DNA from: Chlamydiia bacterium
GTDB lineage: Bacteria > Chlamydiota > Chlamydiia > Chlamydiales > 2-12-FULL-49-11
Assembly (NCBI GenBank): GCA_022601435.1
Contig: JAJACQ010000025.1
Coordinates: 10,563-74,562 of the forward strand
DNA: 64,000 nt
Direction of reading: 5' to 3'
This document shows positions 1 through 64,000 of the stretch, piece after piece; position 1 is the first letter of the stretch, and the number at the start of each line of letters is the position of its first letter. Both the position numbers and the translations under genes were made by a program. The notes under the pieces are model-generated. The model had not been told where the DNA came from and did no database searches. It saw nothing but the letters and a program-made list of their open reading frames with translations.

Positions 1-321
1 CATTCTGCTTATAAAATGACAATTGCAATCGTTGCAAGTGCTTTAGGTATAGTTGGAGGAGCTTTTGAGGCTGATGCCAAGGCTGGAAAAATCATCAATG
101 CAGTCTCAAATGTCGGAGGGAAAGTAAGTGATTTTTTACAGCAAATGGATCAAGCAGATCGTAAAAAATTAGATGGATTAATTGACCTTCTAAAACAAGA
201 ACTTCAAGATGGTTCAAAAACAAAAGATCATATTATAGAAAGATTACGTGAAATTGATAACCTTCTTGATAAAGCAGAGCAAAAAAGACATGAGGCTATA
301 TCTCGTGCCCTTGGTAAATAA
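1..321 (+). CDS. C-terminal part of a hypothetical protein with hydrophobic segment and coiled coil (5'-truncated by window)
   Basis: Frame is open from base 1 (HSAYK-MTIAIV...) to TAA at 319-321; hydrophobic stretch followed by helical charged tail. Confidence 0.6.
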   Translation, partial: HSAYKMTIAIVASALGIVGGAFEADAKAGKIINAVSNVGGKVSDFLQQMDQADRKKLDGLIDLLKQELQDGSKTKDHIIERLREIDNLLDKAEQKRHEAISRALGK

Positions 322-436
322 TCTAAATAGATTTAGGCTGTATAATGAAATGATTTAGAGCTTCTGTAAAAAAAATCTTGAATTTTTCACTTTTATCTGC
401 ATAGTCAAATTGAAGTGTTCTATTTAAGGTATTTTA

Positions 437-1228
437 GTGCTCGAAGGATTTTTTTCACAATTTTCTCTTCTTACCATCACTGGGGAATATGTTGTCTTTA
501 TTGGCCGCGTAGTATTATCGATCTTCAAAAAATTTCCGAGATGGAGTTTAATTCGAGACCAACTTTTCAATATTGGAGTGTTATCTCTTTCTGTTGTAGC
601 GCTTACCGGTTTTAATACAGGACTTGTTCTCGCTGCTCAATCTTATTATCAATTAGCTGATAAAGGTTTGGCGAGTGTGACAGGGTTAATGGTAGCAAAA
701 GCTATGCTTACTGAGCTCGGACCTGTTCTAACAGCTTTTATGATTACAGGACGAGTTGGTGCTTCAATGACAGCGGAACTTGGAACTATGGTTGTAACTG
801 AGCAAGTTGATGCCTTAAAGTCTATGGCTGTTGATCCTTATAATTATCTTATAGGCCCAAGATTTATTGGTGGGTTTATCATGTTTCCTATTCTTACTAT
901 TTTTAGTATCGTGATGGGAGTATTTGGCGGTTATTTAATTTCTGTTTATTTTTTCGGGCTCTCCCCTATCGTTTTTTGGGAACCCATCCCTATATACACA
1001 ACAATGTTTGATATCTTTGTAGGTATGACAAAAGCAATTGTATTTGGTGTTTTAGTCACCACTATTTGTTGTTTTAAGGGAATGAGGGTTTCAGGAGGAG
1101 CAGCAGGTGTTGGAAAAAGCACAACTAATGCTGTGGTTATTTCATATGTAATTATTCTATTTGTTAACTTCCTTTTAACTATGGCACTTAACACTCTACA
1201 TGATGAGATATTGAGGGTTATAGGATGA
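437..1228 (+). CDS. mlaE: MlaE family lipid ABC transporter permease
   Basis: ELGPVLTAFMITGRVGASMTAELGTM..TEQVDAL signature; GVGKSTTNAVV; operon with mlaF/mlaD. Confidence 0.95.
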   Translation: MLEGFFSQFSLLTITGEYVVFIGRVVLSIFKKFPRWSLIRDQLFNIGVLSLSVVALTGFNTGLVLAAQSYYQLADKGLASVTGLMVAKAMLTELGPVLTAFMITGRVGASMTAELGTMVVTEQVDALKSMAVDPYNYLIGPRFIGGFIMFPILTIFSIVMGVFGGYLISVYFFGLSPIVFWEPIPIYTTMFDIFVGMTKAIVFGVLVTTICCFKGMRVSGGAAGVGKSTTNAVVISYVIILFVNFLLTMALNTLHDEILRVIG

Positions 1229-2010
1229 TAAAAATAAAAAATGTGTATAAATCATTTGGTGAGAACGAAGTATTAAAAGATCTCAACCTAGAAATCAAAG
1301 ACAATGAAATTTTTGTCATCCTCGGTAAATCAGGAATCGGAAAAAGTGTGATTTTAAAACACATTGTAGGATTGATGAAACCTGAGAGCGGTGATATCTA
1401 TATCGATGATTTTCATATGAATGAACTAGAGGGAGCAGCATTATATGAGGCTTTAAAAAATATCGCTACTATTTATCAAATGGGCGCACTCTTTGATTCT
1501 ATGACAATTGCGGAAAATGTTGGCTTTTATTTAAGAGAACACCTAACAAAAGGTGGCGAAAAAATAACAAAGAACGATATAGCAGGGTTAGTAACAGATT
1601 CATTAAAAAAAGTGGGTCTTGAGGGAATTGAAGATTTACACCCTTCAGATATATCTGGAGGAATGAGAAAAAGGGTAAGTATCGCAAGAGGAGCAATCTA
1701 TAAACCGAAATACATTTTATATGATGAGCCTACTACTGGTCTTGATCCAGTTACAGCTCTTAATATTGCAGAGTGTATTGAACAACAACAAGATGAACTT
1801 AAAGGGACAACTATAGTTGTCTCTCACGATATTCCTACGACTTTAAAAATAGCAGATAGAATAGCATTACTAGATAATGGAAAAATTGAAATTTGTGCCG
1901 ATCCCCTTACATTTATGCAAACAGATCATCCTATTGTTCATCAGTTTAATGAGACAATTGGTAAAGATCTCTCCTTGATCAAACGAGCAGCAAGGAGTGT
2001 TCATGGCTAA
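1225..2010 (+). CDS. mlaF: MlaF family ABC transporter ATPase
   Basis: Walker A GKSGIGKS, ISGGMRKRV signature, YDEPTTGLDP; ATGA overlap with mlaE. Confidence 0.93.
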   Translation: MIKIKNVYKSFGENEVLKDLNLEIKDNEIFVILGKSGIGKSVILKHIVGLMKPESGDIYIDDFHMNELEGAALYEALKNIATIYQMGALFDSMTIAENVGFYLREHLTKGGEKITKNDIAGLVTDSLKKVGLEGIEDLHPSDISGGMRKRVSIARGAIYKPKYILYDEPTTGLDPVTALNIAECIEQQQDELKGTTIVVSHDIPTTLKIADRIALLDNGKIEICADPLTFMQTDHPIVHQFNETIGKDLSLIKRAARSVHG

Positions 2011-3226
2011 ATCAATGAAAAACATGTTGATTGGACTATTTGTCTTTGTTGGTATCTTTTTAATTGTAGGAATCATCCTTTTCATCAAACCAAGTATTGG
2101 TGATGGTAAACAAACCTTAAATGTTCGCTTTAACAATATTGGCGGTATCCAAGTTGGAACACGAGTGACTTTGGCTGGTAAACCTATTGGAGAAGTTGAA
2201 TCTATCCATCAAATTGCTAATGCAAGACAATTTGCAGTTAATGCTTTTGGAAAAGTTTTTCCTTTTGTTTTAACTTTAAAAATAGACTCATCAGTAAAAG
2301 TATATTCAACAGATCAATTCACAGTTCAAACTCAAGGACTTTTAGGAGAAAAGTATATCGCTATACTCCCCCAACCTCAAAAACCTGGACATACAGCTAC
2401 TTTATTAAATGATAAAGATATTATCTACGCAGACTCCACAGATCTTTTTGAATCAGCAGTTAATGAGTTTGAAGCACTATCAGAAAAAGTCGAAAACACC
2501 TTAGAAAAAGTAATTCAGTGGATGGATAAATATGGAGATAATTTAGGATCTACAATTACTTCTATTGGCTCTTTAGCTTCTAACCTTTCTTCTACAATTG
2601 AAGAAATCAATGAATCACACGTTATAGCATCTGTGAATAACCTTATTAACGGTTTAACAAGTGCTGTTGGTCAAATAGATTCTGCGCTTGCAAAATTAAA
2701 TGAGGAAGACTTTTTTGATTCATTAGCAAGTCTTGCTTGTAATGTAAAATCTATAACAGCTGATATTGCTTGTGGAAAAGGCACTATTGGAAAACTTGTC
2801 ACTGATGATGGGTTTTATTTAGATGTCTCTGCAATATTAAGTAAAGCTAATACTATGATGAATGACATTAATCAATATGGACTACTCTTTCAATATAGTA
2901 AACCATGGCAAAGACAACGAGTTAAATTAATGGCTGAAACAAACTCTATAAAAGATCCAAAAGCCTTTGGTGCTCAAATTAATCATGATGTTGACTCCCT
3001 TATATCTACTTTACAAAGAATGAATATGTTAACAGAACGATTTTCCGCAGAAGAACTTTCTAATAATGCAAAATTTCAAAAGAAATTCTTAGAATTTATG
3101 AATATGCTAAACTCGCTTCAAGAAAGGGTTACCTTATATAATCAAGAGCTTTATCAAATACGAGATAGTGAAGATTTACAAAAACCTGATTCATGTAAGG
3201 AATGTCAATGCCAGAAACTAGACTAA
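2003..3226 (+). CDS. mlaD: MlaD/MCE family protein with long helical C-terminal region
   Basis: N-terminal TM helix, FNNIGGIQVGTRVTLAGKPIGEV and GLLGEKYI MCE motifs, GKGTIGKLVTDD; ATG at 2003 preferred over GTG at 1997. Confidence 0.9.
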   Translation: MAKSMKNMLIGLFVFVGIFLIVGIILFIKPSIGDGKQTLNVRFNNIGGIQVGTRVTLAGKPIGEVESIHQIANARQFAVNAFGKVFPFVLTLKIDSSVKVYSTDQFTVQTQGLLGEKYIAILPQPQKPGHTATLLNDKDIIYADSTDLFESAVNEFEALSEKVENTLEKVIQWMDKYGDNLGSTITSIGSLASNLSSTIEEINESHVIASVNNLINGLTSAVGQIDSALAKLNEEDFFDSLASLACNVKSITADIACGKGTIGKLVTDDGFYLDVSAILSKANTMMNDINQYGLLFQYSKPWQRQRVKLMAETNSIKDPKAFGAQINHDVDSLISTLQRMNMLTERFSAEELSNNAKFQKKFLEFMNMLNSLQERVTLYNQELYQIRDSEDLQKPDSCKECQCQKLD

Positions 3227-3771
3227 AAAAAGGCTTTTTACTCGCAGCGTCTCCGGAAATTCAAGATCCTGTGACCTTTAAAAGTGTTGTACTTCTTTGT
3301 GAACATACCGCCGCTGGCTCTTTTGGGTTAATGATTAATAAACCTTTAGAATTAGATACAAATACAGAAAATGCTGAGTTAATGCAGGAGCTTTCTCACC
3401 CAAGTATCCATTTAAGATTAGGTGGACCTCTTCGCCAAGGACAAATGATGCTTCTACATAGTGAAGATCGTAAACAAGATCAAATGCTTAATGTTTGTAA
3501 TGACGTCTTTTTAGGTGGAGATCTTGCTTTTTTACAAGAATCTCTTTCAGAAAACTCTTCAAAAAACCTTCTTCTTTGCTTCGGCTATCTTGGTTGGGGG
3601 TTTGGAGAACTAGAAAAAGAGCTCTCTGATGGTTATTGGTGCCTCTACCCTGCTGATGCAGATCTTATTTTTAATACCGATGCAGATAAAATCTGGAGTG
3701 CTGTCTTAAAAAACATCGGTGGAAAATATAGCTCTTATTCAATGCTTCCAGATGATCTTTCTGCAAATTAA
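3202..3771 (+). CDS. YqgE/AlgH family protein
   Basis: FLLAASPEIQDP..FKSVVLLCEH..GSFGLMINKP, GGP, GYLGWGFGELEKEL, C-terminal PDDLSAN. Confidence 0.92.
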   Translation: MSMPETRLKKGFLLAASPEIQDPVTFKSVVLLCEHTAAGSFGLMINKPLELDTNTENAELMQELSHPSIHLRLGGPLRQGQMMLLHSEDRKQDQMLNVCNDVFLGGDLAFLQESLSENSSKNLLLCFGYLGWGFGELEKELSDGYWCLYPADADLIFNTDADKIWSAVLKNIGGKYSSYSMLPDDLSAN

Positions 3772-3781
3772 TTTGCAGAAA
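3758..3781. repeat. 24-bp perfect palindrome centred on the yqgE stop codon
   Basis: TTTCTGCAAATTAATTTGCAGAAA equals its own reverse complement. Confidence 0.85.
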
Positions 3782-3855
3782 ATAATAATGTTCAATACAA
3801 TACATTAATAAAAGAACTGACAAAGAAGATCTGCACCTATTTTTTTCCTAGACTA

Positions 3856-4149
3856 ATGCACTCTCAAAAAAGCGAAATACAATCTTCAATTTGGTAGTTG
3901 CTTTTTTTTGAACAAACTTTTTATGAAGAAAAAAGAGACAAGATAGACGTAGTACGTGACCGAATTAATACATATGGAGGCTCCATAAAATGGAATTTAA
4001 TGCTCTTCTTTGGAAGACCTATGTGCCCGACAAATTCAAGAGCTACAGAAGCTAGAGATAAAAGGATGATAGACTCTGCAGAAAAAATCGCAGCTATTCA
4101 GATCCAATCTCTAGTTCGAAAATTTCTTACTAAACTCTCTAGAGTGTAA
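3856..4149 (+). pseudogene. Probable remnant of an IQ-motif protein paralogous to the downstream gene
   Basis: Frame open from 3772 except one TAG at 3895-3897; ends in AAIQIQSLVRKFLTK (IQ-like); IDVVRDRIN resembles ITTIVRERTN of 4336..5499. Confidence 0.5.
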
Positions 4150-4335
4150 ATAGCAAATCTTTTTAAGAAATGTTAAAAAAATTAATCTTGGTTCTAAATC
4201 CACTGCAGGCTTAAGGTCTTATCTAAGATGAAATAATATATTCATATTTTCTTTACAGTTAATATAAATTTTTAGTAAATTGTATTTTCTTCTTAAACTT
4301 ATAAAAGAAGACTAAAAATAACAAAGGAGCTTAAT

Positions 4336-5499
4336 ATGTATGCTGTAAAAGTTAATGTCGGACAGACACAAAACAATCCAAATTACCCAGAAATAGACCC
4401 CAAACAAGATCTAAAGCCTCAAGTTGAGGCTTTAATACAACAGTTATCTGATGAAATTACTTATATTTCTGATTCAATTAAGATTTTACAAAGAAATAGT
4501 AGTACAGTAGAAAAAACTCGCTCTGCTTTTAATGATGTATATCAAGCAAATAATAGAAATCCAGCTGTTAGAGCAAATATTAAATATGTTCTTGAGTATA
4601 ACAAAATGAGACACATACAAAGTCAAAACAGTGAATTGGATGAACAAGCCAAGACTCTTTTAGGTAAATTTGACCAATATATTGAAATATTTAAACAAAT
4701 AATTCAAAATAAACAAAATGGTTTTTCTGATTGTTTTCATAATAGCACTACAATGAAAGAAAATAAGGAAATCACAGAAGCTAAAAAAGGGTTGGAATTT
4801 TTAGAAAACAATAGAGCTGCTAGAACTGCTGACATAACTACAATTGTTAGAGAAAGAACTAATGAGGATCGGGATTTAAATAATTTCTTTCCTTCTTCTG
4901 GAATGATAAAGAGTTTGATTGGGCTTGGAACTACTTCTGTAATAGGAACTGTTGAAGTTGCATCTGCAATTAAAATACAAAGAATATTCAGAGATGTTTT
5001 TACAGATCCGTCTAGGAAAAGTAAATTAAAAAATAAAAAAATATGCCGTGAATTAAGGCGGCTATTTGAAAGAAATGCTATCTTAAAAATTCAAAGTAAA
5101 GTAAGGCAATGTTTAGCAAAAACGACTTATAATTCACTTAAAGAAAAGAAAGAACAAGAAGATCTCCTTAACTTAAAAAATACTGCAATAGTGAAAATCC
5201 AAAGATTTTTAAGAGAAAGGAATAGAAGAAAAAAATATTTACAGTCTGGAGAATGTAAGCTTTTGTTAATGTATAAACAGTTACATATAGAAAAAGTTGT
5301 GAGGGATGATGCCTTACAAAAACTTCAAGTTGAGAAAGATGATGCTTTACATAGACTTCAAGTTGAGAAAGATGAAGAATTGAAAAAAGTTAAACAAAGA
5401 AATGAAAGATTGAAAGCAAAACTCGCGGCTACACATAAAGAAGCAAATGAATTAAGGAATTTAAATGCGTCTAATGGTCAAAATAAAATGGTAAGATAA
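4336..5499 (+). CDS. IQ calmodulin-binding-motif coiled-coil protein, putative secreted effector
   Basis: AGGAG RBS; three IQ-like motifs (AIKIQRIFRD, AILKIQSKVRQCLAK, AIVKIQRFLRERNRRK); coiled-coil tail. Confidence 0.7.
   Translation: MYAVKVNVGQTQNNPNYPEIDPKQDLKPQVEALIQQLSDEITYISDSIKILQRNSSTVEKTRSAFNDVYQANNRNPAVRANIKYVLEYNKMRHIQSQNSELDEQAKTLLGKFDQYIEIFKQIIQNKQNGFSDCFHNSTTMKENKEITEAKKGLEFLENNRAARTADITTIVRERTNEDRDLNNFFPSSGMIKSLIGLGTTSVIGTVEVASAIKIQRIFRDVFTDPSRKSKLKNKKICRELRRLFERNAILKIQSKVRQCLAKTTYNSLKEKKEQEDLLNLKNTAIVKIQRFLRERNRRKKYLQSGECKLLLMYKQLHIEKVVRDDALQKLQVEKDDALHRLQVEKDEELKKVKQRNERLKAKLAATHKEANELRNLNASNGQNKMVR
5305..5370 (+). repeat. 33-bp in-frame tandem repeat, 2 copies
   Basis: Encodes DDALQKLQVEK / DDALHRLQVEK. 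Confidence 0.85.
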
Positions 5500-5512
5500 T
5501 ATAAAATCCCCC

Positions 5513-5547
5513 ATGCAGCACGGAATTAAAATCTGTGCTGCATTTTT
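5513..5547 (+). terminator. Intrinsic terminator
   Basis: ATGCAGCACGGA-loop-TCTGTGCTGCAT stem followed by a T run, 13 bp after the stop. Confidence 0.8.
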
Positions 5548-5622
5548 ATAAAGTAGAGTGAATTAATTAAGCTACTTTACTAAAAACCAAAATTGCATTG
5601 ATATTTTAATCTCTAAAGTAGG

Positions 5623-7740
5623 TCATGGAAGGTATCGTCTGACTTCAAGGTTGGAATAAAATGGACCCATCAATTTAGTCATTGATTTTATAATTTTTTC
5701 TTTATTAAGTTCTAATTCGCTTGTAACCACTGATAACATGCTTACAATTCTCGAGATTGATGTAAGATGTGGAGCTCTTTCTCTTACGATTAAAGCAGAT
5801 GAAAAAATCATTTCGATCATAAAGTCTTCATCTTCTACTTTCCACTCAAGTTCACCTGACATTGATTTTAAGAAGGCAAACATAGAGCTAATTGAAGATG
5901 ATGAAATATCTACTCCATCTTTTGATGAAAAGGCTATATATGTATAGTCGTTTGCTTTAATCATATATAAACAGATCATATGGTATGCTATTTCGATAAA
6001 GTCGAGGCGGTTCTTTCGAGAAAGTGTTTTTTTAGCTCCAAAATAAAGTTTGTGGACTTCATCTATCATTTCCTTACAAAATGTAAAGAACTGAGTTCTA
6101 TCTAATTTTTTAGGGTAGAAAAATCCACAATCTTCTTCCCCTTCTAATTGTTTTAAGAAAATTTCTTTAAAGTCTTGGGCGCTTTCAATTTTCAGGTAGT
6201 CATCACTTTGATTATAAAAATCAGTTTTTTTAGCAAGAGTGACAACTGTTAAAGCAAGACCTAACTCTCCATCAGATGCTGCTTTTTCTATTTCGTGGCA
6301 TCGTCCATATTCTTTCCATGATGTTCTATCTTGAAAATTAATAAGTAGAACTCTTTGTTGTTTTGCAACCAATGATCTTATAAAAGCAGTAAACTCAAAA
6401 GAAAGGTTTGCTGATTCAATATGGGTCTGCATTGTAGGAGATGGGATTTTTAAAAATTCAATTTTCTTTTCGCCTTTGATATTAAAATAATTTCCAGGAA
6501 AATCCCATTGAAGCATGGGATCAAATTCCATAAATGAGTCAGATTCATTTAAGATATCAAGCACTTTAAATAAGGGTCCATTTGGACATGCTTTAAATAC
6601 TTTTGTTAATGCCTCGTAATCTTCTAACAAGGTATTCCATAAAGCAGATGATGAACGGGTGCTTTTCTTTTTTGATTCCTTAATTTCTGAAACCATAGAA
6701 GCAATCAAAGCTCCTGCTTCTGAGGTGTTAATATGTGCAGAATATAAAACTAAACATAGATCATGTAGTAAATCTAAAACCTTAACATAGAAATCATCTT
6801 CTGGAGGATTATCAATATAGTTTCGGTAGTCAATTGAAGAAAGAGCTAATCTTAAATTCGATTGAAAATCTTTAAAGTATCCAGAGACACTTTTACCAAG
6901 GGTTGTTTTTAACTGATTCCTTGAATTACTAGCTAAAAGCAGCGCCATAACACCTCTAAAGACATTTTGGACCAAGGGATCATCTCGGTATTTACCAGCT
7001 TCTTTTAAAACTGTATCAAGCTGCACTTTTAAGCGCTTTTTAATTTCTAAGCATAAATGATAAGCTATATCATCTTTTAGTAAAGGAATCTTAATAAGAG
7101 GATCAAAAGATGAGAATTCACTGATAATTTGATCAAAATCAGCAACTAAACGTATGTGACGAGCTAAACTTTTATTAAAAAACCGTCCGCCGCCCTCTTT
7201 TTGTAGATAAAAAAGCTCATAATCATGATCTCTTGTGACCTCTGCTAAATCCTTCAAACCCCTTCGCTTAATATCAGCAGCATCCTCTTGCTCATCTTCT
7301 TCATCTTCTTTTTCACTATTTTGTAAAACCTGATCAAATCTTGGTTTAATTCTATTATTATAAAACTCAAATAAAGCTACATATTCCTTTGAGTTTTTGA
7401 TATTTATCTTCTTTTTACATTTTTTAGCATATTCATCGACTTTATTAGCAGCCTCTTCAGCTAAATTAATAATAGAAATTATACCCTTTTGAACACTTTT
7501 ATCTTTTAATTGAGAAGATTCTTTATAAAGACTTCTTAAGTAATTATAGACAACTTTGAGGGTTGCTTTTACAGAAGCTACTGTTCTTTTTTCATCAACA
7601 ATATCTAACCATCTCATAGTGTCAACCTTAACACTATCTTTCTTAGTTTTAACACTCTCGATATCTAATTCTGCCATACTTGAGAGGTTATCTACAGCTT
7701 CTAATATTGATGGATCTTGTTCTGATTTGCCTTTGGCCAT
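5623..7740 (-). CDS. Large hypothetical protein of chlamydial type
   Basis: 705-aa ORF; motifs DHDYELFYL, LLINFQDRTSWKE, TLAKKTDFYNQ recalled from chlamydial hypothetical proteins. Confidence 0.75.
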   Translation of the reverse strand: MAKGKSEQDPSILEAVDNLSSMAELDIESVKTKKDSVKVDTMRWLDIVDEKRTVASVKATLKVVYNYLRSLYKESSQLKDKSVQKGIISIINLAEEAANKVDEYAKKCKKKINIKNSKEYVALFEFYNNRIKPRFDQVLQNSEKEDEEDEQEDAADIKRRGLKDLAEVTRDHDYELFYLQKEGGGRFFNKSLARHIRLVADFDQIISEFSSFDPLIKIPLLKDDIAYHLCLEIKKRLKVQLDTVLKEAGKYRDDPLVQNVFRGVMALLLASNSRNQLKTTLGKSVSGYFKDFQSNLRLALSSIDYRNYIDNPPEDDFYVKVLDLLHDLCLVLYSAHINTSEAGALIASMVSEIKESKKKSTRSSSALWNTLLEDYEALTKVFKACPNGPLFKVLDILNESDSFMEFDPMLQWDFPGNYFNIKGEKKIEFLKIPSPTMQTHIESANLSFEFTAFIRSLVAKQQRVLLINFQDRTSWKEYGRCHEIEKAASDGELGLALTVVTLAKKTDFYNQSDDYLKIESAQDFKEIFLKQLEGEEDCGFFYPKKLDRTQFFTFCKEMIDEVHKLYFGAKKTLSRKNRLDFIEIAYHMICLYMIKANDYTYIAFSSKDGVDISSSSISSMFAFLKSMSGELEWKVEDEDFMIEMIFSSALIVRERAPHLTSISRIVSMLSVVTSELELNKEKIIKSMTKLMGPFYSNLEVRRYLP

Positions 7741-7900
7741 TGATAAAACCTATTAATTTTATAATCCCTTACTTCCACTCTTGCCCACAACAAAATTTAA
7801 AATCAAACCTTTTATAAAAAAAACAGAACACTCTAAATATAAAAAAGATACAACAATACAGTTGTATCTTCTATTTCATAAAAATCATTTATTTTGATTC

Positions 7901-8083
7901 TTAGTCACGGTGACAAAAAAGATTGCCGCAATAGCATTTACACACACCTGCTGCAATTAAGAAAATCGGCCAGTATCTTATGATTCCATGATGAGGAACA
8001 AGATTTGAGATTAAAAAGAACACACCAAAAGCAGCAAGTAATAATCCACCGCATTTTCTGTGACAAGGTTCACATTTTTTCAT
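7901..8083 (-). CDS. Small Cys-rich two-TM membrane protein (LiaF-TM/DUF5668-like), copy 1
   Basis: GGAG RBS; GLLLAAFGVFFLISNL...YWPIFLIAAG; near-identical neighbour. Confidence 0.8.
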   Translation of the reverse strand: MKKCEPCHRKCGGLLLAAFGVFFLISNLVPHHGIIRYWPIFLIAAGVCKCYCGNLFCHRD

Positions 8084-8258
8084 TATAGACTCCTTATTAT
8101 TGTTATAGATCTACATACAACCATTACTTTACAAACTTGATTAATTAAGACAAGAGTAAAAAAACATAACGACCAAAACCAGCCATAACCCCTTAAAAAT
8201 AAAAAGAGTACAACCCGAAGATTATACTCTTTATTAATAAAACTCTAATGAAAGAATT

Positions 8259-8441
8259 TTACTTATGGTGTCCGAAAAGACCACCGCAATAGCACTTTAA
8301 AAGTCCTGCAGCGATTAAGAAAATCGGCCAGTAGCATATAATTCCTTTATGTGGAACTAAATTTGAAATTAAAAAGAACACACCAAAGGCAGCTATTAAT
8401 AATCCCCAACATTTTTTGTGACAAGGTTCACATTTTTTCAT
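8259..8441 (-). CDS. Small Cys-rich two-TM membrane protein (LiaF-TM/DUF5668-like), copy 2
   Basis: Same length and motifs as copy 1; many synonymous DNA differences, consistent with coding selection. Confidence 0.8.
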   Translation of the reverse strand: MKKCEPCHKKCWGLLIAAFGVFFLISNLVPHKGIICYWPIFLIAAGLLKCYCGGLFGHHK

Positions 8442-8577
8442 TATAGACTCCTTTTTTTGTTATTAGATCTATATACAACTCTCACCTTGCAAACGAATTA
8501 AATATAAACAAGCGATATTTTGTTATATACCTAAATTTAAATATATCATAATAATAATCAAAGAGTAAGCGAGTGAA

Positions 8578-9378
8578 TTATTTTATATAAATCGTTGAGG
8601 AATTGACTGAAACTGGGTTTTTTACAATCTTTCCAGAAGAGTCAACCAATTCAATACGAATATCATGTTTTCCCTTCGGGAGGTTATGAATTACATAAGG
8701 TTGCCATGTTTTTAATGTATCTATCTTATTTCCATCTATATATACATCAACTTTATGCTCAGTAGATGAAATAATCACATTTCTTACAAAAAAGTCTAAT
8801 AGCACACCAGATCCTGTAATAGTTCCTGTTGGTTCATTATAAACAATAAAGGGAGATTTTAGCTCTTTTTCTAAAACTCTAATCCCTTGTTTTTCATGAT
8901 TATAACAATAAACATCCGTATAAAATGCATTATCATCTTTAATAGACTCACCGTAACAATTAACTAACATGCTATATATCAGAAAGTTTTCCTCCTCAAT
9001 ACTTGAATAGATATTCTGAGGAATCTTTACGCGAAAACGTTTGTTAAAGTAATTTCTTTGAGTAAGCAAAAGGTTCACATCATCTTTTGTCACATAAACC
9101 CTCATACCATTGCTAAACATTAAAAGAACTCGAGATCCTGCTTTTGATTTATTCACCCCGTTATCATCAAGGACCCGAGATTCTGAATCAACCCCTATTG
9201 GAAAATTTGAGACCAGAATTAAAACTGGTGAATTTTTCTTAAGCACTTGAGGTGAAGTGATTTTTAATCTTGCTTGAGCGTTATACCTTGTAATAGGCGC
9301 CTTTATAATGGTAATCGGTTTTGCAGAAGATGCAAAAAGCCCACCTAAACAACTTAGTAAAATGATAAATCTTTTCAT
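8578..9378 (-). CDS. Exported hypothetical protein
   Basis: Signal peptide MKRFIILLSCLGGLFA; beta-rich C-terminal domain (VLLDFFVRNV..KVDVYIDG..GKHDIRIELVD). Confidence 0.75.
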   Translation of the reverse strand: MKRFIILLSCLGGLFASSAKPITIIKAPITRYNAQARLKITSPQVLKKNSPVLILVSNFPIGVDSESRVLDDNGVNKSKAGSRVLLMFSNGMRVYVTKDDVNLLLTQRNYFNKRFRVKIPQNIYSSIEEENFLIYSMLVNCYGESIKDDNAFYTDVYCYNHEKQGIRVLEKELKSPFIVYNEPTGTITGSGVLLDFFVRNVIISSTEHKVDVYIDGNKIDTLKTWQPYVIHNLPKGKHDIRIELVDSSGKIVKNPVSVNSSTIYIK

Positions 9379-10898
9379 ATCGATACCTTTTTAATTTTTC
9401 CTTTTCTAACCTGCTCTGCATAGATTAACATAAGTCCTGATAGTGACAAAATAAACGAAATAATTGAGATCGCTTTTAATGCTCCAAAGGCAGCTTTTTT
9501 AGAATCTTGTTTTATAAGATTTGTTTTTAACCCTGTTGAAGAGGTTTTTTGCCCTCCAAGGTAGATTTTTACAAATTCTGTTTTCTGGGTTTTTGATAGA
9601 TGAAGCTCTTTTTCGTTAATATAACTTCTCATATCACTTTTCATAGTACCTGAATGAATTGAGCCTAGTATTGCAAGGCCCATTGTAGCTCCTGTAAACC
9701 TCATAGTACTATATACACCAGCCACAAGACCTCTTTTTTCCTTCGGTGCTGAGCTTATTACAAAAGAAGCTGTTGGTGTTAATATTTGTGAAACACTAAA
9801 ACCATAAACCACAAAACCAACTATCATTAATGGAAAGTACCCATAAATAGAAAATATGATCAAACAAAAATAAGTAATAGAATGACCCACGAATCCTATT
9901 GTTGTGGGGAGTTTTACTCCATATTTATCTAATAAATAGCCAGCTAAAGGTGCTGCTATGATTGTTGGTGCAGTAGATAAAAACACCCAAAATCCTGCTG
10001 TTGTAGGAGAAAGTTCCATTGCATTTTGCAAAAAAATAGTCCAAAAAACTGTATTCATTAATAAGAACTGAACAATAAAAGCATGTAGATTTCCAATTAA
10101 AAAGTTACTGTTTCTAAATAATGAAAAATCAAAAAATGGTTCTTTCGTTTTATAATTTCTATAATGAAAATAAAAGAGTAAAGCGAAACAAAAACCTACA
10201 ATGAAGAAACTAGAATTTAAAAGCGAGGTCCACCCAAGTGACTCCCCTTCCATTGCTCCTAAAGTAATTAAAAATAGAGCTCCTACAAATAAAAATAAAC
10301 TCACAAAATCAATTTTCACTCTACGACTAGGGTATTTTGGAACATAGCGCATTGTCAAAACAACACCAATTAGAGAAATAAAAATATTTATAAAAAAGAC
10401 CCATCTCCAGGTCGCATATTCTGTAAATAATCCTCCAATGAACGGGCCTAATGCTAAGAAAAGACCGCCCGTTGCAACAGTCATACCTACTGCTTTCCCT
10501 CTTTGGTTTGAAGGAAATTTAGCGATTATGATAGAGGTCACCATTGGAGCAATGAGCGCCGCTGCTAAACCTTGAATTGTTCTTGAGATGATCAACCAAG
10601 CAAGGTTTGTAGCAAATCCCCCAAAAACAGAGGCCACTCCAAAAATTAACATTCCAATTATAAACATGCGACGGATACCGAAAATATCCCCTAACTTTCC
10701 ACCAAAAATTACAAAACTAGCTTCTGCTAAAAAATAAACATTTACAATCCATTGAAGTCCTGTTTGTGAAATACCTAATTCTTTTTGAATAGTTGGTAAA
10801 GTCACTGGGAGAATTGTGGAATCTAAAAAAATCATAGAAATACCACAAATCATTGCTGCTAAAAGAAGCCACTTATCACTAGAAAATCGAAATGTCAT
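9375..10898 (-). CDS. DHA2 (EmrB/QacA) family MFS transporter
   Basis: LDSTILPVTLP, GGKLGDIFGIRR, GPFIGG..WRWVFFIN; about 14 TM segments. Confidence 0.92.
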   Translation of the reverse strand: MTFRFSSDKWLLLAAMICGISMIFLDSTILPVTLPTIQKELGISQTGLQWIVNVYFLAEASFVIFGGKLGDIFGIRRMFIIGMLIFGVASVFGGFATNLAWLIISRTIQGLAAALIAPMVTSIIIAKFPSNQRGKAVGMTVATGGLFLALGPFIGGLFTEYATWRWVFFINIFISLIGVVLTMRYVPKYPSRRVKIDFVSLFLFVGALFLITLGAMEGESLGWTSLLNSSFFIVGFCFALLFYFHYRNYKTKEPFFDFSLFRNSNFLIGNLHAFIVQFLLMNTVFWTIFLQNAMELSPTTAGFWVFLSTAPTIIAAPLAGYLLDKYGVKLPTTIGFVGHSITYFCLIIFSIYGYFPLMIVGFVVYGFSVSQILTPTASFVISSAPKEKRGLVAGVYSTMRFTGATMGLAILGSIHSGTMKSDMRSYINEKELHLSKTQKTEFVKIYLGGQKTSSTGLKTNLIKQDSKKAAFGALKAISIISFILSLSGLMLIYAEQVRKGKIKKVSI

Positions 10899-11089
10899 TA
10901 ATGTTGTCCAAAGTAATATTATTTTATTTATACCATGATTTAAGGGATTTTTCTAGGTTTTTTATCTATAATAAATAAAAAAAAATTATCAATTCTCAAT
11001 TGTTGCTTTCTGAGAATTTATATAAGATTGAATTTTCTTCTTTACTTTTTATTTTAATTACAATAACCTTACATAAATTTTAACTCTCC

Positions 11090-12745
11090 ATGGTTTTAAT
11101 CTTGAAAAAACACCTTTATTTCTGCCTTTTTTTTATTGTTATTTCCTCTTTTTTTTCTTGTAGTAAAAAACCTTCACAGGATGAAATAAAGAATTCATTA
11201 CATTTAAATCTTCTTCAGGAACCAGTTACCTATGATCCACGTAAGGTAGCGGATTTCACATCAACAACTATTTCTGTGCTTCTATTCGAGGGTTTAATAA
11301 GAAGAACACCTGATTCTACTACTGCCTTAGGTCTTGCCGAATCCGTTGATATTTCTGAAGATGGAAAAACATATATATTTCATTTAAAAGACACAAAATG
11401 GAGTAATGGAACTCCTGTTACAGCCTATGATATTGCTCAGAGTTGGTTGGACATGTTACACCCTAATTTTTCCACACAAAACGCTCACTTACTATATCCA
11501 ATAGAAAATGCTAAAGAAGCTAAATGTGGAAAGCTCCCTCTTAAAAAAGTGGGTATAAATGTGATCAACTACAACACACTAGAAGTAAAACTCAATACTC
11601 CGACACCTTTCTTCGATGAAATTATCTCTTACTGTATGTTTTCTCCTGTTTGCCAAAGTTATATATCCGAAAATCCTAATTGGTTAGATGTAAAAGATCG
11701 TTCCTTTGTTTGTAATGGGCCGTATAGAGTTGCAAAAAGACGAATTGGAAGGGTTCTTATATTAGAGAAAAACCCCTATTACTGGGATGCTGATTCTGTT
11801 GAACTTGAACAAATATCTATTTCGATTGTAGATAATGAAACAACTGCATTAAATATGTTCTTAAACAATCAAATAGATATGATTGGATTGCCTTACTCAG
11901 GAATCCCGACAGACTCTATACCTGAATTTTTAAATAAAGGGATGATTGAAACAACAGAAAAAGCTGCATCAACTATCTGTTGCTTCAACTTAGAAAGCTT
12001 TCCCTTTAAAAACAAAAATATTCGAAAAGCTTTTGCAATAGCGTTAAACCGTCAAGAAATTGTTGATAATATTACGCAAACCGGTGAAGCGCCTGGAACC
12101 CAACTTTTACCAGACACTTTAATCCCCAATCAACCAACCCCAAGCTTTAAAGATGGAGATATTAAAACTGCTAATGACTATCTTGAGAAGGGTTTGAAGG
12201 AATTAAACATTTCCCGGAAAGATTTTCCTTCAATAAAAATGCTTCATCTTTCAACAGGGATCTATCCAAAGGTTGCACAAGCAATTCAAGAACAATGGCG
12301 TAAATCTTTAGGTGTAAATATCATTCTAGAGGGGTTTGAATATAAAGTCTTTTTAGATAAATTAGGAAAGAAAGATTTCTCCATAACTCAATGTGTTTGG
12401 ATTGCTCAATACCCTGATCCCATGAATATTCTTGATAGATTTTGTCTTAAGGAAAATATAAAAAATTATCCTGGGTATGATAATGAAGAATTTAGAAATC
12501 TAGTTAATAATTCTGTATACTATTTTAATAAACAAGATCGATTTAATGAACTAAATAAAGCTTTAGATATAATTAATGAGGATGTTCCTATGACAGCTGT
12601 TTATCACTGGAAAAGTCCATTTATGAGAAAACGATATGTAAAAGATCTATTTATAAAACCAACAGGATCCTTTCACTTAACCAGTATCAAATTAGACAAA
12701 GATGAGGTTCCCAGCAATCGCCCAATTGATGTAGCAGTGAAATAA
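11090..12745 (+). CDS. oppA: Oligopeptide ABC transporter substrate-binding lipoprotein
   Basis: Lipobox FFSC; LLFEGL, WSNGTPVTAYD, NGPY, KNPYYWD, WIAQYPDP. Confidence 0.92.
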   Translation: MVLILKKHLYFCLFFIVISSFFSCSKKPSQDEIKNSLHLNLLQEPVTYDPRKVADFTSTTISVLLFEGLIRRTPDSTTALGLAESVDISEDGKTYIFHLKDTKWSNGTPVTAYDIAQSWLDMLHPNFSTQNAHLLYPIENAKEAKCGKLPLKKVGINVINYNTLEVKLNTPTPFFDEIISYCMFSPVCQSYISENPNWLDVKDRSFVCNGPYRVAKRRIGRVLILEKNPYYWDADSVELEQISISIVDNETTALNMFLNNQIDMIGLPYSGIPTDSIPEFLNKGMIETTEKAASTICCFNLESFPFKNKNIRKAFAIALNRQEIVDNITQTGEAPGTQLLPDTLIPNQPTPSFKDGDIKTANDYLEKGLKELNISRKDFPSIKMLHLSTGIYPKVAQAIQEQWRKSLGVNIILEGFEYKVFLDKLGKKDFSITQCVWIAQYPDPMNILDRFCLKENIKNYPGYDNEEFRNLVNNSVYYFNKQDRFNELNKALDIINEDVPMTAVYHWKSPFMRKRYVKDLFIKPTGSFHLTSIKLDKDEVPSNRPIDVAVK

Positions 12746-12829
12746 ACAAGAAGATATAAAGATTGTCTTTACTTTATCTCCACCCTTACTTACAGTGTTT
12801 ATTTATCAAGTTCTGGAAATACTAAGTTT

Positions 12830-14479
12830 ATGAAAAAAACATTTACACCAATGCTCTTTTGTATTCTTTCTACAATTGCGGTTTTCTCCTGTAGTCATAA
12901 AGGGAATACAAAAAAGAAATCTGTTAACGGCATTCATATAAATGTATTACAAGACCCTACGACGCTTGATTCTAGAAAGTGTGCGGATTTTATATCCAGT
13001 TGCGTACAATTTCTTCTTTTTGAAGGATTAGTTAGAATGACTCCTGACTCAATTGCAGCTCCTGGGATTGCTCGGGATATTTTTGTTTCTGATGATGGAT
13101 TAAAGTATACCTTTCGTATCAGAGATGCTCAGTGGAGTAATGGAACGCCAATTACTGCTTATGATTTTGCTCAAACTTGGTTGGATATGCTAGATCCACT
13201 TTTCCCCTCTCCAAATGCGCATTTACTTTTTCCTATTAAAAATGCTGAAAAAGCCAAGCGAGGTGATGTACCTTTAAGGGATGTTGGAATCAAAGTTGTC
13301 GATTACAAAACCCTAGAGGTTTATTTAAAAAATCCTACCCCTTATTTTAAAGAACTAATTTCATTTACTGTTTTTAATCCAATCTGCCAACACCACATCC
13401 AGGATAATGAAGATTGGGCTAAAAGATGTGATCGAACTTTTATTTGCAATGGGCCTTATCGGTTAGCAAAAAGACGACCTGGTAGGGATCTTATTTTAGA
13501 GAAAAACCCTTATTACTGGGATGCTGATTCTGTTGAACTTGAACAAATATCCATTTCAATTGTTGATAGTGAAACAACAGCTTTGAATCTTTTTAACAAC
13601 AACGAATTAGACCTTCTCGGGATCCCCTTTCGAGGAATACCTTCAGATTCTATTCCCGACCTTTTAGATAGGGGGCTAATCGAGACAACAGATATTCCAG
13701 CAAGTACAATTTGTTGTTTTAATTTAGAGCGTTATCCATTTAATAATAAAAACATCAGAAAAGCTTTTGCCTACTCAATTAATCGAAAAGATATTGTAAA
13801 TCATGTAACTTCAATGAGTGAATCACCTGGTGTAGACCTTCTTCCTGAAAATCTTTTACCAAATCAACCCACGCCTTTTTTTACAGATGGTGATATAGAA
13901 ACTGCGCGCATGTATTTAGAAAAGGGGCTAAAAGAATTAGATATCACAATAGAAGATCTTCCCACAATAACACTTCTACACTCAACAACGGGTATTTATC
14001 CAAAAATTGCCCAAGCGATTCAAGATCAATGGAAAAAGGGGTTGGGAATTTCTGTTGAACTAAATGGATTTGAGTATAAAGTATTTCTTGATCATCTAAA
14101 TAAGAAAAATTTTTGTATTGGACAATGTGTTTGGATTGCCCAATATCCCGATCCCATGGATCTTTTAGATCGCTTTCGTCTAAAGGAAAACACTAAGAAT
14201 TATTCTGGTTATGATAATAAAAAGTATCAAGAGATTTTAGAAGGATCTTTGTATCATCAAGACAAAATAAAACGTTATGATGAGTTAAAAAAAGCACTCA
14301 ATATCCTTAATGAAGAAGTACCTGTAACCGCCATTTATCACTGGAAAAATGCATATATGAAAAAGCCTTACATTAAAGGTTTAAAAATTAGTCCTTTTGG
14401 ATTTTCTAATTTAACAGGAATAAAAGTGATTAAAGATAAATCACCAATCGATCAACCTATTATTGCAAGTGTAAAATAG
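12830..14479 (+). CDS. oppA: Oligopeptide ABC transporter substrate-binding lipoprotein (tandem paralog)
   Basis: Lipobox VFSC; same OppA motifs; colinear with upstream copy. Confidence 0.92.
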   Translation: MKKTFTPMLFCILSTIAVFSCSHKGNTKKKSVNGIHINVLQDPTTLDSRKCADFISSCVQFLLFEGLVRMTPDSIAAPGIARDIFVSDDGLKYTFRIRDAQWSNGTPITAYDFAQTWLDMLDPLFPSPNAHLLFPIKNAEKAKRGDVPLRDVGIKVVDYKTLEVYLKNPTPYFKELISFTVFNPICQHHIQDNEDWAKRCDRTFICNGPYRLAKRRPGRDLILEKNPYYWDADSVELEQISISIVDSETTALNLFNNNELDLLGIPFRGIPSDSIPDLLDRGLIETTDIPASTICCFNLERYPFNNKNIRKAFAYSINRKDIVNHVTSMSESPGVDLLPENLLPNQPTPFFTDGDIETARMYLEKGLKELDITIEDLPTITLLHSTTGIYPKIAQAIQDQWKKGLGISVELNGFEYKVFLDHLNKKNFCIGQCVWIAQYPDPMDLLDRFRLKENTKNYSGYDNKKYQEILEGSLYHQDKIKRYDELKKALNILNEEVPVTAIYHWKNAYMKKPYIKGLKISPFGFSNLTGIKVIKDKSPIDQPIIASVK

Positions 14480-14587
14480 TAAAAACAGTGTAAAAATATT
14501 CTTTACTCTATACAAATAATTTCTTATCTATATACTTTCTTAAGTGCATTAATATTTTCTAAGATATAATTTCTTTTAGGAGGAGAA

Positions 14588-16723
14588 TTGAATATTTATT
14601 TTCCAATATCTCATTTTGATGAAGAATCAAAACCAATGATAGTAAACCTCACTAAGGTTATCCCTATTCATAAAATTCCCCACCAAAGAAAAGAGCAGTT
14701 AGAGAGTTATTATAATTCTATACAAGATGTTATCCGAAAAATGATTCCAGAGGAATGTGAAGATATAATAACGAAACATCAATTCAAGCCTGAGGTATGT
14801 AAAAGGCTTTTTTACAAAGGTATTACAGAAAGAACCCCTTTAATCAAAGGTGAATTTTATGAAAATGATGAACGAACAACACTCTCAATTACTACACTTT
14901 GCAAAGCAAAATATACACAAGAGGTGGGGAGGTTTATTTGTGACTATTTTTCAAAGTGGTTAATTCCTGGAAAATTAATGGAATTAAGTCATGTGCATTC
15001 ATCAGAAATTCAATTTGAGCAATTCCAAAAACATAGCTTTTTTTTCTTTGAAATGTTTATTGAAATTGAAAATAAAAATCATTTAGAAAGTATTAAGGCT
15101 AATCTATCAGACTTAATAGATGAATTAAAACTAAATATTCTTACGGTTTATCATGCAAGGCGTGTATTATCTGTTAAAACGCTTACAGAAGAGCAGAAAA
15201 AGATCATAATACAAGAAAATATCTCTGAATTGTTAGATATCCCTTCTAAAGGATACAATCATAATCTTTTCGAGCAAATGCAGCATTTTCTACTAAAAGC
15301 TTCATCGGAAGAAAAAATTTTACGTATCAAAGACTCTTTATCACCTTTAATTGATTTAAAGCCTCAAATTTTTGAGCGTGATTTATTTAATGAAATTCAA
15401 AAATTCATTCTACCAGCTAAAAAAGAATTCACATTAATTAGAAAGCTCTCATATGTGACAAGAATTATTGCCTATTCCTACCTTCTTAGAAAGCGAGCGT
15501 CTTTTGCTTTTAATTCAAATCCTTCAAGTAGATTTGCTGTGACAAAACTTTTACGAACAAATCTTATTTTAGAAAATGAAATAAAACCTGTTCTAGGAAT
15601 TTTAGTCGGTATTAACTACTCATCAGAAAATGAAATATTTGATGAAAGGCATTTATTAGCTGCTATTTATTCTATAATCCCAGATGCAAAACCTGTTAAA
15701 GATTCCACAATACACAATAAAAGAGAATATACTGGCACAAGAATTTTATATCTTGAGATAGAAAAGATGAATGATAGCTTTTCTAGTGAAGAAATAAAAA
15801 AACTACAAGTTAATCTCACACAAAAAGTGCTTTCAAAAATAGAAAGCGTGACAAATACTGTTTTTATGCCTCGTAATGAAGAAGAAATTCTACGAAATAT
15901 TCTAACACTTAGCAACCAACTACAATTCCCCACGGATTTACCACAAGTAATGATCAATTATCATTCACAGCAAAAATCTTTATTAGTATTCACTGTTATT
16001 TTAGTAAGAATTGAATACCCCAATCTTAAAAAAATAAAAAAGTCCAAATCAAGCAATGAAGCCGTCTTTATAAGAGAAAAAGAAGAAAAGCAAGTAGGTG
16101 TTATAAGAAAGGAATATAAAAAGAAGGCTTATATCCTTGAAATCTGCTGCCAAAAAAAGGATTACCTTAGAACAGACTTTTCCATCGACTTAAATAAAGC
16201 AAGGCGTGATGTTTTTTCATTTATCACTAGCATTGGAGGTGATGTACGTGATTTTAATGGTGGTATGATTGCCAAACAAAATGAAGTATTAATAGAGCTT
16301 AAAAGGAACCTTCTTCAATCAAACTTTACTGATCTTTATATTTTAGAAAATTTCTTTTATTCATTTATTCCAAGATTTATGCAGTGTATACTTCCTGTTA
16401 CAGCTCTTAAACATTCTTTTTCTTTCTTACTAGAAGCTCTTGAACATGATTTTAATCAAACAATCTATTTTATAAAAACTATCACCTGGGAAAAATATTT
16501 CATTATCTCAGTTGCTACAATCAATCAGTCATTTAAAGAGTTTATAGAAGAAAGGATTTCAAACCTCAACTTTGATTCTTCAAGCCTTGCTACTTCTTAT
16601 ACTAATATTCATGATATCCCTATTCTATCTTATATTTTAAATTTTTCAGATCCATTACAGTCAGAGGCTCTTCTTAAAACGCTTGTAGAGGGTATTAAAG
16701 AATGGAAAAATAAACTTTCCTAA
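14588..16723 (+). CDS. Large hypothetical protein
   Basis: 711-aa ORF, AGGAG before TTG start; motifs FMPRNEEE, GDVRDFNGGMIAKQNE; no family recognised. Confidence 0.75.
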   Translation: MNIYFPISHFDEESKPMIVNLTKVIPIHKIPHQRKEQLESYYNSIQDVIRKMIPEECEDIITKHQFKPEVCKRLFYKGITERTPLIKGEFYENDERTTLSITTLCKAKYTQEVGRFICDYFSKWLIPGKLMELSHVHSSEIQFEQFQKHSFFFFEMFIEIENKNHLESIKANLSDLIDELKLNILTVYHARRVLSVKTLTEEQKKIIIQENISELLDIPSKGYNHNLFEQMQHFLLKASSEEKILRIKDSLSPLIDLKPQIFERDLFNEIQKFILPAKKEFTLIRKLSYVTRIIAYSYLLRKRASFAFNSNPSSRFAVTKLLRTNLILENEIKPVLGILVGINYSSENEIFDERHLLAAIYSIIPDAKPVKDSTIHNKREYTGTRILYLEIEKMNDSFSSEEIKKLQVNLTQKVLSKIESVTNTVFMPRNEEEILRNILTLSNQLQFPTDLPQVMINYHSQQKSLLVFTVILVRIEYPNLKKIKKSKSSNEAVFIREKEEKQVGVIRKEYKKKAYILEICCQKKDYLRTDFSIDLNKARRDVFSFITSIGGDVRDFNGGMIAKQNEVLIELKRNLLQSNFTDLYILENFFYSFIPRFMQCILPVTALKHSFSFLLEALEHDFNQTIYFIKTITWEKYFIISVATINQSFKEFIEERISNLNFDSSSLATSYTNIHDIPILSYILNFSDPLQSEALLKTLVEGIKEWKNKLS

Positions 16724-17619
16724 CCGGTATCTAAATACTTATTAATCAACCAATCTTTATCTTTTAGCCATATATCATTATGCTCTTTCTTAAAAAGATC
16801 AGCAGAGCTTAAAAGAGAATTTACTTTTTTTGCCTCATCTAATGCGACTTCTTCTTTTAAAATTGAATTAATCCGATGGTATTGATCTTTTAATATTTGT
16901 TGTAAGGGATAATGCGGTACTTGCATACTCATATCAGTCATTAACTCAAACAACTTTAATTTATCATCCATCCAATCATCAACTCCCCAGTCAACCTCCC
17001 CTTCAATACCTGAAGGATTAACCCCATTACCTAATGATAAAAGTCTTATAGAATGACTATCTTTTTTCCCACCATTTTGATCGATAAGACGAGAATAGGC
17101 AATAAGCGCAGGATTAACTGCAAACACTCCTCCATCAATATGCCCTTGATAGGAAGGGAAATATAAGGGTGCAGAAGCAGATCTTATTGCTACATCGATA
17201 ACACGATCACCCCCATTTGTAAATGTATCGTAGATTTCTTCTTTCCACCTTCCACGACTAGGGTCATACAATCGACATGTAGGAATAATTAAATCTCTAT
17301 CTAAATCATTTAATGTTAAATTTTTAGGTACTATTGTTTTAAGGAGGAATTTAAGTCGTTTATTATGATACTTTGAAGAGCCCTTAGTATTTTTAGCAAA
17401 AGCAAAAGATCCTAGATTCTTATAATAAAATAATAATTTTTTAGGAGAATGACCTAAGTTTAAACAGGTTGAAATTAAACCACCAGTAGATGTACCTGCA
17501 AAGCAATCTATTTTTTTGAGAAAATCTTTATCTACCTCATCTTGAATAAATTCCAAAAGTTTTAAAGCAAAAACTCCCCTTATTCCCCCGCCATCAATTG
17601 ATAAAACTCGATAAACCAC
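16720..17619 (-). CDS. Patatin-like phospholipase
   Basis: LSIDGGGIRG, GTSTG nucleophile, SASAPLYF, DGGVFAVNP. Confidence 0.93.
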   Translation of the reverse strand: MVYRVLSIDGGGIRGVFALKLLEFIQDEVDKDFLKKIDCFAGTSTGGLISTCLNLGHSPKKLLFYYKNLGSFAFAKNTKGSSKYHNKRLKFLLKTIVPKNLTLNDLDRDLIIPTCRLYDPSRGRWKEEIYDTFTNGGDRVIDVAIRSASAPLYFPSYQGHIDGGVFAVNPALIAYSRLIDQNGGKKDSHSIRLLSLGNGVNPSGIEGEVDWGVDDWMDDKLKLFELMTDMSMQVPHYPLQQILKDQYHRINSILKEEVALDEAKKVNSLLSSADLFKKEHNDIWLKDKDWLINKYLDTG

Positions 17620-17744
17620 TAATTTTTCCTAATTTATATCTTTACATTGATCATACCTTATGTTTTACCACAAACTATTTTTATAGTGATTGCTTAGTAT
17701 AGGTAATATTGTTATAATTTTTCGTATTAAAACAAAGGGGTGTT

Positions 17745-18389
17745 ATGAGATTCTTATTACTTGCAATTGTTCCACTTATGGGTTTTTCAACAATGACTAT
17801 TGAAAATATTGCAAATCTTTTTCCAAAAGAAAATGATTTATTCTTAATTGGTCGACCAGAACGAATTATGTTAAAAGTAGGACCTGCAACAACAGTGTAT
17901 CATAAAACACGAATGCGCCCCTCTATTGGTTTAGGTGTTAGATCAGATAGACTTCAAAACATCTTATTTGATGCAATTGATGTCACTTTTTCTTATAGTT
18001 ATAATAAAATTGAAGAACCAAGACGCCAATACAGCATTGGTGAATTCTATTATCCTAAAGTTTCTATTTTAAAGTATACAACACCACAAAGTAATTCATC
18101 GTTTTATTTTGGTGCAGGATCTGGACTTTACCGTTCTTGGCAATATGAAACATATGCAAACTCACCTTCTCTTTTAAGTAGTAATGATGATCATATTTAC
18201 ACTATTAATTCTTTTTATTACTATGGATTTACAGCAAACGTTTGTCTAGGGTTTGAAGCTTTTAGATCAAGTGAAATTTCTTCAGGAATCCAACTTGACT
18301 TAAGCTCTCCTATGATGCCTTTATCTAAGAGAAATATTGGTGAAGTAAGTCCTCTTTCTATTGAGATTTCATACATTGCAGGGTTCTAA
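17745..18389 (+). CDS. Putative small outer-membrane beta-barrel protein
   Basis: Signal peptide, alternating aromatic strands (FYFGAGSGLY), C-terminal EISYIAGF. Confidence 0.65.
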   Translation: MRFLLLAIVPLMGFSTMTIENIANLFPKENDLFLIGRPERIMLKVGPATTVYHKTRMRPSIGLGVRSDRLQNILFDAIDVTFSYSYNKIEEPRRQYSIGEFYYPKVSILKYTTPQSNSSFYFGAGSGLYRSWQYETYANSPSLLSSNDDHIYTINSFYYYGFTANVCLGFEAFRSSEISSGIQLDLSSPMMPLSKRNIGEVSPLSIEISYIAGF

Positions 18390-18475
18390 TTACACTTTCT
18401 GATAATACCCTATAATTGACTTTTAATAGTTATTTATGATATATTCCTTGCTATCCTAACAAAGGAGATATAAAT

Positions 18476-19075
18476 ATGAATAAAATGCTATTTTTAATTT
18501 TAGGGGCTACAGGAACTATTTTTAGTTCTTCTGTTTCTCAAAATCTACAACCAGAAGAAGTACAAAATCCTTCAGAAATATCGAATTCAGAACAATTGAA
18601 AAGTGTTGGTCACTTCGACTTTAAAGTAGGACCTAGCTTTTTAATAAATAAGACTCAAAAAACTATACCTGTATTTTTCTTTGGATATCAATCCCCCATT
18701 GAAACATCAAACCTTTTTGAATCAGCAAGAGTCGAAGTTGGTGGTGGTTATATGGGAGGAGATCATTCAATTTGGTATCACCCAAAAGTTGCCGCTGTAA
18801 AATACTTAAACCCAAATAGTGATCAAAGAGTTTATTTTCTAACTGGATCCCATTTAGCAACTGTTTTTGGCAGTGATAAAGAGGGTGTTACTAAAAGACA
18901 TTATCAAGATACTTATATAGGTGGTTCTCTCGGTCTAGGATTGGAAATCGGAAAATCAGATTCAGCAGTTAATAGAGTTGAATTTGGATATGATATTCCA
19001 TTACTTTCTTTAGATGATAAACCTGTTATTTTAAATAGAGGTGTACCTATGATCACCTACTCTGTAGGTTTCTAA
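18476..19075 (+). CDS. Putative small outer-membrane beta-barrel protein (paralog)
   Basis: AAGGAG RBS, signal peptide, shared KVGP and YxPKV..KY motifs with upstream gene, C-terminal ITYSVGF. Confidence 0.65.
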   Translation: MNKMLFLILGATGTIFSSSVSQNLQPEEVQNPSEISNSEQLKSVGHFDFKVGPSFLINKTQKTIPVFFFGYQSPIETSNLFESARVEVGGGYMGGDHSIWYHPKVAAVKYLNPNSDQRVYFLTGSHLATVFGSDKEGVTKRHYQDTYIGGSLGLGLEIGKSDSAVNRVEFGYDIPLLSLDDKPVILNRGVPMITYSVGF

Positions 19076-19093
19076 GTAAAACACTTTAACCCT

Positions 19094-19126
19094 AAAAAAG
19101 GCCCTCTATTTTTGAGGGCTTTTTTT
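19094..19126 (+). terminator. Intrinsic terminator (possibly bidirectional)
   Basis: AAAAAAG-GCCCTC-loop-GAGGGC-TTTTTTT. Confidence 0.85.
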
Positions 19127-19177
19127 GTTTCGTTTTATAAAACTATCAGTTAAAATTTTTTTGCGAGGTACAAATAT

Positions 19178-19780
19178 ATGTTTAAGTCATTTGAACTAGA
19201 TGTAAATAATTTCATCGAAGAAAGAAGGTGGGATAAATTCCATTCTTTAAAAAATGTAATCAGTGGACATGTTTGTGAAGTTGCTGAATTATTAGAAGTT
19301 TTCACCCTTTTTGACATTGATAAAGAGTTTGATGAGGTGAAAAAGGAAATTGGAGATGTATTCATCACCCTTTTTTGCATTTACCGTGTTTTAAATTTAG
19401 ATATACATCAATATGTAGACTACGAAAATCCAGAAAAAACTGCTTTTGATTATATCCAGACAATCACTAACAAAAAACTTACACCGGAATTATTAGTGAG
19501 TCTTCAAAGTGTTAAAGCAGGGTTTATGCAAGAATCCTTTCTTTGGATTGAGGATAAAGAGAGTAAAAATTATGCTCAAGAAATTCCAATTGAGTTATTC
19601 ACAACACCATTTTTAATAGCTTTAGCCCTTTGTTATTCATTAAATCTTTCTGCAATAGAGGTTATGAGTCAAAAGCTTGCTTATACAGCTAAAAAATACT
19701 CACTTGATTTTGCCTGTGATGATTCAATCTTGCAATCAATGAATAAAACTAAAGCTCTAAAACGAGGGAAACAATGTTAG
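19178..19780 (+). CDS. MazG-like nucleotide pyrophosphohydrolase (DCTPP1/RS21-C6 type)
   Basis: FIEERRWDKFHSLKN..EVAELLEVF..EIGDV; terminal KL..TAKKY. Confidence 0.75.
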   Translation: MFKSFELDVNNFIEERRWDKFHSLKNVISGHVCEVAELLEVFTLFDIDKEFDEVKKEIGDVFITLFCIYRVLNLDIHQYVDYENPEKTAFDYIQTITNKKLTPELLVSLQSVKAGFMQESFLWIEDKESKNYAQEIPIELFTTPFLIALALCYSLNLSAIEVMSQKLAYTAKKYSLDFACDDSILQSMNKTKALKRGKQC

Positions 19781-21654
19781 GAAGTCTTATATCAATTATT
19801 ACAAGTGAACTACTCACAACAAAAGCAGTTAAATTCACTGATCTTTGTGTTATTAACAAAAAGATATATGTTGTAGAAACAAGACCTGAAGATAAAGGCC
19901 GCAGCGTTATTTATTCATTAAGTGATGAAAAGGATATTTTACAAGCTCCCTATTCAGCAAAAAATGGTGTTCATGAATATGGTGGAAAAACTCTTTGTGG
20001 AGATAAAGAAGCATTTTATTTTACAAATAAGAAAGATGGGCAGATCTATAAAATTGCAAATGACAAAACTAGAAAATTAACAGATTCCCCTAAAATGCGT
20101 TTTGCAGAACCTACAATTTACAATGATTATATATTCTCAGTGTTTGAAGATCATTCTGATGAGGAGACTATTAAAAATGGAATTATGCGAATTCATAAAG
20201 ACTCAGGAAAGCTTAATATTATTGAATCTGAACATGATTTTTATGCAGGTGTGCGAATCTCCCCTAATGGAAAATATTTAGCTTATTTCACATGGGATTT
20301 TCCTAATATGTCTTGGGATGAGGCAGATGTTTGGAAAATTTCATTATCCGATACTCAGGAAGTAATTTCCAAAAAAATGATTTCACAAAAAGGAGATACT
20401 TCTTCATGTGATCCTATCTTCACCGAGGATAATCAACTTTTATTTATTTCTGATGAAACTGGTTTCTGGAATATCTATAATGAAAACGGGTCTTGTTTAT
20501 TAAATAAAGATGCCGATTTTACAAAACCACATTGGAAATTAGGAAATAAACTTTATACTCCGATTTCTGAAGAAAAAATTGCTACAGTGTTTACGGAAAA
20601 TGCTATCGATCGATTAGGAGTCATTTCAAATAATAAACTAGACATTCTAGATCTTCCCTTCTCAACCTACATGTCACTTATTCATAGTAACAATAAGCTA
20701 TATTTTATAGCTGCATCCCCCTCTCACAATCAAGGTGTTTTTAGTTATGATTTAAACTCTAAAGAATTAATAGAATTGAAATCATCAAAGAAAAATGATC
20801 TTGATGAATCTTGGATATCAATTCCCTCTCAGGTAGCCTTTGAAACCAGACATAATGAAACTTCATATGGCTTCTTCTACCCTCCAAAAAATCCGAATTA
20901 TGATTTTGGTGATGAAAAACCTCCATTATTATTAATTTCTCATGGCGGACCTACAGGTCACAATCCCCCGCAATTTAGTTTAGAAATTCAATACTGGACT
21001 TCTCGTGGATTTGCGGTTGTGGATGTAAATTATAGTGGAAGTACAGGATTTGGTCGCAAGTACAGAAATCGTCTATATGGAAATTGGGGTATAAAAGATG
21101 TGGATGATTGTGAAGATTGTGCTTTGTTTTTAGCAAAAGAGGGTCTAGTAGATGGAAATCGTATGGTTGTTCGTGGAGGAAGCGCTGGTGGCTACACAAC
21201 GCTTGCTCTATTAACTTTTAGAGACTCCTTTGTTGCTGGAGCAAGTTATTTTGGGGTTAGTGATATTGGAATGCTTGTTGAAGACACTCACAAATTTGAA
21301 TCTCAATATTTTGAAAAAATTGTAGGTAAATATCCTGAAGATAAAGCCATCTATGATGAACGTTCCCCTCTTCACCATACAGACAAACTAAAAAAACCAA
21401 TTTTAATTTTACAGGGAAGTGAAGATAAAGTTGTTCCACAAAATCAAGCTGAGAAAATGTATAAAGCTCTTTTAGAGAAAAATATCCCTACAGCTTATTT
21501 ACTTTTTGAGGGTGAAGGTCATGGTTTTGTTCAAAAGAAAAATATTATTAAATCTATTGATAGTGAGTTGTATTTTTATCAAACAATTTTCAATCAGAAG
21601 CAAACTTTTGAGACCCCACCCTTAATTATAGATAATGTAAAATCTTTACAGTAA
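19774..21654 (+). CDS. S9 family peptidase (dipeptidyl/acylaminoacyl peptidase)
   Basis: HGGPT, GSTGFGR, GGSAGG nucleophile, QGSEDKVVP, GEGHGF. Confidence 0.93.
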   Translation: MLGSLISIITSELLTTKAVKFTDLCVINKKIYVVETRPEDKGRSVIYSLSDEKDILQAPYSAKNGVHEYGGKTLCGDKEAFYFTNKKDGQIYKIANDKTRKLTDSPKMRFAEPTIYNDYIFSVFEDHSDEETIKNGIMRIHKDSGKLNIIESEHDFYAGVRISPNGKYLAYFTWDFPNMSWDEADVWKISLSDTQEVISKKMISQKGDTSSCDPIFTEDNQLLFISDETGFWNIYNENGSCLLNKDADFTKPHWKLGNKLYTPISEEKIATVFTENAIDRLGVISNNKLDILDLPFSTYMSLIHSNNKLYFIAASPSHNQGVFSYDLNSKELIELKSSKKNDLDESWISIPSQVAFETRHNETSYGFFYPPKNPNYDFGDEKPPLLLISHGGPTGHNPPQFSLEIQYWTSRGFAVVDVNYSGSTGFGRKYRNRLYGNWGIKDVDDCEDCALFLAKEGLVDGNRMVVRGGSAGGYTTLALLTFRDSFVAGASYFGVSDIGMLVEDTHKFESQYFEKIVGKYPEDKAIYDERSPLHHTDKLKKPILILQGSEDKVVPQNQAEKMYKALLEKNIPTAYLLFEGEGHGFVQKKNIIKSIDSELYFYQTIFNQKQTFETPPLIIDNVKSLQ

Positions 21655-21681
21655 TTTTATCTACTTAAAAAGTTTAGGGTT

Positions 21682-22974
21682 ATGTTATTATATAACCTTA
21701 TGAAATTTTTAATTAAGATTTGTTTACTACTTTCTATAAATTCTCTTGTATTTTCAAAAGAATCGCATTTTTGTAGTTTTCCAAAGATTTCCCTTTCTGA
21801 ATTAATTAAATATACTGGGAAGATTGCAGAAGTTAATTTTATCGCTGATGATAATGATTTAGATATTAATGTCGCTTTTATATCTCAAAGCTCTAGGTCA
21901 AGTGATCAGATATTAAAAGATGTCCTTCTACTTATTAAAGAGCAAGGATTAGAAGTTATTAAAAACGATGATTCTTATTTGATTAAAAAACCAAAAAAGC
22001 TCGCATTAAAGTCTATCCCTAAAAAAGAATTTGATCTTTATAAACTTAAATACCATTCAGGTGAAGAGATTGTCGCTCACCTTAAAAACATAAAATCTTC
22101 ATTAAGTGAAAACCCTTCTGACCAAGATCTTAAAATAACTCTTTCTACTATTCAATGGGTAAAATCGTCAAATACACTGTTTTTCTCTGCAAATCCAGAT
22201 GTCTCTAAGAGATTAAAAGATTTAATAGAAAAAATCGACACTCCCTTAAAGCAAGTGTACGTTGAAGTATTAGTGCTTGAAACAGAAGTAAAAAATGGGC
22301 AGGATTTTGGCGTTTCTTGGCAAAACTCCCCTTCTGCTGACATCTTAAAAGCTTGTAAGGACTCTCTTTCACAAGGCAGCACAATGTCCATCATTGGAGA
22401 TGCAATCATTAATGGTAAAAAGATTTTTTCTGAAATCAGCTCTTTTGTGAAATTTTTAGAATCAGACACCAATACAAATATTGTTTTAAATCAAAAAATC
22501 CTAGCTCGTGAGAATAAACCCTCAAAGATATTTGAAGGAGATAATGTTCCTTTTGCAGGATCTATTGTGGAACTTACAGGCACAAATCAGCGCACTACAT
22601 CTAATATTGAATATAAAGATATTGGAGTACTTCTTAACTTAACTCCTATGATTAGTGATAATGGAATTATTACTCTTTCAATTGATGAACAGATTACAGA
22701 AAGTCATGACTACTTAATAGATAATTCAACTAACTTAAGTGGGATAAAAACTTCTAAAACACAAATGACAACAGAGGCTCATATTCCAGATAATCATTTT
22801 CTAGTCCTTTCTGGAATGTCTAGAAAAGTTAAATCTAAAAGAATCACTGGTGTTCCAATTTTAAGATCTATTCCACTTCTAGGAAGGCTTTTTTCTTCTG
22901 AGAAGAATGTAGAGCAAAAGAAAAATTTAATTATATTTGTAAGACCACATATTGTGAACAATTCAAGCGCCTAA
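21682..22974 (+). CDS. Secretin, short SctC/CdsC-like (GspD superfamily)
   Basis: IDTPLKQVYVEVLVLE..DFGVSW, IEYKDIGVLLNLTP, GVPILRSIPLLGRLFS, LIIFVRPHIV; true start may be the second Met (MKFLIK). Confidence 0.85.
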   Translation: MLLYNLMKFLIKICLLLSINSLVFSKESHFCSFPKISLSELIKYTGKIAEVNFIADDNDLDINVAFISQSSRSSDQILKDVLLLIKEQGLEVIKNDDSYLIKKPKKLALKSIPKKEFDLYKLKYHSGEEIVAHLKNIKSSLSENPSDQDLKITLSTIQWVKSSNTLFFSANPDVSKRLKDLIEKIDTPLKQVYVEVLVLETEVKNGQDFGVSWQNSPSADILKACKDSLSQGSTMSIIGDAIINGKKIFSEISSFVKFLESDTNTNIVLNQKILARENKPSKIFEGDNVPFAGSIVELTGTNQRTTSNIEYKDIGVLLNLTPMISDNGIITLSIDEQITESHDYLIDNSTNLSGIKTSKTQMTTEAHIPDNHFLVLSGMSRKVKSKRITGVPILRSIPLLGRLFSSEKNVEQKKNLIIFVRPHIVNNSSA

Positions 22975-23340
22975 AATGGAAATCATTCTTACTCGAATTT
23001 CCTGAAGCATTTCATTAAAACCATCAAGCAAATCTAATGCACCTTGAATAGCCTCTTCTTCTAAATCTAACTTATCGAGCTTTTCAATAGCTAATTTAAT
23101 TTTTTTAATACAAAATACAAATGCTACAAAAGTCAATTTTGGATTAGAACCCTCTGGTTTTAGAATCTCAGAAAAGGGATTAAAACCTTTGGGAATATCA
23201 AAAAGTTCCTCTAAAGCATAAGGAACGATCTCATCATGTGATATAGATACACTTTTAGGCACCTCTAAAGCTATATTTGGATCTATATAGGTTTCTAAAC
23301 CATCGATTGGCTTAGATTCAATGTATTCAACGCTAGACAT
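22963..23340 (-). CDS. Hypothetical protein, weakly DUF5399 (CT273)-like
   Basis: 125-aa acidic ORF; C-terminal EEEAIQGALDLLDGFNEMLQEIRVRMISILG recalls the DUF5399 C-terminus. Confidence 0.5.
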   Translation of the reverse strand: MSSVEYIESKPIDGLETYIDPNIALEVPKSVSISHDEIVPYALEELFDIPKGFNPFSEILKPEGSNPKLTFVAFVFCIKKIKLAIEKLDKLDLEEEAIQGALDLLDGFNEMLQEIRVRMISILGA

Positions 23341-23367
23341 AAGTGTATATTATACATTATAACTCAT

Positions 23368-24903
23368 TTAAATAGAAGTGGTACTCTCTTTTTTGGCTCC
23401 AAATAAAGATATAATCATCAAAAATAAACAAATATATCCCATAACATTATTAAGTTCTACAAATGCAAAAGTTTCCGTTTGAGATTCAATCAAAGATTCC
23501 AAATAATTCTGAGCACTTGTTAAGTCTGGGATATATCTAGTAATATCTTCAAAATAGGCTCTTGATACCTCTTTATACTCATTAAAAGTTGTTGCAAAAT
23601 TAGTTTGCTGATGAATTCCACGCCTTATGTAAAGTGTGGTATAAATAGATGTACCAATTCCTCCAGATAAGCTCCTTAAAAAATGAAAGATCCCTAACCC
23701 TGCTGCTAAATCTCTATCTTCTAAAGAATTTGAGACCATAGAAATTGTTGGAACCATCCAAAAACTTAACCCAAAACCAAAAATTACTCGAGACATTGCT
23801 ATATGAAAGAAACTAATCATGGGAACAAAATTAGCTGCATAAAAACATCCTAAAGCCATCCAAAAAAAACCTGCTGCTATAAGTATTACATGTCTTTTTA
23901 CTACAGTCATAAGCCTTCCTACAATCACAGCTCCTGTTAAGGATCCTATGCCCATAGGAGCTACTGCAAGACCCGCTAAATAAGAAGTGTACCCTAAAAC
24001 ATCCTCAAGCCATAAAGGGAAAATAACAACAGCTGCAAAATACAATGAGTAAGCAAAAAAGATAATAAAACAAGAGATTGTAAATCTTCTATTTTTAAAA
24101 AGGTTTAACTTAAATAGAGGTTTTTCTGAGATAAAACTCCACATTAAAATATAGGCAATTGATAAAAAAGCTATTATTGACAGTACTCTTACGCGATATG
24201 AAAGCCACCAATCCCATTGCTGCCCTTTATCTAAAAATAATTGCAAACATGTCATACCAAAAAAGAGTAAGAAAAATGTCACCCAATCAAAACCTTCCTT
24301 TGTTGTTTCATCTTTAAAGTCTTTCATTAATAGAGCCATTAAAAAAACACTTATCACTCCAATTGGAATGTTGATATAAAAAATCCATCTCCATAGATAA
24401 TTATAACAAATATAACCCCCTACAACTGGGCCAATTACAGGAGCCACCATCACAATTAGTGAAAAAACAGTGGCAATAAGATCAACTTTTTCACGATATA
24501 ACTTTGTAAGAATTCCTTGAGATAAAGGTATCAAAGGCCCTGCCGCTGCTCCTTGCAAAAACCGCGCAACCACTAAAGTTACTAATGTAGGTGCTGCTGC
24601 ACAAGTAAAAGAAAAGAATGTAAATAAAATAGCTGCCCAAATAATGACCTTTGCATCACCAAACATCTTTACAAGCCATGATGTCATAGGAAGAAATATA
24701 GCATTCCCCACAGAGAAAAATGTAATTACATATGTTCCTTGACTTGTACTAACACCTAAACCTCCTGCGATATATGGAACAGCAACATTTGCAATTGTAT
24801 AATCAAGAACAAACATAAATGCTACTAAACATAGCGCAAAACTTAAGACTATTTTTTGAGAAGATGTAAGGTTTTCACCTAAGCTACTTACGTTCTCTTG
24901 CAA
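23368..24903 (-). CDS. emrB: DHA2 family multidrug efflux permease
   Basis: LDYTIANVAVPYIAGGLG..QGTYVIT, GPLIPLSQ, WRWIFYINIPIG, LDKGQQWDW. Confidence 0.92.
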   Translation of the reverse strand: MQENVSSLGENLTSSQKIVLSFALCLVAFMFVLDYTIANVAVPYIAGGLGVSTSQGTYVITFFSVGNAIFLPMTSWLVKMFGDAKVIIWAAILFTFFSFTCAAAPTLVTLVVARFLQGAAAGPLIPLSQGILTKLYREKVDLIATVFSLIVMVAPVIGPVVGGYICYNYLWRWIFYINIPIGVISVFLMALLMKDFKDETTKEGFDWVTFFLLFFGMTCLQLFLDKGQQWDWWLSYRVRVLSIIAFLSIAYILMWSFISEKPLFKLNLFKNRRFTISCFIIFFAYSLYFAAVVIFPLWLEDVLGYTSYLAGLAVAPMGIGSLTGAVIVGRLMTVVKRHVILIAAGFFWMALGCFYAANFVPMISFFHIAMSRVIFGFGLSFWMVPTISMVSNSLEDRDLAAGLGIFHFLRSLSGGIGTSIYTTLYIRRGIHQQTNFATTFNEYKEVSRAYFEDITRYIPDLTSAQNYLESLIESQTETFAFVELNNVMGYICLFLMIISLFGAKKESTTSI

Positions 24904-26059
24904 GGACTCTCACCTCCTCGGATATCATTCCAGCAAAAGTTCTATTTTGCCGGAAAATCTCATCAATTATTCTCTGTGAGCCTTTTTCCTGTTCTTTAAA
25001 TACATTGGTTTCCCAAAGAGGCGCTTGATCTTTAATGGGAGTTGGTAATTTTAAGCCATCAACATCTTTTACATTAATTGTTACATTCATTGAAAGTCCA
25101 AGCCTTAAAGGATATTTTTTTAAAACAGCAGAATCTAAACTCACCCTCACTGGGACACGTTGAACTATTTTTATCCAGTTGCCAGTTGCGTTTTGAGGGG
25201 GTATAGGAGAAAATACTGCTCCAGTCCCTCCTGCTATTCCTAAAACTGTTCCATTGTAAACGACACTGCTTCCATAAAAATCAGAAGTCATACTTACTTG
25301 TTGACCTATACGGATTTTATCCATATGGATTTCTTTATAGTTTGCATCTACCCAAATCTCATCTAAGGGTACAATTGCTAAAAGTTGAGAAGAAGGTGAG
25401 ATCGCTTCCCCTACCTGAACACCGCGCTGAGCAATAATTCCTGATGCAGGTGCTTTTATAATACATCTTTGTAAATTCACATATGATCTTTTTACAACAT
25501 CTGCAGCAGCCAAAACTTTAGGATGAGTTTGAACAGTTGTATTCTCTACTAAAGAGACAGCTTTTCTTAAATTAAAGAAAGCAGCTTCAAGAGCAGCAGC
25601 GGCACCTTCTAGTGTTGTTTTAGAGTGAATGTAATCTTCTTTTGAAACAGCGCCAGATGGAACTAAAGCTTCTCTATCAATAAAATCAACCTCAGCCCGC
25701 ATAAACTCAGCTTCTCTTTCTTTTACTATAGCTGCATTTCTATACACATTTTCAAAAAGCTCTGTGACCTCTCTTATTGTTAAGGCAAGATCTGAAACAG
25801 CTTTATTAAATGCGATCTTGTTATCAGTCTCATCTAAAGTAACTAAAATTTGTCCCTGTTCAACATATTGAGTTTCTTTACAATAAACAGCAGAAACATA
25901 ACCTGAGATTTGAGGAGTTAGCCTTACTTGGTTTCCGTGAACATATGCATCGCGTGTAAAATCCTCAAAGCGGCCCCAAAAAAGCCACCAGATGAAAATT
26001 CCTAAACCAATTAAAACAACTACGGCAGAGAAAAGAATGATCTTCTTTTTATTTTGCAT
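24884..26059 (-). CDS. emrA: EmrA/HlyD family membrane fusion protein
   Basis: TRDAYVHGNQV, WVDANYKE, PPQNATGNWIKIVQRVPVR; start placed at ATG 26059 (MQNKKK) behind AGGAGAGG. Confidence 0.92.
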   Translation of the reverse strand: MQNKKKIILFSAVVVLIGLGIFIWWLFWGRFEDFTRDAYVHGNQVRLTPQISGYVSAVYCKETQYVEQGQILVTLDETDNKIAFNKAVSDLALTIREVTELFENVYRNAAIVKEREAEFMRAEVDFIDREALVPSGAVSKEDYIHSKTTLEGAAAALEAAFFNLRKAVSLVENTTVQTHPKVLAAADVVKRSYVNLQRCIIKAPASGIIAQRGVQVGEAISPSSQLLAIVPLDEIWVDANYKEIHMDKIRIGQQVSMTSDFYGSSVVYNGTVLGIAGGTGAVFSPIPPQNATGNWIKIVQRVPVRVSLDSAVLKKYPLRLGLSMNVTINVKDVDGLKLPTPIKDQAPLWETNVFKEQEKGSQRIIDEIFRQNRTFAGMISEEVRVLARERK

Positions 26060-27491
26060 TCCTCTCCTTTTCCTCTTTCTCAGTCTCCTTAAACCCACCA
26101 CCTAATGAATTAATAAAAGAAATATAAGCTATAGCTTTTTGTCTTTCTCTTTCAATTAAAAGAGCCTTATTCTCTAAATAAACCTCATCAAACTTAAGAA
26201 CCGAGATCATAGAGGATACACCATGAGAAAATCTTAAAAACTCTAACTTATAGTTTTTCTTTGCAAGCTCTAACTTTTTTCGTTGAACCTCTTCTCTTTC
26301 GATAGTTTCAGTAAATTTAATTACTGTATCCCTTACATCTTTAGCCGCTTTTAAAAATAGATCATTAAATTCGTAAACAGATGCTTCATAAGCATCTTTA
26401 CTCTTTCTCCAATTAGCAAGTAATCTGCCACCTGTAAAAAGTGGTTGTGTTATTTCTGGAAATAAAAGATTTGCAAAAGAATCACCTTTAAAGAGATTTT
26501 CACCTTTATTTGTAACTAGTGCAGGCGCTTCCATAATTGTTACATCTGGTAAAAACTCTGTGACAGCAACACCAATTTCTAAGGCATTTTTCTTAGTCAC
26601 CCATAACGAGGAAAGAAGATCTGGTCTACGAGATAATAATGTTGTGGTTATTTTTTCTGGAAGTTCCAATTTATATTTAACAACCTCATACGGTTTTTTT
26701 GTTTTTACTTCATTTTCTGGATTCACTCCTATTAAAATATTAATCAACGATTGTTGTAATAAAATCTCACTATTTACCGCAAGAAGCGCTTCTTGTATTC
26801 CTTTTACATTTTGTTTTGAACTTTGGGCTTGTATTTCATTATCTATTCGATTCTTTTTACGAAGCTCAATTAAAGCAGAGTGCTTTTCTTTTTTAGATAG
26901 CATTTGCTCAATGACTTCTTTTTTAGATTTCATAGCCACTAAAGTAAAATAACTTTTAGCAATCGATGTTGTTAATATAAGTTTTGATTGTTCATACTGC
27001 ATTCGTGTTGCATGCATCGTTCCTAATGCTGCTTTATATTTCTTTTGGTTTTTCATCCAAAAATCAAACTCATAGGTGAAGTTAAATAGTAAGTTATATA
27101 AGAAACTATTTTGTTTTGAATCTGGTAAAATTTCCTGTAGAAAATGCGCATCAGTTAAATATAACCAGAGATACTGAAAAACACCTGATATTTCAGGAAA
27201 TAATTTTGAACGTGTCATCATAGCTGTTTCGTTTGCCACATCAACTCGCTTTTTTAACCCATTTAAACCAGGGTTTCTAGCAAGAGCTGTTTTGATTAAA
27301 CAAGAAAGACAATCATCACGAAACTCTTCATACCAATTTTGATCAGGGTAATCCCCTTCTGCAAATAAATCTGTATCTAAGGCTTCTTTCACTGTTTTAG
27401 TTAATGAAATATCTTTAGTTAAAGAAACCTTTTCACCCTTTCCAAGGCAAGAAGTAAATAAAACACAAATTAAAATCAATTTTCTTCTCAT
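26049..27491 (-). CDS. Outer-membrane efflux lipoprotein (NodT/TolC family)
   Basis: Lipobox FTSC; YEFDFW, LLSRRPDL, QPLFTGGRL, SLGGGF. Confidence 0.9.
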   Translation of the reverse strand: MRRKLILICVLFTSCLGKGEKVSLTKDISLTKTVKEALDTDLFAEGDYPDQNWYEEFRDDCLSCLIKTALARNPGLNGLKKRVDVANETAMMTRSKLFPEISGVFQYLWLYLTDAHFLQEILPDSKQNSFLYNLLFNFTYEFDFWMKNQKKYKAALGTMHATRMQYEQSKLILTTSIAKSYFTLVAMKSKKEVIEQMLSKKEKHSALIELRKKNRIDNEIQAQSSKQNVKGIQEALLAVNSEILLQQSLINILIGVNPENEVKTKKPYEVVKYKLELPEKITTTLLSRRPDLLSSLWVTKKNALEIGVAVTEFLPDVTIMEAPALVTNKGENLFKGDSFANLLFPEITQPLFTGGRLLANWRKSKDAYEASVYEFNDLFLKAAKDVRDTVIKFTETIEREEVQRKKLELAKKNYKLEFLRFSHGVSSMISVLKFDEVYLENKALLIERERQKAIAYISFINSLGGGFKETEKEEKERNAK

Positions 27492-27571
27492 AATTTTCTA
27501 ATAAGTAAAAAAATACTTTAAAACAAATAAATTCGTTATTTTATTTCAGAAAAAAAACATCTTAATATGAT

Positions 27572-28534
27572 CTATACAAAACTCTTCTTAATGCATTCTA
27601 AGAGTTCTTTAACTTTAGTTTGGGGGCTTTTATTACGAAGAGTATTTTTGATTAAAATCGAAATGATTTCTTTATATGAATATCCATCTTTGATTAATGC
27701 CTTTGGATAAAGACTATCAGGAGTAAATCCGGGAATTGTATTTACCTCCATTACTTGAATTTCGCCATCTTCTTTTAAGAAAAAATCAACCCTTGCCATA
27801 CCTTTACATCCAAGCACTTTAAAAGCCTTTTTCGCACACTTTTGAAATCTATTCTTATCAACATTTTCAGCTGGAAGAAAATATTTCGCACCCAATTCAG
27901 TATACTTTGTTTCATATGTATGTATTTCTGCATTTGGAATTAACTCACATGGTGACGAACAAATAATATTATCACCTTCTTGCAAAACACTACACCAAAT
28001 TTCTCTTCCTTGAATATACTCTTCAACTAACACTTTTTTTCCAAGCTTGAAAGCTTCAATTAAAGCACTCTCTGGATGATCAAGAACTTTATAGACTCCA
28101 AATGTCGAACCAAGAGATGATGATTTTATAATACAAGGTGTAGAAATTTCATCACCTAATGCCTCTGTCAAAGAAAAGTAAGTCTTAAATGGTGTGGTTT
28201 TAATGCCGTGAGTTTCTAATACCCGTTTTGAAAGATCTTTATCCATGCAGATTGCTGATGAGTCCACCCCACATCCTACATAAGGAATATTATTCATTTC
28301 TAAAAAACCCTGAAATGTACCATTCTCTCCGGACCCACCGTGAAATAAAGGGAAAATCACAGAGCATTCTTTTAATGCAGAAATAATATCATTAATTCTG
28401 AAGCCATCTTTATACCAATTTCCATCTTTGTCTAAAAAAAACCTTACAGCATTTACTTCTTTACAAAAAGCATCTGTACTCATCACAGAAATATCATGTT
28501 CTAATGAATTACCACCATAAACAACGCCGATCAT
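27572..28534 (-). CDS. ddl: D-alanine--D-alanine ligase
   Basis: YGGNSLEHDIS, HGGSGENGTFQG, CMDK, YETKY, ARVDFF, EVNTIPGFT. Confidence 0.93.
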   Translation of the reverse strand: MIGVVYGGNSLEHDISVMSTDAFCKEVNAVRFFLDKDGNWYKDGFRINDIISALKECSVIFPLFHGGSGENGTFQGFLEMNNIPYVGCGVDSSAICMDKDLSKRVLETHGIKTTPFKTYFSLTEALGDEISTPCIIKSSSLGSTFGVYKVLDHPESALIEAFKLGKKVLVEEYIQGREIWCSVLQEGDNIICSSPCELIPNAEIHTYETKYTELGAKYFLPAENVDKNRFQKCAKKAFKVLGCKGMARVDFFLKEDGEIQVMEVNTIPGFTPDSLYPKALIKDGYSYKEIISILIKNTLRNKSPQTKVKELLECIKKSFV

Positions 28535-28618
28535 TTAGCCCCCTAAAAACATTTATCATAGTAAAACTTTGGATTATTTGCACTTGAAAAGAGTTGTTGT
28601 TCTGCTTACAATGAATAC

Positions 28619-29185
28619 ATGAATGCAATAGACATATTAAAAAATGATGAAGTCATTATCCACCCTACAGATACTGTGTATGGGATCTCTGGACTTTATA
28701 GCTCAGAAATTGCTTATAAAAAAATTTATTCTATAAAAAATAGATCATTTAACAAACCTCTCGGAGTTTTAATTTCTTCTCTGTCTCAAATTCCTACTTT
28801 CACTGATGTGGCGTTGGATGAAATTAAAACTGTAATACCCTTCTTAAACCAAGGAATGACCATTCTTTTAAAATTAAAACAAAGCGCCCCTTCTCATTTA
28901 AAAAAGCAAAGTGATTTTATAGGGCTTCGCATCCCCCAACACCCTGAAACACAAAATTTAATCAATATTACAGGTCCATTAATCTGTACCTCCGCTAATC
29001 TTTCCGGTGAAAATCCCATCACTTCTAAAGATGAAGCTCGTAAATTTTTCCAAGGTGTTTTTATTTTAAATGGTGAATCACCCAAAAGCCACACCCCTTC
29101 AACGATTATAAAATATGAAGATGGTAAATATACCTTAATTAGAGAGGGACACATCCAAATAAATGACTATAAATGTTTGTTTTAA
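28619..29185 (+). CDS. tsaC: L-threonylcarbamoyladenylate synthase (TsaC/YrdC)
   Basis: PTDTVYGI, IYSIKNR, GLRIP, TSANLSG, PSTII. Confidence 0.92.
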   Translation: MNAIDILKNDEVIIHPTDTVYGISGLYSSEIAYKKIYSIKNRSFNKPLGVLISSLSQIPTFTDVALDEIKTVIPFLNQGMTILLKLKQSAPSHLKKQSDFIGLRIPQHPETQNLINITGPLICTSANLSGENPITSKDEARKFFQGVFILNGESPKSHTPSTIIKYEDGKYTLIREGHIQINDYKCLF

Positions 29186-29280
29186 AAACTCAAAACGTGT
29201 AAAATATAGAGGTTTTTGAAAAAAACCTTTTCAATTTAAAACCTATAAATTAAAATAAAAACTATAACAAAGGATTTCTT

Positions 29281-29712
29281 ATGTCAAAACAAGCGCAAAG
29301 CGGTGATACAGTTCATATACACTATAAAGGTACATTAGAAGATGGAACTACATTTGATACATCTTATGACAGAAATGAACCCCTAAAATTTAAGCTCGGT
29401 CAAAAGGAAGTTATTGAAGGTTTTGAAAAAGCTTGCCTAGGTATGGCTGTTGGTGAGAAAAAGGATGTTAAAATCCCACCTAAAGAAGCTTATGGAGAGT
29501 ACTCAAAGGAACTTGTTCAACAAGTCGAAAAAAAGTATTTCCCAGAAGACATTGAATTAACAATCGGTCAAGAGTTTATGATTGGTGGTAATGAGTTCCA
29601 AACAATGGCACGTATTACTGGAATAAAAGGTGAAGAAATTACTTTAGATGCAAATCCTAGACTTGCAGGAAAAACACTTAATTTTTCAATTGAACTTGTA
29701 GATATTACTTAA
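29281..29712 (+). CDS. FKBP-type peptidyl-prolyl isomerase with insert-in-flap domain (SlyD/SlpA-like, no His-rich tail)
   Basis: VHIHYKGTLEDGTTFDTS, IPPKEAYG, LDANPRLAGKTLNFSIEL. Confidence 0.92.
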   Translation: MSKQAQSGDTVHIHYKGTLEDGTTFDTSYDRNEPLKFKLGQKEVIEGFEKACLGMAVGEKKDVKIPPKEAYGEYSKELVQQVEKKYFPEDIELTIGQEFMIGGNEFQTMARITGIKGEEITLDANPRLAGKTLNFSIELVDIT

Positions 29713-29732
29713 ATAAGACTATAATTCCTTCC

Positions 29733-30773
29733 ATGATTACGCTAGGAATTGAAACAAGCTGTGATGAAACAGCCGCAAGTGTCTATGATGGTAAAACTAT
29801 TTTATCAAATATTGTTTTGTCTCAAATTGAACTCCACAAAGAATTTGGTGGCGTTTTTCCTGAACTTGCGGCAAGAAGGCATTTAGATCACATGCTATTA
29901 GTTATTGATCGTGCTTTAAAAGAAGCTCAAATTTCAAAGAATGATTTAGATCTAATTTCTGTTGCCTCTTCACCTGGTTTAATAGGGGCATTATTGATGG
30001 GTGTTAACTGTGCAAAGTCTTTGGGACTTGCTTTAGGGATTCCTGTCATCGGCGTAAATCATGTTGAAGCACACCTTTTTGCCAACTTCCTAGAATTTGA
30101 AAATGAAATTACCTTTCCAGCTCTAGGATTAATTGTTTCCGGTGGCCACACTGCCCTTCTTTATTTAGAAGATAAAAATAATTCTAAAGTGCTTGGCACA
30201 ACACTTGATGACGCGATCGGTGAATGCTTTGATAAAGTTGCCCGTATGCTTGATCTCCCCTATCCCGGAGGTCCGGAAATTGAGAAAATAGCAAAACTTG
30301 GAGACCCCTCGATCTTTAATTTTAAAACACCAAAAATTAAGAATCGTCCTTATGATTTCTCTTTTAGCGGCCTTAAAACAAAAGTCCTTTATACCCTATT
30401 TGGGCAAGATGGAATAGATGGGAAAAAGCAAGTTCCGAAATCTTCTTATCCAGATATCGCAGCCTCTTTTCAAAAGGCTGCCTTCTCTTCTTTAATTAAT
30501 GCAATTAATGAAGCAGTAGAAAATTTAAATGTTAACTCTATATTGGTTGGCGGAGGTGTAAGCGCAAGCAGCACTTTAAAACAAATGCTTAACACACAGC
30601 TTCTAAGTAGTGTGAATGTCTTTATTCCAGATATTAAGTATTCTCTTGATAATGGCGCCATGATTGCAGCTCTTGGTTACCATAAATTCAAGCAAATTGG
30701 TGCTTCTAATGAAAATTTAAGTGCCTCCCCTTCATCAAGAAAGCATTCCTTCGATTTTTGTCAAAATAGTTAA
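29733..30773 (+). CDS. tsaD: tRNA N6-adenosine threonylcarbamoyltransferase
   Basis: GIETSCDETA, GGVFPELAARRH, NHVEAH, SGGHT, FSFSGLKT, DNGAMIA. Confidence 0.97.
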   Translation: MITLGIETSCDETAASVYDGKTILSNIVLSQIELHKEFGGVFPELAARRHLDHMLLVIDRALKEAQISKNDLDLISVASSPGLIGALLMGVNCAKSLGLALGIPVIGVNHVEAHLFANFLEFENEITFPALGLIVSGGHTALLYLEDKNNSKVLGTTLDDAIGECFDKVARMLDLPYPGGPEIEKIAKLGDPSIFNFKTPKIKNRPYDFSFSGLKTKVLYTLFGQDGIDGKKQVPKSSYPDIAASFQKAAFSSLINAINEAVENLNVNSILVGGGVSASSTLKQMLNTQLLSSVNVFIPDIKYSLDNGAMIAALGYHKFKQIGASNENLSASPSSRKHSFDFCQNS

Positions 30774-30840
30774 GTTTAATAATTTCATAAATCTTGTAAT
30801 GCGCTATTCTAATTGTTTAATTATCTAAAAAAATAGGATT

Positions 30841-31449
30841 ATGATGAATAACATTGGAGCTGCTAAAATCTTAGACCGTATATCAGAGGTTGAGTTTAAT
30901 AAAGATAATCGACCTTGCAATGAGGTTGTTAACTTTTTTTCAAACTTTGTTAAAATAACAGGTCTTATTAAACAATATATTACTCTATGCAGAACAAATA
31001 TAAATAAATTATTAAGACAAAGACATTCATACAGCCATGTCTATGGAGAAGATTTTACAAAATCCACTTTTATTTTAAAAAAGACTATGAGCCAAATAAA
31101 ACTTCCAACGACTTCTATAACTAAAAAATTAAATTTTTGGAAGCTTTCTATAGAAACAGGATCAAAAGATGAAGAATTCGATGTTGCATTTAGCCTTATT
31201 AAAAATATTACTGAAACTGCTTTTCAGTTAATTTCCCATTTATCCAGAGCCTTACACTCTTATAATAAACTTTACCTAGATCTAAAAGATTTAAATCTTG
31301 CATTTATGATAAAAGCTATTAAAATTCCCAGACAATGTCTTGATAGAGATGTTCGTGTACTAAGATTTGAGTTTAACTTTGATGAGCAAATAAGGAGAAT
31401 TAAGGACGCTGCACTACTTATCTTTAATTTAAAAACTAGAGAAGGATGA
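30841..31449 (+). CDS. Hypothetical protein
   Basis: 202-aa ORF with AGGA RBS filling the tsaD-rpmG gap. Confidence 0.6.
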   Translation: MMNNIGAAKILDRISEVEFNKDNRPCNEVVNFFSNFVKITGLIKQYITLCRTNINKLLRQRHSYSHVYGEDFTKSTFILKKTMSQIKLPTTSITKKLNFWKLSIETGSKDEEFDVAFSLIKNITETAFQLISHLSRALHSYNKLYLDLKDLNLAFMIKAIKIPRQCLDRDVRVLRFEFNFDEQIRRIKDAALLIFNLKTREG

Positions 31450-31506
31450 TTGTTTTTTTGTAGTTTTTTGTTGAATCTATATAGCAAATATGTGATAAAT
31501 AAAAAC

Positions 31507-31535
31507 TTGTTAAAAATAAAGGTTGTCTGTATACT
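31507..31535 (+). promoter_or_regulatory. Putative sigma66/70-type promoter for rpmG operon
   Basis: TTGTTA-17 bp-TATACT. Confidence 0.5.
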
Positions 31536-31563
31536 AGTCTCTAAAATTCATAAAGGATAAACA

Positions 31564-31725
31564 ATGGCAAAGAAAAAAAATCGTCAACCAATCACTTTAG
31601 AAAGTACAGAGAGTAAATACAGAACAACTACTGTGAAAAACCCTAAGAACACTACTGCTAGATTAGAGCTTAAAAAGTATGATCCTACTCTAAGAAAGCA
31701 TGTAATGTTTAAAGAGAAAAAATAA
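31564..31725 (+). CDS. rpmG: 50S ribosomal protein L33 (53 aa, Cys-free form; absent from ORF track)
   Basis: Translated by hand: [53 protein letters not shown]; AAGGA RBS. Confidence 0.96.
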
Positions 31726-31730
31726 AATAA

Positions 31731-33815
31731 GTGTTTGAATTTTCAATCCTAAGACGCTATTTATGGCCTAAAAGAAAGAGGATGTCTCTTACTTTAATAG
31801 CTCTAATGTCTGTCTTTGTTATCTCTTTAGTTGTATGGTTATTAGTTTTATTTTTATCCATCACAGAGGGAATTGAAAAAAATTGGCTCGGAAGACTCAC
31901 CTCCTTAAATGCGCCTTTACGAATCACTCCCACAGAAGAATATTATCGCTCTTATTATCATCTCATTGATGAGCACTCGTATGCTTCTGGGTATGAAAAA
32001 AAGACTTTTCATGAAAAACTAACGGCAATTATCACCGATCCATATGATGGATCTATTGATAGCGAGCTTCCATTATACATTCCTAAACCAGCAATTAGTG
32101 AAAAAGGTGGCTTATTAGATCTTGCAAAAGAAGTAAGATCTTCTTTAAATGAAGTTCCTAATGAAATAAGTGATATCAGTTTTCATGATTATCAAATGGC
32201 AGGCGCTCTTCTGAGGCTGACACTTGCTAGACAACCTATTGATCAGCCCTACTCTTTAACGCCTACATTGAATTTTTTAACTCAGGCAGCCTATGTAAAC
32301 TCCATTCCTTTAGATCGTGGCCCTCTTCACTCTTTGATTATAAAGCCATCTGCAGAAGATATTAATCATTTAATCTATCTAGCAAACACAGGGAGAATTT
32401 CTTCTGTAGAAGATGTCCCTGAGAATGATCAGTATTCTTCCGAGGATCTTTCTGCAAGATTATTACCGATTCTACATAATATCCATATCAAAGAATTTGA
32501 AACACGGGGACGTTTTTCTCTTCCCCAGGAAGTGATAGGTGAGCCAATTGTGGCTTATGCAAAAAAATCGCGTGGTGAAATTTTTTATTTCATGATTCCT
32601 GAAAGTGTTGATTCAAGTATTCCTGAGGGTGAATTTACAAAGGGTGTAATAAAAAAATATGATGATCACCTTGTTTTTATTGAAAATGGATCTGCAGATG
32701 CTGTACGTGTTGATATAACAGCTCCTCTTCTCTTATCAGAAACTGTAAGCTTTACTGGACATATTGATCATGTCTCTCTTTTAGAAGCTGCTACTTTGAC
32801 TGATATATTAATTTCGGCAAAGATTCCATTACAAGGGAAAATTTTTGAAGCAGTGATTCCATGGCAAGAGGTTACTATTAAGGATGTGGACATTGAAAAT
32901 CAATTTACTAGACCACCTGAGAATGCGCCCCCATGGGCTTATTTTGTGGAAGATAAGCTTGTATTAAAGGATAATGGGATTTTACTACCGGTACATTTTA
33001 AAGAGCAAGGATGTCGCATTGGAGATGATGGATTTTTCTCTTTTGGAAAAACATCACCATTAATGGTTTCAGAGCAGCGAAAAAAGATTTACACTTCAGG
33101 ATTTTATGATCCAGGAGTAATCAGCACGGGTGCTCGTTATATTCTTACATCTCGTGATGTTGTAAGTAGCATTACTTCCAAGGAAGAAAGTTTAGTTATA
33201 GATCCACTAATTGCAAATGGTTTTCAGGTATGGTTTGATGACACAATGCAGGCATCTGATGTAACTGCTTTCTTGAAAGAAGATTTCCAAAAGCGTGGAA
33301 TTAGCGACTATTTTGCCATCACGCCTTTTTATGAATATGATTTTGCAAAAGATTTGATTGGTCAGTTTAAGAGTGATCGTGACTTGTTTATGCTCATCGG
33401 GGTTATCATTCTATTAGTTGCAATTTGCAACATCATCACCTTGTTATTATTACTAGTACATGACAAAAAGACTGAGATTGGTATTTTCTTATCGCTCGGG
33501 GCTTCGAAGATGAAGATCTCTACTATATTTGCGCTTGCGGGTGTATTACTAGGTGGAATAAGTACATTGATAGGAAGTTTTTTAGCATACATCACATTAA
33601 AGAACATAGATTCCCTTGTAGGATTTTTAAATATGATTGAAGGCCGAGAAGCATTTAATGCAGCATTTTACGGATCAAAGTTGCCAAGTGAATTTAGTAT
33701 GTTAGCATTTACATTCATAGTAATAGCAACACCAATTTTATCTCTAGGCGCAGGGTTGATTCCAGCGATAAAAGCTTGTAGGCTTCGTCCTTCACAAATA
33801 TTGAGGTCTGAATAA
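31731..33815 (+). CDS. lolE: Lipoprotein-releasing ABC transporter permease (LolC/E family, large periplasmic insert)
   Basis: N-terminal TM, FtsX-like C-terminus (ILLVAICNII..DKKTEIGIFLSLGA..PAIKACRLRPSQILRSE); precedes lolD. Confidence 0.85.
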   Translation: MFEFSILRRYLWPKRKRMSLTLIALMSVFVISLVVWLLVLFLSITEGIEKNWLGRLTSLNAPLRITPTEEYYRSYYHLIDEHSYASGYEKKTFHEKLTAIITDPYDGSIDSELPLYIPKPAISEKGGLLDLAKEVRSSLNEVPNEISDISFHDYQMAGALLRLTLARQPIDQPYSLTPTLNFLTQAAYVNSIPLDRGPLHSLIIKPSAEDINHLIYLANTGRISSVEDVPENDQYSSEDLSARLLPILHNIHIKEFETRGRFSLPQEVIGEPIVAYAKKSRGEIFYFMIPESVDSSIPEGEFTKGVIKKYDDHLVFIENGSADAVRVDITAPLLLSETVSFTGHIDHVSLLEAATLTDILISAKIPLQGKIFEAVIPWQEVTIKDVDIENQFTRPPENAPPWAYFVEDKLVLKDNGILLPVHFKEQGCRIGDDGFFSFGKTSPLMVSEQRKKIYTSGFYDPGVISTGARYILTSRDVVSSITSKEESLVIDPLIANGFQVWFDDTMQASDVTAFLKEDFQKRGISDYFAITPFYEYDFAKDLIGQFKSDRDLFMLIGVIILLVAICNIITLLLLLVHDKKTEIGIFLSLGASKMKISTIFALAGVLLGGISTLIGSFLAYITLKNIDSLVGFLNMIEGREAFNAAFYGSKLPSEFSMLAFTFIVIATPILSLGAGLIPAIKACRLRPSQILRSE

Positions 33816-34507
33816 TGCCAAAGCAAGAAACTTTAGATGTTTTGTTTTCTGCAGAAGATATTAAGAAGACATTTAGCTATCCTGAAAAAGTAAATCTATT
33901 AAAGGGTGTATCTCTCTATGTAAATCGTGGGGAATCCGTCTCTATTACAGGACCATCAGGTTCTGGGAAGAGCACGATATTATCGATACTTGGAACACTT
34001 GATAAAGCTGATTCTGGAAAGCTTTTTCTATTTGGAAAAGCTCTTCCCAAAAGAAATTTTGCAAAGATTAGAAATGAGAAGATTGGGTTCATATTTCAGA
34101 ACCATAACCTACTAGATGAGTATACAGTATTAGAAAACCTACTTATAAAAGCACAAATTGGGCGACGTCGTATATCTAAAAAAAGTGACTCACAAAACCT
34201 TGCACTTTCATTATTAGAAGGAATGAATCTTATTCATAGAAAGGACTTTTTAGCAAAGCTTTTGTCTGGTGGGGAAAAAGCCCGTGTTTCAATAGCACGT
34301 GCGTTTATGAATGATCCAGAGATCATATTAGCAGATGAGCCTACAGGGAATCTTGATTTTGAAGCGGCCTCTCTTGTTCAAACCCTCCTTTTAGAAACAT
34401 GCAAAGAGTTGAATAAATCTCTTATAGTCGTTACGCATGATCTTAATTTTGCAAAAAAATGTGATCGCCAGTATAACATCTCCAACGGCTTACTTGTTGA
34501 AGTATAG
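33815..34507 (+). CDS. lolD: Lipoprotein-releasing ABC transporter ATPase
   Basis: GPSGSGKST, RNEKIGFIFQ, LSGGEKARV, ADEPTGNLD, VVTHD. Confidence 0.9.
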   Translation: MPKQETLDVLFSAEDIKKTFSYPEKVNLLKGVSLYVNRGESVSITGPSGSGKSTILSILGTLDKADSGKLFLFGKALPKRNFAKIRNEKIGFIFQNHNLLDEYTVLENLLIKAQIGRRRISKKSDSQNLALSLLEGMNLIHRKDFLAKLLSGGEKARVSIARAFMNDPEIILADEPTGNLDFEAASLVQTLLLETCKELNKSLIVVTHDLNFAKKCDRQYNISNGLLVEV

Positions 34508-34618
34508 AAAAGCGCTCTACCCTACACCTACCAAAAAAAAACAGAGGGTCATGCCTGCAATTCTGCAATTTGAAAAAAAGGGTTTAATAAAAAAGGGATT
34601 TCGTGCATTTAGAAATTA

Positions 34619-35239
34619 ATGTTAAAAAGATCTCTTACTATTGCCTTTTTATGTACTTCTGTTTCGCTTTTTGGTGATCCCATTGTTTTCAACACCATAT
34701 TAACACCCGCTAACTGTACTCACAAGCTCTATCACCCAAAAGATAAAAATATTCCGCGTCCATATTTTTCAGATGTAGAGATTGATAGAAAAAGCATGAC
34801 ATCCCCTACAAAAGCGGTGGGTAGCGGTACATTTTTGTACCATCAAGATACAAAAGTTTTAGAGTATGCCATTTCATATTCAAATATGAGTTCTCCTGTT
34901 GTGATGATCCATTTACAAGTTGGTTACGCACATCAAGACGGGCCGATTTTTGCAACGCTATATGGTAGACCACATGAAAAGCGAATTCACTTCTCGCATT
35001 CAAAAAAAAGTAAAGAGATTTCTAGAACAAAAATGGCACCAGATCATAAGTATGGATTTTTAACTGGCTCTGTTAAATTATCTGAGTTAGGTGATCGATC
35101 TGATTCTAAGCCGCCAATTAAAGAGCAAAAGATGCTTCTTCAGGGTGGTTGCTACATCACCATTCACACCTACTTAAATGAGATGGGTGAAATACGAGGT
35201 CAGCTCACTCCTTTATCCACAAAGCACCTTAGAAAGTAA
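34619..35239 (+). CDS. Exported CHRD-domain protein
   Basis: Signal peptide; GSGTF..LEYAISYSNMSSPVVMIHL..GPI; YITIHT...GEIRGQL. Confidence 0.85.
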   Translation: MLKRSLTIAFLCTSVSLFGDPIVFNTILTPANCTHKLYHPKDKNIPRPYFSDVEIDRKSMTSPTKAVGSGTFLYHQDTKVLEYAISYSNMSSPVVMIHLQVGYAHQDGPIFATLYGRPHEKRIHFSHSKKSKEISRTKMAPDHKYGFLTGSVKLSELGDRSDSKPPIKEQKMLLQGGCYITIHTYLNEMGEIRGQLTPLSTKHLRK

Positions 35240-35284
35240 ATGACTAGCTTGCTTATTTAGCATTTTTAATCTATTATCCATTAC

Positions 35285-35851
35285 ATGAAAAATGTGACTC
35301 TTATCCCCTTTTTTTGCATCGCCTTTGTAGCTCACATGACGCTTTCATTTTTCTCTCAAACATTTCCCTTCTTATATTTTGCTCCTTTTTTCGTTACATG
35401 CTTTTCTAGATCCTCTCTTTATTTCTCCATCTGGACATCCTTTGCAATTGGTTTATTTCTAGATCTATGTACAACAAGTACTCCTATGGGGTTTTATCCC
35501 ATTTGTATGGTATTAACAACTGTAGCTATTCATAGGTTTAAGATCTATTTTTTAGAAGACAAGGTTTATACTTTTTCTCTTTACACAACCCTTTACTCAA
35601 TTACCTATACAATCATTTTCATGTTCCTTCATACCTTTATAGATCCCAAGTTTCACATCTCATTACTATCTTTTCTTTCTGATAGTATATTTTTGCCAAT
35701 TCTTGACACCTTATATCACTTAGTTTTTTTTACTTTTCCTATTAGTTCATATATCTACCTTACATCAAAAAAACAGCAAATTCGCTTTAGACGAATTAGA
35801 AGAAGGCTTTTTGAGCATTTTCCAAAACTAAAGAAGGTCTTTTCTCGATGA
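35285..35851 (+). CDS. Putative rod shape-determining protein MreD-like membrane protein
   Basis: About 5 TM helices, FAIGLFLDL..PMGFY motif typical of MreD. Confidence 0.6.
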   Translation: MKNVTLIPFFCIAFVAHMTLSFFSQTFPFLYFAPFFVTCFSRSSLYFSIWTSFAIGLFLDLCTTSTPMGFYPICMVLTTVAIHRFKIYFLEDKVYTFSLYTTLYSITYTIIFMFLHTFIDPKFHISLLSFLSDSIFLPILDTLYHLVFFTFPISSYIYLTSKKQQIRFRRIRRRLFEHFPKLKKVFSR

Positions 35852-36627
35852 TATTTTCACCTCAAGAACTTAAAAATATGACAACATCTGTGTCTTCGAT
35901 TGCTTTAGAGGTCGGCGAAATGCTTGCAAAGGAATTTAATAGAAATATTACTTTTGAAGAAAAAACATCCCCTCATGATGTTGTCACAAAGTTTGATAAA
36001 GAATCTGAAGAGATCATCTACAAAAAACTAAAAGCCCTTTACCCTAATTTTGGATTCTTAGGAGAAGAAAAAGGTTATCGCGACTATATTGAAGGTGAGC
36101 CTTATTGGATTATTGATCCCATCGATGGAACTTTAAATTTTGCAAACAATATCCCTGCTTTTGCAGTCAGTATAGCGTTGGTTTATCACAATAAATCCCA
36201 ACTTGGTGTTTGTTATATTCCTATGACAAAAGAACTATTTACTGCCTATAAAGATGGGGGCGCTTTACTAAATGGAAATAAAATTCAACCAAGTGAAACT
36301 AAAAATTTAGATCATGCGATTTTTGCTTTACCACCTGATCAAATTACCTTCAAAAGACCTGACTTTGTGGTTCGTAGACAAGGTGCAAGCGTTATGGATA
36401 TTTGCTATGTCGCAAAAGGTGCCATTGATGGTTTTTATGACCCTCTCTTAAATCCCTGGGATTTTGCTGCTGCTTCTTTAATAGCTGAGGAGGCGGGCGC
36501 AGAAAGCTTTAGTTTAAAAACAAAATCTCTTGAAACGAATAAAAAATCGGACATTCTAGTAGCTAACAAAAATATTTCGCAAGACTTTAGCATGTGGCTT
36601 TTAAAACAAAGTAGCAACTTGATTTAA
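35848..36627 (+). CDS. suhB: Inositol monophosphatase family protein
   Basis: DVVTKFD, FLGEE, WIIDPIDGTLNF, PWDFAAA. Confidence 0.9.
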   Translation: MIFSPQELKNMTTSVSSIALEVGEMLAKEFNRNITFEEKTSPHDVVTKFDKESEEIIYKKLKALYPNFGFLGEEKGYRDYIEGEPYWIIDPIDGTLNFANNIPAFAVSIALVYHNKSQLGVCYIPMTKELFTAYKDGGALLNGNKIQPSETKNLDHAIFALPPDQITFKRPDFVVRRQGASVMDICYVAKGAIDGFYDPLLNPWDFAAASLIAEEAGAESFSLKTKSLETNKKSDILVANKNISQDFSMWLLKQSSNLI

Positions 36628-37071
36628 GTTAATAAATTTTTCTATAGTTGCCCTCTCTTTTTCAGAAGTGATCTTTGATGCAACTTGTTTTGCTATTTCA
36701 TAACAAAAATTTAAAGATGACATTATCGCTACAGATTTAAATGCTTCATCATATGTACCCTTTTTATTATTTAATCGAGTAGAAAAGGTAACTAAATAAC
36801 TAAGCAGTTTATCAATGGTCAAATAGTCAGTATATTGAAACTCAAATTCTCTTTTGTTCTTTGTGTACATATTTAAGCAAGCAATACAGACATAAAAAAG
36901 CTTGTTTATTTGTGCGTCAAAATGATTTTAAAATCCTGTCACTTCTAGAAGATCATAAGCTTTTGATAGCTCTTTATTGTTTATAGCATCATCTATTTCT
37001 TGTTTTTGATTTGCAAAAGGAATTTTATCACGATATTGTGCAGGATTTATACTTAAACTTTCTAACTTCAT
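36601..37071 (-). pseudogene. Hypothetical gene interrupted by a single in-frame stop
   Basis: ATG at 37071 is in frame with ORF 36601..36870; the only interruption is TAA at 36930-36928 (MKLESLSINP...EVTGF*NHFDAQ...MYTKNK). Confidence 0.7.
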
Positions 37072-37193
37072 ATTCTTATCTAACTAAAAAAGAAATAGTT
37101 TAGAGTTTTCTATAAATATATTCAATGACTATTGACACGAATAAATTTTCTGACATACTGGTAATAGTATAAAATTATAAATGAGTTTATAAA

Positions 37194-38048
37194 ATGGATA
37201 TTAATGGGCGCGCTATTGCACAAGTAATCAGAACAACCTTAGAAACCGAAATAGAAAAAAATAAGTATACTCCAACGCTTGCATTTTTTTTAATGGAGGA
37301 CCATGCTCCTTCTCGCGTCTATGTAGGCATGAAACAACGAGCTTGTCAAGAAGTTGGGATTACATCTATAAAAGAAGAGCTACCTGTAAGTATTACAGAA
37401 AAAGGGCTTCTTGAAAAAATTGATAATGCCAATAAGGATCCAGTTATCGACGCTATCATTGTGCAGATGCCTCTTCCTGATCATATTGACTCAAATAAAA
37501 TCATCTGTGCAATTGATCCTATAAAAGATGTTGATGGCTTTCACCCTCTCAATATCGGAAAAATGATGATTGGTGATAAAAATGCGCTTTTACCATGCAC
37601 CCCACATGGAATTTGTAAAATGCTAGAAATAGAAAATATTTCCACAACCGGAAAAAATGTAGTTATTCTAGGAAGAAGTTTGATTGTTGGAAGACCACTT
37701 GCAAACCTCCTTTCTCAAAAAGGAAAAGATGCAACAGTCACCCTTCTTCATAGCAGAAGTCAGAACTTGAAAAGCCATCTTTTAAATGCAGATATAGTTA
37801 TTTCAGCAATTGGAATCCCGCATTTTGTGAAAGAAGATATGGTGAAGCAAGGCGCGGTAATTATTGATGTGGGAATGAATCACCTAGAAGGAAAATTAGT
37901 TGGAGATGTTGATTATACAAAAGTAAAAAAAATCGCTTCAAAAATCACTCCTGTCCCGGGCGGTGTCGGACCCATGACAATCGCGATGCTTTTACAAAAT
38001 ACCCTGCAATGTCACATTCAAAGACTTAAAAGTAATCTTTCATTATGA
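37194..38048 (+). CDS. folD: Methylenetetrahydrofolate dehydrogenase/cyclohydrolase
   Basis: YVGMK, VQMPLP, KDVDGFHP, PCTP, GRSLIVGRP, TPVPGGVGPMT. Confidence 0.97.
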   Translation: MDINGRAIAQVIRTTLETEIEKNKYTPTLAFFLMEDHAPSRVYVGMKQRACQEVGITSIKEELPVSITEKGLLEKIDNANKDPVIDAIIVQMPLPDHIDSNKIICAIDPIKDVDGFHPLNIGKMMIGDKNALLPCTPHGICKMLEIENISTTGKNVVILGRSLIVGRPLANLLSQKGKDATVTLLHSRSQNLKSHLLNADIVISAIGIPHFVKEDMVKQGAVIIDVGMNHLEGKLVGDVDYTKVKKIASKITPVPGGVGPMTIAMLLQNTLQCHIQRLKSNLSL

Positions 38049-38887
38049 AATACATATTCCCCTTTCTCCTTTTACTTTTCTCTTGTGGAAAACCCCTCGA
38101 GACAAAAATAGAAGGAGTTGCCATGGGAATGCGCTATATGGTTCTTTTTAAAGAAAAACTAAACCCATCCACCCGACAAATCATCCAAACAATCATAGAT
38201 GAAACCTTTAAAGAAATAGATTCTACACTAAATCATTGGAATAATAACTCTGAGATCTCAAAATGGAATCACTCTACCTCAACAAAGCCAATTTCAATCT
38301 CGCCGCTTTTCCTCAAAGCAATCCGTATTGCAGACAAGGCTTACACACTAACAAATGGAAAGTACGATCCAGCACTGGGGAGGGCAACCCATCAATGGAA
38401 AACATCGCTTCGTCTCGGTAAATTTTTGTCTCACGATGAAATAGAATTACTTAAAAAATCCTGTGGATGGGATAAAGTGATTATTAAAAATAACACACTT
38501 CAAAAAAATCACTGCGACCTTAAGCTTGATCTTGATGGCCTTACTAAGGGTTTACTTTGCGATATTCTCAGTGAAAAAATTCAAAGACTACACTTCAATA
38601 ACTTTTTAGTTGAATGGTCTGGAGAAATTAAATGTGTTGGTGGCCCCTTCAAAATCCTCGTCGATAAAGAGATTAATTCCTTATCTGATTTATCTATTGC
38701 AACGAGTGGAACTCTTTATCAATCATATCAGATAACTAAAAATAAAAAAATAACTACATATAGCCACTTTATAAACCCAAAAACATTAACACCTTTTAAG
38801 GTTGCTGATTTAGAAAAATCTAAATCTGTCACTCATAAATCCTGCTCACTTGCAGACGCATTAGCGACTTCAAATATCATACCCTAA
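38045..38887 (+). CDS. apbE: FAD:protein FMN transferase lipoprotein
   Basis: Lipobox LFSC; AMGM, TNGKYDP, LDLDGLTKG, IATSG, HFINPKT, ADALAT. Confidence 0.88.
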   Translation: MKYIFPFLLLLFSCGKPLETKIEGVAMGMRYMVLFKEKLNPSTRQIIQTIIDETFKEIDSTLNHWNNNSEISKWNHSTSTKPISISPLFLKAIRIADKAYTLTNGKYDPALGRATHQWKTSLRLGKFLSHDEIELLKKSCGWDKVIIKNNTLQKNHCDLKLDLDGLTKGLLCDILSEKIQRLHFNNFLVEWSGEIKCVGGPFKILVDKEINSLSDLSIATSGTLYQSYQITKNKKITTYSHFINPKTLTPFKVADLEKSKSVTHKSCSLADALATSNIIP

Positions 38888-38917
38888 ACTACTTTTTGTT
38901 TGTGACTATTTTAAAAA

Positions 38918-39208
38918 CTAAAGCCATTTGTTAGCAAGTGCTTGTCGATACATTCCATTTATATAGTCTACTTCTCCTGCCGCTTTAGTAGGGTCACTTT
39001 GATGACTTAATAAAGAAACTTCCCATGCTCTTCTTTCTCTTGGCGTCATTTTAGCAACTCTTTCTTGTAATAGCTTACCTTCTTTCATTTGTTGATTTTT
39101 TGGAGCAAGGGTTTTTACTTTCTCAGTGGTTGGGTCTTTTTTAGGCTTTTCTTTTGTTTGGGAATTACTTGAGTCCATTGTTTTTAATTTAGCACTTGCC
39201 GCTTCCAT
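38918..39208 (-). CDS. Hypothetical protein
   Basis: 96-aa ORF with AAGGA RBS; low-complexity basic N-terminus. Confidence 0.6.
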   Translation of the reverse strand: MEAASAKLKTMDSSNSQTKEKPKKDPTTEKVKTLAPKNQQMKEGKLLQERVAKMTPRERRAWEVSLLSHQSDPTKAAGEVDYINGMYRQALANKWL

Positions 39209-39381
39209 TGTATTATCCTTTCCTTAAAAAAAATAAATACTATAGTTTAAGTCTATTGATAAAGGCAACTTTAAAATAATAATTACTTATCTTTGCGGAG
39301 TTTATCTTCTCATAGTTTCAAAAAAATGAATTATAGATAAATCCTCTATCGAGATATCTTTTCATCTGGTATGCTGAGGGT

Positions 39382-41256
39382 ATGAAGTTAGATCACGAAA
39401 AGACCATCCAAGGCAAGTTTTTTTTACATGTAAAAGGTTTTGGATTTGTCCAACCTGAAGATGGAGATTTCCCTGAAGTATTTATCCCTCCAAGAAAAAA
39501 TAAAAATGCTATTTCTGGAGATATTGTTATTGCAAAAGTGTTAACTAAATCATCGAAGGGTTATGAAGGTGTTATTGAGGAAGTTGTTAAGCGAAACCGT
39601 GATGAGTTTGTAGCAAGTGTGATCGATGATGAAGGGTCAAATTATCTTTTGTTTTCACCATTAATTGGAGAGGATAAGGAGATATACCTTCCTAAAAAAC
39701 ATCAATTCAATATTGGTGATCGAGTCACTATCAAAATAGAAGAATTTGAGGGACGAGTTCTTCAAGCAAAGCTTATCGAGTTCTTAGGAGATATTTCTGA
39801 TACTAAAATTGATGTTGATACAGCAATTATAGCTCATAATATCCGAAATGAATTTTCAAAAGATGTTATTAGTGAAGCCAAACAATACAAGATAGAAAAA
39901 GTTGATTACGAAGGTAGAATTGATCTACGTGATGTAGAAACTGTTACGATTGATCCAACAACCGCGCGTGATTATGATGATGCCATCACTTTATCAAAGG
40001 ACGATAACAATCATTATCTGTTAGGTGTTCATATTGCAGATGTTTCGCACTTTGTAAAAAAAGGAAGTGCCCTTGATAAAGAGGCTTTTTTAAGATCTAA
40101 TTCAACTTACTTCCCCTCTCGTGTTGTGCCGATGCTTCCAGAGCAACTTTCAAATAATTTATGTAGTTTGGTAGAGGGCCAAGACCGCCTTACAGTTTCT
40201 GTACTTTTAGAAATTGATCCGGAAGGTAATGTCGTAGATAAAGAGATTTCTAAAACAGTTATTAAGAGTAACAAGCGTTTTACTTATGTAGAGGCTTATG
40301 AAATTCTTACAACGAATAAAAAGAGTAAACACCGAAAGCTTTTAGAAGATATGCAGGATCTTTGTCATATTTTCAAAAAGAAACGTAGTGAGCGCGGAAG
40401 TGTAGAGCTTGCCTTACCGGACACACAAGTAATTTGTGATGCTAATGAAGCACCAACACACCTTGTAACACACCTATACGATATCACTCACCAGATGATT
40501 GAAGAATTTATGTTAAAAGCAAATGAAATTGTTGCCGAGACTCTACTAGAGCGTGGAGACGAAGGTGTATTTAGAGTTCACGATGAGCCAGATTCTACAA
40601 CTCTTGATCAATTTTACATGTTTGCAAGACTTTTAGGATTTTACCTTCCGGCAAATCCTACCCCTCATGATATAGCTAAGCTTTTTCAAAAAGCACAAGA
40701 CTCCCCTCACACTGAGCAAATCGCAATAAAGTACATAAGAAGTCAAAAGCTTGCTATGTACTCACCTGATAATATCGGACACTATGGACTAGGACTTGAA
40801 AACTATTCACACTTTACCTCTCCTATTCGTCGGTATTCAGACTTAGTCGTGCACCGCATTCTTTTTGGAGAATCTTACGAGAAAAAAGAGCTCAAAGCCG
40901 CATGTGATAAGTGTTCAGAAAATGAGAGAAAAAGCTTTGTAGCCGAAACATCCGTAATAAAACTCAAAAAATATCGTCTACTAGATAAATATTTTGATGA
41001 AGATCCTGAACGCATCTACGAAGCAAAACTAACAAACGTTGCCAATAAAGGTTTAATCTTTGATGTCTCGCCGCTTAATCTAGAAGGATTCATTCCAATT
41101 CGCTTCTTAGATGATGATTACTATCAGTTCAATGAAAAAAGTCTTCAGCTCAAAGGACGCAATAAAGGTTTTTGCTATAACCTCGGCGACACCATAAAGG
41201 TTCAGCTCGCTGCCATAGATCTTGTTTTCTTAGAATCTGAATGGACATTAGTCTAA
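39382..41256 (+). CDS. rnr: Ribonuclease R (RNB family)
   Basis: KGFGFV cold-shock domain, TIDPTTARDYDDA, VHIADVSHFV, HFTSPIRRYSDL, C-terminal S1. Confidence 0.95.
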   Translation: MKLDHEKTIQGKFFLHVKGFGFVQPEDGDFPEVFIPPRKNKNAISGDIVIAKVLTKSSKGYEGVIEEVVKRNRDEFVASVIDDEGSNYLLFSPLIGEDKEIYLPKKHQFNIGDRVTIKIEEFEGRVLQAKLIEFLGDISDTKIDVDTAIIAHNIRNEFSKDVISEAKQYKIEKVDYEGRIDLRDVETVTIDPTTARDYDDAITLSKDDNNHYLLGVHIADVSHFVKKGSALDKEAFLRSNSTYFPSRVVPMLPEQLSNNLCSLVEGQDRLTVSVLLEIDPEGNVVDKEISKTVIKSNKRFTYVEAYEILTTNKKSKHRKLLEDMQDLCHIFKKKRSERGSVELALPDTQVICDANEAPTHLVTHLYDITHQMIEEFMLKANEIVAETLLERGDEGVFRVHDEPDSTTLDQFYMFARLLGFYLPANPTPHDIAKLFQKAQDSPHTEQIAIKYIRSQKLAMYSPDNIGHYGLGLENYSHFTSPIRRYSDLVVHRILFGESYEKKELKAACDKCSENERKSFVAETSVIKLKKYRLLDKYFDEDPERIYEAKLTNVANKGLIFDVSPLNLEGFIPIRFLDDDYYQFNEKSLQLKGRNKGFCYNLGDTIKVQLAAIDLVFLESEWTLV

Positions 41257-41499
41257 CATAACCTTTCTCACCTCCAGCTACCAAAGGTCCATAACACCAT
41301 TTTAAGTTTCTAAAAAGATAATGGGCTGCTGTCATATTCCTTAATCAAGGGCTACGCCCTAACAAACCAAGCTTGGTTTATTTTATATTCAAAAATATTA
41401 AATAAAACAATAGCTTCAATTATTATGAAAAGTCACTAATAAATCTATAATTACAAAAAAAACCAATATTAAATTAGATTTTCTTACTTCTTCTAGAAG

Positions 41500-41608
41500 A
41501 AAAGGCGAAGTATTTTGGATGGATTTTTGATTATCTTCGGTCGATAGTGTACGTAATGGTACTCGGAGACCGAAGATAATTAAAAAGGCGCCAAAAGACA
41601 AGCCTTTT
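41500..41608. repeat. ~110-bp imperfect palindromic element abutting the dcd stop codon
   Basis: Nested inverted arms AAAAGGC/GCCTTTT, TTTTGG/CCAAAA and TTTTTGATTATCTTCGGTC/GACCGAAGATAATTAAAAA. Confidence 0.8.
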
Positions 41609-42175
41609 TTACATTCGGGGGACGGTGATGCCTCTCTGCTTTTGATACTTTCCGGATCTATCAGCATAGCTAACATCGCATTCAACATCTGCTTTGAAGA
41701 ATAGCACTTGGGCTAGGCCCTCGCCTGCATAAATCTTTGCTGGAAGTGGTGTTGTGTTTGAGATTTCTAGCGTGACTTGTCCTTCCCATTCTGGTTCAAA
41801 TGGTGTTACATTTACAATGATTCCGCATCGGGCATATGTTGATTTTCCGATGCACATTGTGATAACATCGCGAGGAATTTTGAAGTACTCAACGCTTACG
41901 GCGAGTGCAAAAGAGTTTGGGGGAACGATGCAGACATCGCCTTTATATTCGATAAATTCATCATCTGTAAACCCTTTAGGGTCGACTGTTCCATTTTTTG
42001 CATTTGTGAAGACCTTGAATTCATCGGAAACACGAAGATCATAACCATAGCTTGAAAGTCCGTAGCTGATAACTTTTTCGCCATCATGTTCTCTTATAAG
42101 ATGATCAATAAATGGAGAGATCATTTTCTTTTTTAGTGCTTTTTTCTTAATCCATGAATCTGGTTGAACTGCCAT
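41609..42175 (-). CDS. dcd: dCTP deaminase
   Basis: [47 protein letters not shown]. Confidence 0.97.
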
Positions 42176-42263
42176 AATTACCGCCTTGGTTTTTAGGGTA
42201 AGAGTAACATAAAGTTGGGATATTAGCTAGATATTAAAGCTGATTTTATCTACTCTATAGGAT

Positions 42264-43238
42264 ATGAAAATGAAATTATTAGAAGAGGAGGGATTAGATA
42301 AAAAAATCCGGCCCTCGCATCTACAAGAATTTATTGGTCATGAGGCTATCAAAACTCGTTTGAATATTTTAATAGGGGCTGCAAAGTCTCGCGATGAGCC
42401 GCTTCCTCACATTTTATTTCACGGTCCACCTGGGTTAGGAAAGACTACGCTTTCATTAATATTATCCAAAGAGATGAATTGTTCAATCATTCAAACATCT
42501 GGGCCCGCAATTGACAAGCCAGCTGATTTAGCAGGTATTTTAACAAATTTATGCAAGGGCGATATTTTATTCATTGATGAAATTCATAGGCTTCCTAAGA
42601 ATGTCGAGGAGTATCTTTACCAGGCGATGGAAGATTTCAAGATTGATATCATGATAGATTCAGGACCTACTGCTAAAAGTGTTTCCATTGCCATCAAGCC
42701 CTTTACCTTAGTTGCCGCAACTACAAAAACAGGGCTTTTATCTGCGCCACTAAGAACGCGATTCCCCTTCAATGTACGTCTAGATTTCTATGATGTAGAC
42801 TCTCTTATTAAGATTGCTAAGCGAAGTGCTGATGTATTAAAGGTGAAAATTGAAAACTGTGCCGCACAAGAATTAGCGATGCGTTCGCGTGGTACACCTC
42901 GGATTGTAAACAACTTACTTCGTTGGGTACGGGATTGTCACACTAATAATTCTGGTGCAATAAAAAAATCAGATGCAGAAACCGCTTTAGATATGTTGAG
43001 CATTGATAAAAAAGGTTTAGATGAAATGGATATCCGTATATTATCATGGATAATAGACCATCATGGCGGAGGGCCTGTGGGATTGAAATCAATCGCTATT
43101 GCGATGGGTGAAGATGCCGATACAATCGAACAAGTGCAAGAGCCATTTTTGGTGATCAAAGGGTATATAAAACGAGGACCACAAGGACGCGTTGCAACAG
43201 ATCTTGCTTATAGACATCTTGGAAGGAGTGAATCATGA
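42264..43238 (+). CDS. ruvB: Holliday junction branch migration helicase RuvB
   Basis: GPPGLGKTT, FIDEIHRL, AMEDF, SRGTPR, GGPVGL. Confidence 0.97.
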   Translation: MKMKLLEEEGLDKKIRPSHLQEFIGHEAIKTRLNILIGAAKSRDEPLPHILFHGPPGLGKTTLSLILSKEMNCSIIQTSGPAIDKPADLAGILTNLCKGDILFIDEIHRLPKNVEEYLYQAMEDFKIDIMIDSGPTAKSVSIAIKPFTLVAATTKTGLLSAPLRTRFPFNVRLDFYDVDSLIKIAKRSADVLKVKIENCAAQELAMRSRGTPRIVNNLLRWVRDCHTNNSGAIKKSDAETALDMLSIDKKGLDEMDIRILSWIIDHHGGGPVGLKSIAIAMGEDADTIEQVQEPFLVIKGYIKRGPQGRVATDLAYRHLGRSES

Positions 43239-44419
43239 AAAAAATCCTAGTACTACTTTTAGCTCCCTTTATTCTCTTTGGAACGCATGGCGTTGTGAAA
43301 ATTGAAGACAGCGCAAAAGGGCGCGACACCATTATACGAGTTTTAACTCATACAGATTTAAAAGGAACTCTTTTAGAGATCAAAGGTGGATACTCTATTA
43401 AAGATCCAAGTAATGATAAAAATGTTGACTCATCCTATTTTAAAAAACGTTGCTATTTATCCTTTACAAACGAAGGGATGAAGTGGGGAAAGTTATATAA
43501 AGGGACTCATCAAATTGAAATCAAAACAAAAGATCCGAAAACATCTGTTTTAATCGACGGCATCCAGTACTGTGGGAAAATTTCTATTTATAATATCTCC
43601 TCAAAAATATTTATTGTCGTGGAGTTAGATGTTGATGATTATTTAAGATCTATCCTATCTGGAAATTTTTCCTATCGTAATATGCATCAAACAACTTTAG
43701 AAGCGCTTTCCATCTCAATGAGAACTGATCTGTATCATAAGATCGCCTCATCATCTAATCCATTCTGGGATATTAAAGCTACCGATCACAATTTTTTAGG
43801 CTACTCCCTTCAAACAGTAAATAGTGGAGCAGATGCGGCAGTTACAGCAACAAAAGATTTAATCCTTCTTTATAAAAACAGACCTTTTCCAACAACTTGG
43901 TCTGAAGATTGTGCAGGGCGCACTGCTGAATACAAAACGATCTTCCGAAAAGATACACCCTCCCCTCCAGGTGTCTGCGTTGCCTATGCTCAAAAGCATC
44001 GTACTAAAAACAAATGGAAGTGCAGCATCTCAACACGTGAGCTTGCAAAAAGACTAGAGTTAGATTCTATTCAATCGATCGAACCATTTAAAGACTCCAC
44101 AACAGAGAAAATTTATGGCCTTCGCTTTAACGGAAAAAACCTTACTTTTAGAGAGCTTACCGTAACTGAGTTCCAAAAAATGCTTGGAAAAGAACGTTTA
44201 CAAAGTAATGACTTTAAAATTAGTTTAATTGATAAACGTATTGAATTTTCAGGCTTTGGTAAAGGAATGGGTGTTGGTATTTGCCTAAAATCTGCAAAAG
44301 ATATGGCCCGAGCTGGAAAAACAACAACGAAAATGCTTTCATCTTTTTATCCCGAAACAAAAATCATGAAACTAGAATATGTTCCTCAAGTTTTTTTTGA
44401 AGATGGTGAAATTGAATAA
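43235..44419 (+). CDS. SpoIID/LytB domain protein
   Basis: Signal peptide; LDVDDYL, EALSISMRT, GFGKGMGVGICL..MARAG..MLSSFYP; follows ruvB as in Chlamydia. Confidence 0.85.
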   Translation: MKKILVLLLAPFILFGTHGVVKIEDSAKGRDTIIRVLTHTDLKGTLLEIKGGYSIKDPSNDKNVDSSYFKKRCYLSFTNEGMKWGKLYKGTHQIEIKTKDPKTSVLIDGIQYCGKISIYNISSKIFIVVELDVDDYLRSILSGNFSYRNMHQTTLEALSISMRTDLYHKIASSSNPFWDIKATDHNFLGYSLQTVNSGADAAVTATKDLILLYKNRPFPTTWSEDCAGRTAEYKTIFRKDTPSPPGVCVAYAQKHRTKNKWKCSISTRELAKRLELDSIQSIEPFKDSTTEKIYGLRFNGKNLTFRELTVTEFQKMLGKERLQSNDFKISLIDKRIEFSGFGKGMGVGICLKSAKDMARAGKTTTKMLSSFYPETKIMKLEYVPQVFFEDGEIE

Positions 44420-44437
44420 GTTTGTTATTAAACAATA

Positions 44438-45859
44438 TTAAAGGTCCGGAAGAGGACTTGAGTTAACAAACCTTGCCTCAACAAAAGGATTAAAAGATAA
44501 ATCAATTTTACAATTTCTCTCTTTTAACTGTTCTAAACTAGAAACTACCCCTTCTATAGAAGTGATTTCATTAAACGAAAGGTCTAAAACTTTTAATTCT
44601 TTAAATTTTGAAATCCAACTTGGTATTTGCCGTAATCCACCACTGGCAAAAGTTAATTCTCTTAAGTTTTTCAACTTTAGAATCTGAATTGGTATTTCCA
44701 CCTCGTCACAGCTAAAAATCTGTAAAACTCTTAATTTTTTAAGACCTCCAATCCAAAGAGGTAAAAATTTGATATTGGTAAGTGTTAGCGATTCTAAATT
44801 CTTAAATTTTAAAATAGACTCTGGTAATAGCCAAGCTTTATCGCCTTTAATTTCTAATCTTGTGATACTGTCATTTGCCTTTTTACTATTTAAATCAGGA
44901 CTAGTTCTTAAAGATTTAAACCTCTCTTTATGCGCTTTTTGATGAGCTTTTTCAAGGTTTTTCCTTCCCTTTTCACAATCGCAAAATATAGGCAACTGAG
45001 ACCACAGCGAAGCAATTGAAACCACAGCATTAAATCTATGAAAATCCGGTAAGTAACGATAAATAATATAATTAAAAAGTTGTAATTTTGATAAACTCAA
45101 ATATAACTCCCCCATTTGTTTAAAAAAAAGACCATGGATTCTCATCGATTGAAATGAAACCGCTATACTATCCATTGCTTCCTTTGACTTCTGTAATAAA
45201 GTAATATCTCCTATTCTCTGAAGTCGAACATTAGATTCTAAGCGATCTATACCAGGTTTTTTCCCTTTAGAAAATAATACTATTTTTCTTACAAGATTTA
45301 ATGAAGGTAGTGGATTACCCACGCAATTAAGCTTTGCCTTTCCTACTAAAGGATCAAATCCAAAAAGGTCAGAGTATCTCTGTATATTATTATCTGCCAC
45401 ATCAAGTTCCTTAAGGTTACTGTTTTCAAAGATCTTCGGAATGGCTGTTATGTTATTATTCCTTAACTTTAAACATCTCAAAGAGGGCATTGCTCCTACT
45501 TCCCGAGGAAGAACTTTAATACTACCATCAGATAAATCTAAGTGCCTAAGGTTTGATAGAAGCTTAATTTGTCGTGGAATAAATGTAACACCAGCTATCT
45601 CTATATGGTTTAAGTTAATCAAACAAAAAACACCCCTGGGAATAACAGAAACTTTATCTGGTAATCCAACCACAAGTTTAGAAATCTGAAAATCTACCAA
45701 AACTTTAATGATTAAACAAAAATTTTGATCTGTCATGTTGGATATATCGATATTATTTTTTTTAAGATCTGTTTGTAGATCCTCATAAGATTTACCAAGC
45801 TCTCGACGTATTGAATCTAAACAATGCTGAACCTCTGTGCAATTTGCGACTTGACTCAC
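44438..45859 (-). CDS. Leucine-rich repeat protein, putative effector
   Basis: LxxLxLxxN repeats (LRHLDLSDG, LRCLKLRNN, LKELDVADN, LKVLDLSFN) in two blocks; AGGAG RBS before GTG. Confidence 0.88.
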   Translation of the reverse strand: MSQVANCTEVQHCLDSIRRELGKSYEDLQTDLKKNNIDISNMTDQNFCLIIKVLVDFQISKLVVGLPDKVSVIPRGVFCLINLNHIEIAGVTFIPRQIKLLSNLRHLDLSDGSIKVLPREVGAMPSLRCLKLRNNNITAIPKIFENSNLKELDVADNNIQRYSDLFGFDPLVGKAKLNCVGNPLPSLNLVRKIVLFSKGKKPGIDRLESNVRLQRIGDITLLQKSKEAMDSIAVSFQSMRIHGLFFKQMGELYLSLSKLQLFNYIIYRYLPDFHRFNAVVSIASLWSQLPIFCDCEKGRKNLEKAHQKAHKERFKSLRTSPDLNSKKANDSITRLEIKGDKAWLLPESILKFKNLESLTLTNIKFLPLWIGGLKKLRVLQIFSCDEVEIPIQILKLKNLRELTFASGGLRQIPSWISKFKELKVLDLSFNEITSIEGVVSSLEQLKERNCKIDLSFNPFVEARFVNSSPLPDL

Positions 45860-45980
45860 TTCCTACTCCTAAATTAAAGAAGATATAATAGCAAAAACCT
45901 TAGTTTAAGACTACTTTTAATGTAAATTTGATTTAATCAAAAAAATAAGGTATTATACTAATAAACAATTTGGAGATCTT

Positions 45981-46346
45981 ATGCATTTAAAAGTTTCTAA
46001 AAGAAGAGCAGCTGCTATTTCATCTGCTATATTATTAATTCTTTTAGCAGTTAATACATTGACTAATTCATGGTGGCCCTACATTTATTTAACAATTGGC
46101 GCTCCCCTTTTCACCCGTCAATTTTTAACAGGCCGTGTTTATGAGAGTATTGTCACGTGTGCGATTTTCGGTGGGCTTTTTATTGTCTCGAATTATCAAG
46201 TCGATTGGACCACAATTCTTCCTGTTGTCTTTATTATTTCTGCAATGATGATCATCTTTCGTGAATTTTTTAACCCTTATGCTTCAAAAAAGCGAGAAGA
46301 TATTGATGATATCGATATAGAAATCACAGAAGAAAGAAAAGACTAA
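45981..46346 (+). CDS. Small multi-TM membrane protein
   Basis: GGAG RBS; about 4 hydrophobic segments, WWP motif, acidic tail. Confidence 0.75.
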   Translation: MHLKVSKRRAAAISSAILLILLAVNTLTNSWWPYIYLTIGAPLFTRQFLTGRVYESIVTCAIFGGLFIVSNYQVDWTTILPVVFIISAMMIIFREFFNPYASKKREDIDDIDIEITEERKD

Positions 46347-47698
46347 TCAAAAACATATCCCGGCGGATAGTCATCTCTATTAATCAGACCATCTTCATCG
46401 CTGTATTTATTTAGCTTAGCCATTAGTATTTTTGGGATATCGCAGCGGATAGTCCATGGCCTTAAAAGAAAATCCGTAAATGAATAATCTCTATGGTTAT
46501 CAAAACCGAATGAAGACGTTGTATAAAAAACAACCCCCAATAAAAGATTTGAAATATACACAGGGGGAAAAAAGAACAATCCTTTTTGCAACCATTTAGG
46601 AAGTAATTTATAGATCTGAGCAAATCTAATAACATATACATCTACCCAAATAGGAAAATAGTTTCTTAACATCAATTCCAAACCTAAGATATCCCCTTTC
46701 AATTCATATCCTAAAATTTCATTGACCATACGGCAGGTGTAGCTTACGCAATTCCCTCTCATTAGTGAAGCGACTCTTTTATTATTATATTTATCAGACT
46801 CGACTAAAGCTATCATTTTATCATGTTCTTGTTGAGTAATTGGAAATTTAAATCTTTTTAAATTTCTATGATTCTTAGGATAATAACTAGCATCATCTGG
46901 TGTTCTTATAATGGTATTTCCTTGCGCTGATCTAAAAATTCCATATTTTGGTAGATCTCGTATATGATCAAAAATATCTTGCCCAACTGATCGAATCAAA
47001 CCATCCGAGCTTTTAAGTTCCATTGAAACATGAGTGTTATAGATATAAGATTTTTTTTCTTCTACATTCCAGTTGACCAAGATCTCCAATACATTTTGAT
47101 AATCATACATCATCGGATCTTCATATCGATAAGGCCTAAAATGAGCAGAATCTAATTTGTTATATTTAGTAATGCCGTATAATAAAACACAATAATCATC
47201 AAAAAACGTTCTTTCTAAATCTGTTTCAAATAAAAATCTATCTTCTATAAAAACAGCATAACCAGTTGTTCGTTTCTCCCATCTAAATGCTTGCCATGGA
47301 AACCATGAAATTGAGCCTTCACGGATTTCAACCGGCAGATGAATCTCTCCATAAATATCATACTTTAAGATCAACTTGGTTGCAAAAAATATTCTATCCA
47401 AGTGATTACTAATCACAAATTGCCTAAACTCTCTTTGGGTGGTGAAATAATCAATAGGAATCTTAGCGCCCATTTTAATAGCTATAATGTAATCAAGAAG
47501 TTCACGCCTTAAGTCCTCATCTATCTCTGCTAATTTTGTGATCTCTTTTAAATCTTCTACATACTCTTTAAAACTTAAAAAAACAGGCTCTCTGATTTTT
47601 TTAACTTCTCGGATGGAAAAGTAGTAATACGACTCTTTGATTTTTTGAGACAATAAAACACCTCGCTCAAAAGGTTCTTTTGAGCCAAGTTCCATCAT
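46343..47698 (-). CDS. Hypothetical protein with possible permuted papain-like His/Cys catalytic motifs
   Basis: NTHVSMEL..G..SVG and downstream RGNCVSY; hydrophobic C-terminal segment. Confidence 0.6.
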   Translation of the reverse strand: MMELGSKEPFERGVLLSQKIKESYYYFSIREVKKIREPVFLSFKEYVEDLKEITKLAEIDEDLRRELLDYIIAIKMGAKIPIDYFTTQREFRQFVISNHLDRIFFATKLILKYDIYGEIHLPVEIREGSISWFPWQAFRWEKRTTGYAVFIEDRFLFETDLERTFFDDYCVLLYGITKYNKLDSAHFRPYRYEDPMMYDYQNVLEILVNWNVEEKKSYIYNTHVSMELKSSDGLIRSVGQDIFDHIRDLPKYGIFRSAQGNTIIRTPDDASYYPKNHRNLKRFKFPITQQEHDKMIALVESDKYNNKRVASLMRGNCVSYTCRMVNEILGYELKGDILGLELMLRNYFPIWVDVYVIRFAQIYKLLPKWLQKGLFFFPPVYISNLLLGVVFYTTSSFGFDNHRDYSFTDFLLRPWTIRCDIPKILMAKLNKYSDEDGLINRDDYPPGYVFD

Positions 47699-47715
47699 TA
47701 AAAAGGTAAAGGGTT

Positions 47716-48858
47716 TTATAAAATCACATTCTTCCGTAACTCATCCCCTCTTTCTCTTAGCTTGAAGTAATCAATCTCAAAAGCTTTCCATGGCATAAAA
47801 ACTGTTTGCCAAGGAAGTTCTTTTGTAATGACCTTCAAAATTATCTTTGGAACAAAAAGATAACTCAATATTCTATTTCCCAAAGAGTAATAATTAATAC
47901 ACTCATGATGATCAAGATAGTTTAAAGTAAATGAAACTAAATCGTCTACACGTTCAAAATGTGAAGTGTATAGCTCCTCAATACACGCGTTGATTAACCC
48001 TTCTTTACAAGGTATTACAATCTTATCAAACCCCTTTTCATCTTTGTAAACATATTGATCTGGTGAAACTAAGCTTTTATTCTTAATGCCAAATCTATAC
48101 ACAGCTCCCTTTCCATCATGTAATGTTAAAAACAACTCTTTGTCTCTTCTATATATTTCCATTGAAGCTTCTGGATAACCACTTCGATAGACCATAAAAG
48201 CTTTATTTGTATTGTGAATAGTTAAAGCTTCATCTTCGATCATCAAAGGAGCCAGTAACACCCCATTTTCATCTGTTGAGAAAAAATATTCTCCGTTATA
48301 GAAGTATTTATTTTCCGAATCAAGAGAAGAGATGGTTAAATCTGAATAATAAATCTCTCTAATTGTTCCTTGAGGCCCTTTAACTGGAAATGCAATGCCT
48401 CTATCTGGACTATATTTTACCGAAACCCCATGATAAAATAAAATTTTATCTAGTTGATTCTTTTTAATAAATTCTAAGTCTTCATGATCTTTATTTAAGT
48501 ATTCACGTGGAACAAGCCCCCCTATCCTCAAAGAAAAGATTTCCTTTTCTAGTAAAACAAAAACCTTTGAAGAAGTCGATAAAAATTTAGCTATATAAGT
48601 TTCTAAAATCGAAACTGTCTCTAACAGGGCATCTCTTTCACCTTTTGGAAGCAGTAAAACATCTAAAGTAGCAATCCTCTTCTTCAAAAATAAAAAAAAC
48701 TCCATCGCACTTTTATCTTGCTCACCCTTTTCCCAATATTCCACAACATAAAAATGTAAAGCGTCCTGTTTTAAGGATATTTTAGGCTTTTTATTTTGCT
48801 GCATCAATGACTCAATTGCCTTGACGATCGGAAGAAAACTCTGAAAAAATACCTGCAT
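47716..48858 (-). CDS. Hypothetical protein, distant paralog of the downstream gene
   Basis: IGGLVPREY..FIKKNQLDKILF mirrors MGAKIPIDY..FVISNHLDRIFF; F.TD, SPD/TPD and PW motifs shared. Confidence 0.65.
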   Translation of the reverse strand: MQVFFQSFLPIVKAIESLMQQNKKPKISLKQDALHFYVVEYWEKGEQDKSAMEFFLFLKKRIATLDVLLLPKGERDALLETVSILETYIAKFLSTSSKVFVLLEKEIFSLRIGGLVPREYLNKDHEDLEFIKKNQLDKILFYHGVSVKYSPDRGIAFPVKGPQGTIREIYYSDLTISSLDSENKYFYNGEYFFSTDENGVLLAPLMIEDEALTIHNTNKAFMVYRSGYPEASMEIYRRDKELFLTLHDGKGAVYRFGIKNKSLVSPDQYVYKDEKGFDKIVIPCKEGLINACIEELYTSHFERVDDLVSFTLNYLDHHECINYYSLGNRILSYLFVPKIILKVITKELPWQTVFMPWKAFEIDYFKLRERGDELRKNVIL

Positions 48859-48957
48859 ACAAAACCTCTATTTATATAGCTTTATTATACCAAAAACATT
48901 GGAAACTACTTAAGTGTATGAGTGTTAATCTAGCTTTTTTGTAATTCATTTTCCTTC

Positions 48958-49848
48958 CTAAATAAAGTCTTTTAAATGAGTATATTTATAATTATAACCA
49001 GCTGCTACCAGCTTTTTGGGATAAACAGATTGATCTGATAAAATCAACTCTCTACCTTTATCTCCAAAAACAAATTTTATCATGAATTCAGGAGCCCGTA
49101 AAAAACTTGGTCTATGTAATTTTTCTAAAATAACACCCACTAAATCTTTATTAGAAATAGACTGTGGCGCCGTAAAATTAACTGGTCCCTCAATTTCTTT
49201 ATGCTTAATGCAAAAAAATAAGGCATCTGCTAAATCGTCAATAGTAATCCAACTGATCATATGTTTACCATCACCTATTTTCCCAAGCATACAAAACTTT
49301 GCAACTGATAAAAAATGAGCTAAGAGGCCACCTTTTTTAGACATCACCGCACCAAATCTTGGAATAACGACTCTTCCTTTTTTATATTTGAGCGCTTCTT
49401 TTTCCCAATCCTTACAAACAGAAGCTAAAAAATCATTTCCGCTTTTAACGTCTTCATCTTCCACTTTTTTAGCTTCTGCTCCATAATAACCCACTGCTGA
49501 TGTCGAAATCAAAACCTTTGGAGGAAGAAGTGGATCATTTAAAACTTCTACCAGTTTTTTAGTGGTCTTTATTCTACTTTCATAAATTAGCTTCTTCTTA
49601 AAATTTCCCCATCTTCCTTGACCAATGCTTTCACCTGCAAGATTAATCACCACATCCACACTCATCAAGAGCTCTTTTAAATCTTTTGAATTTTCTAAGA
49701 TCTTCCGAGAAATACTTATTACATGCCACCCCCGCTTTTCAAAGGATGTCCTTAAAAAGCTACCAACAAGACCTGATGCCCCTGTAATTGCGATATTTTT
49801 AACATCTGTTTGTGAGAAAAAATCAAGCTGTCTCGGGTCTTCTTCCAT
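48958..49848 (-). CDS. TIGR01777 family NAD-dependent epimerase/oxidoreductase (YfcH-like)
   Basis: ITGASGLVG, VINLAGESI, STSAVGYYG, FLASVCKDWE, GPVNFTAP. Confidence 0.93.
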   Translation of the reverse strand: MEEDPRQLDFFSQTDVKNIAITGASGLVGSFLRTSFEKRGWHVISISRKILENSKDLKELLMSVDVVINLAGESIGQGRWGNFKKKLIYESRIKTTKKLVEVLNDPLLPPKVLISTSAVGYYGAEAKKVEDEDVKSGNDFLASVCKDWEKEALKYKKGRVVIPRFGAVMSKKGGLLAHFLSVAKFCMLGKIGDGKHMISWITIDDLADALFFCIKHKEIEGPVNFTAPQSISNKDLVGVILEKLHRPSFLRAPEFMIKFVFGDKGRELILSDQSVYPKKLVAAGYNYKYTHLKDFI

Positions 49849-49892
49849 AACCCCTCTCTATCAAAACAATGATATTTTTTAAAACAAAAAAT

Positions 49893-51122
49893 TTAACCTC
49901 GAGAACGAATTCTTATTTTACGATCTTGTGGAAAAGTTGCGCCTTCAAAGATAAATTCATAACCACCTATAAACGCTATTTCTTTATCTTTTGGTTGATA
50001 ACCAAGTTTTTTTTCCATGAACTCTTCTAATGTTAAACTTTTTTGATCAGTAAATGACGTTTTAAGACTTTTTGAAAGTTCTTCAATCGTAATTGAGACA
50101 GGATAGGCCTTGTTTATATAAATGCGCTCTCTTTCATGTAGCACTTTACTATTTAACAAAATGCCTGAAAAAATCTCATCAATAATAGATGATAAAGATA
50201 AAACACCTGTGACGCCACCATCAGCATCTAAAACTAAAGCTATTTTCTGGTTATTTTTTCTAAATTGATTAATCACTTGGAAAATTGTATTTGTTAAAGT
50301 AACAAACCAAGGAGATCTAGAGACATCTTTTATAGAATCAGAATCCGATAAGTTCAAAAGATCTTGCGCGTAAACAATTCCCACAATATTTTCTTCACTT
50401 TCATGAAATAACAAGACAAATTTAGCATCATATCTACTAATTAATGATCTTACATCACCTACTAGGGCATGATATGAAATAGATGGTACTTTTCGAAGTG
50501 GAATCATCATATCTTCAGGGCTTTTTGTTTTAAGAAGAAAAATATTTTCAATTAGCGGTTCTAAATCTTCTTTCTCACTTTCCTTTGGGCTACCTTCTGA
50601 ATCCTTCATTAAATTTTTAAGCTCATCTCGAGATAATGTCGAATTTAACTTCATTGGTGATTTTAAAAAATAAGAAACAACCTTAGAAATACCATCGATT
50701 AAATAAATCAATGGAGTTAAAAGTTTTGAAAAGAATGAAATAGGCTTAATTGCAAACATTGCAAGATGCTCTGAGTGTGTTCGAGCTGCCAGCATGGGTA
50801 TTAATTCTGCAAATATTAATACAATAGCAACTTGTGGAATATAGGCCCAATCAGGATCAATCTTTAATTCATAAAATAAACGTCTAGAGCACTCTGATCC
50901 TAATTGTAAAAAGAAGTTAACTCCCATTAGCGTTGTACCAAATAAAGTTGTCGGTCTTTCTAAAAAACGCATCAGGGATATAGCGCGTTTCTCTCCTTTT
51001 TCTACAAAATAGGCAAGTCTTACTCTATTGAAAGAAACAAACGCCATCTCAGACATTGTAAAAAAGCCCTGACATAACAAAGAAAGTATTAAAAGAACAA
51101 AAAAGATTAAAGCATCACCCAT
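49893..51122 (-). CDS. CNNM (DUF21)/CBS domain hemolysin-like protein
   Basis: GFFTMSEMAFVS, LIFAELIP, CBS pair. Confidence 0.88.
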   Translation of the reverse strand: MGDALIFFVLLILSLLCQGFFTMSEMAFVSFNRVRLAYFVEKGEKRAISLMRFLERPTTLFGTTLMGVNFFLQLGSECSRRLFYELKIDPDWAYIPQVAIVLIFAELIPMLAARTHSEHLAMFAIKPISFFSKLLTPLIYLIDGISKVVSYFLKSPMKLNSTLSRDELKNLMKDSEGSPKESEKEDLEPLIENIFLLKTKSPEDMMIPLRKVPSISYHALVGDVRSLISRYDAKFVLLFHESEENIVGIVYAQDLLNLSDSDSIKDVSRSPWFVTLTNTIFQVINQFRKNNQKIALVLDADGGVTGVLSLSSIIDEIFSGILLNSKVLHERERIYINKAYPVSITIEELSKSLKTSFTDQKSLTLEEFMEKKLGYQPKDKEIAFIGGYEFIFEGATFPQDRKIRIRSRG

Positions 51123-52368
51123 TAATCCTCCCTGGCCTCAAGTTCTTCACATACACACGCGATACTTTTGTTTCTGTTGCTAAAAGCACATGAAATAAAA
51201 GATGATTTTTCTCTACTTTATAACCACTTGCGGGAATATCTCCTAAAATCTCAAGTAAATAACCACCAACTGTTGTCTCTTGACCTTTTCTCTCTATATC
51301 AATATCAAATAACTGCTCTAAATCTGCTAAATCGTATTTACCAGAGCATATAATTACATCCTCACCTTGTCTGGTGAACAAAGTTTTCTCGTCGCGACTA
51401 TCCTGAATTTGTCCCACAACAATTTCAACTAAATCTTCTCTTGTAATAAGTCCTGCAGTGCCACCATATTCATCTACTAAAATTGCAATATCCTGATTAA
51501 TCTCATCAAAGTGCGCAAGTAAAGTTCTTGTCATCATACTTTCTGGTACAAAAAATGGTTTTTCCATTACCTTTTCAATATCTTTAGGCTCATGAATACG
51601 GTGATTAGCAGAAAAAAAACTAGATGCTTTAATCACGCCCACAACATGATCGATATCTCTATCAATAACAGGCACTTTACTCACTCTTTTTTTAGCGATT
51701 AAATCTCGTAGCTTTTGTGGAGAGTCATTGATGTCATGATAAAAAATATTTTGTCTTGGACATTTGACTTCATTTACCATCACCTCAGAAAGCTTCAAGC
51801 TACCTAGTAATAGTTTAGTTTCTTCTTTTGTCATCAGGCCTGTATCTTTAGAAGCTACAATAGCGTGCTTGATTTCATCTTTTGTCACCTCTTCATCTTT
51901 TTTAAGAAACATAAAAATAAATTTCGATAAAAATTCAGTGCACTTCAAAAATACATAGCGAAAAGGAGTCAAAAGCCAACTTAATAAATATAAGATCGGA
52001 GCAACTTTATAAGAAATTGCTTCATTTTTAGTAGCTGCAATTGTCTTTGGTAAAATCTCTCCAAAAACTAAAGTTAAGGCAAATGGTACAATCACTGTTA
52101 GTACGACACCTGATAATGTTCCAAAAATTGAAGAGATGACATTTTGTACGCCCAAATTTACAGCTACATTCATCATCAAAATAGTCACAAGCAGCGACTT
52201 TGGATTATTTAATAAACGGTAAGCAGCTTTTTTGCCTTTGTGTTCACTTTGTTTAAGGGTGGCTCTTTTAGAAGATGATAGTGAAAATAAAGCTGTTTCT
52301 GAAGTGGAAAAAAAACCACTTAAGAATAATAAAAGAATTAAAACTATGGATAAAAAAGCTATAGACAT
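51115..52368 (-). CDS. CNNM (DUF21)/CBS/CorC domain hemolysin-like protein
   Basis: SGFFSTSETALFSL, VFGEILPKTIA, VDEYGGTAGLITREDLVEIVVG. Confidence 0.92.
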   Translation of the reverse strand: MSIAFLSIVLILLLFLSGFFSTSETALFSLSSSKRATLKQSEHKGKKAAYRLLNNPKSLLVTILMMNVAVNLGVQNVISSIFGTLSGVVLTVIVPFALTLVFGEILPKTIAATKNEAISYKVAPILYLLSWLLTPFRYVFLKCTEFLSKFIFMFLKKDEEVTKDEIKHAIVASKDTGLMTKEETKLLLGSLKLSEVMVNEVKCPRQNIFYHDINDSPQKLRDLIAKKRVSKVPVIDRDIDHVVGVIKASSFFSANHRIHEPKDIEKVMEKPFFVPESMMTRTLLAHFDEINQDIAILVDEYGGTAGLITREDLVEIVVGQIQDSRDEKTLFTRQGEDVIICSGKYDLADLEQLFDIDIERKGQETTVGGYLLEILGDIPASGYKVEKNHLLFHVLLATETKVSRVYVKNLRPGRING

Positions 52369-52372
52369 ATCA

Positions 52373-52687
52373 TCAATCTAGCCTATCAAAAATAACTTTT
52401 TGCTGCCCCTTAGGAGTTAATCCGAGCACTTTAATAAGAATCATTTTAACATAATCAGGATCCTCCCGGCTATGTAATTTTTGCTCTAAATATTCTTTTT
52501 CTTCATAAGCTAATTGTTGGTAATTTTGAAGCAGTTCTATCTTCTCTTGGATCTCTCGAGCAATTTTTTTCTGCGAATTTGCAGCGTAAATAAACCCGCT
52601 GAATGTAAGCGTTATAAATAAAAAAACCCACCATGATTCTTTTATAATATGAGCTAGATCTATATGTCTGGTCTCTTTTCTTAACAA
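52373..52687 (-). CDS. FtsB/DivIC-like single-TM coiled-coil protein (chlamydial CT038-like)
   Basis: TM helix, coiled coil, DPDYVKMILIKVLGLTPKGQ resembles the FtsB/DivIC C-terminal motif. Confidence 0.65.
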   Translation of the reverse strand: MLRKETRHIDLAHIIKESWWVFLFITLTFSGFIYAANSQKKIAREIQEKIELLQNYQQLAYEEKEYLEQKLHSREDPDYVKMILIKVLGLTPKGQQKVIFDRLD

Positions 52688-52801
52688 ATTACAAACATTT
52701 CCTATTAAAACTATTTATCTTATTATCTTCTCTATAATAGAGAATACAATAATAGTAACGGTTTTTCTTCAAACTTTCCACAATTTTTATTAAGTTAATT
52801 G

Positions 52802-53374
52802 CTACTTTGGTTCTAAACTACTGAGTGTAAACCCATGCCCTTTTAGCACCTCGTTTAACTCTTCAATAGATTTATGAAGTCTCTTTTTGTTATCAATGAC
52901 AGCAGCCATTTTTTGAGAAAAAAGATCATCTGATTTAGAAGAAACGCTTTTTACAATCGCCTCTTGCTTTTCTTCAACCTTTACTATCTCATCTTTAACT
53001 TCTTCGATTTCTTTTTGCACAAGCTTTTCTACCTTCTTTTTAGGTTCTTTATTGACTTGGGCTCCGTGAGCCATCACTTTATTCATAAGCATAATTGCCT
53101 GATAAAGATTTAGCTTCTCGTTTTTAACCCCTTCTAAAACATCAAATGCATTATTAATCATTACTTCTAGATTAATTTTTGCATTATCAGCAACTCCCTC
53201 TACCTCATCAATTACATAATACTCCGAGACAATACGAGAGACTTCAGCTGTAGCATCACTGTACTCCATACGCTTGTTTGCAAGCTTGTGCAAAAGATCA
53301 ATTGCTTTATTGATCATCTGCCTTTTTTGCTCTTCTTGACTCGCCGATTTTCTAATCTTTGAAAAAGTGTCCAT
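52802..53374 (-). CDS. Hypothetical coiled-coil protein
   Basis: 190-aa ORF, AAGGAG RBS. Confidence 0.7.
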   Translation of the reverse strand: MDTFSKIRKSASQEEQKRQMINKAIDLLHKLANKRMEYSDATAEVSRIVSEYYVIDEVEGVADNAKINLEVMINNAFDVLEGVKNEKLNLYQAIMLMNKVMAHGAQVNKEPKKKVEKLVQKEIEEVKDEIVKVEEKQEAIVKSVSSKSDDLFSQKMAAVIDNKKRLHKSIEELNEVLKGHGFTLSSLEPK

Positions 53375-53460
53375 AACAACTCCTTTAACATAAAGAGAAC
53401 ATCATAATTCCCTTCTGTAATTCCTTCAATATAAGACATGTTTTTAAAAACACATCTTGT

Positions 53461-53817
53461 TTATACAACAACCCGGCTTTCGTTATCTCCATTGAGATAC
53501 TCACTCATTTTTTCTTCCATGATTTCTAAAGACTCATCGATGTCAATCTCGCCCCCAGACAGCCTGGCTATTAGCCAATTCATTTCATTCATTAACATTT
53601 CATACCTTTCAATCTTATCTTTTCCCTCACTGGACAAAAGCAAAGAAGAAAGAGGCTCATAAACCGCAGGATTTAATCCCACCTCGCAAAAAAAAGTGTG
53701 TATTACTTTTTGAGCATCAATCGGATTAATTTCTAGAGAGTAGACACCCTCTAATAAATCTATTAAAGTTCCCTTAAACAAATTTCCCCCTGGTTTTTTT
53801 AAGCCATATTTTGTCAC
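53461..53817 (-). CDS. Hypothetical protein
   Basis: 118-aa acidic ORF co-oriented with neighbour; GTG start uncertain. Confidence 0.55.
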   Translation of the reverse strand: MTKYGLKKPGGNLFKGTLIDLLEGVYSLEINPIDAQKVIHTFFCEVGLNPAVYEPLSSLLLSSEGKDKIERYEMLMNEMNWLIARLSGGEIDIDESLEIMEEKMSEYLNGDNESRVVV

Positions 53818-53922
53818 ACTAGCATCATAAAACTTACTGGTAAATATTTTTTTTAATTTTTTTCTAGTACATTTATTAACCTTTTCAAAGACAAAAAGTA
53901 ACTAAAAAAATTTATGTTCACC

Positions 53923-53952
53923 TTGACAAGAGATAAAAGAAAATAATACAAT
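53923..53952 (+). promoter_or_regulatory. Putative sigma66/70-type promoter of dnaN-recF
   Basis: TTGACA-18 bp-TACAAT. Confidence 0.6.
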
Positions 53953-53989
53953 ATCCCTCTCAGATCCACCCAAGTTTAAGGACTATTTT

Positions 53990-55087
53990 ATGAAATTTAC
54001 AATCTCTAGGGAGAAGCTTGTTGTACTAATCAGTAAAGTACAAAGTGTTGTGCCATCAAAAGCTGTTGTGCCTATTCTATCAAACATACTTCTTGAGGCA
54101 AAAGATGACACAATTACATTGTTTGCTACTGATTTAACCGTTAGTGTAAAGGTTAGCGTTGATGTGACAATTACTGAAGAAGGTGCAATTACACTTCCTG
54201 CAAAAAGATTCTTCCAACTCATTCGCGAATTAACAGCTCCTGAAATTACACTAGAGACAACAGAAGCAGGAATTGCTCGTATTACTGCAGGCTCTTCACA
54301 TTTTAGACTTCATGGAATGGATAAAGAAGAATACCCTGCATTTCCAAGTGATGATGAAGGAACTTCGTTCACCGTACAAGGTTCTGATTTAAAAGATATG
54401 CTCATGAGAACTTCTTTTGCTGCTGCAAAAGACGATACAAGACAAGTTTTAAATGGCGTGTTTATGGAAATTCGCGGTAATCACATGGTTTTAGTTGGGA
54501 CAGACGGAAAAAGACTTGCAAAAGTTCATAAGACATTAGATCTTCATGAAGCTCTTGATTGCGCAAACATCGTTCCTTTAAAAGCAGTAGATGAGTTAAT
54601 TCGTGTAATTGTAGATGAAGATGATGTAGAACTTTCAATTATGGATGACAAAATTAGCGTGAAGATGGGGAATTTTTGCTTGATTACAAAGTTAATTGCC
54701 GGACAATTTCCAGATTACGAAAGAGTCATTCCAGATCACTCACAACTAAAAGAAATCAAACTTCACAGAGAAGAGTTAATGACTCTTTTAAAGCAAATAT
54801 CATTATTTACATCTGATGTGTCGCATTCTGTAAAACTGACTTTTACAAAAGGTGAATTACGCCTTCAAGCAACAAATAGCGATATTGGGGAAGGGAAAGT
54901 AAACATGCCTGTTGATCACAGAGATGAGGATAAAGAAATTGCTTTCAATCCGCACTACTTCTTAGATGTGCTTAGACATTGTAAGGATGAGACTGTAAAC
55001 TTTTGTATGACAGATTCATTTAACCCAGGGTCTATTACAGACACCTCAGATGCGCACTATGTGATTATGCCAATGCGTCTTGGTTAA
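53990..55087 (+). CDS. dnaN: DNA polymerase III beta clamp
   Basis: PILSNILL, ATDL, GTDGKRLA, GQFPDYERVIP, AFNPHY, VIMPMRL. Confidence 0.97.
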   Translation: MKFTISREKLVVLISKVQSVVPSKAVVPILSNILLEAKDDTITLFATDLTVSVKVSVDVTITEEGAITLPAKRFFQLIRELTAPEITLETTEAGIARITAGSSHFRLHGMDKEEYPAFPSDDEGTSFTVQGSDLKDMLMRTSFAAAKDDTRQVLNGVFMEIRGNHMVLVGTDGKRLAKVHKTLDLHEALDCANIVPLKAVDELIRVIVDEDDVELSIMDDKISVKMGNFCLITKLIAGQFPDYERVIPDHSQLKEIKLHREELMTLLKQISLFTSDVSHSVKLTFTKGELRLQATNSDIGEGKVNMPVDHRDEDKEIAFNPHYFLDVLRHCKDETVNFCMTDSFNPGSITDTSDAHYVIMPMRLG

Positions 55088-55089
55088 AG

Positions 55090-56136
55090 ATGGGTTTAAT
55101 TAAAAAAGTTGCTCTCACCTCTTTCAGAAATTATTCTGAAAAGGAACTTGAGTTCAAGCCGGGAATAAATCTTATTCATGGAGAAAATGGAATTGGTAAG
55201 TCAAATCTATTAGAAGCGTTATTAATCTCAAGTATAGGCCGCTCAACGCGCACAAAAAATTTAAAAGAAGCAATACAGCACGAACAAGGAAGATTTTATA
55301 TAGATATCTTCTATAAAAAAGAAGGTCTCGGGCAAAAAATTCACATAAGTTTTGACGGGAAAGAAAAAGAGATCCTTCACAATAAAACAAAGCATAAAAG
55401 TTTTTCTAGTTTGCTGGGAATTCTTCCGTCTGTGATTTATTCACCAAATGATGTGAATATCATTACAGGAGAGCCGAAATATCGCCGTCGTTTTATGGAT
55501 ATTCATCTTGCACAATCAGATCCCGTCTATATATTTCATCTTTCGCGCTATAACAAGGCGCTAAAGCACAGAAATGCCCTGTTAAAGACAAATGACACAT
55601 TAACAATTGAAGTATGGGAACATCAGCTAGCACAATCTGCAGAAATAATACAAACAAAACGGAAGGAATTTATAAAAGATCTAGAAAAGATTTTTGCAGA
55701 AGAGTTTGCTCATTTTAATCATAAGGATAAGGTACCAAAAGTAATTTATAAGCCTTCCCCGAAAGAAGAGATCACCCCTTCCTCATACAAAGAATCGCGA
55801 GAAAAGGATTATATACTTGGCTTTACAACAATAGGGCCGCACCGCGATGATCTTCTATTTTCATTAGATGAAGAAACAGCAAAGCATTTTTCCAGTGAAG
55901 GGGAAAAACGACTTCTCGTAATTGCTTTAAAGCTCGCTTCCTACCGGATGATGGATGCTCTTATTTTTGCAATGGATGATTATTATTCCTTTTTAGATCT
56001 AGAAAAGCAAGCTCATCTCATCAAGCGTCTCTTTTCACTCCCCCAGGTTTTCCTCACCGCCCCTGCTAACAACTGCTCTACTTACGTAAATGCATTGGAG
56101 CTTTCAGCTGCGGAGCCCTGCTCCGCGCCCTGCTAA
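55090..56136 (+). CDS. recF: DNA replication/repair protein RecF
   Basis: FRNY, GENGIGKSNLLEA, GEPKYRRRFMD, GPHRDDL, SEGEKR. Confidence 0.93.
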   Translation: MGLIKKVALTSFRNYSEKELEFKPGINLIHGENGIGKSNLLEALLISSIGRSTRTKNLKEAIQHEQGRFYIDIFYKKEGLGQKIHISFDGKEKEILHNKTKHKSFSSLLGILPSVIYSPNDVNIITGEPKYRRRFMDIHLAQSDPVYIFHLSRYNKALKHRNALLKTNDTLTIEVWEHQLAQSAEIIQTKRKEFIKDLEKIFAEEFAHFNHKDKVPKVIYKPSPKEEITPSSYKESREKDYILGFTTIGPHRDDLLFSLDEETAKHFSSEGEKRLLVIALKLASYRMMDALIFAMDDYYSFLDLEKQAHLIKRLFSLPQVFLTAPANNCSTYVNALELSAAEPCSAPC

Positions 56137-56394
56137 AAAGACGAAATCCCTTTGGAAACCCAAATATAATTTTTCCAAAAAAACCTTTACTTAATTGTAA
56201 GATTATTAAGAGTTAACAATGAAAAGCCAAAATCAACCCACTTTAGAATTTATGTATAGAATTTAACAATCTATTTTTTATAAATCGACAGAACTCTTCG
56301 TAACATATTGCAAACTAAAACATGAACTATCGTCTTTCAATATTAAAAAAAATTATCATGTAATTATCCAATAGCTAAGATCCAAACCCTAAAT

Positions 56395-56756
56395 TTAACC
56401 AGTATAAAAAGATTCTTGTCTGTCCTGTTCATTCGCATTTGCAAGAAGTCTTGTCATTAAATTTTTAAATTGACCACCACTATCACCCAGCCTTGAACAG
56501 GCAATATTTACTGTATTTCCTTTTGACATATAGCTACCTATATCAATAATGATGTTTTCCTTCTCATTCAGTTCTGCATCCCTGAAATCTTTATTAAATG
56601 CATTAATGTCAAAAGTCATATGATCTCCATAATAACCCAAACATACATTCAAATCTTCTCTTGTCTTCTCAAAGAAATCACACTCATTACTATTTTCAAA
56701 TCGATTGATTTACCTGTATGTTTCTCTTGAAACTAAATATGATTGTCATAAGACAT
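56395..56756 (-). pseudogene. Probable decayed hypothetical gene
   Basis: AGGA-led ATG at 56756, TAG at codon 8, and a 1-nt frameshift near 56700 joins it to ORF 56395..56652. Confidence 0.45.
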
Positions 56757-56769
56757 GTCTTTTCCTATC

Positions 56770-58392
56770 TTAAGCAAACTTGGAGTTTTCATGCCGGTCT
56801 TTCGTAGAGAGGTCTTCTAATTCCTTCATAAAGGCAATTTCAACATCTAAAGATTTGTCAGCTCCAAATTTTTTTGTGATGCGATGTGATTTGTACTCTT
56901 CTACGATTTTGTTCGCGATAAGCTTTCCTAATTGGACGCCTTCTTGGTCGAATGAGTTGATCCCCCAGATAAAACCCTGAAAAGCGGCGATGTTTTCATA
57001 GTATGAAAGCAATGAGCCCATTGCGTAGGCTGAAAGTGTATTTGTTAAAAGCATGCGGCTCGGGCGATTTCCTGGGAAGTATTGGTTTGGATTTTCTGAA
57101 GATTGTCCGCGTGCTAAAGAGATTGCTTGGGCAAATAAGTTAGAAAGAAGTTTTTCTTGGTTAAGAGTACCTTCAATCTCTTGATCGGTATTGTGTTGTG
57201 GATTGAAAAAGCCGATATATTCTAGAGGAACGGTTACTGTTCCCTGATGAATTGCTTGGAAATATGAGTGTTGACCTTCTGTTCCGCAAGTACCAAAAAT
57301 AATTGGGCAAGTGCTAAAGTCGATAAATTTTCCTGAGTCTTGAGAGACGCGCTTTCCATTTGATTCCATATACAGTTGTTGGATGTGCCCTGCCCACAGA
57401 TCTAATGAACTTGAGTAAGGGACGATACAAAGTGTATTTAAATTTAAAAAATTTCGATTCCAGATACCTAGCAAAGCTCCCATTAAAGGCATGTTCTTCT
57501 TTACATCTTTTTCATGCAAGGCATGAGTATCCATATCGCTTGCCCCTTTCAAAAACTCACTCCATACATCAAATCCGCAGATGAACGCAATAGGCACACC
57601 GCCGACCATAGATGAAACTGAATAGCGCCCACCAATAAAATCCCACATGTAAAAAATCTCACGGTATAAAAGAGGATTATCCATTGGACTGCCCTTACCC
57701 GTCACCATAACAAAATGATCTTTTGGATTAAGACCTTTTTCCAGGAATCTATTTTTTAGCATCTGCTCCTGTGCTTTAATTTCCATTGTTCCACCAGATT
57801 TGGAGATCACGGCTACAATTGTTTTTGATAAATCAATTTCCTCTAAAATAGTCGCGATCTTATCTGGATCAACATTCGAAGCAAAATGAAGTGTTCGGTT
57901 TGTTTTATGAAGCCCCTTTAAAGCCTTTGAAATTGCCAAAGCTCCTAAATATGAGCCTCCTATACCACAAACGACCATATGTTTAAATTCTGATGTTTTT
58001 GAAACAAACTCCTCAAGCTTTTTTAGCTCAACTTGAGATTCCTCATAGGCTTCCTTTGCTTCTTTTGACATGTTACTAGAAATTGACTGGGCTCGAATAG
58101 CAGTATGCCCTACCATCCTTTCCTCTGATTTACAGTTGCTTACAAAGTTCATTACCTTCATATCTTGCATGTCTTTCATCTTTAAAAAGACTCTTGCTTC
58201 CTCAGAAAGCTTTATTAAGTTTTCAAGCACCTCATTATCAATACGCTCCGTTCCATAAAGCATTTTCCATCCACAAATCTCTAATTTCATCTCATGGATA
58301 CGCTCAGAACTTAAGAATCCTTCTTTCGTTAAATCGACAGGATTTTTCGCAAGTTCCTGTAACTTAATAAATGACTTATACTCTCTAAACAT
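56770..58392 (-). CDS. pgi: Glucose-6-phosphate isomerase
   Basis: GIGGSYLG, SKSGGT, IGGRYSVSS, QQLYMESNGK, GTEGQHSYFQ, INSFDQEGVQLGK. Confidence 0.97.
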   Translation of the reverse strand: MFREYKSFIKLQELAKNPVDLTKEGFLSSERIHEMKLEICGWKMLYGTERIDNEVLENLIKLSEEARVFLKMKDMQDMKVMNFVSNCKSEERMVGHTAIRAQSISSNMSKEAKEAYEESQVELKKLEEFVSKTSEFKHMVVCGIGGSYLGALAISKALKGLHKTNRTLHFASNVDPDKIATILEEIDLSKTIVAVISKSGGTMEIKAQEQMLKNRFLEKGLNPKDHFVMVTGKGSPMDNPLLYREIFYMWDFIGGRYSVSSMVGGVPIAFICGFDVWSEFLKGASDMDTHALHEKDVKKNMPLMGALLGIWNRNFLNLNTLCIVPYSSSLDLWAGHIQQLYMESNGKRVSQDSGKFIDFSTCPIIFGTCGTEGQHSYFQAIHQGTVTVPLEYIGFFNPQHNTDQEIEGTLNQEKLLSNLFAQAISLARGQSSENPNQYFPGNRPSRMLLTNTLSAYAMGSLLSYYENIAAFQGFIWGINSFDQEGVQLGKLIANKIVEEYKSHRITKKFGADKSLDVEIAFMKELEDLSTKDRHENSKFA

Positions 58393-58453
58393 AAAAAACC
58401 CCTCAATCTCTTACCTCTATTTATGACATAAAACAAAAGGAGAAATCAAGGGG
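58393..58453 (-). promoter_or_regulatory. Long G-U-rich hairpin enclosing the pgi Shine-Dalgarno, followed by U6 and AUG
   Basis: On the minus strand CCCCUUGAUUUCU pairs 13/13 (3 G-U) with AGAGAUUGAGGGG. Confidence 0.6.
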
Positions 58454-58491
58454 TATCTAAAAAAAAAACCGGTCTTATTGTTACAGGAGCT

Positions 58492-59520
58492 TTAAATATC
58501 CATACTAAGAGCGCTCAATTGATTGAGTATCTTAGCTGAGAACTCACGAATGATACCTTCATGTTCATCTAAATCTGCTTTTTTAAGACGGCTGTCAAGA
58601 TCATTAAAAGAATTTATATGTTCTTCTTCTGTCAATAAATGCAACAATACTTCAGTTATTGCCTTCATCTTTTTAGCTAACGGAGTTTCGGTAAAATCGA
58701 AATGGAGAGGAAGAAGTGAGAAAGCCATATAGTTAGCTTCTACCGAATTAGATATAAGTCGTACTTTTTGCCAAGATGCCATATTCTGATCAGATCGATC
58801 TAAAAGAGTCTCACTTATCAATTCAAATAGGAAGTCAGCAAAATCTTCACTCTTTTGGGTATCAAGCATATACACTTTTATTTTCTTCGATAAAGTATCT
58901 CTTAACTTTTTTTCACTGTCTGTTAACTCAGTTTCTGCAAGTAACTCTGCTTTACTAGACGCTGAAGATAAACCAAGAAGACTGTTAGAATGAACCTCTC
59001 CGTCGTCTTCAGAATCACTCTTAGAAGCTGTTTCGTTTTTAGAGCTAATACTGTTAGAATGAACCTCTCCGCCATCTTCAGAATCACTCATAGAAGCAGT
59101 ATCGTTTTTAGAGCTAATTTTGTTTGGAGGGGTGTTGACCATGTAGTTATATTGACTTCTATGAGCCTCTCTAACAGCTAACAAAATTAATGTAACTGGA
59201 AAAAATATAATCAGAGCTATTAGCTTAAACACAACAAAAGCAACTTTCCCAGCAGTGGCACGTTCAGAACCTGGGCCCTCTGGTTCAATACTATATTGTT
59301 CTAATTCTTGATCATATTCAATTGATCTTGCATTTGTAATAAAAGGGTTTGCTAATAAAAATTCAATCACAGTCCTAGTATCGGCACATGGCATTGAATT
59401 ATTATAGATGTGGGATAAACGATCATTCGACCCTAAAACAAAACCTTGCTCCGCAACTATATTTATATCAATTTGATTTCCACCAGCAGAAGTCACACTA
59501 TTCATAAAAAATCCTAACAT
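58492..59520 (-). CDS. Putative inclusion-membrane/secreted protein, DUF648-like N-terminal domain
   Basis: FKLIALIIFFPVTLILLAVREAHRSQYNY hydrophobic hairpin; Ser/acidic linker; start may be the second Met (MNSVTS). Confidence 0.65.
   Translation of the reverse strand: MLGFFMNSVTSAGGNQIDINIVAEQGFVLGSNDRLSHIYNNSMPCADTRTVIEFLLANPFITNARSIEYDQELEQYSIEPEGPGSERATAGKVAFVVFKLIALIIFFPVTLILLAVREAHRSQYNYMVNTPPNKISSKNDTASMSDSEDGGEVHSNSISSKNETASKSDSEDDGEVHSNSLLGLSSASSKAELLAETELTDSEKKLRDTLSKKIKVYMLDTQKSEDFADFLFELISETLLDRSDQNMASWQKVRLISNSVEANYMAFSLLPLHFDFTETPLAKKMKAITEVLLHLLTEEEHINSFNDLDSRLKKADLDEHEGIIREFSAKILNQLSALSMDI
58981..59118 (-). repeat. 69-bp in-frame tandem repeat, 2 copies
   Basis: ISSKNDTASMSDSEDGGEVHSNS / ISSKNETASKSDSEDDGEVHSNS. 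Confidence 0.9.
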
Positions 59521-59618
59521 ATAATTTATTAATTGCCTATATTTTAACTAATTAAAGTTACCTAAGCAACCAAAAAAAGTTTTTATATAAATTAAAATTT
59601 TAATAAGACAACTTTGGC

Positions 59619-60377
59619 TTACAAACCAGATAAAATACTTTCAAATCGATTTATTTGTTTGTCTGTAACAGCAGAATCAAAGGCTCTTACTCTCTCATCA
59701 AGATATCCATATCTTAATCCTATAAAAGGAATCTTTCGCTTTTCACAAGTTTCTTCAACAGCCCTTAAATTGTCCCATTTATCATTGATAAAAACGATTT
59801 TCCTAGGATTAATTCCAAGCTTATCTAGAAATGAGAATAATGTTGTTCCTTTATGAGTTGCTGCGGTAAATAATACACCATTTCGATAAATAACACTTCG
59901 CCCTTGCACAAATAAATAGTCGTGGTCAATTAGTGCTGATCTTGAAAAATCAATACCTAGTTCCTCTAGTTGTATTATAGTATTTCTAGACATTGTCACA
60001 CCACGAGTTGTAAAGCCCATCATCATAATATGATCGTCTTGTTGAGCCTTAATTATTTTATCACTGCCTGGTTCTACTTCTATAGGTTTTGATAACTGCT
60101 GAAACGCCGCCCACTCATTCAAAGTTCTATCTAAAGCTTTTTGCTTATTTTCTATTCTTGATCTATTAGTTTTTAATCTTTCTTGAAACCACTGATCAGT
60201 ACCTAAATCTTGCGGAAGTGTCACTAAAGTGTTATCTATATCATATAAAAATAACACACCTTCTTCTTTGTACTTATCCATATCAGCAATAGTGCTTGAT
60301 TCGATAATTTCTGCGGATAAAAAAGATACTGCAGTGCAAAATATTAACATAAAATTTTTCATAATACTCCTACCCAT
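59619..60377 (-). CDS. DUF2608 family exported HAD-like protein
   Basis: Signal peptide, LYDIDNTL (DxD), GFTTR, HKG, IVFINDK..NL, FIGLRY. Confidence 0.85.
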   Translation of the reverse strand: MGRSIMKNFMLIFCTAVSFLSAEIIESSTIADMDKYKEEGVLFLYDIDNTLVTLPQDLGTDQWFQERLKTNRSRIENKQKALDRTLNEWAAFQQLSKPIEVEPGSDKIIKAQQDDHIMMMGFTTRGVTMSRNTIIQLEELGIDFSRSALIDHDYLFVQGRSVIYRNGVLFTAATHKGTTLFSFLDKLGINPRKIVFINDKWDNLRAVEETCEKRKIPFIGLRYGYLDERVRAFDSAVTDKQINRFESILSGL

Positions 60378-60522
60378 AAAACCTTAAGACTTTAGCAGCA
60401 ATTAAGTTTTTCTGAATAGAGTTTTTTTTCGAAAAATATATAGAAATGTCTACAATTACCTTTAAAGTCCTCTTACGAACACATGTATAATATTTTTTTA
60501 AAAAAAATATTCAAGAGACCAT

Positions 60523-60552
60523 TTGACGTAAAAAGAACCTATACACTATAAT
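60523..60552 (+). promoter_or_regulatory. Putative sigma66/70-type promoter of tRNA-Leu/trmB
   Basis: TTGACG-18 bp-TATAAT, 16 bp upstream of the tRNA. Confidence 0.7.
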
Positions 60553-60568
60553 TCTGGTTCAAATAAGT

Positions 60569-60650
60569 GCCCAGGTGGTGAAATTGGTAGACACGCTAGA
60601 TTTAGGTTCTAGTGCTGTGAGGCGTGGAAGTTCGAGTCTTCTCCTGGGCA
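60569..60650 (+). tRNA. tRNA-Leu (anticodon TAG), CCA not encoded
   Basis: GCCCAGG/CCTGGGC acceptor stem, CTAGA-TTTAGGT-TCTAG anticodon arm, long variable arm, GTTCGAG T-loop. Confidence 0.97.
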
Positions 60651-60666
60651 TAATTTCAAAAAATAT

Positions 60667-61368
60667 ATGAGACCGAAAGATTTAGAGTTTACTATTAAGG
60701 GTTTTGAAACGCGGAAGCCATCTTTTTCCGACGGTGTTTTGACTATCCCCTCATATTTTGAAAAGCATGATAGAAATTTATTTCCGGAATTAAATACAAA
60801 ACTTGAACGCTATCAAACAATTCATGTTGAAATTTGCAGTGGTAACGGCGAATGGATTGCAGAACGTGCTCAAAAGAATCCTGAAATTCTCTATTTTGCG
60901 GTCGAAAAAAAATTCATGCGAATCAGAAAGATCTGGTCAAAGATGAAAAATAAAGGTCTTGAAAATCTAATCATTGTTTCTGGCATGGGAGAAGATTTTT
61001 TAGATCACTACCTTGATAGGGAATCCATTGATGAGGTCTTTGTAAACTTTCCTGATCCTTGGCCTAAAAAACGACACGCTAAACACCGCATTATTAAAGA
61101 GTCATTTTTAAAACCAGTCTATGACGTTTTGAAAGCCGACGGGCAAATCACTACAACTACGGATAGCAAGGAATATAGCGAGGAAATGATTGAAGTATTT
61201 AGCGCTTCTGATCTATTTAATAATCTTTATCCAAATGGCTTTACTCCTCTAGATGAATCTTACGGTGGATCTTACTTTAAAAGATTGTGGAGTGAGATGG
61301 GACGCAAAAATCGATTAATGACTTTTAAAAAAGTGGAAAAAGAATTATGCGCATCGCCGAAAATCTAA
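60667..61368 (+). CDS. trmB: tRNA (guanine-N7)-methyltransferase
   Basis: VEICSGNGEW, FAVE, VNFPDPWPKKRHAKHR, TTD. Confidence 0.93.
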   Translation: MRPKDLEFTIKGFETRKPSFSDGVLTIPSYFEKHDRNLFPELNTKLERYQTIHVEICSGNGEWIAERAQKNPEILYFAVEKKFMRIRKIWSKMKNKGLENLIIVSGMGEDFLDHYLDRESIDEVFVNFPDPWPKKRHAKHRIIKESFLKPVYDVLKADGQITTTTDSKEYSEEMIEVFSASDLFNNLYPNGFTPLDESYGGSYFKRLWSEMGRKNRLMTFKKVEKELCASPKI

Positions 61369-62339
61369 CCGCCTGTTTACAATCTTTAAACTCATACGAT
61401 TGTATTAACTTAAGTCTTGATGGATCACCTAGTAGTAATCTTTCATTTCCTGATTTAGATCATAAGATCGAAGAAATTCTAAACCTTGATAAAAAAATCT
61501 GCCTTGAACTCTTTTTGAATTTGCAAACTGAGTCTTTTTCTTTTTATAATCCTCTTGAATTCTCAATAAGAAAACGCTCTTTAGAAGTCCTACTAGAAAG
61601 GATTTCTAATATTCCTGAAGAAAAAATTTCTCACATAATTCTATATCGAGGTTCTATTGATTTTTCAAATCACATTAAACGTAACGTGCAACTTAATGAA
61701 GAATATCTGCTGTGGAAAAAAGATCTTCTGGAAAATGATATCGATGAAGAACACCTTTTACACATCTACTCATCAAAACTTATATCTGACTTTTTCCACT
61801 CACTTGCCGCCATTTTACCCGATCATATAAAAGCTGCCCTTCTACTTTCCTTGCCTCAAGAACTAGGCGTTGCAAAAACTTCTGAACTTATCTCTGAAGA
61901 AACTTTTTCTCATATCGATATCGGCATAAAAAACCCTCCCTTCTTTCACGAAGGAATCAGCTGGGGTCAAGGATCTGGCTTTCACTCCCTTTCATTTACC
62001 CCACAAAATTCCCTTGCCGAAGATGAAGTTAAAACTGCCGTGATACTCCCCTTCTTTGGAAACTGTAACTACAAACGATTTGAAAAAATCTGCGACAAAC
62101 TAAAAAAACGAAATATCCCCTTCAAAGTGATTGAAGAAAATCTTTTAAACGAAAAGTGGTTCGATATCGACGTGATCATTTTTGATCATGACTCAACCTC
62201 CTTCGACGGAAAACGAATGGTAGATGGCTTTATCGCGGCTGGGGGAAAAGCCTTCGTTTTTGATGACGAAAAAACCTACGAAAGAGAAAACGTCACCTCA
62301 GAATACGGATACTTAAATTTTGAAAGCTTCAATGCATAA
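61347..62339 (+). CDS. Hypothetical protein
   Basis: 330-aa ORF overlapping the trmB end; C-terminal IPFKVIEE..W..ID..GKRMVDGFIAAGG (possibly GATase-like). Confidence 0.7.
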   Translation: MRIAENLTACLQSLNSYDCINLSLDGSPSSNLSFPDLDHKIEEILNLDKKICLELFLNLQTESFSFYNPLEFSIRKRSLEVLLERISNIPEEKISHIILYRGSIDFSNHIKRNVQLNEEYLLWKKDLLENDIDEEHLLHIYSSKLISDFFHSLAAILPDHIKAALLLSLPQELGVAKTSELISEETFSHIDIGIKNPPFFHEGISWGQGSGFHSLSFTPQNSLAEDEVKTAVILPFFGNCNYKRFEKICDKLKKRNIPFKVIEENLLNEKWFDIDVIIFDHDSTSFDGKRMVDGFIAAGGKAFVFDDEKTYERENVTSEYGYLNFESFNA

Positions 62340-62363
62340 AAATGAATTTATTTAAAGAAATGG

Positions 62364-62393
62364 TTGATGGAAAACCTCTTGATGCCTTATACT
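62364..62393 (+). promoter_or_regulatory. Putative promoter of tRNA-Pro
   Basis: TTGATG-18 bp-TATACT, 17 bp upstream of the tRNA. Confidence 0.55.
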
Positions 62394-62410
62394 GATGCAT
62401 ACTTTTTTTT

Positions 62411-62485
62411 CGGGGTATAGCGCAGCTTGGCTAGCGCGTCTGGTTTGGGACCAGAAGGTCGGGGGTTCGAATCCCTCTACCCCGA
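62411..62485 (+). tRNA. tRNA-Pro (anticodon TGG), CCA not encoded
   Basis: CGGGGTA/TACCCCG acceptor stem, TCTGG-TTTGGGA-CCAGA anticodon arm, GGTTCGAATCC T-arm. Confidence 0.97.
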
Positions 62486-62923
62486 ACTTGTTACAACTAA
62501 CTCCTTTCGCTTCCCAAGAATCTTGGATTCAGAGAATGGGATGAGAACCCCCGAAGGGGTTCGAAAGCGAGCTAAAACATCTTGTTACACCGAATCTTCG
62601 AGCTTACCCAACAATGCGAAGCATTGTGCAGGAAATCCCTCTACCCCGAACTTGTTACTGTAATAACATTATACTACCAAAGCTTCTTGGACTCAGAGAA
62701 TGGGATGAGAACCCCCGAAGGGGTTCGAAAGCGAGCTAAAACATCTTGTTACACCGAATCTTCGAGCTTACCCAGCAATGCGAAGCATTGTGCAGGAAAA
62801 GCGAGCTAAAACATCTTGTTACACCGAATTCTTCGAGCTTACCCAGCAATGCGAAGCATTGTGCAGGAAATCCCTCTACCCCGAACTTGTTACAACTAAC
62901 CCTTTTGTCTCCCAAGAATCTTG
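62470..62923 (+). repeat. tRNA-linked nested repeat array (164-bp unit, 235-bp unit, partial third unit)
   Basis: AATCCCTCTACCCCGAACTTGTTAC at 62470, 62634 and 62869; 70-bp inner module at 62565, 62729 and 62799. Confidence 0.95.
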
Positions 62924-62969
62924 AACCCTAAGTAAGTTCTGAAAATAATTTTCTAATAAATTTTAAAAC

Positions 62970-64000
62970 CTATTTTTCAAGAGGAGGTTTTTCGTGGAGG
63001 GCGAAGGTTATTAAGATGGCGACTACCATGGAAAAGCAGCCCATCATTAAATAGCCTTGGGCGGCGGTGATGTCTATTACTTCGCCAAATAAGAAGAGCG
63101 TTGCAGCTCCGCACAAAACGGCGACGAAGCTTAGAAAAGTTCCGGCAGAAACAAAGCTTCCGCGGCTTTTTTCAGGACTTATAAATTGCACGTAGGCGTC
63201 TAATGGAACAATGTAGAGACCGCCGTGCATGCCGATAGAAAAGAACAAAAAGCATGATAGAATCAGGTTGTATTGGCAAACATATAGCAGGATATAAGAA
63301 GTAGCCGTTCCGTATCCTCCCCAAAGTGACAACCAAAGTTTTACGCTATCGGATGCAATAATGCTTACTAAAAAGGATCCAACGCCTAAGCCCAGGGCGG
63401 CGGCAAGGTACACGTATCCTGTTTGAATATCTGTTATACCTAAAGATTCGATGCCAAATGGAATTAAGTTTAATTGTGTGAATGATGCAGTATATAAAAA
63501 AAAGGCCGATGAAAAAAGAGCCAAGTTCAAATGTTTATATTCTCTTGCTGCTTTCACAGAGCGAAAAATTTGTGTAAGAAAAAAGAAGTTAACTTTTTTA
63601 TCAGGATCTTTAACGGGAGTTTTTTCTATCATATAAGAGGTAACTACTGCGATCACAGATATAAGAATGCAAAATATCACTATGAGCGGAAAGTTTCTTT
63701 TAGTCATTTCAGACAAAAAAGAAGCAAGAAACGTTCCTAGCAAAATAGCTAGGTAGGTAAACAGGGTCATATGACCATTTGCACGGGTAATGCGCGATTC
63801 AGGTTCGATTTCTGGAATGATCGAGTATTTCATAGGGCTAAAAAAAGCCGATTGTAATGCAATAAGAAATAGAGCAAAATAAGAAGTTACTTCATGGTTA
63901 TAGTAGATTGCAAAATAGGCAAGTATCATGAAGATGAGTTCAGCCCAGGATGTCCAGAGAATGATAGTCCGTTTACTCATCCTATCGCCCATTTGACCTG
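62970..64000 (-). CDS. MFS transporter, LplT/Aas lysophospholipid-transporter-like (5'-truncated by window)
   Basis: AGQMGDRMSKR, LQSAFFSPMKYSIIPE, ANG, GGLYIVPLDAYVQ; frame open to window end. Confidence 0.85.
   Translation of the reverse strand, partial: GQMGDRMSKRTIILWTSWAELIFMILAYFAIYYNHEVTSYFALFLIALQSAFFSPMKYSIIPEIEPESRITRANGHMTLFTYLAILLGTFLASFLSEMTKRNFPLIVIFCILISVIAVVTSYMIEKTPVKDPDKKVNFFFLTQIFRSVKAAREYKHLNLALFSSAFFLYTASFTQLNLIPFGIESLGITDIQTGYVYLAAALGLGVGSFLVSIIASDSVKLWLSLWGGYGTATSYILLYVCQYNLILSCFLFFSIGMHGGLYIVPLDAYVQFISPEKSRGSFVSAGTFLSFVAVLCGAATLFLFGEVIDITAAQGYLMMGCFSMVVAILITFALHEKPPLEK

Follow-up and report, generated by a model that had tools for sequence, protein, structure and literature searches.

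The locus considered here lies within the window (the whole stretch of 64,000 nucleotides that was analyzed) and starts with a tRNA-Pro(UGG) gene on the plus strand, at positions 62410-62485. The limits given by ARAGORN were 62410-62487, while the Rfam tRNA model matched 62411-62485 with 67.3 bits; CCA is absent from the gene. On its 5′ side, on the same strand, there is a promoter-like site (62364-62393) composed of TTGATG, 18 nt and TATACT, with 9/12 positions matched, which has to be considered weak because the count of such sites in this region was no higher than in shuffled sequences. No terminator-like site was found on the plus strand between tRNA-Pro and the end of the array described below. 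Six ORFs were scanned between positions 56770 and 63992, corresponding to phosphoglucose isomerase, an ORF of no family, a DUF2608 protein, TrmB, a 330-aa ORF also of no family, and an MFS transporter. The MFS gene (62970-63992, minus strand) is convergent with the array and lies in the direction of its unique flank. None of the six ORFs was an integrase, transposase or cas gene, in agreement with an initial annotation of this DNA, made from the sequence alone, which had seen no such gene adjacent to the array.

The array starts inside the tRNA-Pro gene and continues directly downstream on the plus strand. As assembled, it contains two full units and a third head with a partial spacer, the exact count being uncertain with a short-read assembly. 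The head is the 25-nt sequence AATCCCTCTACCCCGAACTTGTTAC, which comprises the 16 nt of the tRNA from A58 of the T loop to the discriminator, plus 9 nt of flank. It has exactly three exact occurrences, those noticed in the initial annotation: head 1 at 62470-62494, head 2 at 62634-62658 and head 3 at 62869-62893. Head 1 is followed by the spacer of unit 1 (62495-62537), which includes a 26-mer previously described as variable (62495-62520) and the mini-stem CCAAG/CTTGG (62514-62526), and then by the body of unit 1 (62538-62633). In this body, GGGAT, the 5′ strand of helix P1, is located at 62538-62542, the P2 hairpin at 62545-62562, and the last hairpin, CAATGC-GAA-GCATTG, at 62612-62626; a 49-nt middle segment runs between the P2 hairpin and the last one. 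The minimum-energy fold of unit 1 contains P1 (GGGAU/AUCCC plus AGA/UCU), P2 (7 bp) and the last hairpin, all of them formed, P1 of the window units amounting merely to 5 bp plus 3 bp.

Concerning unit 2, its spacer occupies 62659-62701 and its body 62702-62868. The 26-mer behind head 2 (62659-62684) diverges from the one behind head 1, with only 11/26 positions in common, and has no second copy in the genome; neither of the two 26-mers gave, against the genome they belong to, anything above 13-nt chance matches. By contrast, the 113 nt that come after the 26-mers (62521-62633 versus 62685-62797) display two differences only, at 62528 and 62611, so that the strong divergence of one segment amid nearly identical sequence was correctly described in the initial annotation. 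The unit length of 164 bp was not correct for unit 2, which measures 235 bp: a 70-nt internal tandem duplication had been overlooked, with positions 62729-62798 repeated at 62799-62868 and one extra T in the second copy. The partial spacer 3 (62894-62924, plus strand), with 89% identity to spacer 1 over 38 nt, remains similar to it along some 31 nt, one indel included, before giving way to the unique flank, and unit 3 can thus be said to resemble unit 1 as had been noted.

The array of tRNA-Pro is accompanied by others in the same genome. The 11-mer GGGATGAGAAC has six occurrences in the 1.6-Mb genome, and all six are within arrays behind tRNA genes: two at tRNA-Pro, two behind tRNA-Ser(UGA) in contig C33, where the period is 136 bp, and two behind tRNA-Ser(GGA) in contig C25, where it is 107 bp. 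Since every genomic copy sits in a tRNA-linked array, a chance origin is excluded. The Pro array and both Ser arrays have in common GGGATGAGAAC, a hairpin, GTTCG and a junction in the T loop. In each array, the end of the unit is the 3′ end of its own upstream tRNA, beginning at AATCCC, and the junction falls always within the T loop (TTCG/AATCCC in the tRNA and ..A/AATCCC in the units, with the slash marking the junction). The hairpin located immediately before the junction shows compensating changes between the arrays of this genome. A one-off duplication by slippage, which had been mentioned as an alternative, does not agree with the existence of like arrays behind tRNA-Ser(UGA) and tRNA-Ser(GGA), and in other genomes of the order. 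Array fragments occur as well. At the end of contig C38, 5′ of a Ser gene, there is a pseudo-tRNA-Ser whose T loop, at GTTCG, passes into the 3′ portion of a body, and at the end of contig C8, which overlaps the start of C33, also 5′ of a Ser gene, there is a 3′ fragment of a Pro-type body followed by AATCCC. Assembly breaks at array repeats account for four of these contig ends.

The search for relatives within the order gave different results depending on the query. BLAST of the Pro unit body against 60 relatives yielded chance-level matches only, all with E above 0.01. The pattern GGGATGAGAACN{3,12}GTTCG had matches in 22/400 other genomes of the order, compared to 3 for a reversed control pattern. 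Sixteen of the 22 pattern loci were located directly behind tRNA-Ser (GGA, UGA, CGA or GCU), and consisted mostly of tandem units of 113-177 bp that close with the 3′ end of the same tRNA; the remainder were one array at a contig start and five apparent chance matches without tRNA. A truncated last unit is common among the arrays of the order. The Rfam family RtT (RF00391), whose gathering cut-off is 45 bits, matched 8/9 loci behind tRNA-Ser in the order at E≤1, the best of them with 46.8 bits and the rest with 25.7-41.3 bits.

A covariance model, R1, was built from an alignment, A1, that combined 16 units of the order, taken from genomes other than this one, with three E. coli units. In the window, R1 matched unit 1 over 62518-62651 with 34.2 bits (E of 7e-9 in 67 kb, and of 1.7e-7 genome-wide), a match that is partly circular because the training units were found via a pattern taken from this genome. 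The 5′ motif of R1 matches by construction, while the E. coli training units were found independently of that pattern. Unit 2, with its internal duplication, scored 17.3 bits over 62682-62828, and the Ser units of the same genome scored 36.1-37.2 bits. Within the order, R1 matches were patchy (20/149 good genomes), and in the window's own family they were obtained in 4/21 genomes, with three loci being real units behind tRNA-Ser. The orthologous locus of a genome of the same genus (G003) has kept the order of the 330-aa ORF homologue, tRNA-Pro and an MFS-like gene, and contains no repeated head or array, just an inverted copy of the T arm 50 nt downstream; in another genome (G002), tRNA-Pro is inverted. 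From the lack of an array at the orthologous locus of G003, it follows that the array of the window is young, or that it was lost in close kin. Together with the patchiness, this would fit a dispensable element too.

The features of the array were compared with those of the tRNA-linked repeats (TLRs) of E. coli. According to PMC8144298 (2021), TLRs were first described in 1978 (Egan & Landy 1978 and Rudd 1999, as cited there), E. coli K-12 contains 22 TLR copies at ten loci, and each TLR reproduces 18-19 bp of the 3′ terminus of the tRNA or rRNA that precedes it. In the same source, TLRs are regarded as being without known function, save the 5S rRNA-linked RrA, RrB and RrF, which bind Hfq and CsrA, and an early functional claim for rtT is said to have been withdrawn; the mode of action of rttR is likewise called unknown in a 2024 preprint. 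The window array has the anatomy of TLRs: it begins inside the tRNA and follows it on the same strand, the tRNA's 3′ end (16 nt without CCA, plus 9 nt of flank) is repeated exactly in the three heads, and the two full units and partial third are within the one to five repeats per locus of TLRs. It also belongs to the TLR family by its core, as it contains GGAUGAGAA, GGUUCGA, AAUCC and the helices P1 and P2, which correspond to invariant columns of A1, and unit 1 could be aligned along the entire length of R1. The RtT model itself gave no match to the window units at E≤10, so they are below the 45-bit cut-off, and the Ser units of the same genome reached just 23.6 and 22.4 bits. The two inner hairpins, P4 (6 bp) and P5 (CCC-loop-GGG), had no aligned counterpart in the window units or in this genome's Ser units; across the family, P4 is present in 59/103 rows and absent in 44/103. 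Taking all this together, we consider it probable that the array is a set of TLRs, of the kind known from E. coli tyrT/rtT and from Rfam RtT, with units that are read through and cut at the heads.

The secondary structure of the family was analyzed on two alignments. On A1, RNAalifold predicted P1, P2, P4 and P5, with compensatory changes in 11/20 pairs. The larger alignment, A2, contained 102 distinct units aligned to R1; being fitted to the model, it leans towards structure, and this should be borne in mind when reading that 95.6% of its cells paired, versus 81.4% in shuffles, and that 220 cells showed double changes, versus 64.6 in shuffles. When the partner was slid by 1-3 columns, pairing in A2 fell to 24-65%. 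The cells with G-U or U-G were 49 and those with A-C or C-A were 5. Such an excess of G-U over A-C means that selection for the structure acts on the tRNA-sense strand, which is what a transcript would be expected to show. Within the covarying structure, the 5′ arm (GGGAU-GA-GAACC) corresponds to the T arm (GGUUC-GA-AUCC) in antisense, except for two G-A mismatches at the centre. For some members, this complementarity extends through the 3′ strand of the acceptor stem, and even into the flank. The 5′ arm was seen to match the cognate T loop in one case (G020, with a TTCAAAT T loop and a AGATTTGAA arm). Beyond the T stem, the effect was modest, as, in the mean over 79 loci, 7.4/12 positions paired, versus 6.4 for mismatched tRNA-unit pairs.

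Some resemblances to other kinds of elements were considered and discarded. A hammerhead ribozyme was suggested by the succession GAUGAG, helix, CGAAA, but the C3/U4 positions are G-G and GAAA is not kept in other members; the Rfam search of the window and of the loci of relatives gave no ribozyme match, and the likeness is probably only that of a tandem G-A beside a helix. The last hairpin, with its AGC start and the GAAA loop of the Ser units, recalls domain V of group II introns, from which it was set apart by being too short and having no Rfam match. An IS200/IS605-type insertion after TTAC, suggested by the six copies of CTTGTTAC present within the tRNA-Pro array, was rejected because this motif is peculiar to the locus and is missing from the Ser arrays.

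Concerning the distribution of the family across bacteria, a scan of one genome per species with GGGATGAGAACCN{2,12}GGTTCGA gave at least 121 stretches. The family is present in many phyla, as among the matches listed there were Bacteroidota, Verrucomicrobiota, Gamma- and Betaproteobacteria, Chlorobi, Patescibacteria, Planctomycetota and others. Eighty loci were listed out of the at least 121, and R1 matched 74 of those 80 at E≤0.01. A tRNA was directly upstream on the same strand in 59/80 of the listed loci: Ser in 31, Glu in 8, Gln in 6, Pro and Gly in 3 each, Lys and Arg in 2 each, His, Val and Met in 1 each, plus 1 without assigned type. The last 13 nt of the tRNA recurred downstream in 38 of these 59 loci, always among the 80 listed. 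None of 20 loci chosen for diversity reached the Rfam cut-off with RtT, the best scoring 42.1 bits, and so most of this spread would stay unannotated. A search of the literature outside subscription journals encountered the term tRNA-linked repeat(s) in just two papers, and no account of a wide TLR distribution.

From these data, a broader view can be put forward, although only tentatively and as something that is rather doubtful at present: rather than a peculiarity of enterobacteria, TLRs could be ancient, pan-bacterial foldback RNAs, in which an antisense copy of the 3′ third of the tRNA pairs with a sense copy interrupted by a hairpin module, co-evolving with the upstream tRNA (Ser, Glu, Gln, Pro, Tyr, Lys, Gly and others) and kept even in small genomes. 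If this were true, they would have a conserved job in the biology of the tRNA 3′ end or T arm, for instance as a cis-acting processing or decoy module for maturation enzymes, and they could move between tRNA genes via recombination at the universal T-arm sequence.

Regarding the way in which the window array could work, each unit is formed by a loosely constrained spacer, a body (antisense T arm, short turn, the sense T-arm half GGUUCGA, and hairpins) and a head. In the transcript, the antisense and sense pieces of the T arm would pair as P1 and P2, with the tandem G-A between them, and this pairing would close a multi-hairpin RNA. The units would be read through from the tRNA-Pro promoter, and the machinery of tRNA 3′-end formation might cut at each head, as reported for E. 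coli TLRs, to give RNAs close to 165 nt long. The number of units would change through unequal recombination, or through slippage, from one head to another, and gene conversion would hold head and body alike, with the spacer drifting or being swapped. It seems reasonable to interpret the mosaic, in which identical and divergent segments abut sharply, as a result of such presumed gene conversion; the same mosaic pattern was observed at another locus, L032. The co-transcription of the units with the tRNA, giving small structured RNAs, as suggested in the initial annotation, fits with the covarying helices, the G-U excess of the sense strand and the lack of a terminator-like site before the end of the array. 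Six RNA runs, each with 0.04-0.07 of the sampled words of the stretch and none with the array, are silent on expression.

The interpretation of the array as TLRs has to be weighed against other explanations, beginning with the reality of the array itself. The window comes from a short-read assembly (41 contigs, 1.6 Mb, 88% complete), and it could be thought that, with short reads coming from a mixed population, an array was wrongly assembled where there was a single unit, or none. Several arrays of the genome being at contig ends (C25/C38 and C8/C33) would agree with this, as would the data from two of three DNA runs of one study, X1-X3, that contain the stretch. In X1, the unitig depths (46.8-101.9 versus 28.3 in the flanks) disagree with the assembled copy numbers, while in X2, one contig connects 62727 to 62798, so that one copy of the 70-nt piece is missing, which may be due to a polymorphism or to the collapse of a de Bruijn cycle. 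However, separate unitigs of X1-X3, runs that are not independent as they may include the source sample, spanned with no differing letters the main junctions, i.e., tRNA-spacer 1, body-head 2-spacer 2, the duplication junction and head 3-flank, and similar arrays occur in complete genomes, E. coli K-12 included. An artefact of this sort seems highly improbable; the array is real, and it is the exact number of units that is uncertain. Also to be considered is a CRISPR-like or guide-RNA array, where the segment behind each head would be an acquired spacer of fixed length. The two units do have unlike segments of equal length, 26 nt, between conserved parts, and CRISPR-DR17 weakly matched the P2 hairpin on its minus strand (with 23.5 bits, the cut-off being 42). 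Nevertheless, the fixed-length variable segment of the initial annotation turned out to be a portion of the spacer between head and body, the least constrained part of the unit family-wide. The distance from tRNA to motif varies from 11 to 190 nt across the family, and the spacer is often identical between units and often contains a terminator, so a guide-like cassette does not fit. Besides, there are just two full units, the third spacer being native flank, the six scanned ORFs are devoid of cas genes, and the 26-mers are without match elsewhere in the genome, as is the array in phage and plasmid collections. A CRISPR-like nature is hence barely conceivable.

The initial annotation had favored the growth of the array by repeated site-specific integration, i.e., a non-autonomous element inserted again and again by a tyrosine integrase at the tRNA's 3′ end. 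The heads would then be att cores, and each unit a minimal attP. Sites of the T-loop att class start in the T loop and run through the tRNA 3′ end, and this is the layout of the identity block of the array. The spacer of unit 2 is unlike that of unit 1, as though it had arrived separately, and the pseudo-tRNAs with a body fused at GTTCG upstream of tRNA-Ser genes indicate that recombination at the T arm occurs. Against integration, the genome has only two tyrosine-recombinase (PF00589) genes, in contigs C37 and C13, neither of them near any array; the units, of 107-164 bp, have no cargo; phage and plasmid collections gave no match, as stated above, and among 2.9 million viral contigs the motif was present in two stretches, one of them matched by R1. 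Moreover, the heads follow the upstream tRNA (Ser, Glu, Gln, Pro, Tyr and others), which is impossible for one fixed attP, and both the covariation and the G-U excess indicate selection on a transcript. We regard repeated integration as very unlikely. Somewhat less remote, but unlikely too, is the idea that the repeats are debris at the DNA level, i.e., that illegitimate or unequal recombination at the T-arm DNA, which is nearly palindromic, produced them as neutral by-products, the array being a recent local duplication without RNA function. The patchy occurrence in the order and the orthologous locus of G003 without array would be in agreement with this, and the same can be said of the truncated units that terminate many arrays, the internal 70-nt duplication and doubtful copy number, and the loss of P4 and P5 from the window units. 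What argues against debris is that the core sequence and helices are shared by E. coli and phyla distant from it, compensatory changes included, that the strand asymmetry (49 G-U versus 5 A-C cells) is strong, and that the 5′ arm tracks the cognate T arm, as in G020.

Returning to the TLR interpretation, the array by itself is a somewhat reduced example of a kind that, although known, lacks an explanation. What this case adds is that TLRs are seen behind tRNA-Pro and tRNA-Ser in a genome that is small and distant from those of enterobacteria, and the wider point to pursue is that of a foldback element, pan-bacterial and with covariation, which is linked to the 3′ ends of tRNAs. The covarying helices and the selection on the sense strand make it worthwhile to look in E. 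coli for a function exerted by the RNA. For annotation, such arrays account for contig breaks beside tRNA genes and for apparent pseudo-tRNAs.

Among known systems, the closest comparison is with the rtT repeats of E. coli, which the initial annotation had proposed as an analogue, an idea supported by the same order of motifs, the same boundary in the T loop and the RtT matches found in relatives of the order. In E. coli K-12, RF00391 gave 16 matches, 13 of them above the cut-off. Four are in the tyrT-tyrV locus, with 132.9-137.5 bits, one is behind proK tRNA-Pro(CGG) and three are behind serX tRNA-Ser(GGA). The order of elements in the rtT unit is GGATGAGAA, hairpin, GGTTCGA, hairpins, CCCGAAGGGCGA, hairpin, GAGTAATCC and the 3′ end of tRNA-Tyr. 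Like the window array, rtT has tandem units directly behind the tRNA gene on the same strand, with a partial last copy; the boundary is in both cases at A58 of the T loop (in E. coli 19 nt, CCA included; in the window 16 nt, as CCA is lacking), and the body starts in both with GGATGAGAA, a hairpin and GGTTCGA, and finishes with a hairpin and AATCC. The differences are that the window units are below the Rfam threshold, without P4 and P5 and with another middle segment of 49 nt, that the unit is of 164 bp in the window and 178 bp in E. coli, and that the host is not an enterobacterium, being represented by a metagenome-assembled genome of 1.6 Mb.

The proK and serX TLRs, which R1 matched with 57.2 bits and 38.8-48.9 bits, respectively, share with the arrays of the window's genome the tRNA families (Pro and Ser) and the order head, spacer, body, head. 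They differ in that their bodies carry the full set of hairpins and their spacers contain an intrinsic terminator, absent from the window spacers. The RrA, RrB and RrF elements of the E. coli rrn operons belong to the same TLR class, and, as described in PMC8144298, are read through and processed, and contain a 3′ repeat of the upstream stable RNA. They are unlike the window array in being linked to 5S rRNA and in binding Hfq and CsrA through GGA motifs; for the 19 tRNA-linked TLRs, the same source gives a CsrA-binding score below 0.01. Finally, the attL/attR remnants of tRNA-targeting elements are similar to the array as they also contain a direct repeat of the 3′ part of the tRNA from the T loop. 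The window array differs from such remnants in lacking integrase and cargo, and in that its units are structured, covarying and tied to many tRNAs.

Just upstream of tRNA-Pro, the window carries a 330-aa ORF on the forward strand (61347-62339) that belongs to no Pfam or NCBIfam family. A 27-nt motif occurs within this ORF in copies at 61610, 61739 and 61889, so the ORF may hold an internal repeat some 130-150 nt long. Further upstream, at 60568-61368 and 1 kb from the array of tRNA-linked repeats (TLRs), tRNA-Leu(UAG) is followed directly by trmB, the gene of the tRNA m7G46 methyltransferase, so that a tRNA-modification gene lies between two tRNA genes.

The orthologous tRNA-Pro locus of a genome of the same genus, G003 (L194, reverse strand 1149-1300), displays a perfect inverted T-arm copy, GGGATTCGAACCCCCGA, 50 nt after tRNA-Pro, but has no repeated head. 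In G002 (L195), tRNA-Pro and the genes around it stand in opposite orientations compared with the other loci.

Within the window's own genome, fragments of the array type were also observed on the 5' side of tRNA-Ser genes. Upstream of tRNA-Ser(GGA) there is a second promoter with the 5' part of a tRNA-Ser (locus L059, G000:C38:11000-11710, about 340-600); at GTTCG, the T loop of this pseudo-tRNA passes into 49 nt from the 3' part of a body plus AATCCCAC, which directly abuts the real promoter and tRNA-Ser(GGA). The arrangement carries on into L057, at the end of contig C25, and similar pseudo-tRNAs are found upstream of tRNA-Ser at L033 and L036, in other genomes. At L060 (G000:C8:18800-19270, about 320-360), which overlaps the start of contig C33, the 3' hairpin of a Pro-type body, together with AATCCCGA, stands immediately past a stop codon, and tRNA-Ser(UGA) follows about 110 nt downstream; compared to the window hairpin, the stem of this hairpin shows compensating changes.

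Two further observations concern the same genome. In its 1.6 Mb, ARAGORN called two tmRNA genes (C1:2010-2391 and C7:1059-1440) whose tags differ; one of them could be a wrong prediction, a copy from a mobile element or a contaminant. On the reverse strand of the window, a 473-aa leucine-rich-repeat protein (44438-45859) has a sub-threshold likeness to XopL/XopAC-type LRR effectors (76.6 bits versus a cut-off of 500).

A 6.3-kb contig filed as viral (L188, IMGVR_UViG_3300025942_000043) gave a unit-like match (39.6 bits) to R1, our covariance model of TLR units, at 1502-1591; no tRNA lies closer to it than 1.5 kb. Among known RNA families, Rfam sX4 (RF02223) gave sub-threshold matches at the TLR loci L036, L093, L120, L107, L097, L095 and others, reaching up to 44.4 bits versus a cut-off of 70. 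These matches cover the tRNA together with the beginning of the unit next to it, and sX4 itself could represent a transcript of a tRNA plus a TLR.

Follow-up and report, generated by a model that had tools for sequence, protein, structure and literature searches.

Introduction

The RtT repeats behind the tRNA-Tyr genes of E. coli have been known since the 1970s, and to our knowledge their role has never been settled. They were reportedly treated by Egan and Landy in 1978, by Rossi et al. in 1981 and by Bosl and Kersten in 1991, and the rtT RNA is said, in a study of E. coli, to be released by the enzymes that act on tRNA 3′ ends. A T-loop sublocation is said to have been listed by Williams in 2002 among the sites of tyrosine integrases in tRNA genes.

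Here we followed up a sequence-only reading of a stretch of 64,000 nt, called the window below, from a Chlamydiia bacterium (contig JAJACQ010000025.1 of a 1.6-Mb, 41-contig assembly that is 88% complete). That reading had described a 70-bp cassette inside a rebuilt tRNA T-loop behind a tRNA-Pro gene, and had proposed either a recombinase-driven insert or an intron-like insert in a tRNA-mimic RNA. With a probability of about 80%, we regard the two units at this site as divergent members of the RtT family (Rfam RF00391), whose type is the 178-bp repeats, or rttR RNA, behind E. coli tyrT/tyrV, and the 70-bp "cassette" as the variable body of such units. What is new here is a divergent RtT member for which both the phylum and the host tRNA are new; our literature search, with the Rfam species list outside its scope, found no paper describing RtT units outside Enterobacteria.

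The array behind tRNA-Pro

Two tandem units adjoin tRNA-Pro on the same strand, the first of them starting 1 nt after the gene (Table 1). The plan of a unit is a trailer, a frame (an anti-T-arm GGGAUGAGAAC, a short hairpin and GUUCGA), a variable body bearing hairpins, and AAUCC joined to the 3′ end of the preceding tRNA. The 27-nt frame of unit 1 (62538-62564) is GGGATGAGAACCCCCGAAGGGGTTCGA, with its GGGGTTCGA part ending at 62564, and the 3′-terminal 24 nt of tRNA-Pro are GGGGTTCGAATCCCTCTACCCCGA. A repeat search found the tail ATCCCTCTACCCCGA plus ACTTGTTAC in three identical copies, GGGGTTCGAA in three copies, and an inverted copy of the T-arm, GGGATGAGAACCCCCGA (17 nt, 88% complementary). 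TRF reported two periods, 164 (2.0 copies, 90% matches) and 71 (2.0 copies, 98%). The window has two copies of the 17-mer at the junction, GGGGTTCGAAAGCGAGC, where 0.01 would be expected.

As the sequence-only reading had described, unit 1 has the 70-bp block once and unit 2 has it twice, at the coordinates of Table 1, and both units close with an exact copy of the tRNA tail. The sequence check, TRF and the repeat search all bear this out, together with the one extra T that brings the second block of unit 2 to 71 nt.

Table 1. Features of the array behind tRNA-Pro (window coordinates) and position of two further arrays in the same assembly (G000), named after their probable RtT assignment.
Feature	Position	Strand	Basis and remarks
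Promoter-like site: TTGATG, 18 nt, TATACT	62364..62393	+	Sigma-70-like consensus match only; about 17 nt upstream of tRNA-Pro
tRNA-Pro(TGG)	62411..62485	+	Rfam tRNA, 67.3 bits; ARAGORN
Tail: final 15 nt of tRNA-Pro, T-loop to discriminator, ATCCCTCTACCCCGA	62471-62485	+	Recurs in each unit
Trailer 1, 52 nt, begins ACTTGTTAC	62486..62537	+	Repeat search (family D3)
Unit 1, RtT frame: GGGATGAGAAC, hairpin GAACCCC-CGAA-GGGGTTC, GA	62538..62564	+	Exact family motif; R1 positions 1-35; hairpin in fold
Unit 1, body = 70-bp module; 3′ part ACAATGC-GAA-GCATTGT, then GCAGGAA	62565..62634	+	Sequence comparison, fold, model R1
Tail copy 2, equal to final 15 nt of tRNA-Pro	62635..62649	+	Repeat search (D3)
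Trailer 2; ends resemble trailer 1, central ~21 nt unrelated	62650..62701	+	Repeat search (D3, 73% identity)
Unit 2, RtT frame, equal to unit 1 frame exactly	62702..62728	+	Motif search
Unit 2, body copy 2a, 70 nt	62729..62798	+	TRF; absent from one run X2 contig
Unit 2, body copy 2b, 71 nt, one extra T	62799..62869	+	TRF; run X3 contig spans 62770-62870 without difference
Tail copy 3	62870..62884	+	Repeat search (D3)
Partial trailer 3, 89% like trailer 1; array end	62885..62923	+	Repeat search; unique DNA beyond
RtT array behind tRNA-Ser(GGA)	G000:C25:19542-19739	-	Locus L211
RtT array behind tRNA-Ser(TGA); last unit without tail	G000:C33:262-480	+	Loci L213/L006

Beyond the array there is unique DNA and then an MFS transporter gene on the opposite strand; the neighbours of the array are a methyltransferase, an unknown ORF and this transporter. 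Two ORFs have no Pfam match (61347-62339, 330 aa, + strand; 58492-59520, 342 aa, - strand). A tRNA-Leu(TAG) gene 1.8 kb upstream (60568-60651) has no RtT-like unit behind it, and is followed directly by a Methyltransf_4 (tRNA methyltransferase-like) gene.

The centres of trailers 1 and 2 (62495-62515 and 62659-62679, about 21 nt) are unrelated and their ends are about 90% identical, whereas the frame plus body of unit 1 differs from that of unit 2 at 1 of about 100 positions. This points to constraint or homogenisation on the frame and body, and not on the trailer. The sequence CTTGTTACA occurs five times in the window (62487-62505, 62581-62599, 62745-62763, 62815-62833 and 62886-62904), one copy per block and the others after a tail. 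In addition, AAAACATCTTGTTACACC in the block resembles the start of the tRNA-Pro trailer in a genome of the same genus (AACATCTTGCTATACC, locus L189). Judging from such sequence likeness, part of the body may derive from a trailer.

Assignment to the RtT family

The RF00391 consensus reads GGAUGAGAAC...GGUUCGA...AAUCCuuCcCccaCCACCA. At tyrT-tyrV-rttR of E. coli K-12, each 178-bp repeat contains GGGGAAGGATGAGAAGCTTCGACCAAGGTTCGA, a 67-nt body and ATCCTTCCCCCACCACCA, and with the body removed the sequence would read AAGGTTCGA-ATCCTTC..., which is the T-arm of tRNA-Tyr with its acceptor end. The T-arm is thus split in the E. coli units as well, and what had been described as a cassette inside a rebuilt T-loop is the layout common to the family.

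The Rfam model itself gave only 14.0 bits in the window (E 5.7 in that search), below its gathering score of 45; one of the chlamydial units reached 46.8 bits and others 25.7-38.1 bits. A covariance model from homologs, a check proposed in the sequence-only reading, was built on 40 units with those of the window and of E. coli left out (model R1). The frame GGAUGAGAAC, the short hairpin and GUUCGA form invariant positions in 40/40 of these aligned units, and the window and E. coli share this frame. With R1, unit 1 aligned from end to end and scored 32.7 bits (E 2.9e-6 in the window), unit 2 scored 20.4 bits, with an alignment thrown off by the doubled body, and four of four E. coli units were recovered at 44.6-52.9 bits. 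Over the whole genome it returned five hits, all within three arrays.

Aligned to R1, the window unit agrees with the family in its frame, in its last hairpin and in the linker to AAUCCC, and not in the middle of the body; the usual body motifs of the family (e.g. CCCGAAGGGCGAG, or hairpins such as CCCGAAGGG-CGAG) are absent from the window units. BLAST of the units against 60 relatives returned matches to the tRNA tail only. Matches of the window to CRISPR-DR17 (Rfam, 23.5 bits) were rejected, being the frame hairpin read from the other strand.

The sequence-only reading had set beforehand, as a point on which it could be refuted, that the GGGGTTCGA arm should track the host tRNA. Among 61 distinct host-assigned units, the 10-mer made of the 5′ strand of the T-stem plus TTCGA is identical to the host in only 8, and the first three T-stem positions agree in 9. 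In the tRNA-Ser arrays of this genome, the frame has GGAGTTCGT where the host has GGGGTTCGA or TGGGTTCGA. On sequence comparison, the 5′ half is a constant of the family, the 3′ strand of the frame hairpin, and its resemblance to a T-arm comes from the general likeness of T-arms to one another. The parts that do track the host are the tail and the bases just before GGGAU that pair with the tail.

Fold and possible processing of the units

The minimum-energy fold of unit 1 has -32.2 kcal/mol (z -2.27), and 3 of 200 shuffles fold as well. It contains all three helices that had been noticed from the letters, namely two hairpins, CAATGC-GAA-GCATTG and GAACCCC/GGGGTTC, and the GGGAU/AUCCC closing stem. 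The A/G variant beside the first of these is A in block 1 and G in blocks 2a and 2b, and still lies opposite T. The block taken by itself was rejected as a structured RNA, as it folds no better than shuffles (z -0.73).

The closing stem of unit 1 is only 5 pairs long, since the T before GGGAU, where A or G would be needed, does not match the T-stem of tRNA-Pro. In the family, the closing-stem pair beside GGG/CCC covaries with the host tRNA (AU 12, UA 10, CG 3, GC 2, UG 1; n=40). The observed covariation score was matched by 1 of 500 column shuffles, a figure that the relatedness of the sequences can inflate. G-U pairs are present on this strand, as would suit folding of the transcript or of the sense strand. 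RNAalifold on a MAFFT alignment was discarded as a wider guide to the fold, since the bodies do not align and the closing stem alone was recovered.

The loops of RtT bodies were surveyed in the same 40 units (alignment A1). They hold 42 C-GNA-G triloops on stems of at least 4 pairs, compared with 1.4 in shuffles (maximum 5 in 200), and only 8 GNRA tetraloops. GNA triloops closed by C-G are exceptionally stable DNA mini-hairpins.

A possible course of events can be put together from these predictions. The array could be co-transcribed with tRNA-Pro from the promoter-like site at 62364-62393; the consensus scan around tRNA-Pro returned 2 such sites compared with 1.2 expected in shuffles, and no terminator-like sites were found in 62250-63050. 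Each unit is predicted to fold into a three-way junction of the GGGAU/AUCCC closing stem, the frame hairpin and the body, in which the change of UC to GA in the inverted T-loop would place a tandem G-A/G-A step next to the frame hairpin, where the arms meet. The 3′ strand copied from the acceptor is predicted to stay free as a tRNA-like 3′ end. As is reported for E. coli rtT RNA, the enzymes of tRNA 3′ maturation would then separate the units at these ends.

The predicted three-way junction, in which a tandem G-A step adjoins the frame hairpin, also recalls a ribozyme. The core of the hammerhead follows the consensus C3 U4 G5 A6 N7 G8 A9 ... G12 A13 A14, and ribozyme-bearing satellites are arranged in tandem, as the window units are. 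The units could thus be read as a self-cleaving ribozyme or an intron-like element, with their GAUGAG-hairpin-CGAA core corresponding to the CUGAUGA-stem II-GAAA of the hammerhead. However, an invariant G G takes the place of C3 and U4, position 14 is mostly C and not A, and Rfam ribozyme models matched neither the window (E up to 10) nor, at E up to 1, eight loci with related units. For an intron, the units lack the 5′ half of a tRNA that would have to be spliced. We find this explanation scarcely credible. The intron-like insert in a tRNA-mimic RNA of the sequence-only reading was close in one respect, as the units are structured elements bearing a tRNA tail; with no tRNA 5′ half found in them by ARAGORN, they are not literal introns.

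Distribution of RtT units

In this genome, GGGATGAGAAC occurs at six sites of shared plan: the two window units, two units behind tRNA-Ser(GGA) on contig 25 and two behind tRNA-Ser(TGA) on contig 33. The genome's units end in AAATCCC plus the 3′ end of their own tRNA (...ACTTCCTCCGA on contig 25, ...TCCTCTTCCGA on contig 33). The bodies of the tRNA-Ser units are short (about 55 nt), resemble one another and are unlike the tRNA-Pro block.

An orphan piece of 39 nt (G000:C8:19122-19160; L003, about 1500-1545) is 85% like the 3′ half of the window block plus AAATCCC. Its hairpin reads CGACGC/GCGGCG where the block has CAATGC/GCATTG, with paired changes at two positions and one mismatch. It lies just after an ORF stop and about 105 nt upstream of tRNA-Ser(TGA), as the end of contig 8 overlaps the start of contig 33 by 130 nt; R1 gave no match to it.

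Across 401 genomes of the order, the pattern GGGATGAGAAC-N3-14-GTTCG was found at 48 sites in 24 genomes, compared with 3 sites for the reversed control. Sixteen of the 23 loci read in the order lie directly behind tRNA-Ser, as arrays of 1 to 4 units; of the rest, L056 is at a contig start with visible tail copies, and six look like chance hits in coding DNA. Three loci (L043, L044 and L047) also have RtT-like 3′ ends (...GTCAATCCCTCCTC) 60-110 nt upstream of tRNA-Ser, a placement reminiscent of the RtT-like spacer that separates tyrT from tyrV in E. coli. In L056 (genome G210) and L048 (G119), insertions of about 190-200 nt are present in the first part of the body.

A scan of a species collection gave at least 120 matching stretches, of which 80 loci from many phyla were examined. 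Among the matches listed, 36 of the 80 loci have a tRNA on the same strand within 200 nt upstream, and 24 of these 36 have an exact 13-nt copy of its tail downstream. The hosts among the matches listed are tRNA-Ser, Gln, Glu, Arg, Lys, His and Gly, and the taxa include Sphingobacterium, Opitutales, Gamma- and Betaproteobacteria, Omnitrophota and Citrobacter; one listed record, from a Parachlamydia sp., is identical to a locus in a genome of the window's order.

Among the 61 host-assigned units, no host is tRNA-Pro except in the window. The motif is absent from the 21 other genomes of the family, and none of 19 relatives has units at tRNA-Pro, where R1 matches nothing and the trailers cannot be aligned. 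These absences count against the RtT reading, which does not account for how the array arose. At 50-60 nt past tRNA-Pro, relatives of the same genus have no unit; what lies there is GGGATTCGAACCCCCGA, an inverted copy of the T-arm, or GGGATTCGAATCCCCGA, a palindrome resembling a T-arm (L190/G003 and L189/G001). The inverted T-arm pieces in G001 and G003 were considered as RtT relics and rejected, as R1 gave no match.

The window's DNA is present in three sponge metagenomes of one study, so that the organism is a sponge-associated member of the Chlamydiota. The other runs (X4-X20) contain small shares of the window only, with X13 covering just the tRNA, and are uninformative on habitat or expression; among the RNA runs, none extends beyond the tRNA part of the array.

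Doubling of the block

Unit 2 reads TTCG-AAA-core-AAAA-core-AAA-TCCC, for which three phases are equivalent. The exact 70-bp boundaries given in the sequence-only reading therefore stand in part: the block is doubled as a block, and its ends can be placed only to within two AAA runs. That the block behaves as its own unit agrees with this doubling and with a contig in which unit 2 has a single block.

This 485-nt contig, from metagenome run X2, joins 62727 to 62798 and so has unit 2 with one body, one of the other module copy numbers that the sequence-only reading had proposed to look for. It could be an assembler collapse of a tandem repeat with 98% identity. A contig of run X3 crosses the junction of copies 2a and 2b (62770-62870) without difference. 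Some stretches of the array lack a contig in X2 or X3, to which we attach no weight. As one metagenome contig has unit 2 with a single block, the body copy number probably varies.

The body has a GAAA run at each border (TTCGAAAG and CAGGAAAT), and replication slippage or unequal exchange between the two could have produced the doubling. Exchange between these runs predicts a period of 69, where 70 is observed and one extra A must be assumed. In an unrelated member of the family, L098, the body has an internal tandem duplication with ends that differ from those in the window. We consider it likely that the doubling is ordinary repeat instability.

Are the units mobile?

The apparent variation in copy number can also be read in terms of an integrative element. 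The unit or the 70-bp block would then be a miniature element that a trans-acting tyrosine recombinase inserts and excises at the T-loop, with the tails as attL/attR-like identity blocks. As at islands borne by tRNA genes, each unit lies between direct repeats that reach from the T-loop to some 60 nt beyond the tRNA; the doubled segment ends at most 3 nt from the frame/body and body/tail borders, 19 relatives have no units at this tRNA, and contigs of different samples differ in body copy number. However, no integrase is found near any of the three arrays, and among the loci read in the order, arrays stop at differing points within the body. In this 88% complete assembly, the search for orphan tyrosine recombinases and HUH/RAYT nucleases proposed in the sequence-only reading returned two tyrosine recombinases only, for which XerD and XerC are the best-matching models; a Y1 (IS200/RAYT) transposase, as judged by PF01797, was not found. 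The search for empty sites that it had proposed gave no frame lacking a body in 401 genomes of the phylum and no empty-site joint (GGGGTTCGAATCCC inside a unit) in the contigs examined.

Recombinase-driven insertion or excision of a cassette at the T-loop is thus not supported, as the split GTTCGA/body/ATCC is fixed across the RtT family, E. coli included, the 5′ half does not track the host tRNA, which was the refuting condition set by the sequence-only reading, no empty sites were found in the genomes and contigs above, and the recombinases of the assembly are Xer-like only. The frame and parts of the body are conserved between E. coli and Chlamydiota, which is more in keeping with an inherited, structured element than with att sites. 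We therefore consider an integrative element very improbable.

Another explanation is a selfish DNA element with hairpins in single-stranded DNA, which would spread among tRNA genes by template switching at the near-universal T-loop GGTTCGAATCC and re-copy the local tail and trailer, the RNA being a by-product. A switch back to the T-loop would be expected to produce just the duplication of tail plus trailer seen here, and one frame is found behind at least 8 kinds of tRNA. The patchy occurrence of the motif (24 of 401 genomes in the order, 0 of 21 others in the family, with 0 of 19 relatives having units at tRNA-Pro) and the excess of C-GNA-G triloops (42 in 40 units compared with 1.4 in shuffles) are what such an element could leave. 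A BIME/REP cluster has also been likened to the rtT transcript (Naville and Gautheret 2010, PMC2965389). However, the genome has no Y1 transposase, no direct sign of movement was found, and the G-U pairs and the covariation that tracks the host fit RNA as well as DNA structure. A discrete RtT RNA is made in E. coli, according to the K-12 annotation and to the way in which others cite the original paper. On balance, spread as selfish DNA appears unlikely to us.

A related and similarly doubtful idea is that the RtT frame is a docking scaffold and the GUUCGA/AAUCC site the true exchange point for bodies, with units colonising tRNA genes by copy-choice at the T-loop or by recombination, perhaps on C-GNA-G hairpins of single-stranded DNA. 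If it were true, the RtT repeats would be a protein-less mobile element found across phyla and not an RNA gene.

Implications

On the RtT reading, which we prefer, a single locus such as this one is ordinary by itself. Its interest is that Chlamydiota, too, have the 11-nt motif and the split-T-arm plan, and have them behind tRNA-Pro, with a body that is nearly wholly replaceable while the frame and the tRNA tail persist. The copy number of the body can change within a natural population, if the single-body contig is not an assembler collapse. The comparison separates constrained parts (frame, closing stem and tail) from free parts (body and trailer), which gives a design for mutational tests in E. 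coli.

Comparison with known systems

Like the islands of tyrosine integrases, the window has direct repeats of the 3′ part of a tRNA, from the T-loop to past the gene. Unlike these islands, the "insert" measures 105-175 bp and contains no genes and no integrase, and its structured frame is shared across phyla. REP/BIME elements (RAYT) are likewise small, G+C-rich extragenic hairpins that are often arrayed, and a likeness in sequence between a BIME cluster and rtT is noted in PMC2965389. The window units differ from them in being tied to tRNA 3′ ends and in carrying a tRNA tail, in a genome without a Y1 transposase.

Compared with the RtT repeats at E. coli tyrT/tyrV, the window units have a different host, tRNA-Pro of a sponge-associated member of the Chlamydiota, with no encoded CCA. 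Their closing stem has only 5 pairs, one unit has a doubled body, and A+T-rich sequence takes the place of most of the body, so that the Rfam model fails (14 bits). Like the E. coli repeats, they lie directly behind a tRNA gene, on the same strand and in tandem. Both have the motif GGAUGAGAA(C/G), a short hairpin and GUUCGA, and both carry small body hairpins with C-GNA-G loops. Finally, both end in AAUCC plus the tRNA's own 3′ end, and in both a deletion of the body would recreate the T-arm.
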